A stretch of 64,000 nt of DNA from Candidatus Harrisonbacteria bacterium (lineage in GTDB: Bacteria; Patescibacteriota; Minisyncoccia; UBA6257; 1-14-0-10-44-23). The notes below the pieces were generated by a model. That model was given only the letters and a program-made list of their open reading frames with translations, was not told where the DNA came from and ran no database searches. The position numbers and the translations under genes are program-made. Location of the stretch: assembly GCA_023255625.1 (NCBI GenBank), contig JAHFLF010000003.1:2105-66104 (forward strand), read 5' to 3'. Below, piece after piece: positions 1-64,000 of the stretch (position 1 is its first letter; the number at the start of each line of letters is the position of its first letter).

Positions 1-492
1 CCGCGCTTTGCAGGCAAGCGGCTCTCTAATGCTCTGGCAATCCTAGCCATTCACCAACTAAAAAAACTAGAACGGTTTAACACGCATCGTCAAAAAACCG
101 CCGCACTATATCAGGAACTTCTTAGCCCTCTCTTTGTCTCCCACCAACTAACTAGCCAACTAGCTAATTTACCCGCCGCGGCGGGCCGACTAACTGATAA
201 GCCCATTTGGCTACGCTATACTATCTGGACTGACCACGCTGATCGAGTAAAGACGGAGTGCGCAAAACAAGGCATACTTTCGGGCGACTGGTATGATACC
301 CCAATCGCGCCGCGCGGCGTCAGCTATGAAAGAATCGGCTACAAACTTGGCAGCTGTCCGGTCGCAGAAAAAATAGCGGCGCGAACTATCAATCTGCCAA
401 CTGATATTCATATTTCAGAAAACGACGCGCAAAAAATCTGTAATATCATAACCACATTCTATGGAAACAGCAATACACCCACTAAACGATAA
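1..492 (+). CDS. DegT/DnrJ/EryC1/StrS-family aminotransferase, C-terminal part (5' end lies outside the window)
   Basis: Frame 1 is open from nt 1 to the TAA at 490-492. The translation ...WYDTPIAPRGVSYERIGYKLGSCPVAEKIAARTINLPT... matches the C-terminal region of sugar aminotransferases. It contains an in-frame QLTSQLANL segment encoded by the CAACTAACTAGCCAAC repeat. Confidence 0.55.
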   Translation, partial: PRFAGKRLSNALAILAIHQLKKLERFNTHRQKTAALYQELLSPLFVSHQLTSQLANLPAAAGRLTDKPIWLRYTIWTDHADRVKTECAKQGILSGDWYDTPIAPRGVSYERIGYKLGSCPVAEKIAARTINLPTDIHISENDAQKICNIITTFYGNSNTPTKR

Positions 493-1489
493 AAAAATCT
501 GGGACGATTTTGTCGGCGGCGTGCAGCCCAACACCTTTTTGCACTCCTGGCAGTGGGGTGAGTTCAATCAGGCGACCCAGCATGAGATACACCGTTTTGG
601 TATTTATGGAGGCGAATCCCTCCTCGCCGTCGCCCTAATATTATATGTTCGCGCTCGCCGCGGTCATTTTCTTTTCTGCCCGCACGGACCTATCTTCAAA
701 AACGATGTCGACGCGCCAGAAGTCATGGCCGCGCTCACGGACCGACTCGTAGATCTCGCTAAAGAAAAAAAGTGTGTACTGATCCGCATCAGCCCGCTGC
801 TGCCACCAACCAAACAGAACGATGAATTATTTTTCCAGCTCGGCTACCGCAACGCGCCAATCCACATGGCCCATCCAGAGCTCGGCTGGATTCTTGATCT
901 CACGGCGACCGAAGACAAGCTGCTTGCCGGCATGCGCAAAACCACGCGTTATTCGATCAAAAAAGCCGAGAAGGACGGAGTCACGGTGACAATGAGCACG
1001 GACAGTAAAGATGTCGAAACTTTCTGGCAGGTTTACCAGACCACTTTCGCTAGGCAGCACTTCACTCCTTTTTCTAAAGATTATCTGCGCGCTGAATTCG
1101 AAACATTCGCGCGGGATAACAATGCCGCGCTGTTCTTCGCGCATTACAAAGGAGATGTCACCGCCACCGCCCTGATCATTTTCGATGAACACAGTGCTTA
1201 TTACCACCACGCCGCCACAACCCAGAAACACGCCGGCCTCACTGATGCCCAGCTGCTGCAATGGCACATTATTCAAGAAGCAAAGCGCCGCGGCTGCTCA
1301 CAATACAACTTCTGGGGGGTAGTACCCGAGGACGGCAAAAGGCACCCCTGGACCGGTCTTTCGATCTTCAAGCGCGGCTTTGGCGGGCGCGAAGAGGCGT
1401 ATGTCCACGCCAAAGACCTAGTTCTCTCGCCACGATACTGGCTAACATATACAATTGAGATGACTAGGCGCTGGAAACGCCGACTTTAA
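461..1489 (+). CDS. FemAB-family peptidoglycan bridge-formation (aminoacyltransferase) protein
   Basis: 342 aa. Segments GIYGGESLLAVALILYVRARRGHFLFCPHGPIF and AHYKGDVTATALIIFDEHSAYYHHAATTQ..NFWGV resemble FemX/FemA/MurM GNAT-fold proteins. It overlaps the DegT stop by 32 nt. Confidence 0.65.
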   Translation: METAIHPLNDKKIWDDFVGGVQPNTFLHSWQWGEFNQATQHEIHRFGIYGGESLLAVALILYVRARRGHFLFCPHGPIFKNDVDAPEVMAALTDRLVDLAKEKKCVLIRISPLLPPTKQNDELFFQLGYRNAPIHMAHPELGWILDLTATEDKLLAGMRKTTRYSIKKAEKDGVTVTMSTDSKDVETFWQVYQTTFARQHFTPFSKDYLRAEFETFARDNNAALFFAHYKGDVTATALIIFDEHSAYYHHAATTQKHAGLTDAQLLQWHIIQEAKRRGCSQYNFWGVVPEDGKRHPWTGLSIFKRGFGGREEAYVHAKDLVLSPRYWLTYTIEMTRRWKRRL

Positions 1490-1492
1490 AAA

Positions 1493-2281
1493 ATGAAACC
1501 TAAATCTCAATCGCAACGAAAATTTTTCCGACGGATCCGTTGGTATGCAATTATTGGCGGCGTAATACTGCTTGTCTTGCTGCTTGCGTTATTAGTTGTT
1601 AGATCACCATTTTTTAAGATAAATGAAATGATTGTCGTCGGCGTACCGTCAGAACTGCAGACAAAAATTATTGCCGAGCTGACGATCAACATTCTTCGCA
1701 TTCCGCGTTCTGCAATACTTGGGCCCGATAATTATTTTAGCTGGCCGGAAAAATTTCCATATACCGCCGATGAGGCAACGATGATTTCTATCAAAAAAGA
1801 CCTTTTTGACCGAAAGATTACTTTGACCGTAACGCCGCGCCAGCGATATGCGGTCTGGTGTCAGGGGCAACCGGAGGAATCCTTAAATTGTTTCTGGATT
1901 GATCAACTCGGAGTTATTTTTGAATCAGCGCCAATTGCAGATGGGCAATTAGTCCGGACGATTTATTCTGCGAGTCCAATTGGCCGCCCACTAACCGGGA
2001 CGCCTATATTAGCTCAAGAGATTTTTTCCGTAATTAAAAAAACGCTCGATGGATTATCTTCACTAGATATCGGTCTAGAAAAAATTGAATACAAGCAATC
2101 GCTACAGGAATTGCATCTGATAACCTCTGGCGGCACATTGCTCATGATCAGCACCCGCTTTGACCCCTCACCAACTGTTTTGCCGTCAATTCGCCGGCTT
2201 AGCTCTAACCCCGGGTTAGATAAATTAACTTATATAAATTTGACCGTCGAGAATCGGGCGTATGTGAAGTACCGGCAATAG
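1493..2281 (+). CDS. FtsQ/DivIB-like cell division protein (basic N-terminus, one TM, POTRA-like region)
   Basis: 262 aa. Basic cytoplasmic N-terminus, a single TM helix (AIIGGVILLVLLLALLVV), then SPFFKINEMIVVGVP typical of the FtsQ POTRA start. It starts 3 nt after the FemAB-like stop. Confidence 0.4.
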   Translation: MKPKSQSQRKFFRRIRWYAIIGGVILLVLLLALLVVRSPFFKINEMIVVGVPSELQTKIIAELTINILRIPRSAILGPDNYFSWPEKFPYTADEATMISIKKDLFDRKITLTVTPRQRYAVWCQGQPEESLNCFWIDQLGVIFESAPIADGQLVRTIYSASPIGRPLTGTPILAQEIFSVIKKTLDGLSSLDIGLEKIEYKQSLQELHLITSGGTLLMISTRFDPSPTVLPSIRRLSSNPGLDKLTYINLTVENRAYVKYRQ

Positions 2282-2365
2282 TTAATTAGTTAGCTGGTTA
2301 GTTTGTTAGTTAGCAGAAACTCAACCCACCAACTAACTAGCTAACCAAGTAACGAACTAACCATG
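2281..2365. repeat. Imperfect hairpin array of TTAGTTAG / CTAACTAA units (member of the CAACTAACTAGC repeat family)
   Basis: gttaattagttagctggttagtttgttagttagc ... caccaactaactagctaaccaagtaacgaactaacc. The two arms are reverse complements built from TTAGTT units, and every frame contains TAG/TAA. It follows the FtsQ-like stop. Confidence 0.6.
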
Positions 2366-2803
2366 CTAACCTTTCCCAAAGACACCGCGCAAATTAGCTG
2401 GACGCGCCACATCAAAAACAAGATGGTTTTTTATCATTTAAGCGGAGCGCAAATTTTGCGCATTTTTCGTAAGCCGGACAGGCGTGAGGAGGGGATAGCG
2501 CCGCAAACAATCGCAGCGATGCAGACTAAGGTCGCAAATCGCATATCGCAAAGCGCAAATCGTCTAAATCAAAAACCGAGAGGGGAGGAAATTTGGATAA
2601 TGTACCGAATTAACTCAAAACAAATAACTCATAACAAACAACTGAAACAGGAGTCTCCGTTATTAGTTATGAGTGATAAGTCATTAGTTAATAAGAGTCG
2701 TGTGACTCTTATTTCCGCCTGGCGCTACCCCGGCACCACCAAGCCCGGCGAACGACCACCAATTCCGGAGGATGTGCTCGCGGAGCTTGAAAGTATCGGC
2801 TAA
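2363..2803 (+). CDS. hypothetical protein (C-terminus WRYPGTTKPGERPPIPEDVLAELESIG is encoded by the upstream copy of a direct repeat)
   Basis: 146-aa ORF with no recognisable family. Its last 27 codons lie in the ~80-bp repeat at 2705-2803, which is duplicated at 4258-4352. Confidence 0.35.
   Translation: MLTFPKDTAQISWTRHIKNKMVFYHLSGAQILRIFRKPDRREEGIAPQTIAAMQTKVANRISQSANRLNQKPRGEEIWIMYRINSKQITHNKQLKQESPLLVMSDKSLVNKSRVTLISAWRYPGTTKPGERPPIPEDVLAELESIG
2705..2803. repeat. Direct repeat copy 1 (~80 bp) flanking the HEHEH gene
   Basis: ctggcgctaccccggcaccaccaagcccggcgaacgaccaccaattccggaggatgt... is repeated with few mismatches at 4258-4352. Confidence 0.7.
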
Positions 2804-2824
2804 AATAGGTATTCTTCATTCAGA

Positions 2825-4249
2825 ATGAAAGATTATTTATCGATAGAAAAGTCGGCGCAGGAAGTAATACCACAACCTCCCAAGCAAAAGGATCCCTTAA
2901 CCATGAAGGGGGCGATTAGATCTGCGAAAGACAGTCTAGTTTCGTTAGCCAAAGAACAAAACACAAAAATTAATTTACGGCTCAAAGAATATTTTTTTAA
3001 AAAAGATTTAACTCCGGAAGATTTTGAAAAACTATTAGAGTTTGATTTCCAAGACGAACTGAACGACAATCCTCCTGTTGAGGGAACAAGATGGGAGAGG
3101 CACCATATAAAGTTTTTCCCATTCAGCATAGAAATTGATAGGATCAAAAAACTGCCCCGCGAAGAAAAAAGGATTGCGCTTGAAGAACTAAAAGACAAGC
3201 TAGCACGGCAAAGAAAAGCGCTGGCAATGTGCCGTGTTTTTCTGGAGCGATGTATTGAATTTAACAATGACTACCCGCTAGAAAAACTTCATATAATCGT
3301 TAATAAATTCCAAGAAAGCTACGGCTTCAATGATGACCAAAAATGGAGCTTTCATGATGCGATCAGTAAATACAGTAATAATCGCCAAAAAGTTCTTGCA
3401 GCGCGCAACGAATTCCAAAATGACGCGGAGCTGGTAAAACACATAACTGGCATTCCCGTGAAGGATGGCACAGTCCGTGTTTCGGTCGGCCCGATGACCA
3501 TTGATATATATACAGATACTTTCACGGCTGGACAAATTTTTGATCGTTCTATAGAACCAGTCACGACCGTAAGCGGGTTTTTTAATGCGAATGGACAGGA
3601 TATCCCATTTGGAGATGGCATTGCATTTACAGTCGTCAATACTGACAACATAAAAAGCGATAAAGCCACGGCAGCAGTACTCGAACACGAGCATGAGCAC
3701 TCAAAAAATCATCTTGTATTTAAAGAATTATTCGGCATAGACGGCCGCTACGCGAAAAACGGAAAATGGGACGAAAAAAATCCACAAAAAGACTTATCTG
3801 AAGAATATGTAAAATATGCATCAGAAAAAGACCCGGATATAAAGAAGGCGCTGCTTGAATCCTGCTTCGAAGTAGAGATCCAGTATGCTCTCGAATCTGC
3901 AAAAGATGAAATAACCGCAATACTAAAGGGTAATATGTACGGCGAAGACACACTCTCCTTTCTTCAAGATAATTTCAACGGTTATTTTCTGAACGGCGAA
4001 CATAACCATTACGATTATTTAAGAGAATTAAGAAATCGAGAAGATCAAAAAGATAATCCGGATTGGCAAGAACTGTCTCGTAAAATTCTTATCGACGAAT
4101 ACGCTTCAATTTTAACAAAAGCAGTCGAGGCAATTACACTGCTCATCAAACAAGGAAAATACTCTATTCAGGAAAGCATCGCGCTTCTGACCGATAAACC
4201 GATTGTCGAATGGCCCAAGACGGTTAAAAGAATGCTTGATGCTAAATAG
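2825..4249 (+). CDS. hypothetical AT-rich protein with an HEHEH (HExxH-type) putative zinc-metallopeptidase motif
   Basis: 474 aa with no signal peptide. Motif AAVLEHEHEHSKNHL. Visibly more AT-rich than the flanking genes. Bracketed by ~80-bp direct repeats at 2705-2803 and 4258-4352. Confidence 0.45.
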   Translation: MKDYLSIEKSAQEVIPQPPKQKDPLTMKGAIRSAKDSLVSLAKEQNTKINLRLKEYFFKKDLTPEDFEKLLEFDFQDELNDNPPVEGTRWERHHIKFFPFSIEIDRIKKLPREEKRIALEELKDKLARQRKALAMCRVFLERCIEFNNDYPLEKLHIIVNKFQESYGFNDDQKWSFHDAISKYSNNRQKVLAARNEFQNDAELVKHITGIPVKDGTVRVSVGPMTIDIYTDTFTAGQIFDRSIEPVTTVSGFFNANGQDIPFGDGIAFTVVNTDNIKSDKATAAVLEHEHEHSKNHLVFKELFGIDGRYAKNGKWDEKNPQKDLSEEYVKYASEKDPDIKKALLESCFEVEIQYALESAKDEITAILKGNMYGEDTLSFLQDNFNGYFLNGEHNHYDYLRELRNREDQKDNPDWQELSRKILIDEYASILTKAVEAITLLIKQGKYSIQESIALLTDKPIVEWPKTVKRMLDAK

Positions 4250-4257
4250 CTAGCGCG

Positions 4258-4352
4258 GATATATCGTGCTGGCGCTACCCGGGCACCACCAAACCCGGCG
4301 AACGACCACCAATTCCGGAGGATGTATTAGCTGAACTTGCCAATATTGATTA
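4258..4352. repeat. Direct repeat copy 2 (~80 bp) flanking the HEHEH gene; remnant encodes ...WRYPGTTKPGERPPIPEDVLAELANID* in frame 1
   Basis: ctggcgctacccgggcaccaccaaacccggcgaacgaccaccaattccggaggatgtattagctgaacttgccaatattgattaa. It is out of frame with the upstream gene, so it is not part of it. Confidence 0.7.
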
Positions 4353-4371
4353 AAAGGAATATGCTAAATTT

Positions 4372-4560
4372 AAACTCCAACAAGGAAAAAGTGGCAGCGT
4401 CGGTCCGACCGATGCGGTCTTCCACGCTTCGCTCCCATGCGAAGTCACTTCATCCCTAGTATCGCAAGGCGACCACTTCCTTGCGAGCGTAGACGGATCG
4501 GCGGACGGAACTCGGAAGCCGAAAGCCAATTCCGCGCACGCAGTTTTCCTTGTTGGAGCT
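4372..4560. repeat. GC-rich ~190-bp structured element closed by a perfect 15-bp inverted repeat (CTCCAACAAGGAAAA ... TTTTCCTTGTTGGAG) with internal hairpins
   Basis: The terminal inverted repeat is read directly from the sequence. Internal hairpins: CTTCGC/GCGAAG, TCGCAAGG/CCTTGCGA, CCGACCGATGCGG. It lies immediately upstream of ychF. Confidence 0.5.
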
Positions 4561-4627
4561 CTTCAGCATGTCGGGCTCGCGCACAACCTTTCTAATCAAT
4601 TGTGTTGCCGCGAGCCCTTACTTCATT

Positions 4628-5623
4628 ATGAAACTCTCCATCGGCATAGTCGGTCTGCCCAATGTCGGGAAATCTACACTCTTTAAACTGCTCACGAGCA
4701 ACGATATTTTGATTGCCAACTATCCATTCGCCACGATTGATCCGAATGTCGGCGTGGTTGCTGTTCCGGACGAACGAGTGGATAAACTGAACGAAATGAG
4801 CAAGTCAAAAAAAAGAATTCCGGCTATCGTCGAGTTTTACGACATCGCCGGACTGGTCAAGGGCGCGGCAACAGGGGAGGGGCTTGGTAATCAGTTTTTG
4901 ACGCATATTCGCGACACCAGCGCCATCGTTCAAGTACTGCGTTGCTTTGCGGGCGATGAGATTGTCCATGTTGAAAATTCTGTTGATCCAGTGCGCGACA
5001 TGGGCATCATTAACACCGAACTTGCACTCAAAGATTTAGAGACTGTTGAAAAACGGATTGTCAAAGCCAACGCCGAGGCGCGGTCAGGTAAAAAAGAGGC
5101 AATTAAAGAGGTGGAAATTCTGACGAAAGTGAAGGATGCGCTGTCGGCAGGGAAATCAATTCTTGAATTTGCATCTGATCCAACAGTAAGAGGTCTTTTC
5201 TTGCTGACCGCAAAACCAAAATTTTATTTATTGAATGGACAAGAAAGCGATGTACCGCCTGCACTCAAAGACGCTATCGCTGCAGAAAAAAGTACATATG
5301 TCGTTGCCGACCTAGCTACTGCCACAGAAATTCCGCAACTTATTCGCAAGGCCTACGAAATTCTAGGGCTTATTAGTTTTTTTACAACCGGCGAGGACGA
5401 AACACGGGCCTGGACGATCACGAAGGGGGATAAAGCCCCACAGGCCGCCGGCGTCATCCATACTGATTTTGAAAAAAAGTTTATCCGGGCGGAAACGGTT
5501 TCGTATAAAGATTTTGTTGAGTGTGGCGGCTGGTCAGCCGCCCGGTCAAAAGGCAAACTGCGTGTTGAAGGCAAAGAGTATGTAGTCGCCGACGGAGATA
5601 TTCTCGAGATCCGGCACTCGTAG
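4628..5623 (+). CDS. ychF: ribosome-binding ATPase YchF (Obg-family GTPase)
   Basis: MKLSIGIVGLPNVGKSTLF (P-loop) and a C-terminal TGS-like region. The ORF track starts at 4550, but the conserved N-terminus begins at the ATG at 4628. Confidence 0.85.
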   Translation: MKLSIGIVGLPNVGKSTLFKLLTSNDILIANYPFATIDPNVGVVAVPDERVDKLNEMSKSKKRIPAIVEFYDIAGLVKGAATGEGLGNQFLTHIRDTSAIVQVLRCFAGDEIVHVENSVDPVRDMGIINTELALKDLETVEKRIVKANAEARSGKKEAIKEVEILTKVKDALSAGKSILEFASDPTVRGLFLLTAKPKFYLLNGQESDVPPALKDAIAAEKSTYVVADLATATEIPQLIRKAYEILGLISFFTTGEDETRAWTITKGDKAPQAAGVIHTDFEKKFIRAETVSYKDFVECGGWSAARSKGKLRVEGKEYVVADGDILEIRHS

Positions 5624-5825
5624 AAGGTTGGGATTTTCGCAGACCGACACCGCCTATCTTTTTCTGCTGAAAAAGCGTCTGCTCTCGGCCCTCTTCGGGC
5701 CTGCGAGAGTGCCGCCTCGCATCAAACTTTACAGAAATTCTTCTCATTTCGGGAATAGAGAACTAATGCCAAAAAACGTGAAGGAGCAGAGCGCCCCATC
5801 ACGGACGACACTGCTCCTGTTGCTG

Positions 5826-6323
5826 CTAGCCCGGCCTAATGCCGGGGTGATCGAGGGGATCGGGTTGCCTACCCCTCCCTGGCCGACACTCTGCTGGCAC
5901 GACTAGCTGGCTGCCGAGCTGCCGAAACACATCACGAGACTCATCTGCAAGGATCAGAACGCGGCCCATGTCCGCCATCGGCTTAGTTCCAGCCGGCCAC
6001 ATCTCCCCGAGCCGGGAGTGTCGTGTATTGATGTACCCATCAACCGCGGTGGCTATCCTGGAAGAGATACCGCGAACAGACCTCTCCGGCCGGTCAAATG
6101 CGCCAGCGAACCGTAACGGACGCTCGGCCTCACCGAAGCCCCTCTGGTCCAGCATCGTGAAGAACATGGGGGCACGACCAAGGTAGGTCAGGATCGCTTC
6201 ATCATCCGAGAGCTCGACTACCGCCATGTCAAGGAGCAGCACGCCCTGGTCAATCATACGGCCAAGAAACTGCATGCCGGCAGCATACCTGCTCGGCCCG
6301 TCCAGAATGATCCACCGTGGCAT
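5826..6323 (-). CDS. hypothetical protein within a GC-rich island (coding status uncertain)
   Basis: 165-aa ORF in a ~0.7-kb high-GC segment (5630-6360). No recognisable family. Overlapping ORFs on other frames are typical of GC-rich DNA. Confidence 0.25.
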   Translation of the reverse strand: MPRWIILDGPSRYAAGMQFLGRMIDQGVLLLDMAVVELSDDEAILTYLGRAPMFFTMLDQRGFGEAERPLRFAGAFDRPERSVRGISSRIATAVDGYINTRHSRLGEMWPAGTKPMADMGRVLILADESRDVFRQLGSQLVVPAECRPGRGRQPDPLDHPGIRPG

Positions 6324-6537
6324 ACGCCACCTCTCTCTGAAGACCTTGCCCCGATGATTGGTGCGGGAGCACTCACCTCACGCCTGGCGCCAACGCGACT
6401 CCAGACGACCCCAGCATACACCGAGGGATTACAAACCTTCTTTAACCTACTCTCGAATAATTATAGCGTCAAATCCCCGTGGTATACTGTATTTATTCGC
6501 GTTATTACCTTCCCATTCGCATTATCAGCGATTACTC

Positions 6538-7518
6538 ATGGATATTGTCTTCAGTCAAATAGTTCTAGCTGGCTCAATCGCCGTGATTATCAGTCTGATT
6601 GTCCGGCGTATCGGAAAAAAATGGCTTGCCCGAGAAAATTGGGTTCGGCTTTTATTCGTTATCCCCGAAGGAACAGTCAATCCTTTGGCTGTACATGACC
6701 AACATGAAATCGCGCTTTCTGCAGAACTTTACAAGCGCTTCAAAGAGCTCGGCATCCCATTCGGGCTTGAAGTAGTAGTGCAACTGCTCGGTGAAGAAAT
6801 TTATTTTTATATTATTGTTCGCAAAACCGATGCTCACCATGCCCATCAATTAATAGAAACACTTTGGCCGACTGGATATCTAAACGAATCAGAAGATTAC
6901 GATTTGTGGAGTAGCGGCAGTACCGCAATAAACCAAGCAACAGGCGCGTATCTGACATTACGAAACCCCTATAGTATTCCGCTTAAAATGGCTTCTAAGG
7001 GCAATTTTGAGCCATTCCTGGAGCTTTTAGCTAAGCTATCCCGACTATCTCCAGTAGGCGAGGGGGCAGCTATACAAATTATTACGCGACCAGCCAGTCA
7101 ACACCTACTACAGGCCGTTGGTACATATCTGCAAAAACTTGAATCCGGTCAGTATAGCCCTTCTAAATATATTCATGAAGAATTTATCATCACACCAGAA
7201 ACCGTTAAACTCGTCAGGAAAAAAGTGAGTTCACCGCTTTTTTCTGTTAATTTTCGAATCGTAACAAGTCATTCCCGCGGCGAAGCAGTCCGAATTTTAA
7301 GGACTATCACCGACCACCTGGAGAAAAAGTCTCATGACGAGCATCAGCAATATAATGAATTTGTCGCAAAAATTCCGAAGGATCAAAAATATTTCATAAA
7401 TGAATTTTTAAGATATACATTTGAACCAGCGCAGGAGATTGTTATGAGTGCCGATGAGCTGGCTACATATTTTCATTTTCCCGGTCCAACGACTGCCGGC
7501 GCAAAGATTAAGAGATAA
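6538..7518 (+). CDS. hypothetical membrane-anchored protein
   Basis: Begins MDIVFSQIVLAGSIAVIISLIV (N-terminal TM). The upstream 60 codons of the tracked ORF lie in the GC island and were discarded. No family recognised. Confidence 0.4.
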   Translation: MDIVFSQIVLAGSIAVIISLIVRRIGKKWLARENWVRLLFVIPEGTVNPLAVHDQHEIALSAELYKRFKELGIPFGLEVVVQLLGEEIYFYIIVRKTDAHHAHQLIETLWPTGYLNESEDYDLWSSGSTAINQATGAYLTLRNPYSIPLKMASKGNFEPFLELLAKLSRLSPVGEGAAIQIITRPASQHLLQAVGTYLQKLESGQYSPSKYIHEEFIITPETVKLVRKKVSSPLFSVNFRIVTSHSRGEAVRILRTITDHLEKKSHDEHQQYNEFVAKIPKDQKYFINEFLRYTFEPAQEIVMSADELATYFHFPGPTTAGAKIKR

Positions 7519-7622
7519 TTTTCAATTCTCAATTTCTAGTTTCTAAACAATTTCCAATTTAAAAATTCAGAAATTAAAACATTGTTTGGAAATTGAAAAT
7601 TATAAATTATAAATTAATGAAC
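7519..7622. repeat. AT-rich ~100-bp repeat cassette, copy A (family shared with 57325-57435 and the 23S helix-25 insert)
   Basis: ttttcaattctcaatttctagtttctaaacaatttccaatttaaaaattcagaaattaaaacattgtttggaaattgaaaattataaattataaatt. Internal palindrome AAACAAT..ATTGTTT. A TTGAAA ... A/T-rich stretch sits just before the downstream ATG, so it is probably a promoter. Confidence 0.6.
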
Positions 7623-7624
7623 CT

Positions 7625-7963
7625 ATGGATGGCCTTCCTCAACACCACATAAGTCTGCGCAAGCGTCTGTACGGCCGGCTTGAAGCATATCCGCACCCTA
7701 ACAAACTCAAACGTCGGGTAGACGACTTAGCATATATTTTTGGTATTGCGATACCGCTTTTCACTATTCCGCAGCTCTATGAAATTTGGAGTCACCATAA
7801 TGCAGGTAATAATTCGCTTATCACCTGGGGCGCATTCAGTATCTCATCGCTGTTTTGGCTTTTTTATGGTATCCTCCACAAAGTAAAGCCCGTTATTATT
7901 AGTCAATCGTTGTGGTTTATTTTACAACTTTTGATTGTTATAGGTATTCTTCTCTATAACTAA
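7625..7963 (+). CDS. SemiSWEET / PQ-loop family small sugar transporter
   Basis: 112 aa with three predicted TM helices and the PQ motif (FTIPQLYEIWSHH). Confidence 0.5.
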   Translation: MDGLPQHHISLRKRLYGRLEAYPHPNKLKRRVDDLAYIFGIAIPLFTIPQLYEIWSHHNAGNNSLITWGAFSISSLFWLFYGILHKVKPVIISQSLWFILQLLIVIGILLYN

Positions 7964-8346
7964 TGAGTATGGAAAAATTTACAGCATCAGTCATAAGAGG
8001 AAAGGGGAGAGGCAAAAAAACAGTTGGCTTTCCGACTTTTAATTTAATCGTCCCTGAAAAACTCGTAATGAAGGAGGGCGTATATGCCTGTCTTGTTTGG
8101 ATAGATGGAAAAGAATACCGCGGCGCGATGCATTACGGGCCGACGCCAACCTTCGACGAGCAAGAAAAAGTTTTGGAAATTTTTGTTCTTAATTTTGAGG
8201 ATGGGGGACAGTCGATTGCGGAACTGAAATTCGAAGTCGGCCCATATCTGCGACCGGTTGCAACATTTCTAACACCCGAAGCTCTGCGCCACCAGATTGC
8301 CTTAGATGTACAACGGGTGCGTAAGACAAAACTTTTGATTTCTTAA
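7963..8346 (+). CDS. riboflavin kinase domain protein (RibF C-terminal-like)
   Basis: 127 aa. GKGRGKKTVGFPTFNL ... GVYACLVWIDGKEYRGAMHYGPTPTF ... LEIFVLNFE ... matches riboflavin kinase motifs. Confidence 0.65.
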   Translation: MSMEKFTASVIRGKGRGKKTVGFPTFNLIVPEKLVMKEGVYACLVWIDGKEYRGAMHYGPTPTFDEQEKVLEIFVLNFEDGGQSIAELKFEVGPYLRPVATFLTPEALRHQIALDVQRVRKTKLLIS

Positions 8347-8350
8347 TCAT

Positions 8351-8422
8351 ACATTGGCCGGTTTTGTTTTTCAGCACTCCGTTTACGGTGAGCCCGTGCT
8401 GGAAAACAAAATCGGCCAATGT
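8351..8422. terminator. Bidirectional terminator hairpin (~30-bp stem) between convergent genes
   Basis: catacattggccggttttgtttttcagcac ... gtgctggaaaacaaaatcggccaatgtatg is a near-perfect inverted repeat with a T-run and an A-run. Confidence 0.55.
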
Positions 8423-8449
8423 ATGGAAAAATATAAATTGGCTATTAAA

Positions 8450-9247
8450 TTAATAGCCAATCTTCTTGAGCCAAGCGGAATGCTCCCATTCCCAAAGTGC
8501 TTTAGCGCCTAAAAAGGCCTTAAAGTCATCTTTCCAGTCGTGCAATTCTTTCAGTTCGACGACGCCGGTCGGCGCGCTCCATTCGTGCATCCCAACTGTA
8601 CACGGACTCGTTCCGTTGCTACGGCCGCCGTTATTCTGCCAACCGGACTTTATTTTTTCCCGCCCACCTTTGTCGCGCATAGTCGCACCGCAGCGAACGC
8701 AACTTTGAAATTGATCAATCCGTAAAATCCAACGAGTTTCTAAATTAGAAAATTCACGGGTCAGTGCATCCATATAAGCTGAAGTTTGAATACCATAGTC
8801 CCGATAAATTGACTCTGAAGTTTTGATGTCTAACACGCCGAACCTGCCGTCGATCTCGGCCATCACATCAATCGTGCCGGCATAACGATGCTCCGGATTC
8901 ATAATCCGCCGCTCAACATGCTCCGGATTAACTTTCAATTTTATTCCGCTGGTTTTTAAAAATTCCAAAAATCCTCGTACAGAGGGGAGTATGGAAACCG
9001 GAATATCGCCCGGGCGTTGGCCAATCAAAATTTTTTCAATGGCCTCGTGCACCGCCGTACCCATTTCCGCCGATTTAGCACTAATCTCCTTGGCGCGTGC
9101 AAAACCAACATCCGCATAAAACTTTAATAAAGCCGGCTTGGCCTTCATATCGGTTATCCTGGTTACGCGGGGATACCAGACGCCGTCAATATCGTAGCCG
9201 CACTGGGTTTTGAAATCTTGTTCGTCGGTAAATTCGGTGAAAGCCAT
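8450..9247 (-). CDS. PD-(D/E)xK nuclease, Cas4/RecB-like, with a C-terminal Cys cluster
   Basis: GTIDVMAEIDGRFGVLDIKTSE...QTSAYMDAL (D..D.K..Q..Y core). C-terminal C-x2-C ... C (QSCVRCGAT...SPCTV). Confidence 0.5.
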   Translation of the reverse strand: MAFTEFTDEQDFKTQCGYDIDGVWYPRVTRITDMKAKPALLKFYADVGFARAKEISAKSAEMGTAVHEAIEKILIGQRPGDIPVSILPSVRGFLEFLKTSGIKLKVNPEHVERRIMNPEHRYAGTIDVMAEIDGRFGVLDIKTSESIYRDYGIQTSAYMDALTREFSNLETRWILRIDQFQSCVRCGATMRDKGGREKIKSGWQNNGGRSNGTSPCTVGMHEWSAPTGVVELKELHDWKDDFKAFLGAKALWEWEHSAWLKKIGY

Positions 9248-9322
9248 GTATGCTTATTTTACATGAGTTGACGCCGATATTCTAGGAGAGTAAAGTCTTA
9301 TACAAGGAGGGCAATACCGCCC

Positions 9323-9718
9323 ATGACCACCACCGAAGTCGCAACAGTCACCGCTCCAGCCCTTTTGCGGAGGGGCGAAGTGCTAGTGTTCGTCGAAGAC
9401 CTGAAGTGGGCAAGACGACACTTCACTTACGAGGTACCCGGCGTGCCAGGCAAGTTCTGTCCGCATGCCCGAGATGCCTCAATCGACCCGGAGAAACCCG
9501 GCAAGGTTCTGGCAAGAGTCTCCGTCGTCGTCGTCACGATCTTCTATGTCGTAGAAGAGAAGCTGGCCGCGGCTACGCAAGATCGGGCGATTCGAGGATT
9601 TCACCGAAATGCCAGGTATGTGTCGTGTCTGACATGTCCGCACTGTGGCCGCGACGGGATGCCGGCGGCCCCGATGCCGACGATAGGCGATAGGCAGGTC
9701 GCACCCTGGGGCTCTTAA
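9323..9718 (+). CDS. hypothetical protein in a GC-rich island (good SD AAGGAGGG)
   Basis: 131-aa ORF preceded by aaggagggcaataccgcccATG. C..H...C..C residues present. No family recognised. Confidence 0.3.
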   Translation: MTTTEVATVTAPALLRRGEVLVFVEDLKWARRHFTYEVPGVPGKFCPHARDASIDPEKPGKVLARVSVVVVTIFYVVEEKLAAATQDRAIRGFHRNARYVSCLTCPHCGRDGMPAAPMPTIGDRQVAPWGS

Positions 9719-10175
9719 GAACCAGGTCACGACAAAGCACGAGGGGGCCCGTCTGGATTCGTTCCGGGGCCTTCGTACGTTTCGAAGCATTTGATTTTTT
9801 AATACAGCTATAGAGCACTCTTTATCTAATTAACTGGCCAACAATTAACTCACTGACCAGCCGGGGAGCACGCCGCGGCTGCTGGCCGACAGCTTTTTCA
9901 ATACTATATGTTTCGCACAATATATCTTTTAAGAAAGATATATAAAGTTTCTATTTTAGCCATTTCCAATCATGCCTGTTTCCACCCTTATATTTTTCCA
10001 TTAAACCCTTAATTTCTCGTAGTCGTATAAGATCTTGATCATCAAATTTTTTCCTCTTGTTACGAACAAATATATCCACTGCTTCTTTCCATAATCCAAA
10101 ATCAAAACGCTTTTTAGCATGTAATTTATATGATTCGAAAAACGGAACTACTATATTCTTTAGATGAGCGAAAAA

Positions 10176-10526
10176 CTACAACTGGCGCTTTATCAAATCA
10201 AAGAAAAATCCAACTGTCGAAAGAAACAAATGCCCGATCGCTTTTAAAATTCCAAATAAATCGATTCCGGCTTTATCCTTGAGCCAGTTGTTAATCCGGA
10301 CAAAAACATTTTCCGCACCGCGAACAATGCCAGATACATCTGTGGTTGATGAGGCGCCTAATTGCCCCTGAATCAAATTATTGATTGCATCGTTAACTTT
10401 TTGGGTCGTGGTTGCGGCAAATGGCGCCTGCAAATTATCGCTGCCATATCGAATGGCGGCTTGAGTAGAACCAAACAAAAAATACCAACCGATGAGCAGA
10501 AACAGGAAAATTTTCGTATATTTCAT
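10176..10526 (-). CDS. small secreted/membrane protein (signal peptide plus a C-terminal hydrophobic segment; pilin- or VirB2-like topology)
   Basis: MKYTKIFLFLLIGWYFLFGSTQAA signal peptide; C-terminal GIDLFGILKAIGHLFLSTVGFFF. Confidence 0.35.
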   Translation of the reverse strand: MKYTKIFLFLLIGWYFLFGSTQAAIRYGSDNLQAPFAATTTQKVNDAINNLIQGQLGASSTTDVSGIVRGAENVFVRINNWLKDKAGIDLFGILKAIGHLFLSTVGFFFDLIKRQL

Positions 10527-10566
10527 AATTTTATTGTAACTCTTCTGCCGATGAGTTACTACACCT

Positions 10567-11817
10567 CTACAGATAATCCAGCGGATTCAATGTCAGACCG
10601 ATTGGCACCAAGCCCGCGCCAGCGATTGCGGTTAATTTGACCGTTGAACCAAGATAAACCCCAAAGTGAAGGTGTGCGCCAAAAGCATAGCCCGTTTTCC
10701 CGGAATAGCCAATAATGTCTCCCCGCTTGACTAAATCACCCGTTTTCACTTGCTGGCGGGAAAGGTGGCCGTACAAAGTAGCTAAACCGTTATCATGTTT
10801 CAGTACAATGTAACGACCGTATTGCAGTTTACCGTTATTTCCGGCTGCAAAAACAGTTCCATCATCTGCTGCTAATACTGGCGTCCCGATCGGAATACCA
10901 AAATCAATACCGTTATGAAAACAGGTTTTTTTATACAATCGACAAGCATCCGGAGTTTTTCCGTAACCTTGAGTCATTGTTCCGCTGGCAATCGGTTTAC
11001 TAAAAACTCCGGGCCGTTTGAGTGGCAGATTACTCGTTCCGTATTTATCTCGCAACTGCTGCTCAATGTCTGCGATGTCATCGCTAATTTGCTGCTGTTG
11101 TTTTTGCAGCTCGTCAACAATCTTCTGATAATTTGCCTCACTCTTTTTTGTATCTGCGAGCAACTTTTGCTTATCAGCAAGCTGATCCTCGGCAATCGCT
11201 TTTCGTGCCTTCAGAGTCTCTGCCTCTCTTTGTGCGGACTGCTTTTTATCTGATTGCTGATTAAGCTGGCCGGAAAGTTGGCTCTTGAGCTGCCTAAGCT
11301 GGTTAACTTGTTCAAGCAGGCCGACATTAAAATCTTGGATAGACTGTGTTTCCGCTAAAACCTCGGATAGCGTTTTATCACTCAAAAACAAAAATAACAA
11401 ACCCTCATCGCTTCGGTCCTGATATTCCCGGAGCAATGTTGCAACGGCTCCCTGTTTGAGTAAAATAGATTGTTCACTTTGCGTAATCTGTCCACTAATC
11501 GATTCGATTTCCAGTCCCAATTTATCAACCGTCAGCTGACTAACTTGAATACCGAGATTTACCTTCTTGACATTATCATCAATGCGACTCACCTCTTGTT
11601 TGAGAGTTTTGCCCTGCGCCGCAACATCTAATAACTGAATCTGGGTACTTTGCAGCTGTTTGGCAACCTCGTCAAGTTGTTTGGCTTTCTGATCGATAGC
11701 AAACTGCAGATCTTCCTGGGTTGCAGATAGTGCCGACAGCGGAATAGCAAAAATAAAAACTGCCAGGCATGCTGCGAATGCTCTGTTTAGATAGTGTAAA
11801 AAATAATTTCTGGACAT
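10567..11817 (-). CDS. M23-family metallopeptidase with an N-terminal coiled coil (EnvC/LytM-like murein hydrolase or activator)
   Basis: Signal peptide, a long Q/E/K-rich coiled coil, and a C-terminal HNGIDFG...YGHLS...GAHLHFGV M23 motif set. Confidence 0.7.
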   Translation of the reverse strand: MSRNYFLHYLNRAFAACLAVFIFAIPLSALSATQEDLQFAIDQKAKQLDEVAKQLQSTQIQLLDVAAQGKTLKQEVSRIDDNVKKVNLGIQVSQLTVDKLGLEIESISGQITQSEQSILLKQGAVATLLREYQDRSDEGLLFLFLSDKTLSEVLAETQSIQDFNVGLLEQVNQLRQLKSQLSGQLNQQSDKKQSAQREAETLKARKAIAEDQLADKQKLLADTKKSEANYQKIVDELQKQQQQISDDIADIEQQLRDKYGTSNLPLKRPGVFSKPIASGTMTQGYGKTPDACRLYKKTCFHNGIDFGIPIGTPVLAADDGTVFAAGNNGKLQYGRYIVLKHDNGLATLYGHLSRQQVKTGDLVKRGDIIGYSGKTGYAFGAHLHFGVYLGSTVKLTAIAGAGLVPIGLTLNPLDYL

Positions 11818-11832
11818 GTTCTATACTTTTTC

Positions 11833-13365
11833 CTAAGCGACCGCAAGTTTTTGTAGCGCAATTTTGAGACGGCGAAGCGACTCATGTTTACCAAGTGCAA
11901 CAAGAATTTCAACCGGCGGTGGCGAATTCTCCTTGCCGGAAACAGCGACTCGAAGTGGCCACAGCACATCTCCCTTACCAAATTGTTCAGCAACTTTCAT
12001 AATCTTTGGCTCTAGAGATTCCTTCGTAAAAATCTGATCTGGTAATTCCTGCAGTAAATCAAAACAATACTGTAAATTAGTTTTGGCTGCGGCCGCATTA
12101 GATTTTTTCCAGACAAGCACGCTAGCAGCATATTCCGGTAACTCAAAGAAAAACCCGGACAGTTCTTGAAAATCTGCAAGTGTTACCATCCTTTCCTGCA
12201 CTAACGGAATAGCGAGAGCCAAGGATTCTTTGCTCCAACTAGGATCGCAAAATCCCCCCTCAACTAAGCAACTGACTAACCGACTAACTGATAACTGTTT
12301 GATGTAATGCGCATTAAAAAAATCCAGTTTTTGTTTATCAAATTTTGCTCCGCCTTTTTGCACACGGTCAAGCGAGAACAATTCTACCATTTCTTCAAAA
12401 GACAATATCTCTCGGCTACCAACCGGCCGGACCTCGCCCCGTACCGTGCTTTGCTCTGGTGCGGGGTGCCAGCCGATCAGCACCAAAAAGTTGATCAGCG
12501 CCTCGGGCAGGTAGCCGGCCTCGCGGTACTCGCGCACAGTTGTTCCCCCATCGCGCTTACTCATCTTCCCCTTCCCAGTGGCGCTTAAAATCAGTGGTAG
12601 GTGGGCGTACTGCGGCGAGCCAAAGCCAAGCGCCTGCGCAAGCGCAATCTGTTTGGGAGTGTTTGCCAGATGTTCCTCGCCGCGGATAACATGAGAAATC
12701 TGCATCTCGTGATCATCAATAACCACGGCAAAATTATACAGCGGCTCACTCATTGACTTTGCAATGACAATGTCGCCGCTAAGCGCATTATCAAATTCCA
12801 CCTCTCCGCGAATCAAGTCGGTCATCCCTATCTTTTCAGGAACAACCTTGAAGCGGATAACGCTCTCTTTACCCTCCGCCAGACTCTTCGCTATGTCTAG
12901 TTCCGTATATGAACGACATTTGCCGCTGTACTTCGGCACTTGGCCAGCTGACTCCTGACTCTGGCGTCTTGCTTCAAGCTCCTCTTTTGTACAAAAACAA
13001 TAGTACGCTTTGTGTTCACTAAGCAGTTGCTGCAAGTACTTTGCATACAGTTCTAGCCGGGCTTTTTGCCGGTACGGCCCGAATTCACCTTTTTCGGAAC
13101 CATCGGGTTTACCCGCCGTGGCGGGCATAACTCCTTCATCAAACACAATGCCCGCCCAATGAAAACTATTCAGGATGTCCTGCTCAAATTCTTTGGTTGA
13201 TCGCGCGTCATCGGTATCCTCAATTCGCAAAACAGCAGTTCCACCATGCTGCTTTGCGAATAAAATATTATAGAGTGCCGTGCGCACGCCGCCAATATGC
13301 AAACTGCCCGTTGGCGACGGGGCCATGCGAACACGAATTTTTTTATCTTTTTTAGATATCATCAT
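11833..13365 (-). CDS. gltX: glutamyl-tRNA synthetase
   Basis: RVRMAPSPTGSLHIGGVRTALYN (HIGH) and KMSKRDGG (KMSKS). Start placed at the MMISKK ATG pair (13360-13365); the tracked upstream start is a TTG. It carries an in-frame QLSVSRLVSCLVEG segment encoded by the TTAGTTAG repeat (12255-12300). Confidence 0.85.
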   Translation of the reverse strand: MMISKKDKKIRVRMAPSPTGSLHIGGVRTALYNILFAKQHGGTAVLRIEDTDDARSTKEFEQDILNSFHWAGIVFDEGVMPATAGKPDGSEKGEFGPYRQKARLELYAKYLQQLLSEHKAYYCFCTKEELEARRQSQESAGQVPKYSGKCRSYTELDIAKSLAEGKESVIRFKVVPEKIGMTDLIRGEVEFDNALSGDIVIAKSMSEPLYNFAVVIDDHEMQISHVIRGEEHLANTPKQIALAQALGFGSPQYAHLPLILSATGKGKMSKRDGGTTVREYREAGYLPEALINFLVLIGWHPAPEQSTVRGEVRPVGSREILSFEEMVELFSLDRVQKGGAKFDKQKLDFFNAHYIKQLSVSRLVSCLVEGGFCDPSWSKESLALAIPLVQERMVTLADFQELSGFFFELPEYAASVLVWKKSNAAAAKTNLQYCFDLLQELPDQIFTKESLEPKIMKVAEQFGKGDVLWPLRVAVSGKENSPPPVEILVALGKHESLRRLKIALQKLAVA

Positions 13366-13454
13366 GTCTTTGTTTGTCATTGCGAGGTACTCCGCGGCAA
13401 TCCATCTTTTATCTTTTTCCTGGATTGCTTCGCGTACTCGCAATGACAGACTAA

Positions 13455-14597
13455 CTAGGTCATCGCCCCGGCCACAGTTAAAATATCTTTGGCTATCTGA
13501 TCCGACGCCTCCGGCTTGTAAAACTGTTTTGCCTGTTGAACCATGCTGGAACGCAAATCATCGTTATCGATGATCTTCTGCAGCTGATTAAAAACTAAAC
13601 CGGGTAATAGATTCGGTTCTTCGATAATGATACCGGCACCGCAGAGTGCATACGCGTAAGCATTTTCAAACTGATGGTTATTCGCCGAACTGGCGATTGG
13701 GACAAGCAGCGCCGGCTTGCCATTAGCCGCTATTTCAAAAATCGAACTGCCGGCGCGCGAAATCACTATGTCTGCCGCACCAAATGCCGCGGCCATCTGC
13801 TCGTCAGAAAGAAAAGCGAATGGCCGATATCGCGCTATTAATTCCGGTTTGATAAATTTTGTGACAAAAGCGAATTCTTTTACATGCTGATCAAAATTTT
13901 CCCGCCCAATTTGGTGAACTACCTCAAATTGAGTTAGCAAAGTTTCGGTATTGGCGAGCACAAAATCATTCAAAATTTGCGCCCCCTGCGATCCGCCGAC
14001 GATAAAAAGAACGGGGCGATCATCGGCAAGTCCCAAAATTCGCCTACACTCCGCCGCACTCTGCTGGTTAATAACCTGTGGCCGCACCGGAAGGCCGACC
14101 ACATTCACTTGTTCATTCTTCGGAAAATATTGTTTTGCGTGCTGAAAAGCCAATTCAACAATCGCCGCATGTTTTGCAGAAATTTTGTTGGTCAGACCCG
14201 GTATCGCGTCAGATTCATGAATGACGAGTGGAATCCGATACCAGCGAGCAGCATAAATAATCGGCAACACGCCCGGCCCGGATTTAGAAAACACCACCTC
14301 CGGCATAAAAAAGTACAATTTAAAAAGCGCTTGAATGAAACCCCAGAAAAACTTGAAAAAATCTAGAATATTCAGTGCCGAAACATACCTTCTTAGCTTG
14401 CTGCTGACTACTCGCGATACTCGTATACTATTTTCCGCCAGAATACTGTCGTAACTGCCCGGATCGCCGAAATAACGGATATCTAATTCAAACTGCTTTT
14501 CCGATCCCAATTCCTTTAATTTTTGCGCAACGGAAATAAGCGGAAAAATGTGTCCGCCTGTTCCCCCGCCAATAAGTAAGATATGAGTTTTAGTCAT
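13455..14597 (-). CDS. murG: UDP-N-acetylglucosamine--N-acetylmuramyl-(pentapeptide) pyrophosphoryl-undecaprenol N-acetylglucosamine transferase
   Basis: MTKTHILLIGGGTGGHIFPLISVAQ... MurG N-terminal G-rich motif; GT28 fold overall. Confidence 0.85.
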   Translation of the reverse strand: MTKTHILLIGGGTGGHIFPLISVAQKLKELGSEKQFELDIRYFGDPGSYDSILAENSIRVSRVVSSKLRRYVSALNILDFFKFFWGFIQALFKLYFFMPEVVFSKSGPGVLPIIYAARWYRIPLVIHESDAIPGLTNKISAKHAAIVELAFQHAKQYFPKNEQVNVVGLPVRPQVINQQSAAECRRILGLADDRPVLFIVGGSQGAQILNDFVLANTETLLTQFEVVHQIGRENFDQHVKEFAFVTKFIKPELIARYRPFAFLSDEQMAAAFGAADIVISRAGSSIFEIAANGKPALLVPIASSANNHQFENAYAYALCGAGIIIEEPNLLPGLVFNQLQKIIDNDDLRSSMVQQAKQFYKPEASDQIAKDILTVAGAMT

Positions 14598-14650
14598 GAA
14601 AATTAACCATAAGCTCTATATATTCTACCTCAAGCCAACCAATTCATGAA

Positions 14651-14679
14651 TTGACAATATTGCCAAAAGCTGCTTTAAT
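14651..14679 (+). promoter_or_regulatory. sigma-70-like promoter (TTGACA - 17 nt - TTTAAT) upstream of the receiver-domain gene
   Basis: ttgacaatattgccaaaagctgctttaat, read directly. Confidence 0.4.
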
Positions 14680-14738
14680 ATAAATGATGGGCATGCCGCC
14701 CATCCCCTAGTTCTTGGGTTCTTCAAGGAAAGGAAAGG

Positions 14739-15113
14739 GTGATGAAAAAGCAGAAGTCAATCGAGGTCCTGGTGATCGAGGCGGACGACGACGCCCGAGA
14801 AGAGATGAAGAAGTTTCTCGAGGGGGTCGGCGGGTTCAATGTGCTCGCAATCAGTCGACTCTACGCCGCACAAACGCTGATCGAGGAAGCCCGTCCACCT
14901 TTCGATGTCGTCGTGATCGGCGATGTGGCACACAACATCGCGTGGGTCAGGCGAGTCAGAGCAGCGCACCCCACCCTGCAGATGAGCGGCAGGTCCAAGG
15001 ATGCAAGAGTCGCGCTCCAGCTACACGGAGCTGGCTGCAACGGCGCGAGTTCGGGACCAATCTCGCCCGACTACGCCAACATCCTTCGCCGCATGGCTAG
15101 CGGCGAGACATAG
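14739..15113 (+). CDS. stand-alone response-regulator receiver (CheY-like) domain protein, GC-rich
   Basis: IEVLVIEADDDAREEMKKFLEGVGGFNVLAISRLYAAQTLIEEARPPFDVVVIGD is consistent with a receiver fold. SD aggaaaggaaagggtgATG. The GC content is high relative to its neighbours. Confidence 0.5.
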   Translation: MMKKQKSIEVLVIEADDDAREEMKKFLEGVGGFNVLAISRLYAAQTLIEEARPPFDVVVIGDVAHNIAWVRRVRAAHPTLQMSGRSKDARVALQLHGAGCNGASSGPISPDYANILRRMASGET

Positions 15114-15129
15114 ATAGGGCCCGAAGCAA

Positions 15130-15171
15130 GGCCCGATGCGACCCGAGTCGCATCGGGCCGCATCATTTTTT
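15130..15171 (+). terminator. Rho-independent terminator after the receiver gene
   Basis: cccgatgcgacccgagtcgcatcggg hairpin followed by TTTTTTG. Confidence 0.6.
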
Positions 15172-15198
15172 GCCATATGCGAATGCGAGCGCGAAAAA

Positions 15199-15621
15199 CT
15201 ACTCGATTTTAGCTCCACACACTGTAGCCGAGTCGCCCGTAGAAAGAGCCCGATACGATTGATAGCAACCATACAGAATGGTGTCAGTTAAAAAAGTGAG
15301 TACTAACAAAGCGGCTAAATAGACTAATATCTTATGCCACGGCTTTTTTATTGAACGCCCGGAAAACTGATTCACAAAATAGAATGCGACCAGTAGAGCC
15401 GGAATGGTCAGGATAAAAATAGGATTCGAAAAAATGCTAATTAAAACGCCAAATAAACCGACAAAACCAATGGGAACGAATAAACCGACAAAATAAGTCA
15501 AGGTGCTCCCAAATGGGGAAACGAAACCAAGGAGAATATAAAACGCGGTCAGTAAAATCCACCAAAACCAAATTGTCTGCCAACCCTTTTGCCCCGCGCT
15601 CAAACTAAAAGTATTTTGCAT
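15199..15621 (-). CDS. hypothetical polytopic membrane protein
   Basis: 140 aa, 4-5 hydrophobic helices. No family recognised. Confidence 0.4.
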   Translation of the reverse strand: MQNTFSLSAGQKGWQTIWFWWILLTAFYILLGFVSPFGSTLTYFVGLFVPIGFVGLFGVLISIFSNPIFILTIPALLVAFYFVNQFSGRSIKKPWHKILVYLAALLVLTFLTDTILYGCYQSYRALSTGDSATVCGAKIE

Positions 15622-15644
15622 ATTAAATTAATTATAGCACTATT

Positions 15645-15750
15645 GCAGCGCACTTCGCGATAAGGCGGCACTCTCGCAGGCCCGAAGAGGGCCGAGGGCA
15701 GTCGCTGCGCCAGCAGGCGCAGATAGACGGTGCCGATCTATCGCGAAGTG
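15645..15750. repeat. GC-rich compound hairpin (12-bp inverted repeat CACTTCGCGATA/TATCGCGAAGTG enclosing CTCGCAGGCCCGAAGAGGGCCGAG); core repeated at 5672-5720
   Basis: A 34-nt identical core (CTCGGCCCTCTTCGGGCCTGCGAGAGTGCCGCCT) is shared with 5672-5720 in the opposite orientation. Both copies follow gene ends (ychF, ftsW). Confidence 0.55.
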
Positions 15751-15762
15751 GGCAAAAATAAA

Positions 15763-16875
15763 TCATTTATTTGTGTATTTTGAAACATTTACCACGATCC
15801 CCATCATCGTCATAAACACCGCCAAACTTGTGCCACCGTAACTAATAAACGGCAGGGGTGTACCGGTCAGCGGCAGCAGTCCGGTCATTGCTCCAACATT
15901 CACAAAAACCTGTATTGTGATAATTGAGCCAAAGCCAATCAGAAGTAATCGCCCAAAAGGATCCGGGGTATGGCGGGCAAGCATTAATATGCGTAAAACG
16001 AGAAAAAGAAAAAGGCCAAGCAGGATGACCGAGCCAACAAAACCAAATTCCTCCCCCGCTACAGCAAAAATAGAATCTCCGATCGGTTCCGGTAAACGAT
16101 ATTTAACGGTTGATTGGCCATATCCCACTCCGAAAATACCGCCTGCACCAATTGCAGTTTTGGCCTGTAGCAGATGATAGCCGCTCCCCTGCGCATCAGC
16201 TTCCGGGTTTAAAAATGACAATACGCGCTGCGCACGATAAGGCGTAACCGCAACGATAAGCGCAAGAGAAAAAAGGCCGGCCGCAATAATCGCGCCAAGA
16301 TAGCGCAACTTCGCGCCGCTGACAAAATACATAATTAGGGCAACCAAAATCAGCATTGCAACCGGGCTGGTGCTGTGCTGTAAAATCAAGATTCCGGAAA
16401 CAACTGTCAGGACAACTGCAAATGGTAAAAATCCCTGCCGCAGTGATTGCTGGGCATGATCTTTAAATGAGAGCCAGCTGGCCAGATAAATCAGCAATGT
16501 GATTTTCAATAATTCCGCCGGCTGAAAGGAAAATGGCCCAAGCGCCAGCCAGCGGGTTGCTCCTTTTGCCGTGAGCCCAAGCGGAGTAAATACCAGTAGC
16601 AAACCAATAATGCTCAAAACCAGCAGCCAAACGCTCAAAGAGCGTTTCACATAAGTACCATAGAAAAGTTTAGATGCACACCAAAAACCGATTAAACCCA
16701 GAGAAAGTCCGTAATAAATTTGGTGTTTCAAATAGTAATAGCTATCACCATATTGAGTGGCGGCTAGATTAGAAGAACTGCTGGCCAGAATTACGAAACC
16801 AAAAAGAATTAGTAATCCAAGGCAAAAAATTACAACAATATCTGGCGCGTGCTGCTTACGAGAAATAGCAAACAT
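15763..16875 (-). CDS. ftsW: SEDS-family peptidoglycan glycosyltransferase FtsW/RodA
   Basis: Ten TM segments. The C-terminal motif LPLTGTPLPFISYGGTSL is typical of SEDS proteins. It sits next to murG. Confidence 0.8.
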   Translation of the reverse strand: MFAISRKQHAPDIVVIFCLGLLILFGFVILASSSSNLAATQYGDSYYYLKHQIYYGLSLGLIGFWCASKLFYGTYVKRSLSVWLLVLSIIGLLLVFTPLGLTAKGATRWLALGPFSFQPAELLKITLLIYLASWLSFKDHAQQSLRQGFLPFAVVLTVVSGILILQHSTSPVAMLILVALIMYFVSGAKLRYLGAIIAAGLFSLALIVAVTPYRAQRVLSFLNPEADAQGSGYHLLQAKTAIGAGGIFGVGYGQSTVKYRLPEPIGDSIFAVAGEEFGFVGSVILLGLFLFLVLRILMLARHTPDPFGRLLLIGFGSIITIQVFVNVGAMTGLLPLTGTPLPFISYGGTSLAVFMTMMGIVVNVSKYTNK

Positions 16876-16888
16876 AATTCACGCAGGA

Positions 16889-18409
16889 CTAAGTCCGACG
16901 CAAAACTTTCCCGTTTCGCACTCCTTGAAAGATACCGTCGCGCACCGCAAGCTCGCCTCCAACAATCACATGCACCGGCTGAAACCCTCCTTGTTTTGAG
17001 TGTGGCAGGAGAAGCGGCTGCAACACAGCAAGATCAGCCACCATGCCCTCTTTGAGTATGCCGCGGTCTTTGAAGTTAAGAATTTTGGCCGGCTTTGCAG
17101 TTATTTTATTAATCGCCCACTCCAGCTTGAGCCCACGCTCCATGCAAATATTCAGAAATTTGGAAAAGGTCTTGCTGGCCCGTTCATTTTCAATCACATT
17201 ACGATTTTCCAGTAAACTTGGGCTGTTGCTGGCAACTAGCGCCTTCTCGCCCATTAAAGCGTCAACAACCATTGAATAATTGATGTTCTTCCGAAAAACC
17301 ACTGCCTTTAATCTGGTGTAGCGCATTAGATTCAAAAGTCCTTGCTGGGCATCAACCTCCTGGGTCGCCGCGTATTCGGTCAAAGTTTTACCGATGCTGT
17401 AATCAAAGCCGGGCGCCCGAGCAATCACAACCTGATCACCCTGAATTTTCGCAAATTCTTTTTTAAGTTCTACCTCCTGGCCGGTATCTTTAATCAATTC
17501 CTGCATCTTTTCCAAACTTCCCTGCTGCGCCCATTGCGGCAAAAGAGTATAAATAGGCACGATACTGTAATCGAACGGGTAGGCGTCAAAATAGATCGGC
17601 GCATCTGTAGCACGAATCAGTTCAAGCGCAGCAGTAAACTGTTTTTCAAAACCGATAATTGGCCGGAAATGACTAATGATAGTCGGCACGCCGGTTTCTT
17701 TCGCAATCGCAATAGTTTCAGTTACAGATTGTTCGACATTTTCGGTCTCGTCGCGCAAATGAGTACCATAAACACCGTTAAATCTGGCGGCAATACTCGC
17801 CAGCATTTTAATCTCCGCAAATGGCGTGCCCCGCGAATGATTGTAAGCCAAACCAGTAGAAACCCCGATGGCCCCCTCCTCAATCGCCTGCCGAACAATC
17901 GAACTAGAAAGCTGAACTTCTGATTCGTTCAAATCCCGGATCTCTTCTCCCAGAATCCCACGCCGAACAGTAGAATGGCCAACGAGCGTAGCAAAATTAA
18001 CTCCCGGCGACAGAGTTTGTAGTGTCCAAAGCAGCTCCTCCATAGTGTGCCAATTCACATTCACCAAATTTATATCGCCCCATTTTCGAATTGATTCTAA
18101 AGTACCCTTAATCAATGGAGCTAGCGAACTGCCGCATTGCCCGCCGACTATGGTCGTAACGCCCTGCAGTAAAAAATCCTGCTGTGCCGGATCCGTAAAT
18201 AAGCTTAAATAGTGGTCGCTGTCTGTATTAACATCAATAAATCCAGGCGTTGTAATCATCCCTGCTCCATCTAGAACAACATCTGCCTGATTCGCACTAA
18301 AGTTACCAATTGCAGAGATAAGATCGTTCTTAATCAGAATGTCCGTAACTACGCCGGGAGTTCCAGTCCCGTCAATCACTGTGCTGCCTTTAATAAGAAT
18401 TGTGCCCAT
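16889..18409 (-). CDS. amidohydrolase-family protein (D-aminoacylase / N-acyl-D-amino-acid deacylase-like)
   Basis: 506 aa. MGTILIKGSTVIDGTG...GMITTPGFIDVNTDSDHY... resembles the metal-dependent hydrolase N-terminus, but the metal-ligand motif is degenerate. Confidence 0.55.
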   Translation of the reverse strand: MGTILIKGSTVIDGTGTPGVVTDILIKNDLISAIGNFSANQADVVLDGAGMITTPGFIDVNTDSDHYLSLFTDPAQQDFLLQGVTTIVGGQCGSSLAPLIKGTLESIRKWGDINLVNVNWHTMEELLWTLQTLSPGVNFATLVGHSTVRRGILGEEIRDLNESEVQLSSSIVRQAIEEGAIGVSTGLAYNHSRGTPFAEIKMLASIAARFNGVYGTHLRDETENVEQSVTETIAIAKETGVPTIISHFRPIIGFEKQFTAALELIRATDAPIYFDAYPFDYSIVPIYTLLPQWAQQGSLEKMQELIKDTGQEVELKKEFAKIQGDQVVIARAPGFDYSIGKTLTEYAATQEVDAQQGLLNLMRYTRLKAVVFRKNINYSMVVDALMGEKALVASNSPSLLENRNVIENERASKTFSKFLNICMERGLKLEWAINKITAKPAKILNFKDRGILKEGMVADLAVLQPLLLPHSKQGGFQPVHVIVGGELAVRDGIFQGVRNGKVLRRT

Positions 18410-18437
18410 TATTTTGAGTATAACACTCTTCTGGGAA

Positions 18438-18989
18438 TCATTGAACCTTAATAATGCCGCGATATTTACTGTCTAAGCGATTATAGTAGCCGTAAATTTG
18501 CTGACTATCTGAACCTGCTGAACCGGTCGAAAAAGTGTAAGTATAAGACTCACCGGGCTGCAGCCCGAATGTCGAATCAAGCGGCGGGTTAGTCTCACCG
18601 GCCGCAATTGGCCATAGCAAATTTTTGCTGCGATTAATAAAAGTTACAATTGGCCGCTGGCCAGATAAAACTACAGAGTTGGGCGCAAAGCCACTATTGG
18701 TATATATAATCTGAATCGTGCTCGGTGTCGAAACAGAACCGCCCACAAGAACACCGGCAGAATTTCCAGAATTGATAATCCCGACATTAACTCCTTTTGT
18801 GTCAGCAGATGACTTTGCGCTATTACTGGTGATCGTAGTTCTATCCGTGCTTGAAGCGCCCGGATAATACTCTCCGGGTTTCTTACTAGGATTAAGCAAA
18901 TTCCCGGCAAAAAAGAAAAGCAAAAAACCGGTCGCGATTATTAAAAGAATGACGGCCGTTGTAGATCCTTTTGCAACAAAAAAACGCAT
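18438..18989 (-). CDS. hypothetical membrane-anchored, Ser/Thr-rich protein
   Basis: Start moved to MRFFVAKGSTTAVILLIIATG because the tracked N-terminus overlaps the 5S rRNA. No family recognised. Confidence 0.35.
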   Translation of the reverse strand: MRFFVAKGSTTAVILLIIATGFLLFFFAGNLLNPSKKPGEYYPGASSTDRTTITSNSAKSSADTKGVNVGIINSGNSAGVLVGGSVSTPSTIQIIYTNSGFAPNSVVLSGQRPIVTFINRSKNLLWPIAAGETNPPLDSTFGLQPGESYTYTFSTGSAGSDSQQIYGYYNRLDSKYRGIIKVQ

Positions 18990-19044
18990 ACATTTAGTAT
19001 AGCATCTGGCAAAATAAAATAGCACATCTGAAGCACCGGCAAAT

Positions 19045-19152
19045 CCTACTTTCCCAGCAGGCAGAACCCGCAAGTATCATCGGAATAATTGGCTTTCACT
19101 TCTCTGTTCGGAATGGGAAGAGGTGGGACACCAAATATCAAATCACCGGCAC
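19045..19152 (-). rRNA. rrf: 5S rRNA
   Basis: Reverse complement matches the 5S consensus segments ...CATCGG..GCTTTCACTTCT.TGTTCGG.ATGGG..AGGTGGGAC.ACC. The exact ends are uncertain. Confidence 0.6.
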
Positions 19153-19195
19153 ATCACATGCGCCATTTTTATTAGGGATTAGCACAGTTTCTCGA

Positions 19196-19240
19196 ATTTC
19201 TCATTCGTACTTTCGTACTAAATTCGTAATTCGTAGATCT
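19196..19240. repeat. TTCGTA iteron motif (4 x TTCGTA) in the 23S-5S spacer; second copy at 37578-37620
   Basis: tctcattcgtactttcgtactaaattcgtaattcgtagatct versus ttattcgtactttcgtgaattaattcgttattcgtagctct. Confidence 0.5.
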
Positions 19241-19596
19241 ACAGTGCTTGAATGATCAGTCTAGTATGTCATCTTTCAACGAGAACCCATATATATGGCG
19301 CTCGTTGAACGACAACATCATTAGCGTCCCGCCAAAGGCGGGACTAGTAGTTAGTTGCGATGGCATATTAGTACGTCTCGGCTACACACCTTACGGTGCT
19401 TACACCTAACGCCTATCAACGTAGTAGTCTTCTACGAACCATCAAACATCCTTTCGAATATTCTGGTATCTAATCCTGGAGTTGGCTTCGTGCTTAGATG
19501 CTTTCAGCGCTTATCCATTCCGAACGTAGCTACCCGGCACGTCTACTTGGTAGTAGAGCCGGTACACCAGCGGTTCGTTCAATCCGGTCCTCTCGT

Positions 19597-20117
19597 CACG
19601 ATATTCTTGCGAATACTTTTCCCCTCTCACGAGGAGCGTAGACTATATCTTGACCCACCCTAAATCGCTTTTGCGACCGGGTAAAGGGTCTCGGCATCTT
19701 ACAAATGCAGCCCTGTCTGCGAAACATATCGCAAACTTTCTGGAACTACATAAGTCCGCCCGTTATCCCGCTGTTAGCGGAACCGGAACAAGTCGTTACG
19801 GGGTCAAGCGCGAAATACGCGCAAGTTGAAAGTTTATCAAGTTTATAAAGTTATAAAGTAGAAACGGAAACCCGCATCCACTTGATGAACTTTACAAACT
19901 TTCAACTTTACAAACTTGCGTGCTTTGCACGCCGACTTCCCACGGTATTGTCTTATTACTTTTCTGGTCCTCAAGCTTGTACGCCTTTGGCGTATAAATT
20001 GTACCACGCGTTTGAGGACTAACTCTCGCTTGGTTATCAACAGACCAGACCGTCATAAGATTCCACCGTTATTAGCCGAATTTTCATCACGCATTACTGC
20101 ATGAAGTAGCAAACTTT
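19597..20117 (-). ncRNA. group I intron A (ORF-less, ~521 nt) in the 23S sarcin-ricin loop region (between U2656 and A2657, E. coli numbering, inferred)
   Basis: P7/P9.0 core AAGATATAGTCTACGC on the minus strand. Removing 19597-20117 reconstitutes CCTAGT|ACGAGAGGACCGG. It contains a copy of the AAGTT composite palindrome (19806-19933). Confidence 0.6.
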
Positions 20118-20315
20118 ACTAGGATCGACTCTCCTCCGATACCATACGCCTGCAACAGATAGAGACCAACCTGTCTCACGACGGTTTGAACCCAGCTCAC
20201 GTGCCCTTTTAATTGGCGAACAGACAAACGCTTGGGAGCTTCTTCACCCCCGCGCTAGGGCGAGCCGACATCGAGGTGCCGAGCGTTGCCGTCGATAGGA
20301 ACTCTCGAGCAACAC

Positions 20316-20350
<35 letters not shown>

Positions 20351-20705
20351 TCTTTGTGCTTTCTATAAAGCAACATCGGGTCACTAAGTTCTGCTTTCGC
20401 ATCGGCGCGACTTGTAGGTCTTGCCGTTAAGCCAGCATGTGCCTTTACACGTTCAGCCCGATTTCCATCCGGGCCAAGCTGACCTTAATAAACTCCTCCG
20501 CTACTCTTTAGGCTTGTTGTTAGTTGCATGCATCATTTCTGTGCATCGCTTCATGTCGCCATGAAGGTCAGACTATATCTTCAGCATATCCGGATATGAT
20601 TGCTGTTTGGCGTATAGTCGTTGAGGACTCTCTTATTGAAGCTGAAAGAAGGAGTGAAATAAATAATTAATACATAATAACTACTTCACGTCCACGCGAT
20701 GCGTG

Positions 20706-20781
20706 TGGTGGGCTCTGAAGGACTTAAACCTCCGACCTCCTGGATTTCAACCAGGTGCTCTAGCAGCTGAGCTAAGAGCCC
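20706..20781 (-). ncRNA. tRNA-like structure 1 inside intron B: full cloverleaf with a Phe(GAA) anticodon arm and encoded CCA, but the D/T tertiary invariants are altered
   Basis: Minus strand: GGGCTCT TA GCTC AGCTGCTA GAGC A CCTGG TTGAAAT CCAGG AGGTC GGAGG TTTAAGT CCTTC AGAGCCC A CCA. C19 and U56 replace G19/C56. T-loop is TTTAAGT. Confidence 0.5.
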
Positions 20782-20797
20782 ACTTGTTCGCATTTTT

Positions 20798-20889
20798 TGG
20801 AGCGGGCGAGAGGATTCGAACCTCTACCCTATCGCCGCCAAAGCCCTTGCGGGCTCAAGGGGCTTGCCCTGCCGTTAGACCACGCCCGC
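20798..20889 (-). ncRNA. tRNA-like structure 2 inside intron B: class II-like (long extra arm) with canonical acceptor, D and T arms but an aberrant anticodon region
   Basis: Minus strand: GCGGGCG TG GTC TAACGGCAG GGC A AGCCCCTTGAGCCCGCAAGGGCT ... AGAGG TTCGAAT CCTCT CGCCCGC T CCA. U8, GG in the D-loop and T-loop TTCGAAT are present. No 5-bp stem plus 7-nt anticodon loop can be drawn. A GCAA-tetraloop hairpin AGCCC/GGGCT occupies the region. Confidence 0.4.
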
Positions 20890-21407
20890 TCCGTTACAAC
20901 ATTGCTTGCGATTTTCCTCCTTCTTTCAACTTCAATAAGGTTGCCTGCTGATTGTCCGCATCGATCTTGAATTTTTACCCTTTTCGACAAGAGGTATCAA
21001 GATATGCCCGGATATTCCAGCATATAGCCAAATTTTTTACCGTTAACCCCCATATGCGCAGAGGCACATATATACTTGAGGATAACGCCCCATTAAAACT
21101 GCCCACCAGGCACTGTCCCGCGACGTTTTTGCCGTCGAGGTTAGAATCTAAAATTTTACAGATGGCTGTTTCATTGTTGGATCCATGTCTCCCGAAAGAG
21201 ACACTTCAAATCCTCGCCACTACGCTACGCAGTAAAATCCTAGAGCCAATACCAAGCTACAGTAAAGCTCCCGGGGTCTTTTCGTCTTGCTGCAGGTACC
21301 CAGCGTCTTCACTGGACTCGCATTTTCACCGAGCTCTTCGTTGAGACAGTTCTCCACTCGTTACACGATTCGTGCGCTTCGGAACTTACCCGAAAAGGAA
21401 TTGCGCT

Positions 21408-21956
21408 CACTATTGTTACTATCCGCCAGCTTGCGGACGGATGAATATTTCTATTCACCTCTATGCATTACTGCACAGGTCGGACTATATCTTCATATAT
21501 GCGTTATCAGGCGCATACTGTTCGGCGTGTAGTCTCTACAGGGTCATATTGAAGCTGAAAGAAGGATGCGAAGTGTATCGCTACTCCTTCGTATCCGCGC
21601 GGAAGGCGCGAAAGAGAGGTGACGGGTCTCATGTATTTACCCGCATTGCAATAAAGACTCGTAGTCTTTAATCTTGAGGCAACCGGCTCGCCCCGAATTG
21701 CACTGCAGCCCTTGCGGGTTCTGCAGGAAGCAGCCATACCATCCGAAGGCAACAGGCTCGAGTAGTCTGGTGGACGCTGTGCGCCACTCGAATCTCTTCC
21801 GCCTACATCGGAGCTAACCCTTGCTTCTCACACCCCTCTCATTTTCCTTCTTTCAACTTCAATAGACTTCCCTCGGTATTGTCCAAGACAAAATTTCCTT
21901 TCCTATATTCTTGGATGTTCACCGATATAGCCAAATTTTACTAAGGCAAGCAATTC
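21408..21956 (-). ncRNA. group I intron C (ORF-less, ~549 nt) at 23S helix 69, site L1917 (inferred)
   Basis: P7 3'/P9.0 AAGATATAGTCCGACC plus P9 hairpins GGTGAATAGAAATATTCATCC and TCCGCAAGCTGGCGGA. Removing the intron joins ...TAACTATAATCGTTCTAAGGT|AGCGCAATTCC, which matches the E. coli sequence CUAAGGU|AGCGAAAUUCC. Confidence 0.65.
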
Positions 21957-22004
21957 ACCTTAGAACGATTATAGTTATCGCTGACATTGACGAGGGCTTC
22001 GGGC

Positions 22005-22130
22005 AGTGCGCATGCCCTGCGCACAAGTCGCAAGTTTATCAAGTTCTTCAAGCTCGAAAGTAGAAACCGGAATTCGGCCTTACTTGATAAACTTGATGAA
22101 CTTTTTACTTGACGAACTGTGTGCAGAGCA
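22005..22130. repeat. AAGTT composite palindromic element, copy in the 23S helix 68 region
   Basis: GCGCACAAGTCGCAAGTTTATCAAGTTCTTCAAG ... CTTGATAAACTTGATGAACTTTTTACTTGACGAACTGTGTGC, flanked by small GCGCA..TGCGC hairpins. It replaces about 25 nt of E. coli sequence with about 135 nt. Confidence 0.6.
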
Positions 22131-22261
22131 CACACCCACCGTTAACCTTCTCGCATCGGTCACGTGTCACCCCCTATACATCCTCTTGCGAGTTAGCAGG
22201 GAGTTGTGTTTTTGATAAACAGTCGGCAGAGATACTTTCGCTGCGGCCCCGCGCGCACAGC

Positions 22262-22391
22262 GCGCAAGTCACAAGTTTATCAAGTTCATAAAGTTATAAA
22301 GTAGAAACGGGAATCGCTTCCGGTATTCACTTGATGAACTTTACGAACTTTCAACTTGATGAACTGCGTGCTGCGCACGCCGGGCAGGCCT
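22262..22391. repeat. AAGTT composite palindromic element, copy replacing 23S helix 63; about 85% identical to the copy inside intron A
   Basis: gcgcgcacagcgcgc + caagtcacaagtttatcaagttcataaagttataaagtagaaac...cacttgatgaactttacgaactttcaacttgatgaactg + cgtgctgcgcacgcc. Confidence 0.6.
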
Positions 22392-23595
22392 TATTGCTAA
22401 CTTACGGCCGCTTTTTTGCCGAGTTCCTTAACGAAGATTCACTCGTTCCCCTGAGGATACTCTCCTCACCCACCAGTGTCGGTTTACGGTACGATGCACA
22501 TGTTCTAAACTTAGAAGTTTTTCTTGGAAGGCTATTCTGCTGTATTAGTCTTGGAAAACCAAAACCTTATCGGAACGCGCGCACTACTACATTAAAGTAA
22601 GCTACCCGGATTTACCTGGATAACAGTGCTTATCGTCCTAAACGCCAAACCATTAAGGCGCACAGCTCTATGTCCTCCGTCACTCCATCGCACAAACATG
22701 CGCGGGCCGGAATATTAACCGGCTTCCCATTAGCTACGGTTCTCACCATTGCCTTAGGATCGCCTAACCCGCGGTTGATTGCCATTGCCGCGGAAACCTT
22801 GGATTTTCGGGGTACGCGTTTCTCACGCGTATTGTGGTTACTTGTGCCAACATTCTCTCTTCCAAACGCTCCACGGGCTCTCACGAGTCCCGCTTCACAG
22901 CTATATTCGTCCTTCAACGAATGATTGGAATGCTCTCCTACCGCGCCACCTGATAAATCAAGTGACACCCGCAATTTCGGTACTATGTTTAGCCCCGGTA
23001 CATTTTCGGCGCAGTCGCCCTCGAATAGTGAGTTGTTACACACTCTTTAAAGGATGGCTACCTCTAAGCCAACCTCCTATCTGTCTATGGGAAACTACTA
23101 CCTTTAACACTTAACATAGATTTAGGGACCTTAATTTGCGATCTGGGCTCTTCCCCTCGCGACCATGGAGCTTTGCCCCCACAGTCTAACTAGCTAGACG
23201 TTTTATGTGAGTATTCGGAGTTTAACTGAAATGTCGCCCTTTCGGGCTGTACACCTCAACTAGTAGCTCTACCCCTCACATGATGTCTCTAGCCGCTAGT
23301 CCGAAAACTATTTCGGAGAGAACCAGCTATTACCAAGCTCGATTAGCTTTTCACTTCTTATCCCAAGTCATCCCAGGGTTTTGCACAACCCACGAGTTCG
23401 GTCCTCCATAGGATTTTACTCCTACTTCAACCTGCTCAGGACAAGCTCGCCTTGGCTTCGGGTCTTATGTATGCCGCTTATTGTCGCGCTATTAACACTC
23501 GGTTTCCCTACGCCTCCACCGCCGAAGCGGCTTAGACTAATGCGACACACATAAACTCGTTGGCTCATTCTTCAATAGGCACATAGTCACCCCAC

Positions 23596-23735
23596 GCGCA
23601 CCTCACTGCTGTGACGTGCGCAATTTTCAATTACCAATTTTCAATTTTCAAACAATTTTGAAATTAATCAATTGTTTAGAAATTAGAAATTAGAAATTAG
23701 AAATTGCGCACTCTCACGACAGTGAGATGCGCGCT
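23596..23735. repeat. Insertion in 23S helix 25 region: AT-rich cassette (same family as 7519-7622 and 57325-57435) closed by GC-rich inverted repeats
   Basis: gcgcacctcactgctgtgacgtgcgc | aattttcaattaccaattttcaattttcaaacaattttgaaattaatcaattgtttagaaattagaaattagaaattagaaatt | gcgcactctcacgacagtgagatgcgcgc. Confidence 0.6.
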
Positions 23736-23798
23736 GGGGGCTCCTATTCATTGTAAGCGTACGGTTTCAGGTACTATTTCACCGCCCTTACCGGGCTG

Positions 23799-23839
<41 letters not shown>

Positions 23840-23935
23840 TGAAGTGTATTTAGCCTTACCGGATAGTACCGGTATGTTCCCGCATAGTTTATTTGCCACG
23901 CGGTACTCTAGAAATCTCATATTGCTACAAGACCA

Positions 23936-24195
23936 GTCCTGTATGTCACATATGCCGCGAAATGCGGAAGCATTAAAATTGTCGAGACCGCGACGCGAGT
24001 GGCGAGACATATGGCTATGCCATAAGCTCGACGCTCGCAACAAAGGTATCGACAATTTTAATGCTTTGACGGGCTAATTTTTGCCTGATTCTTTGTTGCT
24101 TGTCGTAGCCATAGCTAAAGCTATTGTCTACTCCGCGCGCCTAGAATCATGCCAAAATTCGCACCGCCGCATTCGTGTCATATGTGACATACAGG
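23936..24195. repeat. ~260-375-nt insertion in 23S domain I (between E. coli positions ~200 and ~460) with nested perfect inverted repeats
   Basis: Outer 17-bp inverted repeat: cctgtatgtcacatatg (23936-23952) / catatgtgacatacagg (24179-24195). Inner 16-bp inverted repeat: gcattaaaattgtcga (23967-23982) / tcgacaattttaatgc (24046-24061). There is an rRNA-length excess of about 375 nt here. Confidence 0.6.
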
Positions 24196-24694
24196 ACAAA
24201 AAACGAGAGTCAGAACTGTTTTCGCATACTGGGCTATCACCATCTTTGGCGCGTCTTTCCAGGCGCTTCTGCTAACAGACTGTTTTTTAACTCTCTTTTT
24301 ACAAATCACGCAGCAGCCGTAAAGCTGCTCCGTGAAAAGTAAAAGTGTTTTTCTCTAAACCCCCAAAAGATTTATTGCTAAATCCCTCGAGTTTGGGCTC
24401 TTCCGTTTTCGCTCGCCGCTACTAACGGAATACAATTTGTATCTTTTCCTCTGGTTACTGAGATGTTTCACTTCACCAGGTTGACGAACGCATCACTTAT
24501 GTATGCGAACTATGTCGGGTTACGACATAAGGTTTCCCCATTCGGAAATCTCCGGATCACAGGTTGCTAACACCTCCCCGAAGCTTATCGCAGCTACGCC
24601 ACGTCCTTCATCGCCACTTCATGCCAAGGCATCCACCGTACGCCCTTTAACGCTCTGACGCATGTCAGAGCTCACTAACCACATAATGCTCAAG

Positions 24695-24812
24695 CGCGCA
24701 TAGCGCGCAAGTAACAAGTGGCACAAGTGAAAACTGGTAAACAAGTGAATGCAAATCCACTTGCCTACTCGTGTCTACTTGTTTCTACTTGCGAACTGCG
24801 TGCTACGCACGC
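24695..24812. repeat. AAGTT composite palindromic element, copy in the 23S leader
   Basis: gcgcgcatagcgcgc aagtaacaagtggcacaagtgaaaactggtaaacaagtgaatgcaaatccacttgcctactcgtgtctacttgtttctacttgcgaactg cgtgctacgcacgcc. Confidence 0.55.
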
Positions 24813-25384
24813 CTGAGACTAGACTGATCATTCAAGCACTGCACCGCCTTCGCGGTGAAGTCGCCCGTCTTGCTTTCGCAAAACTTTGTTTACTCCGACG
24901 GCAAGTCGAAGCGAGCTATCTATTTTCAAATGCGACTAAGAAAAAAGAATCGCTCGATTTTGTCATAATTTCAAACATGGATATACAGTAAATACGATGT
25001 TTTACTTTCACGACTCCGGCACGCTTGCCCTAACAAGCGCATAGCCGGCTCTATATATAGAAGACACATTACTACTTAAGCGCCGCCCTACGGACGACTG
25101 GTAATAATGTCTTTTCTATACTGGATCTGTAAAGGTGCAACTTCACTTATCCAGTCCTACAAGCAACCAATGTTTCTTACTAGCCAGCGAAGGAATTACC
25201 CGCGCCGTTGGCGGGGTCAATTTCTTGGTAGAAATTGAAAACCGCTCTTTTCGAGCGGCTACGAAACCAACTCAAACTTTTCCTACTTGTCCGCCTCAGG
25301 CGGAATCGGAAAAGTTCAATGGTTTTTGTGCCGCAGGAATTAAGATAAAATTTAACATTTAGTAGCTAGTGACTGATGGGAAAG

Positions 25385-25412
25385 AGTATAGCAAAGACCA
25401 AAAAACTGTCAA
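25385..25412 (-). promoter_or_regulatory. Candidate rRNA operon promoter (TTGACA - 16 nt - TATACT), about 750 nt upstream of the mature 23S 5' end
   Basis: Minus strand TTGACAGTTTTTTGGTCTTTGCTATACT; near-consensus -35 and -10. Confidence 0.5.
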
Positions 25413-26116
25413 GTAGAACTTATGCACTTGACGAAAAAATAGAACTGCATGAGAATATAGATTCGATCCAATCCTACTCGAGTTCAAGGGATCGGGCGGA
25501 GTATCTACCGCCCTACCCGCGCGCAGAAACTGTGCGCCAAATTGAGCGAGTTAAGGGCGATGGTTAGCCACGAATCCAGCTCGTAGTGCGTCGAGCACCG
25601 AGCATCATGTAAGCCGACGCGGATAGCCGGCACCCCAACGAGGAGCTCACTCGGTAAGGCATGATGAAGTGGAAAGGCACTCGACAATCGAGAACCATCG
25701 CCCTAGGAAAAGGATCTCCGCGTCAATAACGCGGGTGCAGAGAAGCATGCGGCTTCCACGAACTCCACCCCCCTAACCGCATTGTGGATTTTGCACTCGC
25801 GCCAATCTCATGCTCACCCCAGCTTCGGCAAGGGTGGGCATGTCTATTTTTATACACTGGCAGTAATTTATTTTCAGAGTATAATAAAATAGCAAATCTC
25901 GAGCTGGTGGAGGGAAGCACAGCTGTCACACAAAAGTCCTGCCCGGACACCCGCGACAGCGCTTGGCTCATGCAGGTACGGACGCCGAGTTTCAGCTCAA
26001 AAACCGGTCGGCCCACACGCAACCTCTCTTCCGAGGCGCCTCTGCACTTCACCAGCTCCCCGCCTTACCGGACGATGTTCACTCCCGAACATCGTCCGTT
26101 CTCTATTCCAATTAAT

Positions 26117-27583
26117 TTAATAAAGACGCGGGAAGAGCGGTTGAGTTGGTTTAACCACACTCATCTTACCGTCTACCGGATGCATGCACGCATCGATTTT
26201 GCCCGCCGTTTCCGGCAGAAAAATCTTGAGTAGTTGCCGGACATTATTTAAAATTTCCAGAGCATTGACTAAAATAAGCCGCTGCTCGTTCGAGCCAGTT
26301 ACTAAACTCCAGGGCTTATTTTCAGCCAGATAGCGATCCCCAAAACTAACTAAGCTCCAGATTGCCGCCAGCGACTCATGTAATTTTCGTTCTTCAATAC
26401 CTTTTGTTACGGCGACTTTGGCCTGATTATTAGCAGCAGTAATCTCTGCAGCAAATTCCGGAGAAGCAAAACCAATCTCGCCGAGCTTTTCAGCCAGAGT
26501 CAAAACTCTGGAGGCAAAATTACCCAGTCCGTTCGCCAAATCCGCATTGTAGCGCAGTTTAAATTTTTCATCGCTAAAATCACCATCGCCGTCAGACGGA
26601 ATCTCGCGGAGAAGATAGTAGCGCACTGCGTCAACACCATATTTTTGAACAAGCTCTACGGGGTCAACAGTATTGCCAAGCGACTTAGACATCTTCTGGC
26701 CGTTCACCGTTATATAGCCATGCACAAATAACTCTTTAGGCAGGGTTAACTTTGCAGAAAGCAGCATCGCCGGCCAATAAATTGCGTGGAAACGGATAAT
26801 TCCTTTGCCGATAATATGCAGGTTCGGCGGCCACCAGTCCTGGCCAGTTTGATTATTACCGGATTCAGCGGCGGTTCGATAATAATTCAGCGCATCAAAC
26901 CAGACATACATAATCTGATCCGGATCGCCTGGCACTGGCACGCCCCAGTTATGCGCCCGTTCTTTTGAACGAGAGATACTAAAATCCTCTAGTCCTTGCT
27001 TAATAAAGCCAAGTGCTTCGTTTTTGCGGTGCTCGGGGACAATTTTATATTCATCAGAGTTCAAAATTTTAGCCAGCTGGCCCTGGTATTTGGAAAGTTT
27101 AAAAAAATAATTTTCCTCTTCAATCTCATCCAGTTTACGGCCAGGGTGTTCATGGCACTCCCCCTTCTCATTTAATTCATCTAATGTATAAAACTGCTCG
27201 CAGCCCACACAGTACAATCCTTTATATTTTTTCTTGTAAATATCGCCGGCATCGGCGCAACGAGTCCAAAGATCCTGCGCAGAGAGAAAATGTTCCGGTG
27301 CGGTTGTCCGCTGGAAATGGTCAAAACTAATATTATAGAGCTTACCCAAATCTAAAAATGCTTGAGCGTTGCGATCACACAACTGCTGCGTCGTGATGCC
27401 CTCTTTCTGCGCGGCCTGTACATTTTTTAGAGAATTTTCATCGGCGCCGTAGATAAAAAATACCTCGTCGCCTTTTTGGCGACGATAGCGCGCGATCACA
27501 TCGGCCTCGACTAGCTCCATCGCAAAACCGATATGCGGCTTAGCGTTCACATAAGGAATGGCGGTGGTCAGGTAGAAGCGCAT
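26117..27583 (-). CDS. metG: methionyl-tRNA synthetase (short form, no C-terminal tRNA-binding domain)
   Basis: MRFYLTTAIPYVNAKPHIGFA (HIGH-type motif); KMSKSLGN present. Confidence 0.85.
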   Translation of the reverse strand: MRFYLTTAIPYVNAKPHIGFAMELVEADVIARYRRQKGDEVFFIYGADENSLKNVQAAQKEGITTQQLCDRNAQAFLDLGKLYNISFDHFQRTTAPEHFLSAQDLWTRCADAGDIYKKKYKGLYCVGCEQFYTLDELNEKGECHEHPGRKLDEIEEENYFFKLSKYQGQLAKILNSDEYKIVPEHRKNEALGFIKQGLEDFSISRSKERAHNWGVPVPGDPDQIMYVWFDALNYYRTAAESGNNQTGQDWWPPNLHIIGKGIIRFHAIYWPAMLLSAKLTLPKELFVHGYITVNGQKMSKSLGNTVDPVELVQKYGVDAVRYYLLREIPSDGDGDFSDEKFKLRYNADLANGLGNFASRVLTLAEKLGEIGFASPEFAAEITAANNQAKVAVTKGIEERKLHESLAAIWSLVSFGDRYLAENKPWSLVTGSNEQRLILVNALEILNNVRQLLKIFLPETAGKIDACMHPVDGKMSVVKPTQPLFPRLY

Positions 27584-27700
27584 GGTAGGTAGTTAGCTAG
27601 TTAGTTGGTTACTTTGTTAGTTAGTTTAATACGGAAACGCTTTACTGCAAATTTCTTGACTGACTAACCGTCGACCGACTAACTGGCGACTACTCCGTCT
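27584..27700. repeat. TTAGTTAG / CTAACTAG hairpin array in the metG 5' region (member of the CAACTAACTAGC family)
   Basis: ggtaggtagttagctagttagttggttactttgttagttag ... gactgactaaccgtcgaccgactaactgg. Confidence 0.55.
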
Positions 27701-28701
27701 GGCTCCACTGGGTGATCATGGCCAAGATGTTTAATAATCTCTTGCAAGAGCACGGCAACCGGTACGGCAATCACCGCACCAATAACACCGAAGGCCTCGC
27801 CACCGATCAGTAACGCAACAATCACAATAACCGGATTCAAATTAAGCGTGTACCGGCTGATAATCGGCAAGATCAGGTTGCTCTCGATCTGTTGGACAGC
27901 CACGAAAAAAATCAAAGTGTATAAACCAAGCGAGCCAGATTGAGTAAAAGCAGTTAACACGGCTATACCACCGGTAAAAATCGGGCCGACAAACGGTACA
28001 AGCTCAAATGCCGCGGCGGCGACCGCTAAAACGAATGCATATTTAACGCCCAGCAAACTCAAGCCAATGAAAACAGAGATTCCAATAATCACGCTTAGCA
28101 AAATCTGTCCGGCGAACCAATAACCGATTTTTATCCGGATACGCTCGTAGACCATGAGCATCTTCTTATGATACTGAAAAGGTACAATCGCCTGCATAAA
28201 ACGCTCGACTCCGTCCCGGCCTAGCGTCAGATAAAAAGAAATTACAAAAACGATCGTTGCCAGCAGCAACCCGCCAAGCATCTGCGATAAAAATGAGACC
28301 AAAGTTGTCTGACCGCCGAGCAACCCGTTGGTAAACTCATTGATTGCGCTAATGATCGTCTGCAAAACTGTTGATTGAATGCCAAGCGATTCAATCAAGC
28401 TGCCAAAGATATCCTGCGAATTCTCTAAAATTCCGTTCATTTCAGTCAAAAAAATCGGCACAACAATATACAGCACAAGCGCTATCACAAACAGAAGCAG
28501 AATATAAACGGCCAATGTGCCGATCAGCCGAGGAATCCGCCGGCGCTCCAACCAGCTAACGAAAGGGTCGAGCGAGGCAGCGATAATGATAGCCAAAAGA
28601 ACGGCTATGAGTACATCACTCGCCAAATAAACCACAGCAACCAAAGCAAGCATGGCTAATAATTTCCACAAGCTGCTCCAAGAAATCGAAAGTTGAGACA
28701 T
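27679..28701 (-). CDS. AI-2E (UPF0118, PerM/YhhT-like) family transporter
   Basis: 340 aa, eight TM segments, typical AI-2E topology and length. Confidence 0.7.
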   Translation of the reverse strand: MSQLSISWSSLWKLLAMLALVAVVYLASDVLIAVLLAIIIAASLDPFVSWLERRRIPRLIGTLAVYILLLFVIALVLYIVVPIFLTEMNGILENSQDIFGSLIESLGIQSTVLQTIISAINEFTNGLLGGQTTLVSFLSQMLGGLLLATIVFVISFYLTLGRDGVERFMQAIVPFQYHKKMLMVYERIRIKIGYWFAGQILLSVIIGISVFIGLSLLGVKYAFVLAVAAAAFELVPFVGPIFTGGIAVLTAFTQSGSLGLYTLIFFVAVQQIESNLILPIISRYTLNLNPVIVIVALLIGGEAFGVIGAVIAVPVAVLLQEIIKHLGHDHPVEPDGVVAS

Positions 28702-28792
28702 CTACCCTATTCTAATCTAGATTTTTAAAAAGAGAAACAACGCCACGCCGCCGTATCAACCTATATAACGCAGCCGGACGGAAAATCTTACA

Positions 28793-30058
28793 CTAAAGCT
28801 TCAGCAACTCCTCAAACTCCTTCCCCTCTTTTTTCGGCCCAATCATCGCCAGGTTTAACCCGGCATTCTTAAATAATTCCTTAGCCAGCGTCTGAATCTC
28901 GGCAGAGGTAACTAACTCAATCTTCTTCAAAATTTCGTCCGGAGTCATTTCGCTTTTACGCAGAACCTCCTGCACACCATAATACACGGCAAGCGAGTCC
29001 GAGGTTTCTAGACCAAGCATCATCGTGCCAGAAAGATGACTCTTCGCTCGAGCCAACTCCTCTGCGCTAACCGGTTCATCAGTCAGTCGCTTAAACTCCG
29101 CTAAAATTGCCTGAATCACAATTTCCAGCTTGCTGTGCTCCACGCCAGCACCAGCGGCAATGTAACCGTGGTCTGTGTACAAATCTGCACTGGCATTAAT
29201 ATAGTATGCCGCACCTAACTCTTCGCGAATTTTATGAAAAAGCCGCGAGCTCATTCCGCCGCCTAAAATGTCGGCTAAAACTTCCAGCGTATAGCGGCGT
29301 GGATCAAACATTGAAAAAGCCCGAAAGCCGAGCATCAAGTGCGTTTGGTCTGATTCTTTATGTTTGACAAAAACTATCGGCTTTTCCTGCTTTTCAATCA
29401 CTGCCAGTTTAGTCCCCTTTCCGCCGGAGGACATATTGCCAAAAAGTTTCTCAATTTGCGCCAGCACCGCCGGCTCATCAAAAGCACCAGTAACAATTAC
29501 TGTAGTGGCCTGCGGTAAATAATGTTTGGCCCGATAGGCGACAAAATCCTCCTTAGTCAAAATCCGAATAATGTCTTTTTCTCCACCAACATCCCAGCCA
29601 GCCGGCTGGTCGCCATAAAGCAGGTGTAAAAAAATATCGCCAATCTTTCGCTGCGGCATATCCTCGTACATATTTAGCTCCTCGATAATCACGCCTTTTT
29701 CTTTTTCAATCTCCGCTTTATCAAAAATTGGGTTCAAGTATAAATCAGAAATCAAATCTATCGCCTGCTGCGCATGATGCTTCTCAACTTTGGCAAAATA
29801 ACCGGTCCATTCATGGCTGGTAAAGGCGTTGTAGTGAGCGCCGAGTCCGTCCAGCTCGGCAGAAATCAGCATCGAGGTCGGCCGATTGGTCGTGCCCTTA
29901 AAACACATGTGTTCTAAAAAGTGCGACAAACCGTTGATTTGTTTTTGCTCATACTTACTGCCGGCCTCAACCATGACTAAAACCGTCATGGCCATATTTG
30001 CCGGCTGCGGCACAGTGATAATCCGCAGACCATTTTTTAGAATTGTTTTTTTGTACAT
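28793..30058 (-). CDS. M16-family (pitrilysin/insulinase-like) zinc peptidase
   Basis: HFLEHMCFKGT inverted zinc-binding motif (HxxEH). Start set at MYKKTILKNGLRIITV; the tracked N-terminal 50 codons run through the upstream terminator hairpin. Confidence 0.75.
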   Translation of the reverse strand: MYKKTILKNGLRIITVPQPANMAMTVLVMVEAGSKYEQKQINGLSHFLEHMCFKGTTNRPTSMLISAELDGLGAHYNAFTSHEWTGYFAKVEKHHAQQAIDLISDLYLNPIFDKAEIEKEKGVIIEELNMYEDMPQRKIGDIFLHLLYGDQPAGWDVGGEKDIIRILTKEDFVAYRAKHYLPQATTVIVTGAFDEPAVLAQIEKLFGNMSSGGKGTKLAVIEKQEKPIVFVKHKESDQTHLMLGFRAFSMFDPRRYTLEVLADILGGGMSSRLFHKIREELGAAYYINASADLYTDHGYIAAGAGVEHSKLEIVIQAILAEFKRLTDEPVSAEELARAKSHLSGTMMLGLETSDSLAVYYGVQEVLRKSEMTPDEILKKIELVTSAEIQTLAKELFKNAGLNLAMIGPKKEGKEFEELLKL

Positions 30059-30138
30059 ACGAATGATTATGATACCAATATACAAATTGTACAAATAATA
30101 CGAATGTTTACAAATGATAGGGGCTATAAAACGCGATA

Positions 30139-30178
30139 AAAAGAAAGAGCGCCGCGAATCCCGAAGGATCGCGGCGCC
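30139..30178 (-). terminator. Rho-independent terminator of the upstream GC-rich gene
   Basis: GCGCCGCGATCCTTCGGGATTCGCGGCGC on the minus strand, followed by TCTTTCTTTTT. Confidence 0.55.
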
Positions 30179-30255
30179 CGGTGTCCGGCCGCCGAAGCGA
30201 CTGGACACTTTGTTGCTAGGGCAGCTGCATCAGCTGCCCGGAACTGCGGAACCGA

Positions 30256-31458
30256 TCAGTAGACCAGAAGATCCTGTCCGCTGACCGGACCCGGCGCGTA
30301 CACCGGGTTGCCAGTGTCGGTTCCATGGCCCGTTCCCCATCCGCCGAACTCGATCGGGGCGAGATAGGTTCCGGGATAAGAGTTCGCGAGGATGTCCCCG
30401 AAGAACTCCACATACATGGCCTCGCCTGATTGAGAGGTCGCGCTGTCGAAGAAGCCGCCGCCGAAGTAGTGCGATCCGCTGAAGACGAACGGGATGGTCG
30501 AACTGTACTTCTCACCGTTCACCCAGACCTGCAGGTTCTGCAGCCCCAGCGTGTTCGGCAGGTGGAACCAGAAGTCGAGCTGGTTCAACGACAGCCCCTC
30601 CTGCGACCCCGGGAAGATGTACCAGGCCCCGAGCTTGGCCATGTTCGTGCCCGCCGGGTGCACGATCGGGCCCTCGAAGACCGGATCGCGGATGACTGTA
30701 ACATCCTGCGGTCCGAAGACCGAGATGGTCCGGCGAAGCGCGGTGATGCTCGCGTCCTTCTGGTCGATCTCGACCTGCGCCTGAATGAACTTATCGGCCA
30801 CGGCCCCTCGCTCCTGCTCCCGCTGGTCAGCGAGCTTGGCCATGGCCATCTTCTCCGCGCCGAGCGTGACGATCTGCGTTTCGCGGGCGGCAATTCCTTC
30901 TTGCAGAACACGGATCTGGGCCTCTTTGTCGAGCCGCCCATCATGCTCCATGTCGGCCTCTGTTCGGAGGTCGCCGATCTGCTTCTGGAGCGCCGCGCTC
31001 TCGGTGGCCTTCGCCACCTTGAGATCGGCGAGCTCCTTCCGCAGGGCGAGAATCTGCTCGCCGTCAGTCGGCCGCCGAAGTGCCGGCATCTTGAAGACCG
31101 ACGGCCTCGCGCCGAGCGTGAAGGTCCGGTCGAACGGCGAAGCCGCGTGTTCCAGGTCCACTGCGTGGACCCAGTACCGGCCTCCGACACGCGCCTCCCG
31201 CCAGTTGAAGAACCGTGACGGGCCGACGAAGCGTGGCTGGCGCGGTGCCAGGACGAGCTCGAACCTTCCCTGCTCGTTCTTCTGGAAGATCGAGATGTCC
31301 AGCACGCGCCCCTCGTCCGCGCGCAGCCCGATCGCTCCGGGCACGCCGAGCGTGAGCCCGGAGCGCTCCTCGTCCTGGGCATTCGCCGAAACGGCGAAGC
31401 CCAGACCGATGAACAACGAGACCAGGAACGCCGCAAACGACTTCCGCGAGAAACCCAT
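30256..31458 (-). CDS. GC-rich secreted coiled-coil protein (hypothetical)
   Basis: ATG at 31456-31458 preceded by AGGTGGGGG. Signal peptide MGFSRKSFAAFLVSLFIGLGFAVSANA, a central coiled coil, and a Gly/Tyr-rich C-terminal domain. It sits in a high-GC island with overlapping spurious ORFs. Confidence 0.4.
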   Translation of the reverse strand: MGFSRKSFAAFLVSLFIGLGFAVSANAQDEERSGLTLGVPGAIGLRADEGRVLDISIFQKNEQGRFELVLAPRQPRFVGPSRFFNWREARVGGRYWVHAVDLEHAASPFDRTFTLGARPSVFKMPALRRPTDGEQILALRKELADLKVAKATESAALQKQIGDLRTEADMEHDGRLDKEAQIRVLQEGIAARETQIVTLGAEKMAMAKLADQREQERGAVADKFIQAQVEIDQKDASITALRRTISVFGPQDVTVIRDPVFEGPIVHPAGTNMAKLGAWYIFPGSQEGLSLNQLDFWFHLPNTLGLQNLQVWVNGEKYSSTIPFVFSGSHYFGGGFFDSATSQSGEAMYVEFFGDILANSYPGTYLAPIEFGGWGTGHGTDTGNPVYAPGPVSGQDLLVY

Positions 31459-31564
31459 CCTGCACCCCCACCTGAAAGCCACTGAATTTCTGCAAAAAAC
31501 GACCTCACGTTGAGGTCGCCAGCAGACAAATATGATAGCATTATTGTATTAAAATGTCAAATCT

Positions 31565-31598
31565 CTATGTTACAGCGTACTAGTACGCTGTAACATAG
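31565..31598. repeat. 34-bp perfect palindrome CTATGTTACAGCGTACTAGTACGCTGTAACATAG (copy 1)
   Basis: Read directly. A second copy at 40848-40881 differs only at a symmetric compensating pair (C/G to T/A). Confidence 0.7.
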
Positions 31599-31639
31599 CA
31601 GTAAAATATAAAACATTGCAAAGAATAGCTATATAAAAG

Positions 31640-32980
31640 CTATTCTGACAATTTTGCCAAAATGTATGCCGGTAACTCACTGATTTTTACCCGTTCCTGC
31701 TTCATAGTGTCGCGATCACGAACGGTAACAGTATCAATTTTGGCCTGGTCGCTCCCCTCCTCGCCAAGAGTTTCAAAATCAATAGTTACGCAAAATGGCG
31801 TGCCAATTTCGTCCTGACTGTAGTATCTTTTTCCGACATTTCCCCTATCGTCCCAGGCCACAGTTAGTTGGTTAGTTGGTTGGCTAGTTAGTTGGTTAAA
31901 TACTTCGCGGGCCTTTTCAACTAACGCGGGTTTGTTGGCTAAGAGTGGAAACACGGCAACTTTGTACGGGGCAACCCATTTTGGTAATTTCAAATAGACG
32001 CGATCATTTTCTTTATCTTCTGTAAACGCCTCAAGAAGAGTAACGAGCACGCTGCGGTCAAGACCGAAACTTGGCTCAATCACATACGGATAGATTTTTT
32101 CGTTGGTCTCGGGATCCTGATACGGCGGCTCGGCAAAGTGATTCTTTAAATCAAAATCAGTTCGCGAGGCAAGACCATAAAGCTCTTTCTGGCCAAATGG
32201 ATACTTGTATTCAACATCAATTGTTTTTGCGGAGTAGTGCGCGCGTTCACCGTCAGCAATAGGCACATACACAACATGCTCGTCTTTAACTCCCAAATCT
32301 TTGACCCACTGCTTCATCTGGGTAAGCCAGTAATCAAAATGCTGATCCCACTCGCTGGGTTTTACAAAATATTCAAATTCCATGAGGTCAAACTCACGCT
32401 GGCGGAAGATAAAGTTGCCGGGCGTTATCTCATTGCGAAATGCGCGGCCCTGACTGGCAATACCAAACGGCAACCGCTTACGGCTCGTGTCTAAAACATT
32501 TTTAAAATTAACAAACATCGCCTGGGCAATCTCCGGACGAAGATAGACCGTGCTCGCCTTTTCTTCGGTTGGCCCGAGCGAGGTCTTGAGCATTAGATTG
32601 AAATTCTTTGGCTCGGTGAAACCATCCTTTCCGCTGCATGCCTGGCACGGCTTCGCTGAATCAATTTGATCCGCTCGAAAACGCGCATGACATTTTTTGC
32701 ACTCCACCAGCGGGTCATTGAAAGTCGCCAGGTGGCCACTTTTCTCCCAAACCTTCGGATTCATAATGACAGCCGCATCCAGCCCAACCATGTCATCGCG
32801 ATGCTCCACGAACCGCCTCCACCACTCGTCCTTGATATTTTTCTTAAGCTGCGCCCCAAGCGGCCCGTAATCCCAGGAGTTTGCCAGCCCGCCATAAATT
32901 TCAGAGCCCGGAAATACAAAACCCCGCCGCTTACAGAGCGCAATTACTTTCTCCATCAAATCATCTTTTCCTTGTTCCAT
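31640..32980 (-). CDS. glyQS: glycyl-tRNA synthetase, dimeric class II (alpha2) type
   Basis: MEQGKDDLMEKVIALCKRRGFVFPGSEIYGGLANSWDYGPLG... is typical of the GlyRS alpha2 type. It contains an in-frame FNQLTSQPTNQLTV insert encoded by the CAACTAACTAGC repeat (31860-31905). Confidence 0.85.
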   Translation of the reverse strand: MEQGKDDLMEKVIALCKRRGFVFPGSEIYGGLANSWDYGPLGAQLKKNIKDEWWRRFVEHRDDMVGLDAAVIMNPKVWEKSGHLATFNDPLVECKKCHARFRADQIDSAKPCQACSGKDGFTEPKNFNLMLKTSLGPTEEKASTVYLRPEIAQAMFVNFKNVLDTSRKRLPFGIASQGRAFRNEITPGNFIFRQREFDLMEFEYFVKPSEWDQHFDYWLTQMKQWVKDLGVKDEHVVYVPIADGERAHYSAKTIDVEYKYPFGQKELYGLASRTDFDLKNHFAEPPYQDPETNEKIYPYVIEPSFGLDRSVLVTLLEAFTEDKENDRVYLKLPKWVAPYKVAVFPLLANKPALVEKAREVFNQLTSQPTNQLTVAWDDRGNVGKRYYSQDEIGTPFCVTIDFETLGEEGSDQAKIDTVTVRDRDTMKQERVKISELPAYILAKLSE

Positions 32981-32994
32981 AACTTTCCGATATT

Positions 32995-34851
32995 CTACTG
33001 CGACTTCACTCTTTTATCCACACTGGTAACGGTCAAATCATCTGGGAGCATAACGGTAACGGGCCCGTCTTGCAAGTTCAATTTTTCACCGGTAAAACTG
33101 TCGGTATATGTACCGGTTGTTTCGCGAATCAACTCTGGATATTGATCAACCTGGTCTATAGCCGGAGTTAGTTCAACCTGAAAAATTAGTTCGGTCGGAT
33201 CGCTCAAAATACCTTTGGTAGCCGGAATTTTTGCCACGCCCCAGGTCATTTCCTGAGTTCGGTCGTTATACACAGGAGCATCCGGCGTAGTTGATTTGTA
33301 TTTTCCGGTGTAGCGCACATTCGAGCCCAAAAATGCCTTTAGAGAAATATTTTCAACATCAGTTGAGGTATTTTTGAAAATCCAGTGGATTGTAAACTGG
33401 GTAGCCCGCCCGACTATAGCCGGAAAGACTCCGTCGTTGGCAAAACCCGAAGCCGCGTCGCGATAATAACCGCTGGAAATAAAACCAAGCATCCCCTTCA
33501 TCTTGCTGGTCAGCTGGGCTAAGCCAAGAGTTTTACTCAACGAAACTCCACGCGGGACGGTCGGCGACTCAATTTCTGCATTTACCGTGATCACAAAATT
33601 TTTCGAACTCAATCTTGTAATTGGATAAGCTGGTTTTGTGGTAATTGTAAAAGTAACTGCTCCGGTAGCACCGGGGGCAAGCGAGCTTAATTCCGGTACG
33701 CGCGAGGCATTCCAAACAATCGTGTTGTCGCTGCTGCGCAATACGCCATTCGTTTTCAAAGTCTTAATATCAAACATCTCGCCGGTTGTCTTCGCCCGAA
33801 CAATCACATCTTTAAGACCAATCTCGGTTGTGTTTGTGTAAGTCAGACGATACCGCAACGACTCGGCCGGCGCGACCACCTTGTTGTTACCACCCTCAAG
33901 CTCTATGCGGATAGAAAGCGGCGAAGGAGCCAGTGTCAAACTCACGCTAGTTTGCGCCAAATCGTAGCGCCCCTCGCCAATCTGCGCGCTCAAAACGCTG
34001 CCGATCTCAAAGATCGCCTCGTCCTGCCCGACAATAAATCCCTTGAGAACAAGTTTACCGCTCGCTCCGGCGGCGAGTGCAGCAATATTCCAAGATTGAG
34101 CATCCTCCGCGCTTACTTGAGGATCAGCACTGGTAACCGTAAATCCCTGCGGATATTTCATCGCCAATTTCACCGCTTCATAATCCAGATCCGTCGCATT
34201 ATGATAATTGATCTCGGTTACAAACTCTGAACTGCCGAGAACTTTCGTCGGCGCGGTAATCGAAAGATCAATGCCGGCCGCTCCAACCACAACATCTTTA
34301 CTGGCGATTTTTTCAAAACGAGAACTTAAAGCACCCGGAACATAAGAAACTGCCGCCTTAACCTGGAGTACGGTGTTTTCCTGGCCCGTTGCCATAATCA
34401 TAAAAGACTCCTTACGAACAATTGCGCTTTCCAGGACACCAACAGAGCGATTCTCAACAGTCCGCGATCCGGGCACGCCGACAAAAATGATATCCTCCGG
34501 AAGCGTTACGCTAACCTGCGCATCTTTCAAGGCATCTCCGGAATTATTGGCAATCTGCACAATCAGCTCGGTTGGCACTCCTCGGTGCAGCTGATCCGGT
34601 AGACCGATGCTGATCTCCAAACCATTACCGTTATTTGCTCGAAGAATAAAATAGCCAACCAAACCGACGACCGCGACTAAAACGACTGAACCGATTATCA
34701 AGATTTTTTTGCCGAAGGAAGAATGTGGCGGCGCAAGCACCGGCCCGCCGGCGGGCATTTGGTTCAGCCAAGAACCCTGCTGATCCGGAACCAGGGGCTG
34801 ATTTTGTCCGGGGACTTGTGGAGTATTTTGTGATGCGTCAAATTGATCCAT
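32995..34851 (-). CDS. large membrane-anchored surface protein with beta-rich (Ig-like / DUF11-like) repeats
   Basis: 618 aa. A single N-terminal TM (KKILIIGSVVLVAVVGLVGYFIL), then repetitive T/S/V-rich beta-strand-like segments. Confidence 0.4.
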   Translation of the reverse strand: MDQFDASQNTPQVPGQNQPLVPDQQGSWLNQMPAGGPVLAPPHSSFGKKILIIGSVVLVAVVGLVGYFILRANNGNGLEISIGLPDQLHRGVPTELIVQIANNSGDALKDAQVSVTLPEDIIFVGVPGSRTVENRSVGVLESAIVRKESFMIMATGQENTVLQVKAAVSYVPGALSSRFEKIASKDVVVGAAGIDLSITAPTKVLGSSEFVTEINYHNATDLDYEAVKLAMKYPQGFTVTSADPQVSAEDAQSWNIAALAAGASGKLVLKGFIVGQDEAIFEIGSVLSAQIGEGRYDLAQTSVSLTLAPSPLSIRIELEGGNNKVVAPAESLRYRLTYTNTTEIGLKDVIVRAKTTGEMFDIKTLKTNGVLRSSDNTIVWNASRVPELSSLAPGATGAVTFTITTKPAYPITRLSSKNFVITVNAEIESPTVPRGVSLSKTLGLAQLTSKMKGMLGFISSGYYRDAASGFANDGVFPAIVGRATQFTIHWIFKNTSTDVENISLKAFLGSNVRYTGKYKSTTPDAPVYNDRTQEMTWGVAKIPATKGILSDPTELIFQVELTPAIDQVDQYPELIRETTGTYTDSFTGEKLNLQDGPVTVMLPDDLTVTSVDKRVKSQ

Positions 34852-34881
34852 AGTATCTATTCATAATTCTTAACTTCGACA

Positions 34882-35426
34882 TTATACCATGAGGTGCTGA
34901 ATTCCCGGAGAGATCTGGCTGCCGCGGTTAAGACACGCGCTGCACATATAAATAGATTCTCGGATCAAAAAATGTTCTGGCTGCGATTTGTTACACTGGC
35001 TGCAATGTGAGTGCAAAGGATCAAAACCAAGCACGCGCAGAAGTTGAGCAGTGGCTAAATCACCTTTTTCGATTAGCTGCCAAAGTGCTGCGTCCGGTTG
35101 ATGCAAATCTGTCATTTTTAAAATCAAATGCGCGACGCCAATTTGGGTAGTTGTTTTTTGGATTTTTTTATCACTCGCACTCGCCAACTCGTTAATCGTA
35201 CTGATTGCCAGCGCATCGACTAACTGCATACCACGCCGTTCCACCAGACGAACTGTTACCAAAGATAGCGGCTGAATATGTCCGGCCAATTTACTGGTTG
35301 GTTTTCGGGCCGACCTCGCCAGGGCAACGACTCGACCCAGCGATTTCGTAAACAAATGAACCCGCAAATCACTCTCGCCCGATGGCTCAATATCTAAAAC
35401 AAAACCCGAGGTGCTGTGTTCTTGCA
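34882..35426 (-). CDS. recO: DNA repair protein RecO
   Basis: MQEHSTSGFVLDIEPSGESDLRVHLFTKSLGRVVALARSARK (OB fold) plus a C-terminal Cys4 (HCSQCNK...YMCSACLNRG). The upstream part of the tracked ORF is a GC-rich read-through. Confidence 0.6.
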
Positions 35427-35524
35427 TGTAGTCACAAAAATTAAAAAAGGAAGAAGAATTTCTGGCAAAATTACTTTGTGGCCGGTTGAGACGAGGGCGT
35501 CCTCGTCTCAACCGTGCCGGTGCT

Positions 35525-35968
35525 TCAAGCGGTCGCGATGTGCGGCCGCTTTTGTTCTTCGATCCACTTCTCGTACGCGGGCAGGCGTCCGAGCGCCTGG
35601 GCGATGGCCTGGTCAGCCGGTGTCTCGTGGCAAGCACGACTGAACCCAACTTCGACCAGTCGACCGATCTCCGTCAGATCTGCACGGACGAAAAGCTGCC
35701 CTCTGCTGACCACCGGATGCTTGCGACCAAGCCGCTTGGCCAGATCAACAAGCCGCGAGGTGGTAATCGGATGTTGTCGCACGACGATGAGCGCCGTGTA
35801 ACCCCTGCGCCGATCCTGTAGCGCAAGCCGAATCGCGTCGACGGGATGGTAGTGCCCGAGAATTGGCTCTCCCGCCCGGACAAAGTCAATTTCCAGTCCG
35901 AGCGCCACTTTCACCTGATGCGCGAGCCGCATGTCCTCGACATGCGGCGAGACGAAAAGAATCTTCAC
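35525..35968 (-). CDS. hypothetical protein in a GC-rich island
   Basis: 147 aa, begins MKILFVSPHVEDM. No family recognised. High GC. Confidence 0.3.
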   Translation of the reverse strand: MKILFVSPHVEDMRLAHQVKVALGLEIDFVRAGEPILGHYHPVDAIRLALQDRRRGYTALIVVRQHPITTSRLVDLAKRLGRKHPVVSRGQLFVRADLTEIGRLVEVGFSRACHETPADQAIAQALGRLPAYEKWIEEQKRPHIATA

Positions 35969-36117
35969 GGCCCCTCCCTGTCTTTGTCATGCGCCCCGTG
36001 CGCAGGAACAACTTCAGCATGCATCACTTTCATCGGCTCGTCAAAAGACAAAATCACCACATTTCACGGCCGTATGATATGGTGATTTTAGTTTTTCTTA
36101 GAATGATTATAGAACGA

Positions 36118-36840
36118 CTACTCAAGCGCTCCAACAAACACCTTTTTCAAAATTTCGCTTGTCAATAAATCATGCGTGCTGCCATGAATAATTATTTTCC
36201 CTTTATCTAAAACATATCCGCGATGCACTATTTCCATGAGTGATTTTATATTATGCTCAACGATCAAAATTGCCGTCTTGTGACGATCATTTATTGCTTT
36301 AATATTTGCAAAAACCTCCTTGACGATTTTTGGAGCCAGCCCCAGCGACGGCTCATCAAGCAGCAATACTTTCGGATCGGTCATTAAACCTCGAGCAAGG
36401 GCGAGCATCTGTTGCTGTCCGCCGGAGAGTAGACCACTTTTCGTGTAGCGTTTATCGTGTAGGGCCGGGAAAATACTAAAAACTTCAGTGATTCGCTCTT
36501 TAAGCAAATCTTTGTCGCGCACTACCACCCCGGCAATCTCTAGATTTTCTAACACAGTCAGATTGGCAAACACGCGCCGGCCCTGCGGCACAAAAGAAAT
36601 TCCCCTTTCAACCATCTCGTAGGAAATTGGCGCAACTTTTTGATCGTGCCAAAAAATCGAACCATGCGAAAGTGGGGCTAGCCCAAAAATTGCCTTCAAA
36701 ATTGTTGACTTGCCGGCGCCGTTTGGCCCCATGAGCGCCACAATCTCGCCCTCGTCAATCGCAACCGAAACGCCGTCAAGCGCCCTCACGCCCCCGTAGT
36801 CCACATGCACATCTTTGATTTGCAACAAAATATCTTTCAT
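36118..36840 (-). CDS. livF: branched-chain amino acid ABC transporter ATP-binding protein (LivF-like)
   Basis: Walker A GPNGAGKST, signature LSGGQQQM, Walker B LLLDEP. Confidence 0.8.
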   Translation of the reverse strand: MKDILLQIKDVHVDYGGVRALDGVSVAIDEGEIVALMGPNGAGKSTILKAIFGLAPLSHGSIFWHDQKVAPISYEMVERGISFVPQGRRVFANLTVLENLEIAGVVVRDKDLLKERITEVFSIFPALHDKRYTKSGLLSGGQQQMLALARGLMTDPKVLLLDEPSLGLAPKIVKEVFANIKAINDRHKTAILIVEHNIKSLMEIVHRGYVLDKGKIIIHGSTHDLLTSEILKKVFVGALE

Positions 36841-36841
36841 A

Positions 36842-37573
36842 TTATTTTCCTAAATACGCTTGGATAACATTGTGTTGGCTTAAAACACTCGCCGGTGCGC
36901 CTTCGGCCAAAAGCTGGCCGTTATCCATCACAACAATATGGTCTGCAAGCGATCGGATAAGTTCCATGTTGTGTTCAATAAGCACAACTACCTTCCCCTT
37001 CGCGCGCAAATCTATCAAAATCTCTGAAAGCATTTTTACCATTGACGCTGCCAGCCCAGCAAATGGTTCATCGAACAAATAAATGTCTGCCTCAATAGCC
37101 AGAGTGCGTCCAATCTCCAGCAATTTACGCTGACCATACGAAAGCTGACGCGCCAGCTGATGTCGCTTATCCCATAGACCAATCCGTTCTAAAATCTCCT
37201 GCGCTCGAACCTCATGCATCTTCCCGCGTGCAGACCGCAGCGATTTAAAAACTCCGCGCTCGGTCAGCACAACTAAAATATTATCAAGCACGGTTATTTG
37301 TTCAAATAACCGAACCTCTTGAAATGTACGCGTGATACCGAACTCAATCGCCTCGTAGGATTTGAGTCCGGTTATCTGCTCACCACCAATGATTAAGACG
37401 CCACTATCAATTGCAGCCATACCGCTTAGTACATTCGTCAAGGTACTTTTGCCGGAACCGTTTGGGCCAATAATGCCGGTTATCTTGCCCGGCGTAAGCA
37501 CGAACGATAAGCCATCAACGGCGCGAACGCCGCCGAAATTTTTGTGCAAATTTTTAATTTCCAGCGCCGACAT
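36842..37573 (-). CDS. livG: branched-chain amino acid ABC transporter ATP-binding protein (LivG-like)
   Basis: GPNGSGKST, LSYGQRKLLEIGR, YLFDEP. Confidence 0.8.
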   Translation of the reverse strand: MSALEIKNLHKNFGGVRAVDGLSFVLTPGKITGIIGPNGSGKSTLTNVLSGMAAIDSGVLIIGGEQITGLKSYEAIEFGITRTFQEVRLFEQITVLDNILVVLTERGVFKSLRSARGKMHEVRAQEILERIGLWDKRHQLARQLSYGQRKLLEIGRTLAIEADIYLFDEPFAGLAASMVKMLSEILIDLRAKGKVVVLIEHNMELIRSLADHIVVMDNGQLLAEGAPASVLSQHNVIQAYLGK

Positions 37574-37618
37574 AATTTTATTCGTACTTTCGTGAATTAA
37601 TTCGTTATTCGTAGCTCT

Positions 37619-38485
37619 CTAAAGTTTATACTCCCCAATTAACCCCTGCGGCCGCCAGAACATCATCACAATAAGTAACACGCCATAAATCACTTCACGC
37701 AACTGCGCAGCTACATCTGCAGGCAATCCGATGAGACGGGAGAATTCAATGATCATGACTAAAATTGCTGTGCCTAAAATCGCTCCTCTCACATTTGCCA
37801 AACCGCCAACGATAATACACGCCAACATAAATACAGAGTCAACAATAGTGAATGTGCTCGGGTCAATGTAGCGGATGTAGCCGGCAAAAAGTCCCCCGGC
37901 GAGCGCAGCCATACCGCAGCCAATCATAAAAATCAATAACTTAAAATGTTTTGTCCGATAGCCGAATACTGCAATCGCCTCTTCGTCTTCACGGATTGCC
38001 TTGAGAACTCTACCGAAGGGCGTGCTCACTATCCACTTCGCGAGCCAATACACTAAAATCAGCAAAGTCAGGCACAAAAGTAAAAAAGGCAAATTCTCCG
38101 CGAACGAAACGCCAAATAATGCCGGCCGAGTAATCCCGGCAACGCCCAGCGGTCCGCCGGTTACAGAATCCCAATTTTTCATAATGCTATTAATGATATA
38201 GAGAAATCCGATTGAACCAAGAATGTAGTAATCTCCGCGGAACTTACTCATGACGCTGCCAATCAGTAATGCCACAACTCCGGCAAGGAAAATACCGGCC
38301 AGCATGGCAACGAAGAAATTGACGCCGCCATGTATTAGCAAGAGCGCGGTCGTGTATGCTCCAATTCCGTAAAAAGCAGCGTGCGCCAAGGTAACCAATC
38401 CGGTATAGCCGGTAATTGAATTCATACTGATCGCCAAAATAGCGTAGATGGCAAAAATGCTGGCAAGATTAATCAAGTAACTCAT
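37619..38485 (-). CDS. livM: branched-chain amino acid ABC transporter permease (LivM-like)
   Basis: 288 aa polytopic. Overlaps the upstream livH stop by 4 nt. Confidence 0.75.
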   Translation of the reverse strand: MSYLINLASIFAIYAILAISMNSITGYTGLVTLAHAAFYGIGAYTTALLLIHGGVNFFVAMLAGIFLAGVVALLIGSVMSKFRGDYYILGSIGFLYIINSIMKNWDSVTGGPLGVAGITRPALFGVSFAENLPFLLLCLTLLILVYWLAKWIVSTPFGRVLKAIREDEEAIAVFGYRTKHFKLLIFMIGCGMAALAGGLFAGYIRYIDPSTFTIVDSVFMLACIIVGGLANVRGAILGTAILVMIIEFSRLIGLPADVAAQLREVIYGVLLIVMMFWRPQGLIGEYKL

Positions 38486-39348
38486 TGTTTCAATATTCCC
38501 TGCGGTTTAAAAATTAAAAATAGGATTAGCATACTGAACCCAATGATTGCCTTCCACTCTCCGCCTAAAAAACCTACACCGGCCGTCTCGGCAAAACTTA
38601 AAAAGAAAGCACCTAAAAAAGCGCCGGAGGTAATTCCCATGCCGCCGATGAGGGCCGCTGTGATTGCCAAAATAATACTGGTCAGACCGTACCCCGGACT
38701 CATGCCCAAATCAAGTCCGACCAAAATGCCACCAAGGCCTGCCAGAGCAGAACTCAAAAGAACCACCTTATTCAAGTGCTTGTTTGTATTCAGTCCCATG
38801 ATCTTCGCCACCTCTTCGTCATCAGCGATGGCGCGAGTGGCCTTACCAAAAAGTGTCTTGCGCGAAATCAGCATGAGTGACAAAAAAATCAAGATACTAA
38901 CTGCAATAGTAACAATCTGCACAGAAGTTATGGTAATGCTGCCAAATTCAAAAACATGCCATTGACTTGTTGCCGGCTGCAACGACTGATATTCACTACC
39001 AAACCCGATGATAGTAAAGGCCTGGAGAGCCGTCATCGCGCCGATAGCCCCAACGAGCAAAGTCATGTTTGACGATCCGCGTTTTCGCAGTGGTTCGTAA
39101 ATGCAGATATGTAGCAGCCAACCGAGCAGCGCGGCCCCGATGATTCCGGCGCAGAAACCAATCAAGGCAGGCATTTTGAGAAAACGCGTTACCGCTATAA
39201 AAATATAGGCCCCGGACATAAAGACCGGCGCGAGGGAAAGATTAAAAAACTTGAGTACGCTGTACTGCAGCGAAAAAGCCATGGCTAAAAAACTATATTG
39301 GGCCCCGGTAATCAATGCGGCGACGACAAGCTGTAAAACGAGCGCCAT
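38482..39348 (-). CDS. livH: branched-chain amino acid ABC transporter permease (LivH-like)
   Basis: 288 aa polytopic. Operon order livK-livH-livM-livG-livF. Confidence 0.75.
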   Translation of the reverse strand: MALVLQLVVAALITGAQYSFLAMAFSLQYSVLKFFNLSLAPVFMSGAYIFIAVTRFLKMPALIGFCAGIIGAALLGWLLHICIYEPLRKRGSSNMTLLVGAIGAMTALQAFTIIGFGSEYQSLQPATSQWHVFEFGSITITSVQIVTIAVSILIFLSLMLISRKTLFGKATRAIADDEEVAKIMGLNTNKHLNKVVLLSSALAGLGGILVGLDLGMSPGYGLTSIILAITAALIGGMGITSGAFLGAFFLSFAETAGVGFLGGEWKAIIGFSMLILFLIFKPQGILKQ

Positions 39349-39422
39349 ATATTGAGGATACCATGCGCGGCCGAAAACCCGTGGAAGCGGGTTTTCGGCC
39401 GCGCAAATAGATTAACTTCTTT

Positions 39423-40553
39423 CTACTCCATCGGGGCCGCCATACCGGCCTTTACAACTTTAACAACATAATTAGCACCGACAACATCTCCATTAATGTC
39501 AAACTTGATTTCGTCGGAAGAAACACCGCCTTTATAATTCGTCTGGTAGAGAGCATTTTTGATTGCGGTTGAGTCAGTGCCAACCTTCTTCATGATGTCC
39601 GCTAGAATATAGATTCCGTCATATGCGCCCGGGGTGCAGGCAATAACCTCTTCGCTCCCGGTCTTCGCTTTTAATTTTGCCCCAAGTGTATCGCCATGCG
39701 CCGCGCTGACGACGGTGTACATGGCGCCCTCGCCGATTGTCCCAACATCAGCCCAAATCTTCGGATCATCCCAGGCATCTCCGCCAAGCATCGGCACATT
39801 TAATTTCATATCCGCGGCCTGCTTGAGCCCGGGAATTGATGCATCAGTATAACTTAAGAAATAAACTAATTCCGGTTTCGCGGCTTTAATCTTAGCCAGT
39901 TGAGCGCGCAGATCATGAGATGTCTGCTCAAAACTCTCCTCGGCCACAATTGTACCGCCCATTTCGGTGAAAGATTTTTTGAACACGCCGGCGATACCAT
40001 CGCCCCAATCAGTTTTCACATTCAGAATCGCAACCTTGGTTTTGCCAAGCTGTTCTTTTACAAACTTCGCGCCATACGAACCTTGATAGGTGTCCGACGG
40101 GTAGTCACGGAAGATGTAATCGCCCGCCTCTGTAACCTTCGGCGCAGAAGAACAGTAACTCAACATGGTTGTTTTTGTCTGCTCGGCAATCGGCGCAATC
40201 GCCAGCGTCTCTCCAGAGCAGGCACCGCCAAGAATAACAGGCACATGATCAACATTGATAAGCTTATTACCCGCCTGGCTGGCATCGGCTCCGTTGCATT
40301 TACCGTCTTCGTAAATAACCTGAAGCGGGCGGCCATTAATACCTCCTGCACCGTTTACTTCGTCAACTGCAATCTCCACCGCTGATTTTGCATTAAGACC
40401 CAAGTTGGCTAAGTCGCCGTTGAGCGGCCCGACAAAACCGATCGTAATCGGACTCTTATCGGTTGCCCCCTCCTGATTCTTCGATCCAGACAGGATGACA
40501 ATCAGAACAACCACTATAATAATCACAACCGCCCAACCTATCTTTTTTCCCAT
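39423..40553 (-). CDS. livK: ABC transporter substrate-binding protein, Leu/Ile/Val-binding (LivK/LivJ) family
   Basis: N-terminal anchor MGKKIGWAVVIIIVVVLIVILSG. Type I periplasmic binding fold motifs (ITIGFVGPLNGDLANLG...). Confidence 0.75.
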   Translation of the reverse strand: MGKKIGWAVVIIIVVVLIVILSGSKNQEGATDKSPITIGFVGPLNGDLANLGLNAKSAVEIAVDEVNGAGGINGRPLQVIYEDGKCNGADASQAGNKLINVDHVPVILGGACSGETLAIAPIAEQTKTTMLSYCSSAPKVTEAGDYIFRDYPSDTYQGSYGAKFVKEQLGKTKVAILNVKTDWGDGIAGVFKKSFTEMGGTIVAEESFEQTSHDLRAQLAKIKAAKPELVYFLSYTDASIPGLKQAADMKLNVPMLGGDAWDDPKIWADVGTIGEGAMYTVVSAAHGDTLGAKLKAKTGSEEVIACTPGAYDGIYILADIMKKVGTDSTAIKNALYQTNYKGGVSSDEIKFDINGDVVGANYVVKVVKAGMAAPME

Positions 40554-40685
40554 AGTGTAAATTTAAATAAAATAATAATTTAATTTAAGAGTAGCAGACT
40601 ATCAAAAGCTGGCAAGTAACCTTGTGTCGGACGGCTTTAACAAAAACCCGCGCGGATCCGCTCTAAAATCCAAAGTTCTTTTTTG

Positions 40686-40766
40686 TGCTCGGGAGAGGAC
40701 TCGAACCTCCACGCCTTGCGGCGCTACCACCTCAAGGTAGTGCGTCTGCCATTTCGCCACCCGAGC
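40686..40766 (-). tRNA. tRNA-Leu (anticodon GAG)
   Basis: GCTCGGG TG GCG AAATGGCAGA CGC A CTACC TTGAGGT GGTAG CGCCGCAAGGCGT GGAGG TTCGAGT CCTCT CCCGAGC A. Long variable arm. Confidence 0.85.
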
Positions 40767-40847
40767 ATCAAATTAAATTTGATTTGGCCAGTATACCTAA
40801 AGTCCGCTTAATTTTCAAATTTTGAAAACCAAAAAAACTCCCCTGGT

Positions 40848-40881
40848 CTATGTTACAGTGTACTAGTACACTGTAACATAG
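40848..40881. repeat. 34-bp perfect palindrome CTATGTTACAGTGTACTAGTACACTGTAACATAG (copy 2)
   Basis: Read directly. It lies between rplS and tRNA-Leu. Confidence 0.7.
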
Positions 40882-40904
40882 CAAGAAATCAGAATCGCAA
40901 AGAA

Positions 40905-40953
40905 AATAAAACACAAGCGCGCCGCCCTTCTGGGCGGCGCGCTTGTGTTTTTA
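40905..40953. terminator. Bidirectional Rho-independent terminator (rplS end)
   Basis: aaaacacaagcgcgccgccc ttct gggcggcgcgcttgtgtttttac. Confidence 0.65.
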
Positions 40954-40965
40954 CTTGCTTATATC

Positions 40966-41349
40966 TTACTTGCTTACCTCTGCTTCTGCAACCTTCTCGC
41001 CTTTTGCCATCTTCGCAGTTCGCTCATACGCAACCGCGGTCTTGCGGCGCAGCTGGCGGCGGCTGATATCACGGACATAATAAATCTTACTGCGGCCAAC
41101 TTTTTTCGGTGAACTTAAAATTTCTACCTTTGAAATTGACTGGCAGTTAATCGGATATACTTTTTCCATTCCCTCACCGGCAACCGTTGCCCGGACAGTG
41201 AAAGAGGCGCCAGCTTCGCTGCCATGTTTACGGCAAAGTACAAGCCCTTCGAAACGGCTCTCCCGCGTCTTAGCGCCCTCTTTAACAGTCTCGATCACGC
41301 GCACAGTTGCGCCGGCTTTGATTTTTGGAAGTACTGATTCGTGGATCAT
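40966..41349 (-). CDS. rplS: 50S ribosomal protein L19
   Basis: RFEGLVLCRKHGSEAGASFTVR...SISKVEIL...IYYVRD matches bL19. Confidence 0.85.
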   Translation of the reverse strand: MIHESVLPKIKAGATVRVIETVKEGAKTRESRFEGLVLCRKHGSEAGASFTVRATVAGEGMEKVYPINCQSISKVEILSSPKKVGRSKIYYVRDISRRQLRRKTAVAYERTAKMAKGEKVAEAEVSK

Positions 41350-41578
41350 GAAAATTTAGTAAAATTTTCACCCCATGAGATGGCGTACTCGCCTATCTCT
41401 TCGGGGTGGCTTCTAATAACTCTTGCGAGTGAGAATAACAGAAAAGGAGAAATCGCGCAACTACTCGTTTAAAAACTCACAGCCGCCTGACCCGGCTGGA
41501 GTCGGCGGCTGGCCGCGGCGGGTCCTTTCAACCCGCAAAAAAAGAGAAACAATACTACTTGTATATCAGGAAGCCCGG

Positions 41579-42181
41579 CTAATCGCGCTTCGCACGCCGT
41601 CTCGCAGCCAACCTCAATTCGGGGCCGAGATAAGATTCCACCGGCAAACCCATTGCCGCGAGACGCCCGAACAGATGGCGACGAGCTCGCGACAGAGCCA
41701 TGCCGAAGGCCTCCGGCCGAAGTCCGCAGGCAGCAGCTGCAGCTAGGTTGTTCTCATGAACTTCCAGCATTCGGATAACCAGCTGCTCATGCGGCGTGAG
41801 CTTAGCCAGTTCTATCAGCACCACCTGCCGTAATTCGACATCGCAGAGATCGCCTGCCGGATCGTCTGCTTGCCGACTCGCGGCCTGTATTTTCGCCACC
41901 TTCTCCATCCATCGCAACCTTACATTCCGCTGACGTAGTTCCTCGAGAAAAAAGTTCTTGCACAGCGTGACGAGCAGGCCGATGGCGCTTAGACGGATTG
42001 TGTTTCGCTTGGCGTAGCTTAGATAACGCAGGACCGCCTGCTGGAAATGCTCGTCGAACTCCTCAAGGGACATATGAACATTCTGCCTCTTCAAGGTGCA
42101 ATGTACAGATCTCTTGACCATGAGATACAGCTCTGAATCAGAAAGAGCAGCAAGGAGCTGCTCGTGCGTCAGCAACTCCAT
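41579..42181 (-). CDS. sigma-70 family (ECF-like) RNA polymerase sigma factor
   Basis: Region 2-like and region 4 HTH (LTPHEQLVIRMLEVHENNLAAAAACGLRPEAFGMALSRARRHL). Start placed at MELLTHEQ. Confidence 0.5.
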   Translation of the reverse strand: MELLTHEQLLAALSDSELYLMVKRSVHCTLKRQNVHMSLEEFDEHFQQAVLRYLSYAKRNTIRLSAIGLLVTLCKNFFLEELRQRNVRLRWMEKVAKIQAASRQADDPAGDLCDVELRQVVLIELAKLTPHEQLVIRMLEVHENNLAAAAACGLRPEAFGMALSRARRHLFGRLAAMGLPVESYLGPELRLAARRRAKRD

Positions 42182-42279
42182 CACTCCCTCCTTCTGGAGA
42201 AAAAGTCTGGATCCCCGCATTACCCGCATTCAATGTATCTTACGGCCTCTAAATTTGCAAACTAAGGTATTATAGAACT

Positions 42280-43425
42280 ATGCGCATTACCGTAGATCTT
42301 CGGCCGCTGGGCAGCGGCAGCCGCACCGGCATTCCCGGGTACACCTCTGATATTATTGGCGCACTACTTGCATACAAAGCCGGACACCAGTACACGCTTT
42401 TCCAAAATGGTTTCCGCACTCAATCGCTGCTGACCCAGTGGCGCGATTCAGCAAATGTGCATATTATCGAGAAGCGGATACCAAATCGCCTGCTGAATCT
42501 TTCAATGCGTCTTTTTAATCTGCCGCGGCTCGAGAAATATGCGCCGGCCGATGTTATCTTCAGCCCAAACTTTTATCTGCTGCCTAAGACAAAAACTCCG
42601 CGCGTTATCACTTTCCACGATTTATCCTTTCTGCATTATCCGGAGTTTTTCCGGCGCAAAGATCACGTCTGGCACCAGATGCAGCAGTACGCCCAGCAGG
42701 CGGCGCAGGCGACGCATCTGATCGCCGTTTCGGAGTTTACCAAAAATGACCTAGTCACATTACTCAACATTCCGGAGGGAAAAATAACGGTTATTTATCC
42801 TGGAATCAGTCAGCATTTTATACCGTACTCGGCCGGCGACGGACGACTAGCTGCTTATCGTATCGAAAAAAAACTACACCGGCCTTTTATTCTTTATCTT
42901 GGTTCGCTGGAACCGCGTAAAAATCTTTCGCTACTCATCCGGGCTTTTGATGAGTTCCGTGCCGACCCGCGATTTAAAGGATATGAACTCGTTATCGCCG
43001 GTCGCGATGGACTGGGGGCGGGCTCTTTGCGGCGGCTCGCCAGCGATCTGGCGAGCCGCTCCGCCATCCGCTTTCTCGGCCCCGTCACCGACGAAGAGCG
43101 CGTGCTGCTTTACAACTGCGCACGAGTATTTGTCTTCCCAAGCTGGTTTGAAGGGTTCGGTTTTCCGCCGCTTGAGGCGCAATGCTGCGGTGTGCCAGTT
43201 ATAGCCGCCGACCGCACCTCGCTTCCGGAGATCCTTGGCGACTCGGCGGTGCTTATAAATCCTTGGCGTCCGGGCGAACTGGCGCAGGCGATAGTTTCGC
43301 TGGAAACCAATTCAGATTTACGATCAGGTATAATTGCGAAGGGGCTAAAAAATTCTGCGCGCTTTACCTGGGAAAAAGCTGCCGAAGAAACACTCGCGGT
43401 ACTCGAGAAAACCCAAATCGCATGA
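42280..43425 (+). CDS. glycosyltransferase family 1 (GT4-type)
   Basis: EPRKNLSLLIRAFDEF ... FVFPSWFEGFGFPPLEAQCCGVPVIA is typical of GT1 C-terminal motifs. Confidence 0.75.
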   Translation: MRITVDLRPLGSGSRTGIPGYTSDIIGALLAYKAGHQYTLFQNGFRTQSLLTQWRDSANVHIIEKRIPNRLLNLSMRLFNLPRLEKYAPADVIFSPNFYLLPKTKTPRVITFHDLSFLHYPEFFRRKDHVWHQMQQYAQQAAQATHLIAVSEFTKNDLVTLLNIPEGKITVIYPGISQHFIPYSAGDGRLAAYRIEKKLHRPFILYLGSLEPRKNLSLLIRAFDEFRADPRFKGYELVIAGRDGLGAGSLRRLASDLASRSAIRFLGPVTDEERVLLYNCARVFVFPSWFEGFGFPPLEAQCCGVPVIAADRTSLPEILGDSAVLINPWRPGELAQAIVSLETNSDLRSGIIAKGLKNSARFTWEKAAEETLAVLEKTQIA

Positions 43426-43480
43426 GAACCCTGAACCCATTCGCATATTCGGATCATTAGCATGTTAGCGAATACTGACA

Positions 43481-45457
43481 ATGAAAGACGAAATAAAAAT
43501 TGTAAAAATTAAAAGGCCGGGAAGAAAAACTAAGCGGCTGCACCGCAAGCGGAAAATTAGCATATTTATTATTTGTGGCGTCATATTACTTATCTGTATC
43601 TTCTACGGCTGGCGACTTTTAACATTGAGAGATTTTGCGGCGCAATCAAAAACTCAAATTATTTCCCAGCTTGCGGAGGCACGGCTCGCGCTCTCCTCGC
43701 TCAACCCGGATGGTGCTACCCTGCCGCTCTCGCAGGTTAATGCCGAACTAAAAACTCTAAATATTGAAGCGGAAAAATACGGCGTCTTAAAGCTGGCCGG
43801 CTGGTGGGGCAATGTGCAAGATAAATTTAAAGCGCTACCGACAATTTTGCAAAATCTTACCGGCATTTCCGGCGTAGCTATTCATGTGAATGAGGATATT
43901 AGCTATCTCAAAGAGCACACCGTTGGACTGATGATGAGCGGTCGCGGCGACGAGCTACTGATAAAACTCGGCTCCCTGCAGGACAAACTGGCCCGGCTAA
44001 ATTTTTATCTGGCGAATGCGGCTTTCCAGCAAGCCGTTGATGCCAAAACGCAAACATCACTCTCTAAATTCAGCCAAGAGATTGGTCAGGCAACCAAAGC
44101 ACTTTCTTCGTTACGCGAATTTTTAAACCCGGTAACTCCCAGGCATGCGCTGGTCATGTTTCAAAATGAAAGTGAGCTGCGACCGGCCGGTGGTTTTTTA
44201 GGCAGCTACGCCGACATTACAATCGCGCATGGCGCCGTAGCTGGCATTGATGTGCGCGATATTTATGACCCGGACGGCCAACTAGATATCCAAATGACCC
44301 CGCCCAGACCGCTGCAACGGCTGACTAAGGATTGGGAAATCCGCGACGCAAATTGGTTTTTTGATTTTCCGGCATCAGCGAAGCAGGTATTAAGTTTTAT
44401 CAATCAATCGAAAATGTATACCGAACACAATATCCATTTCGACGGCGCGATGTCGGTCAATACAAAAGTTCTGGCCAGCATTATCGGCCTAGTCGGGCCG
44501 ATTGAACTCCCTGAATACAAGCTGACGATAACGCCGGAAACTTTTATGCGCGAGCTGCAGCGAGAGGTTGAGCAGGGCTACAATAAAAAAATTAATCAAC
44601 CGAAAAAAATACTTCAGGCACTTGCGCCAATTTTGCTGGAACGGCTCAAAACACGAACCCCTGAACAAAATCAAAAACTCCTGGAGAGCGTTAATTATCA
44701 CCTTTCACGCCGCGACATTCAGCTTTATCTTGACGATCCGGTGCTCGAAGCACAATTCAAAGAGCGCAATGTCGCCGGAGAATTATTGCCGCTGTCAAAA
44801 GCCAGCACATCGAGCATCATCGATTACCTTGGCGTCGCAACCGCAAATATGGCCGGCGGCAAGAGCGACTACTTCACCCAGCAAGATATTGCACTGGAAA
44901 GTTTTTTCTCGGCCAGCGGCACATTGGTCAGCAACCTAAAAATCACCCGCAAACACTCCGGACAAAACGAAACCGACTGGTGGTACACCGCACCAAACAA
45001 AACCTATACGCAAATTTATCTGCCGCTCGGCTCCCGGATATATAATGCGACCGGCACGCGCCCGTGGCCGGATCCGATTACTCGAGATTATAGCAGCTAT
45101 CATACTGAACCGACCGTCGTCGAAATCGAAAGCTCACACCGTTTTTTTGAAGATGAACAGCTGGATCGCTTTATTGCTTTTGGCAAAACTGTCTTTGCCG
45201 GCTGGATCACTACGCGTGCCGGAGCAACCTCAACTTTTAAGATGAGCTATCGTAATCCGAAAAAATTTAGCGCGGCCGTAAAAAATTATGAATTCATTTT
45301 TGAGAAACAATCCGGGGCGAATACTTCTTTTTCATTCAGCATAACTGCGCCGCCGGGATATAAGTGGCAGGAAACTGGCAGCGCCAACCTAAAATACGAA
45401 TCCGCCGATCCCCCCGGCCGCGTCCATATCCGTCAAACGCTTATTCCAATTCGATAA
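43481..45457 (+). CDS. large N-terminally anchored envelope protein (DUF4012-like; low confidence)
   Basis: 658 aa. Basic N-terminus, one TM, a long extracytoplasmic domain. It lies downstream of the glycosyltransferase. Confidence 0.35.
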   Translation: MKDEIKIVKIKRPGRKTKRLHRKRKISIFIICGVILLICIFYGWRLLTLRDFAAQSKTQIISQLAEARLALSSLNPDGATLPLSQVNAELKTLNIEAEKYGVLKLAGWWGNVQDKFKALPTILQNLTGISGVAIHVNEDISYLKEHTVGLMMSGRGDELLIKLGSLQDKLARLNFYLANAAFQQAVDAKTQTSLSKFSQEIGQATKALSSLREFLNPVTPRHALVMFQNESELRPAGGFLGSYADITIAHGAVAGIDVRDIYDPDGQLDIQMTPPRPLQRLTKDWEIRDANWFFDFPASAKQVLSFINQSKMYTEHNIHFDGAMSVNTKVLASIIGLVGPIELPEYKLTITPETFMRELQREVEQGYNKKINQPKKILQALAPILLERLKTRTPEQNQKLLESVNYHLSRRDIQLYLDDPVLEAQFKERNVAGELLPLSKASTSSIIDYLGVATANMAGGKSDYFTQQDIALESFFSASGTLVSNLKITRKHSGQNETDWWYTAPNKTYTQIYLPLGSRIYNATGTRPWPDPITRDYSSYHTEPTVVEIESSHRFFEDEQLDRFIAFGKTVFAGWITTRAGATSTFKMSYRNPKKFSAAVKNYEFIFEKQSGANTSFSFSITAPPGYKWQETGSANLKYESADPPGRVHIRQTLIPIR

Positions 45458-45514
45458 AAAAGAAAACCCCCGCACCAGCAAGCTGGATATAGGGGGAATG
45501 TTCATGAACAGATT

Positions 45515-45802
45515 TCAGCACCTCCTCCATCTGTTCATGGCTGAATCGAAATCCTTGTCACCGTCGCTTTTCCTCCCCCGGCAGATCTTGACTGCCAAGC
45601 AGATGAGCGCGACGCCGGGCAGAATCGGAATCGCGACCATTAGCACCACTGCCAGGACGATCACGCTGAAGATGAGCATCCCGCGTGAGCTCGGGTGCGC
45701 AGCGTATTCCCGATCATTCTCAATCTGCCGACGCCTTTCACGCCAGCAAAGCAGGAAAGATAGGGCGATGCACACCACTGCATAAATCTCGAGCCAGTCC
45801 AT
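45515..45802 (-). CDS. small GC-rich membrane protein (hypothetical)
   Basis: 95 aa, two hydrophobic helices. High-GC island. Confidence 0.3.
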   Translation of the reverse strand: MDWLEIYAVVCIALSFLLCWRERRRQIENDREYAAHPSSRGMLIFSVIVLAVVLMVAIPILPGVALICLAVKICRGRKSDGDKDFDSAMNRWRRC

Positions 45803-45811
45803 GGGAACCTC

Positions 45812-46099
45812 CTAGCTGCGCGTGTGGTGCCGACTTGAGTAGTCAACGAGCCACAGGAGAAACAGCGCCTGTCCCAGGCCGCCGATGACCGCCCCAATCG
45901 ACCACACTGCCAGATTCGGCGGCATCCACAACCACTCAATCCAAGTCCATCGAGCACTGGCCGTTGACAGGCCGCCGATGCGAAACATCGCAACGACTCC
46001 GAGGGCGCCGCAGATGAGCCACAACGCAGAGATGACCGCGACAATATAGTCGAACATGAGACACCTCCCATCACAGCCGGACACTCCGGCTGCGTCCAT
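45812..46099 (-). CDS. small GC-rich membrane protein (hypothetical)
   Basis: 95 aa, three hydrophobic segments. High-GC island. Confidence 0.3.
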   Translation of the reverse strand: MDAAGVSGCDGRCLMFDYIVAVISALWLICGALGVVAMFRIGGLSTASARWTWIEWLWMPPNLAVWSIGAVIGGLGQALFLLWLVDYSSRHHTRS

Positions 46100-46100
46100 A

Positions 46101-46832
46101 CTACCCTAGCAAATCCAGCAAAGATTGCAATTCGGATGGCAATGATGCGTCGATACTTATTTTCTTGCCGCCTGGAGTTTTAAACTCCAAATGTTGCGCA
46201 TGTAAAAATTGCCGCCCAAGCTCAAAAATATCCTTGTGCTTGCCGTACAGCTTATCGCCATAAACCTCGTGACCGATTGAACTCAAGTGTACGCGAATCT
46301 GGTGCGTCCTGCCGGTCTTTGGCATCACGCGCAAAAGTGTAAACTCATCTTTGCCACGCATGTAATGAGCAAGTGTTGCATATTCCGTTACGGCCTCACG
46401 CGGCATTTTGCCCTTAAACACAGTCCGCCTCACAGTTCCATCTTTGATACTGATGGGCTTATCAATCACGCCGCTCTTTTCGTGAATCCTCCCCCACACA
46501 AGGGCGAGATATGTTTTTTTAACCGCCCGGCCTTGGAAAAGTTTTTTCAAATATTCAAATGCTTTTTGATTGCGAGCGATAACCATTGCGCCACTCGTCT
46601 CACGGTCTAGCCGGTGCACAATTCCCCCGCGCTGCTGTTTGATAAGCCCCTCCTCGGACTTGTCGCCCACCTCTTTTGTCTCTGGATATTTCTCCGCGAG
46701 CCAGTCAACGAGCGTCGGCTCGTTGTGTAACTGACCCGTTTTATTAAAAATCCCGTGCACCAAAAGCCCGGCTGGTTTATTAATGACCAACACATCTTTG
46801 TCTTCGTATAAAACTGGAATTTTCATATTCAT
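46101..46832 (-). CDS. rluD: RluA-family 23S rRNA pseudouridine synthase (RluD-like)
   Basis: HRLDRETSGAMVIARN catalytic motif. Confidence 0.8.
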   Translation of the reverse strand: MNMKIPVLYEDKDVLVINKPAGLLVHGIFNKTGQLHNEPTLVDWLAEKYPETKEVGDKSEEGLIKQQRGGIVHRLDRETSGAMVIARNQKAFEYLKKLFQGRAVKKTYLALVWGRIHEKSGVIDKPISIKDGTVRRTVFKGKMPREAVTEYATLAHYMRGKDEFTLLRVMPKTGRTHQIRVHLSSIGHEVYGDKLYGKHKDIFELGRQFLHAQHLEFKTPGGKKISIDASLPSELQSLLDLLG

Positions 46833-46872
46833 TATTCTCTAATTCTGCAGAATATTGGTATAAGCAATGATT

Positions 46873-47736
46873 CTAAATTTGTTTAATCCAATTAGTGATC
46901 TTTTTTGCGAACTCTTTTTCTTTACCTTTGAAACTATGACTGGCGTCCTTAATCTCCATCGCATCAACAACGGGCGAACTAAAAAGATGACCGACGATCT
47001 CAGTAAAATACTTGTGCACCGGCAACGATAGATGCTCATCTTTATCTCCAATAATGACGCAAACCGGTACATTGATCCTGCTTAAAATATTCCACTTTCC
47101 ACCATAGCCGTGATATGGGAAGGTGTCCTCAACTCCGCCAGGAGTAAATAAACTTACATATCTCTGCGCATTCATAAAAACGTCAAATTTCTTATATGAC
47201 AAAATCTCCGATGGGTTGTGTTCTGCAACTTTAGTCGCTTCAGCCAACAACTTACGCATTTTTTTATCGAGCGGACGCACATCAGTTAATCCTGCCGCAA
47301 AAACCGCCCCACAGACCATAGCGCTGGGCTTCCTAGATAAATAATATGAAATTTTGTTTGCACCGGTACTGTGACCGATGAGAATCACTTTTTTGCAGCC
47401 ACGAGAACGCATGAAACGGATGGTCGCATCAATATCTTTAACGCAATCGGTGAATTTCTCAAACCCACCTCCGATAAAATATCTTGTACCATCTTTTCTT
47501 TTTTCGCTATCAACCATATCGTGCCCACGATTGTTAAAAACTGCGTATGCATAACCTGCATCAGTTGCTGTTTGCGCGAGCGTCTGCATAAGTCCGGCAT
47601 TGTGCGAAAAGGCACTTGTCAATCCGTGAACCCAGACAATGCCAATGTTCGCATTACGCTTTGGAACAGCAAAAAGGCCCTCATGAGTGAGGCCATCGCT
47701 TGTCGTGATCTGCGCCAATTCAAAAAGTTGCTTCAT
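46873..47736 (-). CDS. alpha/beta-hydrolase fold protein (esterase/lipase-like)
   Basis: GHSTG nucleophile elbow. Its start codon is 1 nt from the tRNA-Val 3' end. Confidence 0.55.
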   Translation of the reverse strand: MKQLFELAQITTSDGLTHEGLFAVPKRNANIGIVWVHGLTSAFSHNAGLMQTLAQTATDAGYAYAVFNNRGHDMVDSEKRKDGTRYFIGGGFEKFTDCVKDIDATIRFMRSRGCKKVILIGHSTGANKISYYLSRKPSAMVCGAVFAAGLTDVRPLDKKMRKLLAEATKVAEHNPSEILSYKKFDVFMNAQRYVSLFTPGGVEDTFPYHGYGGKWNILSRINVPVCVIIGDKDEHLSLPVHKYFTEIVGHLFSSPVVDAMEIKDASHSFKGKEKEFAKKITNWIKQI

Positions 47737-47737
47737 G

Positions 47738-47811
47738 TGCGCGTGCCCTGATTCGAACAGGGTACCTCGTCGATGTCAACGACGCGCTCTAACCAAGTGA
47801 GCTACACGCGC
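47738..47811 (-). tRNA. tRNA-Val (anticodon GAC)
   Basis: GCGCGTG TA GCTC ACTTGGTTA GAGC G CGTCG TTGACAT CGACG AGGTA CCCTG TTCGAAT CAGGG CACGCGC A. Confidence 0.85.
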
Positions 47812-48494
47812 AATAAAAGCCTCTCGCAAAAATCTCTACTAATATTAATCAATTTACGCTGAATTGCAACATTAGCACATCTTAGAGAGCAAACGCCATG
47901 GTAGGCGGGGTATGTCTTTGATCCAATGGTTCGTTTGTCAAAATTCACTTGTTTAAAATTTTCAACCGGAATATCCAGCTCTTTTGACCAATGTCGTTTC
48001 ATTGCGTCGCCATCTTGGTCTGCTCTGAGATACAATTCACATCTGATTTTCTGAGTATCAATTTTATAATTTTTTCTAAGAATATATAAGAAAGTTTTGA
48101 GAATTAAGGGGTCAGAATTGCCAATTCCTGTTTCATCGTTACTCTTAAAGCCCTCGCCGAAATACAAAAATGCTAATGCCAAATCAAGAATGTCTGGATT
48201 ATCCAAATCTAAATTTTCTAAAACTGCATCTGATTGCTTTCTCGCCTCAGCAAGCCTACCAGCCTTCTGGGCATTATGCCATTCAACTGCCTTGAAACGC
48301 GCTTTAATCAGCCCCTCCCGCCAATCTCTTTTTAACTTATCTTTTTGTTTCCTACTTAACTCAACATCCTTAAGCCAAGGAGATACCGTGGACTGATTGA
48401 TTCCTAAGTGCTTAGCGATCCGTCCGATAGAAAGCCCTTTTATTCGCAAACGAATCGCTTCTTCTCTTTCTTTAACAAATTTAATACCACGCAT
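47802..48494 (-). CDS. HTH-domain protein with a single LAGLIDADG-like motif (putative free-standing homing-endonuclease-like gene)
   Basis: N-terminal HTH (LSIGRIAKHLGINQSTVSPWLK). LDLALAFLYFGEGFKSND resembles LAGLIDADG / GEGxF. Its stop overlaps the tRNA-Val 5' end by 10 nt. Confidence 0.45.
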   Translation of the reverse strand: MRGIKFVKEREEAIRLRIKGLSIGRIAKHLGINQSTVSPWLKDVELSRKQKDKLKRDWREGLIKARFKAVEWHNAQKAGRLAEARKQSDAVLENLDLDNPDILDLALAFLYFGEGFKSNDETGIGNSDPLILKTFLYILRKNYKIDTQKIRCELYLRADQDGDAMKRHWSKELDIPVENFKQVNFDKRTIGSKTYPAYHGVCSLRCANVAIQRKLINISRDFCERLLLRV

Positions 48495-48658
48495 GTATAC
48501 ATTATACCATCAGTAGTCCGAAAGTTATCAACAAAAAATGCCCGTTTGGGCAAATGCATAAATAAAGATTCTGTCGGGTCGGAGCACGCTTGCGCGCGCT
48601 CCGACCCGAACGATTGCTTCTTACTCCGAGCTACACACTCGGAGCGACGAAGCCGGAG

Positions 48659-50149
48659 TCAGACTCGAACATCTGCACCTGCTTCGTCACTTGTCTGAAC
48701 ACTGTGCCCGCTGCGCACCAGCGCCTCGGCCACCTCACCATCTAGGAATTCACGAACCTGCTCTTTCGACCGGCCCAGGAAACGAGCCGGGTCGAGCATG
48801 AAGCCCAAGTCATCGCGAACTGATGCGAAGTCCGGATCCGTCTCGATCCGGTCAAGAAGGTCGCTGTCAACCCCCTCTGCCCGCACGCGCTGCATCGCCT
48901 CCCGAGAGTGGCCGCGAATTAGCTCGTGCAATTGCTGCCGATCGCCACCGCTCTTCACGGCGAGCATGAGGATCTCCTCGGTGGCCATCGCCGGCAGCTC
49001 GCGCCGGAGGTCGCGCAGTAGCGCCGCCGGGTAGACGACGAGCCCCTTCGCGACATTCGCCTGCAGCAGCAATGCCGCGTCGATCGCGAGGAACGCCTCT
49101 GGCAGTGCGATTCGCTTGCCCGCGCTGTCATCGAGCGTCCGCTCGAACCACTGCTCCGCCGCCGTCTGTTCCGCAACGCTCGCAAGGGCCATTGCGACAC
49201 GAGCCAGCGAGGTCATCCGCTCGGAGCGCATCGGGTTGCGCTTGTACGCCATCGCCGAGGAGCCGATCTGCCCCGCAGTGACGGGTTCGTCGACATGCCC
49301 GAGCCCCATGAGCAGCCGGATGTCGTTCGCGAACTTGTGGACGGACTGGCCCACACCCGAGAGCAACTGCATCGCCTGTGCGTCGACCTTGCGCGGCGGG
49401 GTCTGCCCCGTAACCGAGAAAGTCCGGTCAAACCCCATTGACGCCGCGACACGCCGGTCGAGCTCGCGCACCTTGGCGTGGTCGCCGCCGAACAGAGTCA
49501 GGAACGATGCCTGGGTGCCGGTGGCCCCCTTGCATCCGAGGAACCGGAGATTCCGACGCCTCCATTCGCAGTCTTCGAGATCCAGGAGAAGATCCTGGAT
49601 CCAGAGGCAGACCCGCCGACCGAAGGTCGTCGGCTGTGCCGGCTGGAAGTGCGTGTACGACAGACACGGCGTCGAGATGTGCGCTTCGGCGAGATCCAGA
49701 AGCGCCACGATGACTGCGACGAGCCGCAGCTTGATCGTCTCGAGCGCCTCGCGCAGGATGATCAAGTCAGTGTTGTCGACCACATAGGCACTCGTGGCGC
49801 CCAGATGGATGATCGCGGCTGCCTTCGGACACTGGAGACCGTACGCGTGTACATGCGCCATCACATCGTGGCGCACCTCGCGTTCGCGGCGATCCGCGGC
49901 GTCGTAGTCGATGTCGTCGAGGTGCGACTCCAGCTCGACGATCTGCTCGTCCGTAATGGCGAGTCCGAGCTCCTGCTCGGCCCGCGCAAGGGCGAGCCAC
50001 AGCCGCCGCCAAGTGCGGAACTTCCGGTTGTCGCCGAACAGCTCGAGCATCACACGGCTGGCGTACCTAGTTGTGAGCGGGTTGACATATGTCTCGTGCG
50101 GATCGCCCGCATCGGTTGTCATAGCTTTCCTTCCTTCCTGGGAAATCAC
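48659..50149 (-). CDS. purB: adenylosuccinate lyase (high-GC gene)
   Basis: Lyase family 1 blocks: HLGATSAYV, HFQPAQPTTFG, GSSAMAYKRNPMRSE, LDDSA. Judged by eye at about 65% GC. Confidence 0.8.
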   Translation of the reverse strand: MISQEGRKAMTTDAGDPHETYVNPLTTRYASRVMLELFGDNRKFRTWRRLWLALARAEQELGLAITDEQIVELESHLDDIDYDAADRREREVRHDVMAHVHAYGLQCPKAAAIIHLGATSAYVVDNTDLIILREALETIKLRLVAVIVALLDLAEAHISTPCLSYTHFQPAQPTTFGRRVCLWIQDLLLDLEDCEWRRRNLRFLGCKGATGTQASFLTLFGGDHAKVRELDRRVAASMGFDRTFSVTGQTPPRKVDAQAMQLLSGVGQSVHKFANDIRLLMGLGHVDEPVTAGQIGSSAMAYKRNPMRSERMTSLARVAMALASVAEQTAAEQWFERTLDDSAGKRIALPEAFLAIDAALLLQANVAKGLVVYPAALLRDLRRELPAMATEEILMLAVKSGGDRQQLHELIRGHSREAMQRVRAEGVDSDLLDRIETDPDFASVRDDLGFMLDPARFLGRSKEQVREFLDGEVAEALVRSGHSVQTSDEAGADVRV

Positions 50150-50206
50150 GCAGACACCATGCCTGCTTTGTTCCCTGACTGTACCCTACACCAAAATAGA
50201 GCAATT

Positions 50207-50290
50207 TTGCAAAAACCTCCTGATTATCTTAGTTAGAAAATATGAATTTTGCACAAAGGGAGCACTAAATCTTATGTGCTCATCTTGTGC
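50207..50290. terminator. Long perfect hairpin (28-bp stem) between purB and folD; putative terminator or attenuator
   Basis: ttagttagaaaatatgaattttgcacaa ... ttgtgcaaaattcatattttctaactaa. Confidence 0.4.
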
Positions 50291-50314
50291 AAAATTCATA
50301 TTTTCTAACTAAAT

Positions 50315-51100
50315 TTAATTCGCTAGCTTATAAAAATTACTAAAAAGCATTGCAACGACAATCGGCCCTGTACCGCCCGGAGTTGGCGTCACGAATCCGG
50401 CAACACGGGAGACAGATTTAAAATCAACGTCACCGGAAAGTGTGTCGCTTTCGTCGCGACCGTAGCCGTAGTCAATAATCACGGCACCGTTTTTTATATC
50501 GTCCCCCTTGATGAGGCGCGGCACGCCTGTCCCGCTGACCACTAAGTCGGCATTGCGAACAACAGAAGATTCATATCCTCCTTTATTCATAATCGTAAGT
50601 TTTCTTGCTTTACCCATCAGCCAATCAGCAATCGGCCGTCCGATAAGCAAACCCGAGCCAACGATTACAACATCTTTTTCGACTACATTAAAATTGATCT
50701 CTTGCAAAATCCGCTGCAGGGCGCCAGCCGCCGGCGCCAAAATCTTGCTGGTCTCGCCGTTTAAAACATCAACATCTTTATCGATGCCTATTTCGTTCAG
50801 AACGGCAACGCGATCATATTTTTGCGGCAGCGGTAGCTGAATAATCACCGCGCCTACATCAGGATTTTCATAAATCGCTCGCACCTTTTTCTGCAATTCA
50901 ACCTGCGCAAGCGAATCCGCAAAACGATACAGATGAAATTTCACACCAAGCGACCGCGCCGCCATTTCTTTTTGCTTTAGAAAACTTAATGATGCCGAAT
51001 CATCACCAACCAAAATTGCCGCAAACTCCTTCTCTGGCACGAGTTGTTTGCGTAATTCCTTCAATATTTTTCCAGCTATATTGTTCCCGTCAATAATCAT
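50315..51100 (-). CDS. folD: bifunctional methylenetetrahydrofolate dehydrogenase/cyclohydrolase
   Basis: AAILVGDDSAS ... IIQLPLP ... VVIVGSGLLIGRP ... PGGTGPIVVAML. Confidence 0.85.
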   Translation of the reverse strand: MIIDGNNIAGKILKELRKQLVPEKEFAAILVGDDSASLSFLKQKEMAARSLGVKFHLYRFADSLAQVELQKKVRAIYENPDVGAVIIQLPLPQKYDRVAVLNEIGIDKDVDVLNGETSKILAPAAGALQRILQEINFNVVEKDVVIVGSGLLIGRPIADWLMGKARKLTIMNKGGYESSVVRNADLVVSGTGVPRLIKGDDIKNGAVIIDYGYGRDESDTLSGDVDFKSVSRVAGFVTPTPGGTGPIVVAMLFSNFYKLAN

Positions 51101-51129
51101 AAAATTAACTATACCCTTATTCGGGCGAA

Positions 51130-51390
51130 TTAGACCATAGTAAGAATCTGCTTAAAGGCGCTCGGCATTTCTTTCGCAAGTCGATAATATACATAAATGC
51201 TCCGCTGCTCTTTTTCTAATAAATCGGCCAAGAAAAGTGTTCGCAAGTGGCGCGAGGTTGCCTTAAATGATAAATGTATCTCGCCGGCAATATCCTGCAC
51301 CGTCGCCTCTCGTTCTTGCTTGAGATACTTTAATATTTGTAAGCGGCGCAAATTAGCAACTGCTTTTAATTTTTTCTCAACTTCTTTCAT
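51130..51390 (-). CDS. ArsR/SmtB-family transcriptional regulator
   Basis: LANLRRLQILKYLKQEREATVQDIAGEIHLSFKATSRHLRTL winged HTH. Confidence 0.7.
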   Translation of the reverse strand: MKEVEKKLKAVANLRRLQILKYLKQEREATVQDIAGEIHLSFKATSRHLRTLFLADLLEKEQRSIYVYYRLAKEMPSAFKQILTMV

Positions 51391-51460
51391 AATCTTTTAC
51401 TATCTTATTAAAGTATACCATGCCCTTATTCGGCCGAATGAGTCTATAGTAGATCCTTCA

Positions 51461-52735
51461 CTAATATGGGAGAGGGAAATTTTTGCAGAGCGCTACGACC
51501 TCTTTTCGGATTTTTGCTGGTGATTCTTTCTGGTCAATCAGCCGATGAATCCAGCCGGCAATAATTTTCATTTCTTTTTCTTTCATGCCGCGACTAGTAA
51601 CAAGCGGCGTGCCCATGCGAATACCGGTTGGTCGGAACGGCTTGTCGTCGCCGGGCACCGAATTACGGTTAGCAATAATGCCTGCTTTTTCAAGTAATTG
51701 CTCACCCTCGGAACCAGTCACATTTTTATTTTTTAGGTCAATGAGCAGCAAGTGGTTTTCTGTGCCGCCGGAGTAAATGGTAAATCCGTACTTCGCAAGC
51801 TCCTGCGCAAGCACCTTCGCATTTTTTACAATCTGTACCCCGTACCTCTTAAACTTCGGATCCTGCATTAGCTTGAACATAAGGGCAATCGCCGCCGTCT
51901 GGTTATTGTGTGGGCCGCCTTGAATCCCCGGGATAATGGCCTTATTGATGGCCATACCCAGCTGCTGCCCCTTCGCAAAGATAACGGCACCGCGAGGGCC
52001 CCGCATCGTCTTGTGCGTCGTCGCCATGACTGCGTCAGTGTGCGGAAACGGACTTGGATGCTGCCCCGTCGCAACTAAGCCGGCAATATGGCTGATATCG
52101 GCAACATGATACGCGCCAACTTTTTTAGCAATCTCGCCGATGCGTTTAAAATCAATCAGCCGTGAATAGGCCGTCGCACCAGAATAAATAACTTTCGGCT
52201 TGTGCTCCATCGCCAGTTTTTCAATCTGTGCATAATCAAGCAGACCGGTCTTCTCATCTAAGCCGTACTGCACCGATTTGTAAAAGATGCCTGAAAAATT
52301 CAACTTAAATCCATGAGTCAAGTGTCCGCCGTGTGCAAGCGACATACCAAGCACAGTGTCGCCCGGTTTCATGAGCGCGAAATAAATTGCCATGTTTGCC
52401 GCAGAACCAGAAGCCGCCTGCACATTCAAAAACCAAGTATCTTTATCCGCCGGATTTACCTCGTCCGATTTCATTGGCAGTTCGGTTGAGGGTTTGCCAT
52501 TTATACCGAATGCTTTAAATCCCTCGGTTTGCGCGAGCAACTCAATCTCATCGCAGAACTCATTGCCCGGATAGTAACGCCGGCGCGGATACCCTTCAGA
52601 ATATTTATTGACGAGCGGCGTGCCGAGCACTTTTAGAATTTCCGGATCAGCAATATTTTCTGACGGAATCAGCCCAATCGTCTCCTGCTGGCGCTTAGTT
52701 TCGGCATTTATTAACTTCCACAGTTTTGTATACAT
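51461..52735 (-). CDS. glyA: serine hydroxymethyltransferase
   Basis: PLP-lysine region ATTHKTMRGPRG and the overall SHMT pattern. Confidence 0.9.
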   Translation of the reverse strand: MYTKLWKLINAETKRQQETIGLIPSENIADPEILKVLGTPLVNKYSEGYPRRRYYPGNEFCDEIELLAQTEGFKAFGINGKPSTELPMKSDEVNPADKDTWFLNVQAASGSAANMAIYFALMKPGDTVLGMSLAHGGHLTHGFKLNFSGIFYKSVQYGLDEKTGLLDYAQIEKLAMEHKPKVIYSGATAYSRLIDFKRIGEIAKKVGAYHVADISHIAGLVATGQHPSPFPHTDAVMATTHKTMRGPRGAVIFAKGQQLGMAINKAIIPGIQGGPHNNQTAAIALMFKLMQDPKFKRYGVQIVKNAKVLAQELAKYGFTIYSGGTENHLLLIDLKNKNVTGSEGEQLLEKAGIIANRNSVPGDDKPFRPTGIRMGTPLVTSRGMKEKEMKIIAGWIHRLIDQKESPAKIRKEVVALCKNFPLPY

Positions 52736-52827
52736 GATGATTTTGTATAAATTGTACTCGATTTATTTACAAAATCTTCACCCCGCCAACGGCGCGGGTA
52801 ACGACTCTGTAAGATTTACTTTACCAT

Positions 52828-53592
52828 TTACTCCAATCTGATTCCACCTTTTCCTTTCTTCCACTTCGCTTTTTTAAGCAGCGGGTAAAATACATCATCC
52901 TGCGGGCGCACAAGCAGACCATCATTTTTATTTTTGGGCTTGTATGGCTTATCCGTAAACTGCACAAACGGAATGTCGGTAATAAGCGCCGCCGGCGTAG
53001 ACTCATTCCCCTCTCCCATCACAACAACAGCAGCGGCTGCAAATCCATCAGCGATATTGCGCAATGTTACCTTGAGCGGCTCGCCAAATAAATCGGGCGT
53101 ACCGCGATAATCAGTCAGTGGCACAAAACCATACGAGCCGATTGAGATGCCAACCGTGCCGCGGCGAAAAGGCAACAGATGCGAATCAGTAATTAATACA
53201 CCAACGCGCTTTACGCCATACTCTTTGCGCAGCCACTGCCAAATCTTTTTCGCCGATTCATTCGGGCTGATCGGCAGAAGAGTAAAATACTTCGCACTAT
53301 TACTCATATCAATCCCCGCAGAAGAAATGAATGCGCTGTGCTTGACCGTTGCCTGGTAATCGCCAAATCGGGTTTCCGTTTTTGGAAAATAATAATCTGC
53401 TTCAAGACGCATGAGCGCATCTTTTGTATTCCCCTTTTGTAACACACACCGCCCCTCCCAAATGCTCACCGCTTTTGAAGTAACCACCAAAACTGAATTT
53501 TCCGGCACATGCCTAATTGACCTGCGCAAAACTGCCAGCAGGTCATCCTGCGGTGGCTGTAGAACCCGAGTTTTAATTGGTTTAACGAACAT
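52828..53592 (-). CDS. CofE-like gamma-glutamyl ligase family protein
   Basis: VLVVTSKAVSIWEGR ... is typical of F420-0:gamma-glutamyl ligase-like proteins. Function in this organism unknown. Confidence 0.5.
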   Translation of the reverse strand: MFVKPIKTRVLQPPQDDLLAVLRRSIRHVPENSVLVVTSKAVSIWEGRCVLQKGNTKDALMRLEADYYFPKTETRFGDYQATVKHSAFISSAGIDMSNSAKYFTLLPISPNESAKKIWQWLRKEYGVKRVGVLITDSHLLPFRRGTVGISIGSYGFVPLTDYRGTPDLFGEPLKVTLRNIADGFAAAAVVVMGEGNESTPAALITDIPFVQFTDKPYKPKNKNDGLLVRPQDDVFYPLLKKAKWKKGKGGIRLE

Positions 53593-54109
53593 ATTTCAGT
53601 AGTAATGTCCCCCGTTTATTTAATTTCTTAACACTCGCAAGCTTAAATTTTTCCTCAAACGACCCTTCGGCAATGAGCGACTTTCCGTTACCAAAGATGA
53701 ACGGCTCAATCGTCAGTAGTATTTCGTCAATCAGCTTTGCTTTGAAAAACAAAGCGTTGATTTCACCGCCGCCAACCAAAAACAATTGCGTATACCCCTT
53801 CTTTGCATACTCTTCAACCAACTTCTGCGCAGTCGCGCTCGTAAACTCTAGTTGGCCTGGCCGTACATGTTTGCCATACCGCTTCGGCGTGCGCGTCATC
53901 ACCACACGAAGCTGCCCCGGACGAAACTCCATAAAGTCACGCGCAGCATCATAGGTTTTACTGCCCATCACGACCAGCTTCTGCTTTTTGAGTGTTCCGT
54001 AAAACAACTCTTGGTCTTCTCCAGATGCCCACTCTTGGATATCAACACTCGTCGTGCCCTTCGTAATCCGTCCGTTGATTGTAGAAACCATCATGAGCAC
54101 GACTCGCAT
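53582..54109 (-). CDS. dihydrofolate reductase-like (RibD C-terminal domain family) protein
   Basis: MVSTINGRITKG ... LVVMGSKTYDA ... LFLVGGGEINALF ... pattern. Confidence 0.55.
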   Translation of the reverse strand: MRVVLMMVSTINGRITKGTTSVDIQEWASGEDQELFYGTLKKQKLVVMGSKTYDAARDFMEFRPGQLRVVMTRTPKRYGKHVRPGQLEFTSATAQKLVEEYAKKGYTQLFLVGGGEINALFFKAKLIDEILLTIEPFIFGNGKSLIAEGSFEEKFKLASVKKLNKRGTLLLKYVR

Positions 54110-54112
54110 ATT

Positions 54113-54766
54113 CTATGCTTTCTGAATTTGCTTTTTTTCACCGCGCAGCCAGCGAATTCCAAGATACGAAAGTGGCGTAAAGGCAAAACCCATCGCAACC
54201 TTGTAGACCCACCAGGAAAGAGTAGTCGTAATGAGCACTGGCCAGGAATACACGCCGATAAATGCAATGCTCATGAACAAGACGCTGTCAAGAAACTGCG
54301 ACCAGATGTTAGACATAAGCGACCGGAGCCAAAAGTGCCGCGAACCAAACCGTGCCTTGAAAAAGAAAAACGAAAGCACATCCTGATACTCGGCAACAAT
54401 ATAGGCAACCAGCGAGGCAATCGTAATCCGCGCCGTAATACCAAACACCGTCCCGTACGCACCCTGTACCCAGCTAGCGTCATGCGACCAGGGCATGGCC
54501 AGCGAAATCATCGCGTAGATAAGAAAGACCAGATTGCTCAAGAATCCGGCAATCACAAATGACTTGGCCGTCTCCTTGCCAAACACCTCGCCGACAACAT
54601 CGGTCATGATAAAGACAATCGGAAACGAAAATACTGCCACCGACAGATGCGTGCCGAAAAGAAATGGCATTAATTTAAGTCCAAGCGTATTGGCCGCAAA
54701 CAGAGAGGTCAGGTACAGAGTCAGCGCGACGAGCAGCCGCCGCGAGGTAAAGATAGTAAGATCCAT
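54113..54766 (-). CDS. yhhQ: queuosine-precursor transporter YhhQ (VUT/DUF165) family membrane protein
   Basis: 217 aa, six TM segments, TDVVGEVFGKETAKS motif. Confidence 0.6.
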   Translation of the reverse strand: MDLTIFTSRRLLVALTLYLTSLFAANTLGLKLMPFLFGTHLSVAVFSFPIVFIMTDVVGEVFGKETAKSFVIAGFLSNLVFLIYAMISLAMPWSHDASWVQGAYGTVFGITARITIASLVAYIVAEYQDVLSFFFFKARFGSRHFWLRSLMSNIWSQFLDSVLFMSIAFIGVYSWPVLITTTLSWWVYKVAMGFAFTPLSYLGIRWLRGEKKQIQKA

Positions 54767-54934
54767 GCGAGAAATAATTTAATGGTAAAACAAAACCGCC
54801 TAACAGTGGCGGTTTCTAAACAATAACATAAGAAGCCGCCAAAAACTATGAGGCGACTCGCGAGGTAAATGAAGACCAGGTTGTGATGTGAGCGTTGTGA
54901 AGCATAGGATTAGTATAGCATAAGTTTGTCTTTG

Positions 54935-55006
54935 TGCGCGTGGGAGGGATCGAACCTCCGGCCTTTTCATTATCAGTGAAATGCTCTACCACTGAGCTAC
55001 ACGCGC
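54935..55006 (-). tRNA. tRNA-Ile (anticodon GAT)
   Basis: GCGCGTG TA GCTC AGTGGTA GAGC A TTTCA CTGATAA TGAAA AGGCC GGAGG TTCGATC CCTCC CACGCGC A. Confidence 0.85.
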
Positions 55007-55260
55007 CCTTCTTCGCTTAGCTTGGTAACTAAGCTTCGCAAGGGCAAGAGATGGTATATCTGTATCTCTCGTCCTTCCGAAGCTCGAGTACTCACGAGCG
55101 TAGGAGGAAGCTACACGCGCCCTTCTTCGCTTAGCTTGGTAACTAAGCTTCGCAAGGGCAAGAGATGGTATATCTGTATCTCTCGTCCTTCCGAAGCTCG
55201 AGTACTCACGAGCGTAGGAGGAAGCTACACGCGCCCTTCTTCGTTAAAGCTTCGCAGGGC
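55007..55260. repeat. Tandem direct repeat (107-bp unit, about 2.4 copies) abutting the tRNA-Ile 5' end; each unit ends with a mimic of the tRNA 5' end (AGCTACACGCGC)
   Basis: Unit cccttcttcgcttagcttggtaactaagcttcgcaagggcaagagatggtatatctgtatctctcgtccttccgaagctcgagtactcacgagcgtaggaggaagctacacgcg repeated at 55007-55113 and 55114-55220, then truncated to 55260. Confidence 0.8.
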
Positions 55261-55315
55261 AAGCATTAACTTAGCTATTATTTTTACCTGAATACGGCTG
55301 GTTAGTCAATGAAGG

Positions 55316-55675
55316 TTACGGCCTAGTTGTGGTCGGCTTAGCCGACGGGATTGTTGATGTCGCCAAGGTCGTTGTTGAGCCATTCGTTGTAGTCGCCACG
55401 GTTGTCGTTGCAACACTTGGCCCGGGGATTGAATATGCGCTTAAAAGAGTCGTGCTGCCCGGGTAAAGACGCTTGACAATTTCATCATATTTCGCAAAGT
55501 TAAAGGCCTGATTTTTATCAGCATCTAACTGTTCCTCGCCAAAAACAGCATCGGCTTTTTGCGTTATAGCACTCACCAGATAAATAAAGTAAGTAATCAA
55601 ACCGAGAGCCAGCAAACTAGCCGCCACCATATAAATAACCTCCCGCCGATGATTGCCAGCATTTTTAATTCTCAT
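55316..55675 (-). CDS. hypothetical membrane-anchored protein with a Thr-rich C-terminal tail
   Basis: One TM (VIYMVAASLLALGLITYFIYLV); C-terminal TTTVATTTNGSTTTLATST low complexity. Confidence 0.3.
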   Translation of the reverse strand: MRIKNAGNHRREVIYMVAASLLALGLITYFIYLVSAITQKADAVFGEEQLDADKNQAFNFAKYDEIVKRLYPGSTTLLSAYSIPGPSVATTTVATTTNGSTTTLATSTIPSAKPTTTRP

Positions 55676-56221
55676 TTATTTAGTATAAATCAACCCGTTT
55701 GTTGTTAAATTATACTTGTCTTCCAGCTGATAATTAACTGTAATGTTGTCAAAATGAATAAAGTACGGATGTGCCTCCAAAAATTTGATGAATCCAACCA
55801 GAGCGTCATATGTGCCGCTAGTGCTTAAGTCAAAATGAATGCTGCCGGGACTTTGCCCTGTCGCCTTCTTCTGTTCTCCATATTCAAATCCGGCCGTAAC
55901 GCCAAACTCTTTCGGGTAAACATTATTCATCTTGCGTCGAAAACTTAATAAATCATTTTCTCCCGGAAGCACCGTTTCAAGCCAGGTAAGCAGTGGCTCT
56001 GCCCGCTTCAAGTCGCTGTTGCCGCCGGCCAAAAGCTCAACCATCCGGTTACGCAGAGCAATCTCGTTCTTTTGAGCTCGAATATCCGCCGCTTGTTTGG
56101 TAGTATGAATATTCAGAATAACAACTGCGGCCGCCAAAACAACTATCGTAGCGACTGCGATTACCACTTGCACCAATAAGCGTCTGTAAAAATTAGTTAA
56201 AGTCATCGTATAGTATTCCAA
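55676..56221 (-). CDS. hypothetical membrane-anchored protein (PilO/PilN-like topology; low confidence)
   Basis: N-terminal TM, coiled-coil segment, then a C-terminal alpha/beta domain. Confidence 0.3.
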   Translation of the reverse strand: MEYYTMTLTNFYRRLLVQVVIAVATIVVLAAAVVILNIHTTKQAADIRAQKNEIALRNRMVELLAGGNSDLKRAEPLLTWLETVLPGENDLLSFRRKMNNVYPKEFGVTAGFEYGEQKKATGQSPGSIHFDLSTSGTYDALVGFIKFLEAHPYFIHFDNITVNYQLEDKYNLTTNGLIYTK

Positions 56222-56288
56222 ACACGCTAATCATCATGAATACGCTAAAAAAATAATCGGGAATAATTATAGTATATCATAATAAGAT

Positions 56289-57323
56289 ATGGCTGCGATC
56301 TCTGAACATTCCTTCTACAATGCGCTCGCTCTCCGCTATCGTGCGAATTACGGAGCTCTTAAAAAATTGCGGCAGCGATTTTCCAGCTGGGGAAAAGCGT
56401 ACGCTGCCACTCGCGATCGAGAGACGCCGGATCCGGAAGAAGCATTTGCGGAACTTGAAAAATTTGGCATCCAGTGTATTCTGCGCGAAGACAAAATTTT
56501 TCCGGCACAACTTTTAGAAATTTCCTGGCCGCCATTCGCGCTGTATGTTCGTGGCCAGTTGCCAAAAAAGTGGACTCCGGCCTTGGCGATGGTCGGTACG
56601 CGTAAAGCAACGCCGGTTGGCCTCCGATTTGCCGAACAGCTGGCCGGCGATCTAGCCAGACGCGGTGTCATAATTATTAGCGGGCTGGCTCTGGGGGTTG
56701 ACGCGGCCAGCCAACATGGTGCAATTGCCGGCGGCGGCATCACCGTGGCCGTCCTTGCCTCCGGATTAGATCGGATCACGCCGCAAACTAATAGCCGGCT
56801 GGGAGAACAAATTTTGCAAAAAGGCGGCGCGATTATCTCTGAATATCCAATCGGCACCGAATCTGTACCGCGACTTTTCCTGGAAAGAAACCGAATTGTC
56901 AGCGGTCTATCACAAGCCGCTCTGATTATTGAGGCGCCTAAGCGCTCCGGCACGCTCTCAACCGCCCGTTTTGCAATTGAACAAAATCGGGATGTCCTGG
57001 TTGTGCCCGGCGGAATAAATAACCCAAATTATGAGGGTTCAAATGAGCTACTCAAGCAAGGTGCACAACTCGTTACCGGCATTAGCGATGTACTCCAAAC
57101 GCTGGGTCTTGATGAGCAGCCGGAAAAAGCAACTATGCGCTTTCCTTTTCTTGATGATCCGCAGCAAAAAATCATGGCATATTTGACAGAGCTCGGCGAG
57201 CCCGTGCATACTGACGCCTTGTCCGATGCGCTAAAAATCTCCGGACAACAAATTAGCGAATCGCTGGCTATGCTAACTATTATGAGCATCGTCAAAGAAG
57301 AAGGCGGCCGATATTATATATGA
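56289..57323 (+). CDS. dprA: DNA processing protein A (SMF family)
   Basis: MVGTRKATPVGLRFAEQLAGDLARRGVIIISGLALGVDAASQHGAI...VPGGINNPNYEGSNELLKQGAQLV. Confidence 0.85.
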   Translation: MAAISEHSFYNALALRYRANYGALKKLRQRFSSWGKAYAATRDRETPDPEEAFAELEKFGIQCILREDKIFPAQLLEISWPPFALYVRGQLPKKWTPALAMVGTRKATPVGLRFAEQLAGDLARRGVIIISGLALGVDAASQHGAIAGGGITVAVLASGLDRITPQTNSRLGEQILQKGGAIISEYPIGTESVPRLFLERNRIVSGLSQAALIIEAPKRSGTLSTARFAIEQNRDVLVVPGGINNPNYEGSNELLKQGAQLVTGISDVLQTLGLDEQPEKATMRFPFLDDPQQKIMAYLTELGEPVHTDALSDALKISGQQISESLAMLTIMSIVKEEGGRYYI

Positions 57324-57324
57324 A

Positions 57325-57435
57325 TGCAAATTTCTATTTTTCAATTTCTAATTCCTAAACAATTTCCAATTTATAAATTTCAAAATTAAAATATTGTTTG
57401 AAAATTGATAATTAAAAATTAGAAATTTTACACCC
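57325..57435. repeat. AT-rich ~100-bp repeat cassette, copy B (about 85% identical to 7519-7622), immediately upstream of topA
   Basis: ttttcaatttctaattcctaaacaatttccaatttataaatttcaaaattaaaatattgtttgaaaattgataattaaaaattagaaatt. Confidence 0.6.
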
Positions 57436-59652
57436 ATGAAACTCCTCATCGTCGAATCCCCCACCAAAGCGAAAACAATCGGCAAATATATCGGCAGCGG
57501 CTACACCGTCGTCGCTTCGGTCGGCCATGTGCGAGATCTGCCGAAGTCAAATAAAAAAGCGATTGATATCGCCGCTGGGTTTGTGCCGCACTATGAAGTG
57601 AGCGCCGGCAAAGAGAAAGTGATAGCAGAAATCAAATCTCTGGCGCACAAAGCCGACGAGACTATTTTAGCAACCGACCCGGATCGAGAGGGCGAGGCCA
57701 TCGCCTGGCACATCGCGCAGGCCGTAGGATTAAAAAACCCAGACCGCGTTGTTTTTCATGAAATCACCAAAGAGGCGGTGCTGGAGGCACTTATGCATCC
57801 GCGCAAAATTGACATGCAACTTAAAGAAGCGCAGGAGGCGCGGCGGGTTTTAGACCGCTTAGTCGGCTATGACCTCTCCGGACTGATTTGGAAAAAAGTT
57901 CGTTACGGACTTTCGGCTGGCCGCGTCCAGTCCCCGGCGCTGCGAATTCTCATGGAACGCGAACGCGAAATCCGCGCTTTCAAACCAGACACCTTCTTCT
58001 CTATTTCTGTCTTGCTTCGCAAGATCCCGCATAGCGGGACAGAATCGCAAGAAGACACCTTTACCGCTGTCTGCGAAAAAGAACCGGCAACTGCAGCCGA
58101 GGCCGAGCTGATTTGCACCGCCGCCAAAAATGGAAAGTGGGCGGTTGTCTCGGTTACAGAAACGCAGGTGAATCGCTCTCCTCTTCCGCCGTTTACAACC
58201 AGCACGCTCCAGCAGGTCGCCTCTAACCGACTTGGTTTTTCACCAAAAAGAACGATGATGGCGGCGCAAAAGCTCTATGAGCATGGGCACATAACTTATA
58301 TGCGCACCGACAGCGTGAACATCTCTGCTGTTGCGCTGGAGCAGATAAAGTCGGCGGTTGTTAAAAAATTTGGCGCGGCGGCGCACCAACCGCGCGTTTA
58401 CAAAACCACCTCAAAAAATGCGCAGGAGGCCCACGAGGCCATCCGTCCATCGCATTTTGAAAAAGAAACCGCTGGGCTAAGCGATGACCAGCATGAACTT
58501 TATCGGCTGATCTGGCAGCGGACAGTCTCTTCGCAGATGCAGGACGCAGTTATGATGCGCACGCGGGTTATTTCTAATATTCAAACGAAAACAATTCCCG
58601 ACTTTGTGGTGAACGGCTCACGCGTCATAAGCGCCGGCTGGCTGGCCGCCGATCCGGAGGCCAAGGGCGAGGACAAGTCAGTGCCAAAAGTTGCCGCGCA
58701 CGATCCGCTCTCGCTCATAAAAATCACGCCGGAAGAAAAGCAGACCCAGCCGCCAAACCGATATTCAGAGGCAGGGCTCATTAAAGAACTGGAAAAGCGC
58801 GGCATCGGTCGCCCGTCAACCTATGCCTCAATTATCAACACGATTATTGAGCGCGGCTACGTTGATAAAGATGGACGGACGCTGAAGCCGACAGACACCG
58901 GCGATGTGGTCTCCACATTTTTGGAGCAAAATTTTGAAAACTATATCAGCGATACCTTTACGGCCGAGATGGAGGACGAGCTGGATGATATCGCCACCGG
59001 TAAGCGAAAATATTTGCCGACTCTCAAGGACTTTTACGGGCCGTTTTCAAAAGATGTAAAGTCAAAAGAAAAAACCGCAAAGTTGACCACGCTTGGCGAT
59101 GCCGATCCAAAACTCAAGTGCCCAAAATGCGGTGCCGCGATGATTATTAAGCTAGGCCGCGGCGGTAAGTTTTTGAGCTGCGAGACATTTCCGGAATGCA
59201 AAGGTATGCGGAACATTGACGGCAGCGAAATTAAAGAAGCAGCGGCAATCGGCACTGATCCAGTGAGCGGCTTGCCGGTGTTTATCATGACCGGCCAATA
59301 TGGACCGTATGTTCAATTAGGTATTAAAGACGACAAAAAAAATAATAAGAACAAAAAACCGCGCCGATCATCAGTACCAAAAGAAAAAGACCCGGCAACC
59401 GTCACGCTTGAAGAGGCCCTGAAATATCTTTCCCTGCCGCGCCAGCTTGGCGCGCATCCGGACACAAAGGAAATAATCTCCGCCAATATCGGCATGTTCG
59501 GTCCGTATATTGTTCATCAAAAAGATTTTCGTTCGCTGAAACCGGCTGATGGAGACGATGTCTATACTATTAATCTTGACCGCGCCTTAGAAATTTTCAA
59601 AGAGCCAAAAAAGTTTGGCCGCCGCGGCCGCCAGAAAAAGGAAACTCCATAG
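57436..59652 (+). CDS. topA: DNA topoisomerase I
   Basis: Toprim N-terminus MKLLIVESPTKAKTIGKY, active-site region GHITYMRTDS, a C-terminal zinc ribbon (CPKCGAAM...CETFPECKG), and a basic tail. Confidence 0.9.
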   Translation: MKLLIVESPTKAKTIGKYIGSGYTVVASVGHVRDLPKSNKKAIDIAAGFVPHYEVSAGKEKVIAEIKSLAHKADETILATDPDREGEAIAWHIAQAVGLKNPDRVVFHEITKEAVLEALMHPRKIDMQLKEAQEARRVLDRLVGYDLSGLIWKKVRYGLSAGRVQSPALRILMEREREIRAFKPDTFFSISVLLRKIPHSGTESQEDTFTAVCEKEPATAAEAELICTAAKNGKWAVVSVTETQVNRSPLPPFTTSTLQQVASNRLGFSPKRTMMAAQKLYEHGHITYMRTDSVNISAVALEQIKSAVVKKFGAAAHQPRVYKTTSKNAQEAHEAIRPSHFEKETAGLSDDQHELYRLIWQRTVSSQMQDAVMMRTRVISNIQTKTIPDFVVNGSRVISAGWLAADPEAKGEDKSVPKVAAHDPLSLIKITPEEKQTQPPNRYSEAGLIKELEKRGIGRPSTYASIINTIIERGYVDKDGRTLKPTDTGDVVSTFLEQNFENYISDTFTAEMEDELDDIATGKRKYLPTLKDFYGPFSKDVKSKEKTAKLTTLGDADPKLKCPKCGAAMIIKLGRGGKFLSCETFPECKGMRNIDGSEIKEAAAIGTDPVSGLPVFIMTGQYGPYVQLGIKDDKKNNKNKKPRRSSVPKEKDPATVTLEEALKYLSLPRQLGAHPDTKEIISANIGMFGPYIVHQKDFRSLKPADGDDVYTINLDRALEIFKEPKKFGRRGRQKKETP

Positions 59653-59869
59653 TATGTCATTGCGAGGTACTCCGTGGCAATCCAGAATCCCTAAAATGAA
59701 AAATCCCCCAGAGGTTATCTGAGGGTTTTCTCTCTTTCGAGAGTGAACGGCTGCTGGTGGTAATGACCACCGACATAAGACAGACTCACAAAACTGCAAA
59801 AAGAAACGGACAACAAGTTCTACGAACGACACGAGAAAACAGTCACGAAGCTACTTCAATGGAGCTAAA

Positions 59870-60181
59870 TCAGTACTGACCTCCGTTCTGAAAGATATCA
59901 ATTTTCGGGAGGTCGATCTCCGAAAGGACTAACGGCTCAGCCCCAAGCATCGGGGTCGGATAATACCACCTCCGAAACAGGCGCTGCGCCTGCGCGCTGC
60001 CGCGATCTCGCGGCTCAAAGACGGCCACATCGAATGAATCGCCGCACAAGCCGGTTGGAATTAACAACCGCTCGTCATTTTTCAAGGGCTCCAGAACCCG
60101 GTCTAGGTTCTTTTCCCAGACCGTTGGCTTCCTACCCAACTTCTTGAAAATGTTGGGTCCTACTGCGTCGATCAGCGTCAT
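59870..60181 (-). CDS. hypothetical protein (GC-rich segment)
   Basis: 103-aa ORF. No family recognised. Confidence 0.25.
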   Translation of the reverse strand: MTLIDAVGPNIFKKLGRKPTVWEKNLDRVLEPLKNDERLLIPTGLCGDSFDVAVFEPRDRGSAQAQRLFRRWYYPTPMLGAEPLVLSEIDLPKIDIFQNGGQY

Positions 60182-60655
60182 GCCCGCCTCCGTGTCTGCG
60201 GCATTACATAGCCGCGGAGTTTAGGCATTTCCGGGTTGGAAACGACCAAGCTACGCGGCTACGAAAATTAACAAAGTACTCCATATAGAGTACACCCTTT
60301 TGAGTATTTTGTCAATATCACTAAAAACCTTGATTTTATGGGCTTAAACAGCCATGTGCCTATTTAAAAATGCGTCGCGGGGAACCAAAGGTTCCCCGCT
60401 CGCGCTAGCGCAGACGCCGGCTTCTTCGCCCGAATCGACGAAGGTGGATTCCCCGCTGTCGTCCGTACAGAGCGTACAGAGCCAGCACGGCACCTTGCCG
60501 TCCGGCGTGAGCGGAAGTCTCGCGTCCGCTTGCTGCTCCGGAGTCAGGTGAACATCGTGTCCAACCTGACATTTCAAACTCGCCGGGTGAAGCATAGTCC
60601 CCCTCCTAAGTTGGGCCCTGACTACTCCGTGCAGTCTTAGTAAATCAAAAATAAA

Positions 60656-61723
60656 CTATAAAGTAAATTCCTGTTCGCCCTCCGTAGCTGTCTCCGTTGC
60701 CGAGCCATTGGCAACTAGGCCGTCTGGGGCAGGCTCGCCTACAACGGCCACAGGATCAGAATGACGCGGGGAGGAATCCGGAATTGCTTTAAATTCTTCA
60801 TTCTTAATTCTTAATTCTTCATTCGCCGCATCCTGCACTATCTGATTTTCTTCCTGACTAACTGTCGTCTGACTAACCGACGACTGACCCATCGTCATCT
60901 TCTGCAAAAGCGCATACAACTCCTCCGGCGTTGAAAAGGCAATTGTAATTTTTCCGATCGCTCCATTTCTTTCAACCTGGACCGTTGAGCCGAGATGCTC
61001 TTCAAGCTGCGTTTTAATACTCATCGCCTCCGCATCCACCGTGCCCACTTGTGCTACTTGCCCACTTGTAACTGGCGCCTGTGGCGCCTTTATATACGCA
61101 ATCTTATTGCGAATCTCGCGCACCGAAAGTCCGCGCAAAATAATATCATCAAAAAGTTGCTGCTGTTGCTTCACATCATCCAGCGATAAAATCAGACGCG
61201 CCTGACTTTCGTTAATTTTTCCGGCCGAAACCGCGTCTTGAATTCCCGTCGGCAAATTTAAGAGCCGCATTGTATTTGCAACAACCTCACGGCTCTTGCC
61301 AATGCGCTGCGCGATCTCCCGCTGTGTCAGCCGAAATTCTTCTTGAAGACGGGCGTACGCGCGCGCCGCTTCGATTGGATTTAAGTCTGCCCGTTGCACA
61401 TTTTCAACAATGGCCAGCTCCAGCTTCTCTTTATCCAGCCCGACATTTTTAATGACCGCCGGTACGCGTTCCAGACCAACCAATTGCGCGGCTCGAAAAC
61501 GCCGTTCACCGGCAACAAGCTGGTAACGAACTATTGTACCGGTTTCTGTAACCTCTTCAATCTTGGTAACGACAAGCGGCTGTAAAATACCGTAATCGCG
61601 AATTGAATTAGCCAGCTCGCCTAGTTGCTCATCATTAAAAACCCGCCTTGGCTGATACGGGTTTGGCTCAATTTTATTAACCTCAATTAAAAAAACATGT
61701 TCTTGAATCTGGGGCTGTTGCAT
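60656..61723 (-). CDS. parB: ParB/Spo0J-family partition protein with a long low-complexity C-terminal extension
   Basis: ParB box GERRFRAAQLVGLERVPAVI, HTH, and a C-terminal acidic/Thr-rich tail. No parA is adjacent. Confidence 0.75.
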   Translation of the reverse strand: MQQPQIQEHVFLIEVNKIEPNPYQPRRVFNDEQLGELANSIRDYGILQPLVVTKIEEVTETGTIVRYQLVAGERRFRAAQLVGLERVPAVIKNVGLDKEKLELAIVENVQRADLNPIEAARAYARLQEEFRLTQREIAQRIGKSREVVANTMRLLNLPTGIQDAVSAGKINESQARLILSLDDVKQQQQLFDDIILRGLSVREIRNKIAYIKAPQAPVTSGQVAQVGTVDAEAMSIKTQLEEHLGSTVQVERNGAIGKITIAFSTPEELYALLQKMTMGQSSVSQTTVSQEENQIVQDAANEELRIKNEEFKAIPDSSPRHSDPVAVVGEPAPDGLVANGSATETATEGEQEFTL

Positions 61724-61724
61724 A

Positions 61725-61805
61725 GCTTTTTAGCTGGTCAGCTGTTTAGCTTCTTAGCTTTAAAATGACTCGCCGGAAAAGCTGACTAGCTGATAAGCTA
61801 AGGAG
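61725..61805. repeat. TAGCT/CAGCT-unit imperfect hairpin array upstream of parB (related in style to the TTAGTTAG arrays)
   Basis: agctttttagctggtcagctgtttagcttcttagcttt ... aaaagctgactagctgataagctaaggagctg. Confidence 0.45.
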
Positions 61806-61856
61806 CTGTCCACGCCTCTTTATTTTACAACATTATTCTGTTATATTCAAAGCCAA

Positions 61857-61940
61857 GCCCGGGTGGCGGAACTGGCAGACGCGATGGATTCAAGACCCAT
61901 TGGCCGAAAGGCCTTGAGAGTTCAACTCTCTCCCCGGGCA
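61857..61940 (+). tRNA. tRNA-Leu (anticodon CAA)
   Basis: GCCCGGG TG GCG GAACTGGCAGA CGC G ATGGA TTCAAGA CCCAT TGGCCGAAAGGCCT GAGAG TTCAACT CTCTC CCCGGGC A. One A.C mismatch closes the anticodon stem. Confidence 0.75.
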
Positions 61941-61943
61941 CAC

Positions 61944-62624
61944 ATGGCCAAACCAAAATTGCCTGATATAGATTTTCCATGGACGCCTAATCTAGCTTAT
62001 GCAGTTGGTCTCTTAACAACTGATGGCAATCTTTCTCCGGATGGTAGACATATCAACTTTACCTCGAAAGATGAAGAGCTAGTTCTCTCCGTCAAGTCCT
62101 GCCTGAATCTAAAAAATCGAATCGGTAAAAAAGGAAATGGCTCTTATCTTAACGAGAAAAAATACTTCGTCTTACAATTTGGGAATATACAATTGTATCG
62201 CTGGTTGGTGAGGATTGGATTGACTCCGCGAAAAAGTAGGACGATCGGTGCGCTGGAAATTCCCAACGAGTTTTTCAGAGATTTTCTCCGAGGTCACCTA
62301 GACGGTGACGGCGGGATAACTACATGTACTGACTACTATAACGCATCAATAAAACCAGAATATGTATACATCCGCCTTTGCGCTCGTTTCATTTCGGCGA
62401 GTGAAAAACATATGCGATGGATGAAAGAAAAAATAGAAGAGACTCTTCAAATTTTTGGAAGTCTGCATAAAGCAAAGGCTCGTAGTGAGGTACACGCCAA
62501 TATGTGGATACTCAAATTCGGCAAAAAAGAAAGCATCAAACTCCTTAGTAAGCTTTACTATGACAAAAATCTTCCCTCACTCTCGCGCAAACGGCTGATT
62601 GCCGAAAAATTCATTTCGTTATAA
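61944..62624 (+). CDS. double-motif LAGLIDADG homing endonuclease (free-standing)
   Basis: Motif 1 LAYAVGLLTTDGNL and motif 2 FLRGHLDGDGGI. The ATG is 4 nt after the tRNA-Leu(CAA) 3' end; the tracked start at 61863 would lie inside the tRNA. Confidence 0.7.
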   Translation: MAKPKLPDIDFPWTPNLAYAVGLLTTDGNLSPDGRHINFTSKDEELVLSVKSCLNLKNRIGKKGNGSYLNEKKYFVLQFGNIQLYRWLVRIGLTPRKSRTIGALEIPNEFFRDFLRGHLDGDGGITTCTDYYNASIKPEYVYIRLCARFISASEKHMRWMKEKIEETLQIFGSLHKAKARSEVHANMWILKFGKKESIKLLSKLYYDKNLPSLSRKRLIAEKFISL

Positions 62625-62695
62625 ACTGAAAGTATTGGCTAAAAAAAGAGAATTTTAACCATAAAGTTGATTATAAATTTTTTGAATAATATTTT

Positions 62696-63169
62696 ATGGG
62701 TATAGAGAAATATCAGCCTTCGGAAAGTGAAGCGAAGAACGCTGAACGCTCAATGACCGAAGAGGACAGAGCACGAACACAAATGAGAGAAAATTATCTC
62801 AACTTTTTGCGGGCAAGAGGAGAACATCTGGGATTTACAATTGATACAGAGCGTATAACTTGGAATGGTCTCGAAGGGTGCATCGAGGGCTCTATTAAGG
62901 GCCACAAAGTTGAATTTTATTTGAAAAACCCTGAAGGTGGAAGACCGGACGATCCGGATATTTTTGTTTCTATAGACGGCGCCAATATCGATGACAAGAA
63001 AATAAAATATGATTTATATCAAAAGTATGGTGCGTCGTTAATTCGTGATATAAAATTTATTTCAAGTATCGAAGACCCTGACTCGGTTAAAGGAGGAGAA
63101 CAGATCCGCGACCGGATCGATGAAAACTGGAAAAAAGCGATGGATGTGGCCCAAGAGCTTCTGAAGTAG
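62696..63169 (+). CDS. hypothetical protein
   Basis: 157-aa acidic protein. No family recognised. Confidence 0.35.
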   Translation: MGIEKYQPSESEAKNAERSMTEEDRARTQMRENYLNFLRARGEHLGFTIDTERITWNGLEGCIEGSIKGHKVEFYLKNPEGGRPDDPDIFVSIDGANIDDKKIKYDLYQKYGASLIRDIKFISSIEDPDSVKGGEQIRDRIDENWKKAMDVAQELLK

Positions 63170-63351
63170 ATATTCGCATCGTGATTTTTTTGGTTTGCCG
63201 TCAAAGAAAACCTGTCATACCTTCGGCAGATCTCCCGAAGGGAAAGAAATTGTTAAAGACCGGTGCGCCTTTCGCTTGCGCCGCTCCGGGCTAAGCCGCG
63301 AACCAAGTTCGGACTATTTCAAGAATGGAGCACACAGTTACATGAAAAATC

Positions 63352-64000
63352 CTTTACTGTATCTTTTCTCAAAAATGTGGGGTTACTCTAAAGGCAACCG
63401 CCGGAATGTGTTGTTTTATATTTTCCTGTGTATTTCAGCAAATTTACTTTTAGCCCTTGAACCTTTAATAATAGGGCTTTTTTTAAACACTCTCCAAATT
63501 GGAGGCGTTCATCAAGAGACTTTATCTCGCCTATTTTTTATTTTAATGCTTTTACCACTCCTTGAACTTGGCTTTTGGTCTATGCACGGACCAGCGCGAG
63601 TTATTGAAAATAAAAACGCCTTCTTTGTAAGGAAAAACTATAAGAATTATCTTTTGCGCGGTACTATGGCACTACCGATGGAGTGGCATACAGATCATCA
63701 CTCCGGCGATACGATAGACAAAATTGAAAAAGGAACAACGGCTTTATTCAATTTCTCGGAGCGAACTTTTGAAGTTATCCAAGGGATGATCAGCTTACTT
63801 ACTGCTTTTGTTGTTATGTTTTTCTTTGACCCGCTCGCAGCTGGAGCCGCTTTAGTCATTAGTATCTTTACTTTTTATGTTCTCACCTTGTTTGATAGAA
63901 GACTTATCCCGGGCTATAAGTCCGTCAATAAAATGGAAAATACAATCTCTGCGAAAATTTTTGACGCTTTAAGCAATGTAACAACAGTTATTATTTTGCG
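63352..64000 (+). CDS. ABC exporter, N-terminal transmembrane domain (MsbA/type I exporter-like; continues beyond the window)
   Basis: Six-helix TMD pattern. LFYIFLCISANLLLALEPLIIGLFLN ... is typical of ABC_membrane domains. Confidence 0.7.

Follow-up and report, generated by a model that had tools for sequence, protein, structure and literature searches.

The genomic islands and prophages integrated by tyrosine integrases normally duplicate the 3' part of a tRNA gene, from a copy borne by the element. Tn7 (attTn7), Ty3 and the Dictyostelium TRE are autonomous, have known machinery and generate 5 bp duplications, and Ty3 and TRE are eukaryotic retroelements that insert at tRNA genes. For prokaryotic MITEs, a size of 50–800 bp, the absence of coding sequence and terminal inverted repeats of at least 10–15 bp serve as defining features. 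Their target duplications are 2–10 bp (PMC11602168). Mobile tRNA introns that transpose between tRNA genes are described for Thermoproteales archaea (cited in PMC10714607).

Here, we describe a tandemly repeated unit at the 5' end of a tRNA-Ile(GAT) gene in a 64 kb stretch of DNA from a Candidatus Harrisonbacteria bacterium, here called the window. In the tRNA sense, the unit consists of a 102 nt segment, here named E (TCCTCCTACGC...AAGCGAAGAAGG), and T, the first 12 nt of the tRNA (GCGCGTGTAGCT). E resembles prokaryotic MITEs and palindromic repeats (Correia, ERIC, RUP and the Rickettsia palindromic elements) in that it is approximately 100 bp (101–102 nt in all copies), non-coding and an imperfect hairpin with imperfectly inverted termini, is flanked in three of five loci by a target-derived duplication and has no transposase of its own. 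In the window, its first 11–12 nt match the reverse complement of its last 11 nt at 9 of 11 positions. Such repeats are transcribed together with a neighbouring gene, as is likely for E. However, the 12 nt duplication is longer than the 2–10 bp reported for MITEs (PMC11602168), all copies of E seen are at tRNA 5' ends in one orientation, only one locus was found in the 64 kb window rather than many dispersed copies, and the internal hairpins appear to be maintained by compensatory changes.

As with tyrosine-integrase islands and prophages, the target is a tRNA gene that is kept intact and a tRNA fragment forms a direct repeat. Those islands are kilobases long and encode an integrase, whereas here 114 bp is involved, the repeat is nt 1–12 of the 5' end copied from the target, and no integrase was found beside the tRNA or elsewhere in the window. 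Like the 'safe-haven' transposition of Tn7, Ty3 and TRE, insertion of E would exploit a conserved gene feature, with its distance and direction fixed so that the gene product is unharmed. The Thermoproteales tRNA introns are similar in that related short sequences recur in several tRNA genes at one shared non-canonical position, and inserts at tRNA position 12/13 without duplication are found in relic tRNA copies in relatives. They differ in that introns interrupt the mature sequence, whereas an uninterrupted 73 nt tRNA follows the array in the window, in a bacterial host without a known splicing endonuclease. By analogy, the closest match to the way E would work is a palindromic repeat such as Correia, ERIC or RPE, or a MITE, with safe-haven logic added, and its likeness to an att footprint appears superficial.

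The tRNA-Ile(GAT) locus and the number of repeat units

The features of the locus are listed below.

54934–55006, minus strand: intact tRNA-Ile(GAT) gene, 73 nt, CCA not encoded (ARAGORN; Rfam tRNA, 78.9 bits)
54995–55006, minus strand: proximal copy of T, tRNA-Ile nt 1–12, part of the intact gene
55007–55108, minus strand: E copy 1 (proximal), 102 nt, TCCTCC...GAAGAAGG (covariance model R1, 90.3 bits)
55109–55120, minus strand: T copy 2, GCGCGTGTAGCT, identical to tRNA-Ile nt 1–12 (repeat comparison)
55121–55222, minus strand: E copy 2 (distal), 100% identical to E copy 1
55223–55234, minus strand: T copy 3 (outermost), GCGCGTGTAGCT
55235–55264, minus strand: 30 nt stretch GCTTGCCCTGCGAAGCTTTAACGAAGAAGG (pairwise alignments; orthologous leader in L124)
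55280–55309, minus strand: sigma-70-like promoter TTGACT-18-AAAAAT, upstream of the entire array
54995–55243, no strand assigned: tandem array, period 114, 2.2 copies, 100% matches (Tandem Repeats Finder)

Reading in the direction of transcription, the order is promoter, 30 nt stretch, T, E, T, E, and T joined to tRNA nt 13–73. The sequence-only reading had placed about 2.4 copies of a 107 bp unit immediately upstream of the tRNA. A perfect tandem array adjoining the 5' side of tRNA-Ile(GAT) was confirmed by ARAGORN, Rfam and repeat searches, and every unit does carry AGCTACACGCGC, the reverse complement of tRNA nt 1–12. However, the period found by Tandem Repeats Finder is 114 bp, and its copy number of 2.2 rises to 2.4 only when the degenerate 30 nt at 55235–55264 are counted. 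The internal palindromes that had been pointed out are present, and correspond to two parts of the structure described below, namely P4 and the upper end of the long hairpin P3 (21 nt arms, 86% complementary). That the 5' rather than the 3' end of the tRNA is duplicated was also correct, and is the most informative feature of the locus.

Tandem Repeats Finder returned only this one array at the locus, which overlaps as well as abuts the 5' end of the tRNA. The repeat search found two 114 nt copies and a third copy of the first 21 nt, and this exactly repeated block, present three times, is made up of the 9 nt preceding the tRNA and tRNA nt 1–12. E is imperfectly palindromic, with inverted termini (TCCTCCTACGCT and AGCGAAGAAGG) and three internal hairpins. 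The 30 nt stretch at 55235–55264 resembles the last 43 nt of E with 13 nt of P4 removed. It may be what remains of an earlier copy of E or, alternatively, the leader native to this tRNA. When 134 tRNAs were examined for their own 5' 11-mer within 600 nt upstream, it was seen for 10 tRNA genes, against approximately 0.02 expected.

Promoter duplication had been raised as one source of the repeats. No promoter-like site was found inside the unit, and the only sigma-70-like one is at 55309–55280. The tRNA-Ile promoter is conserved in loci with E and without it (L122, L124, L077 and L068), and orthologous Ile loci share TTGAC-17/18-TAAAAT. As the promoter lies outside the unit and persists irrespective of E, duplication of a promoter does not account for the array.

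Two MEGAHIT assemblies of the same strain contain a single unit. ENA ERZ27297344 (L001/L119) matches the window over 8654 nt except for exactly one 114 nt unit (a seeming 1 nt indel proved to be an edge effect of BLAST), and E copy 2 is absent from ENA ERZ27280214 (L121). Copy number thus differs between assemblies, though the one-unit state could be produced by short-read collapse, to which a two-unit locus is prone because it contains a 135 nt repeat. The one-unit assemblies represent either true variation or collapse of two units. With head-to-tail identical units and a copy number that differs between assemblies (collapse being possible), the array has the properties of a variable-number tandem repeat.

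The opposite error, expansion of a single unit during assembly, had been named as an outcome that would overturn the array. Logan contigs are built with k=31. Logan contig L120 (SRR14366769) stops at ...AGCTTCCTCCTAC, and the final 30 nt of its terminal 31-mer can be preceded by either of two letters in the two-unit version alone. The break therefore corresponds to a branch point in the k=31 graph, which supports at least two units in SRR14366769. A true one-unit locus has only the 21 nt repeat, and so offers no cycle at k>21 for a de Bruijn assembler to expand. The two-unit state of the window is therefore probably not an assembly artefact, and we take the presence of two or more units to be genuine in no fewer than two datasets. 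The break in another Logan contig, L002, was rejected as repeat evidence; it lies inside the conserved tRNA core common to many species.

Could the unit be a mere local tandem duplication of promoter or leader, a variable-number tandem repeat without element identity, or its second copy an artefact of assembly? The units are 100% identical, the 21 nt flanking repeats favour slippage, and the same-strain MEGAHIT assemblies have one unit only. However, the T-E-T anatomy is present even in the one-unit state, the promoter is outside the unit, E is found at other tRNA genes in other genomes with both filled and empty sites (see below), and L120 breaks exactly where only a locus with at least two units branches. 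We consider this explanation highly improbable, and for the unit itself local duplication is largely refuted.

The array is surrounded by housekeeping genes (DprA, topoisomerase I, the Vut_1 transporter and folate enzymes), and relatives of the flanking genes are found in MAGs of Paceibacteria, Nomurabacteria and Doudnabacteria type, which, like the 23S rRNA insertions described below, places the organism in the Patescibacteria (CPR). Upstream of the coding sequence for the Vut_1/YhhQ queuosine-precursor transporter, the leader contains a AACCTGGTC...TTTACC motif followed by a terminator-like hairpin. It is conserved in three genomes (window 54780–54900, minus strand; L050:1–117; L051:660–800), matched nothing in Rfam and is a candidate for an undescribed leader of the riboswitch type.

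Several further RNA genes in the window are unusual. The 23S rRNA gene (20042–24659, minus strand) is 4.6 kb compared with a 2.9 kb model, with approximately 1.7 kb of insertions. An Rfam group I intron hit at 20549–21075 encloses a tRNA-Phe(GAA) gene with an encoded CCA (20706–20781) and a 92 nt tRNA-like gene (20798–20889) called as Lys-CTT by ARAGORN, so that there are apparently tRNA genes within a 23S rRNA intron. Homing-endonuclease-like ORFs abut tRNA genes at 47802–48494 (minus strand) and 61863–62624 (plus strand). One, directly 5' of tRNA-Val, encodes 230 aa and combines HTH_23 at the N terminus with the LAGLIDADG-like motif LAFLYFGEGFK, and the other, with LAGLIDADG_3, overlaps tRNA-Leu(CAA) at its start. 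Shortly before this tRNA-Leu gene, at 61724–61804 (plus strand), AGCT recurs every 8 nt in blocks of five and then four copies, 24 nt apart, that form an imperfect inverted repeat. AGCT is not enriched across the window and was rejected as a signal. ACGT occurs 21 times in 64 kb when approximately 247 occurrences are expected from base composition (other palindromic tetramers, 97–493), which suggests restriction avoidance.

Filled and empty sites and further copies of E

Orthologous tRNA-Ile loci were recovered via a gene for a small membrane protein just upstream. In L122, the promoter and a 29 nt leader are followed by tRNA-Ile without E, and in L124 a 30 nt leader (GCTTGCCCGTCGAAGCTTAAGCGGAATCGG) is directly before the tRNA. 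The one-unit assemblies of the window strain (L121 and L001) contain a 30-mer orthologous to the L124 leader, then T, E and the tRNA, and in the window a second E-T has been added. A second comparison was available at tRNA-Lys. The empty site, in L103, consists of tRNA-Asp, 14 nt and tRNA-Lys, and the orthologous filled site, in L113, of tRNA-Asp, 13 nt, Lys nt 1–12, E (102 nt) and a complete tRNA-Lys. In both comparisons, the inserted material is E together with a 12 nt duplicate that starts exactly at tRNA +1. This shows that E arrived by precise insertion with a 12 nt duplication. The duplicated 12-mer was copied from each target, being Lys-specific in L113 and Ile-specific in the window, and E is homologous in both.

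A larger target duplication, of the leader plus the 12-mer (>41 nt) around a 60 nt insert, was also considered. It is excluded because the empty Lys site in L103 has no such leader, yet L113 has the whole 102 nt E. Given the candidate relic at 55235–55264, the tRNA-Ile locus looks as if it has been hit or expanded more than once, with a relic and then one or two units. Synteny was also followed via the Vut_1/YhhQ gene downstream; tRNA-Ile adjoined it in none of 47 fetched genome loci, nor in the closest homologues, L050 and L051.

The tRNA-end fragments had been read as a mark of serial integration at an attachment site. Insertion at a tRNA gene is borne out by the two filled and empty pairs, but the integrase and att site are not. 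Pfam searches detected no integrase, excisionase or transposase domain in any of the 59 ORFs of the 64 kb window, the inserted piece is merely 114 bp, and the 12-mer is derived from the target rather than carried by the element. A remnant of integrase activity was nonetheless weighed, in the form of a larger island that integrated with a 5' tRNA segment at an att site and was later almost wholly deleted. Direct repeats of a tRNA segment around foreign DNA are the classic att footprint, and other elements target tRNA-Ile in relatives (the nested intact tRNA of L057 and L111 and the GIY-YIG ORF of L073, described below). However, the 102 nt E has the same ends whether it is at an Ile or a Lys gene, while the 12-mer matches the gene concerned, which argues against an att copy borne by the element, as this would carry the donor's sequence. 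There is no integrase in the 64 kb, and neither viral contigs, searched with exact and degenerate unit patterns, nor phage and plasmid sequences, searched with the unit by BLAST, returned a match. We regard this origin as highly improbable.

A metagenome scan with the tRNA-Ile core yielded 67 related loci. When these and other fetched loci were searched for E using BLAST, a pattern and a covariance model built here (R1), four more copies were found outside the window. In L077, E is upstream of tRNA-Ile, has 90% identity, the differences falling mainly in the P3 loop, and is preceded by GCGCGTGTAGCT at a spacing of 113 nt. In L113, E is upstream of tRNA-Lys(CTT), is 67% identical and is preceded, at a spacing of 114 nt, by CCACGCGTAGCT, the first 12 nt of its own tRNA-Lys. 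E in L050 is directly 5' of a tRNA truncated by the contig end, with no 12-mer visible. In L068, it is upstream of tRNA-Ile with a decayed 12-mer and an extra 63 nt before the tRNA. The latter two copies are from one metagenome sample and possibly from separate genomes.

In all five loci, E is 5' of the tRNA and in the same orientation, and a target-derived duplicate (T) is present in three, being absent or decayed in L050 and L068. The length is kept at 101–102 nt, though the termini are imperfect in L113, L050 and L068. A scan of approximately 715 kb of related DNA with model R1 found no copy of E away from a tRNA. At the window locus, Rfam 15 returned nothing but tRNA matches; other hits were far below gathering scores, and those obtained at permissive thresholds were noise. 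A search of the literature on CPR tRNA introns, tRNA-targeting MITEs and leaders of this kind, which was not exhaustive, found no description of E. The plus-strand ORF at 55022–55291, in which the unit equals 38 codons, was rejected as a coding sequence, as the 113 nt spacing in L077 against 114 nt breaks any frame and the only Pfam hit was sub-threshold. From these comparisons, E is a conserved non-coding family in related Patescibacteria (CPR).

Predicted structure of E and its possible role as a leader

E can be drawn as a four-way junction, with P1 formed by the inverted termini and three hairpins.

55100–55107 with 55007–55014, minus strand: P1
55082–55099, minus strand: P2
55035–55081, minus strand: P3
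55015–55034, minus strand: P4

P3 has arms of approximately 21 nt and contains an invariant block, GGA(A/U)GGAC // GCCCYU, common to the Ile and Lys versions of E. In an alignment of four E sequences, 96.5% of cells pair (92% for the P1 termini) and 10 base pairs are changed on both sides, compared with 0–2 in controls slid by 1–3 columns. As the alignment was made by hand and fitted to the structure, with only four sequences, this covariation result leans towards the structure. Fold z-scores against shuffled sequences were –4.8 to –6.7 (–4.84 for E in the window). Minimum-energy folds often favour a single rod-like hairpin, and the four junction strands (GCUC/GAGC) permit two folds, cruciform or rod. 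When the entire precursor is folded in silico, the tRNA retains its acceptor, anticodon and T arms. The antisense strand folds equally well or better in two of three cases, and with 11 G.U against 8 A/C cells the wobble pairs favour neither strand, so the modelled constraint could be exerted on RNA or else on DNA in a single-stranded or cruciform state.

Such conservation raises the question of whether E is a functional pre-tRNA leader module, acting in processing, stability or regulation or as a small RNA released by RNase P, that was recruited to several tRNA genes; the upstream 12-mer would then itself be functional, perhaps by competing with the acceptor strand or serving as its decoy. In every case E shares the sense of the tRNA and separates it from the promoter, its length is conserved (101–102 nt), P2–P4 show compensatory changes and the P3 block is invariant between the Ile and Lys versions, the GCUC/GAGC strands would allow alternative cruciform and rod folds, and the leaders of two tRNA-Ser genes in L073 (see below) contain a stretch complementary to the tRNA fragment. 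However, most related tRNA-Ile genes are without E, including the identical tRNA in L074 and the orthologous one in L122, and L050 and L068 have kept E but not T. The strand-neutral folding and wobble counts and the lack of a matching Rfam family also count against a leader module, and it leaves the origin of the Lys-specific 12-mer on insertion unexplained. We think this role unlikely as an explanation for the locus.

Duplicated tRNA 5' ends and the origin of E

Hairpin inserts of 29–42 nt with CCNCC...GG ends were found at tRNA position 12/13, without duplication, in relic tRNA copies in L114, L111 (twice) and L063. Longer 5' fragments, extending from nt 1 to between nt 33 and nt 39, are present in L057, L111, L073 and L077 and also begin exactly at +1. 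In total, there are nine cases, with fragments of 12 to 39 nt, in which the duplicated 5' piece starts exactly at the mature +1. As a fixed 12 nt stagger does not explain a +1 start over such varied lengths, this hints that the boundary is set by the mature tRNA or by selection and not by a transposase. Its recurrence might be explained if selection keeps the proximal copy intact, or if the mature tRNA acts as a template.

Other arrangements were seen in these loci. Two regions of L073 (4690–5152, plus strand, and approximately 8373–8700, minus strand) are of this kind. Upstream of each of two tRNA-Ser genes there is a copy of that gene's initial 13 nt, and the 70–80 nt inserts are unlike E and contain a stretch complementary to the 5' fragment. 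At the tRNA-Ile gene of L073, a small GIY-YIG-like ORF is located between the 5' fragment (nt 1–38) and the intact gene, and the fragment is itself split by a 36 nt perfect hairpin. In L057 (tRNA-Ile 1490–1562) and L111 (728–801, minus strand), an intact tRNA-Ile flanked by an approximately 20 nt inverted repeat is nested inside a second tRNA-Ile gene. Breaks in the anticodon loop and in the T arm divide the outer gene, with a further break at 12/13 in L111, and the insert looks like an element carrying its own replacement tRNA. Downstream of E in L077 (794–1303, minus strand), a tRNA-Ile is interrupted after nt 39 by a 271 nt insert with 20 nt terminal inverted repeats, and an intact second tRNA-Ile lies 56 nt beyond it.

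The inserts with E-like ends exactly at 12/13 and without duplication in L114, L111 and L063 would fit an intron-like insertion of E at that position, with nt 1–12 later re-added beside nt 13, for example from cDNA of the mature tRNA or by local patch duplication, and the old exon and E left as debris. The nine duplicated 5' fragments starting at the mature +1 agree with such a restoration, and the genome does have introns and homing-endonuclease-like genes in or beside RNA genes. However, two steps are needed where one suffices, no interrupted tRNA was seen as a sole copy, and no reverse transcriptase or splicing endonuclease was found in the window. Rfam gave no group I or group II intron at the locus with E-values up to 10, and simple splicing would not restore the outer interrupted genes of L057 and L111. 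This origin is therefore distinctly improbable.

Our preferred explanation, to which we give roughly even chances, is that E is a MITE-like element without machinery of its own, which enters tRNA genes at their 5' ends, duplicates 12 nt of the target, is carried in the pre-tRNA leader, and has been doubled in the window. E would land at tRNA gene 5' ends in a fixed orientation, with a trans-acting enzyme presumably cutting 12 nt apart at a conserved D-arm box, TRGCT|NAGTGG. This 12 nt spacing of the cuts would place the upstream one at tRNA +1, and the tRNA gene would survive because the duplicated target is its nt 1–12. The T copy adjoining nt 13 would rebuild the intact gene and the other would stay upstream as a fragment. 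Located between promoter and tRNA, E would be transcribed by read-through into the pre-tRNA leader, where it may fold on itself and be lost through RNase P cleavage at +1. The doubling to two identical units would be recent, arising from unequal recombination or slippage between the 21 nt direct repeats that flank E or from re-insertion at the same target.

Our confidence in the MITE-like element is held at this level by the 12/13 inserts without duplication, the tRNA-Ser cases in L073, the longer fragments that start at +1 and the internal conservation of E. The compensatory changes and invariant P3 block suggest a constraint beyond that expected of selfish DNA. More tentatively, this CPR clade may possess an undescribed insertion system that recognises the D-arm box and places hairpin elements at 12/13, with the tRNA 5' end regenerated and the RNA of E serving as an obligatory self-insulating leader. 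Regeneration in that system could involve a ruler-like 12 nt staggered cut or restoration templated on the mature tRNA; the latter would cause all duplicated fragments, from 12 to 39 nt, to start at +1.

The insertion reading accounts for tRNA fragments that derive, unusually, from the 5' end and not from the 3' end as is common. If E is a mobile element specific for tRNA 5' ends, selfish DNA would be able to survive in genomes of <1 Mb with single-copy tRNA genes, by way of a target whose duplication rebuilds the gene, and RNase P would have to cope with an added structured leader of approximately 100–270 nt. For annotators, tRNA fragments and pseudo-tRNAs beside intact tRNAs in CPR genomes would be insertion footprints. 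The unit copy number could act as a strain marker, and the sequence and structure model of E provides a handle for finding the enzyme responsible by co-occurrence.
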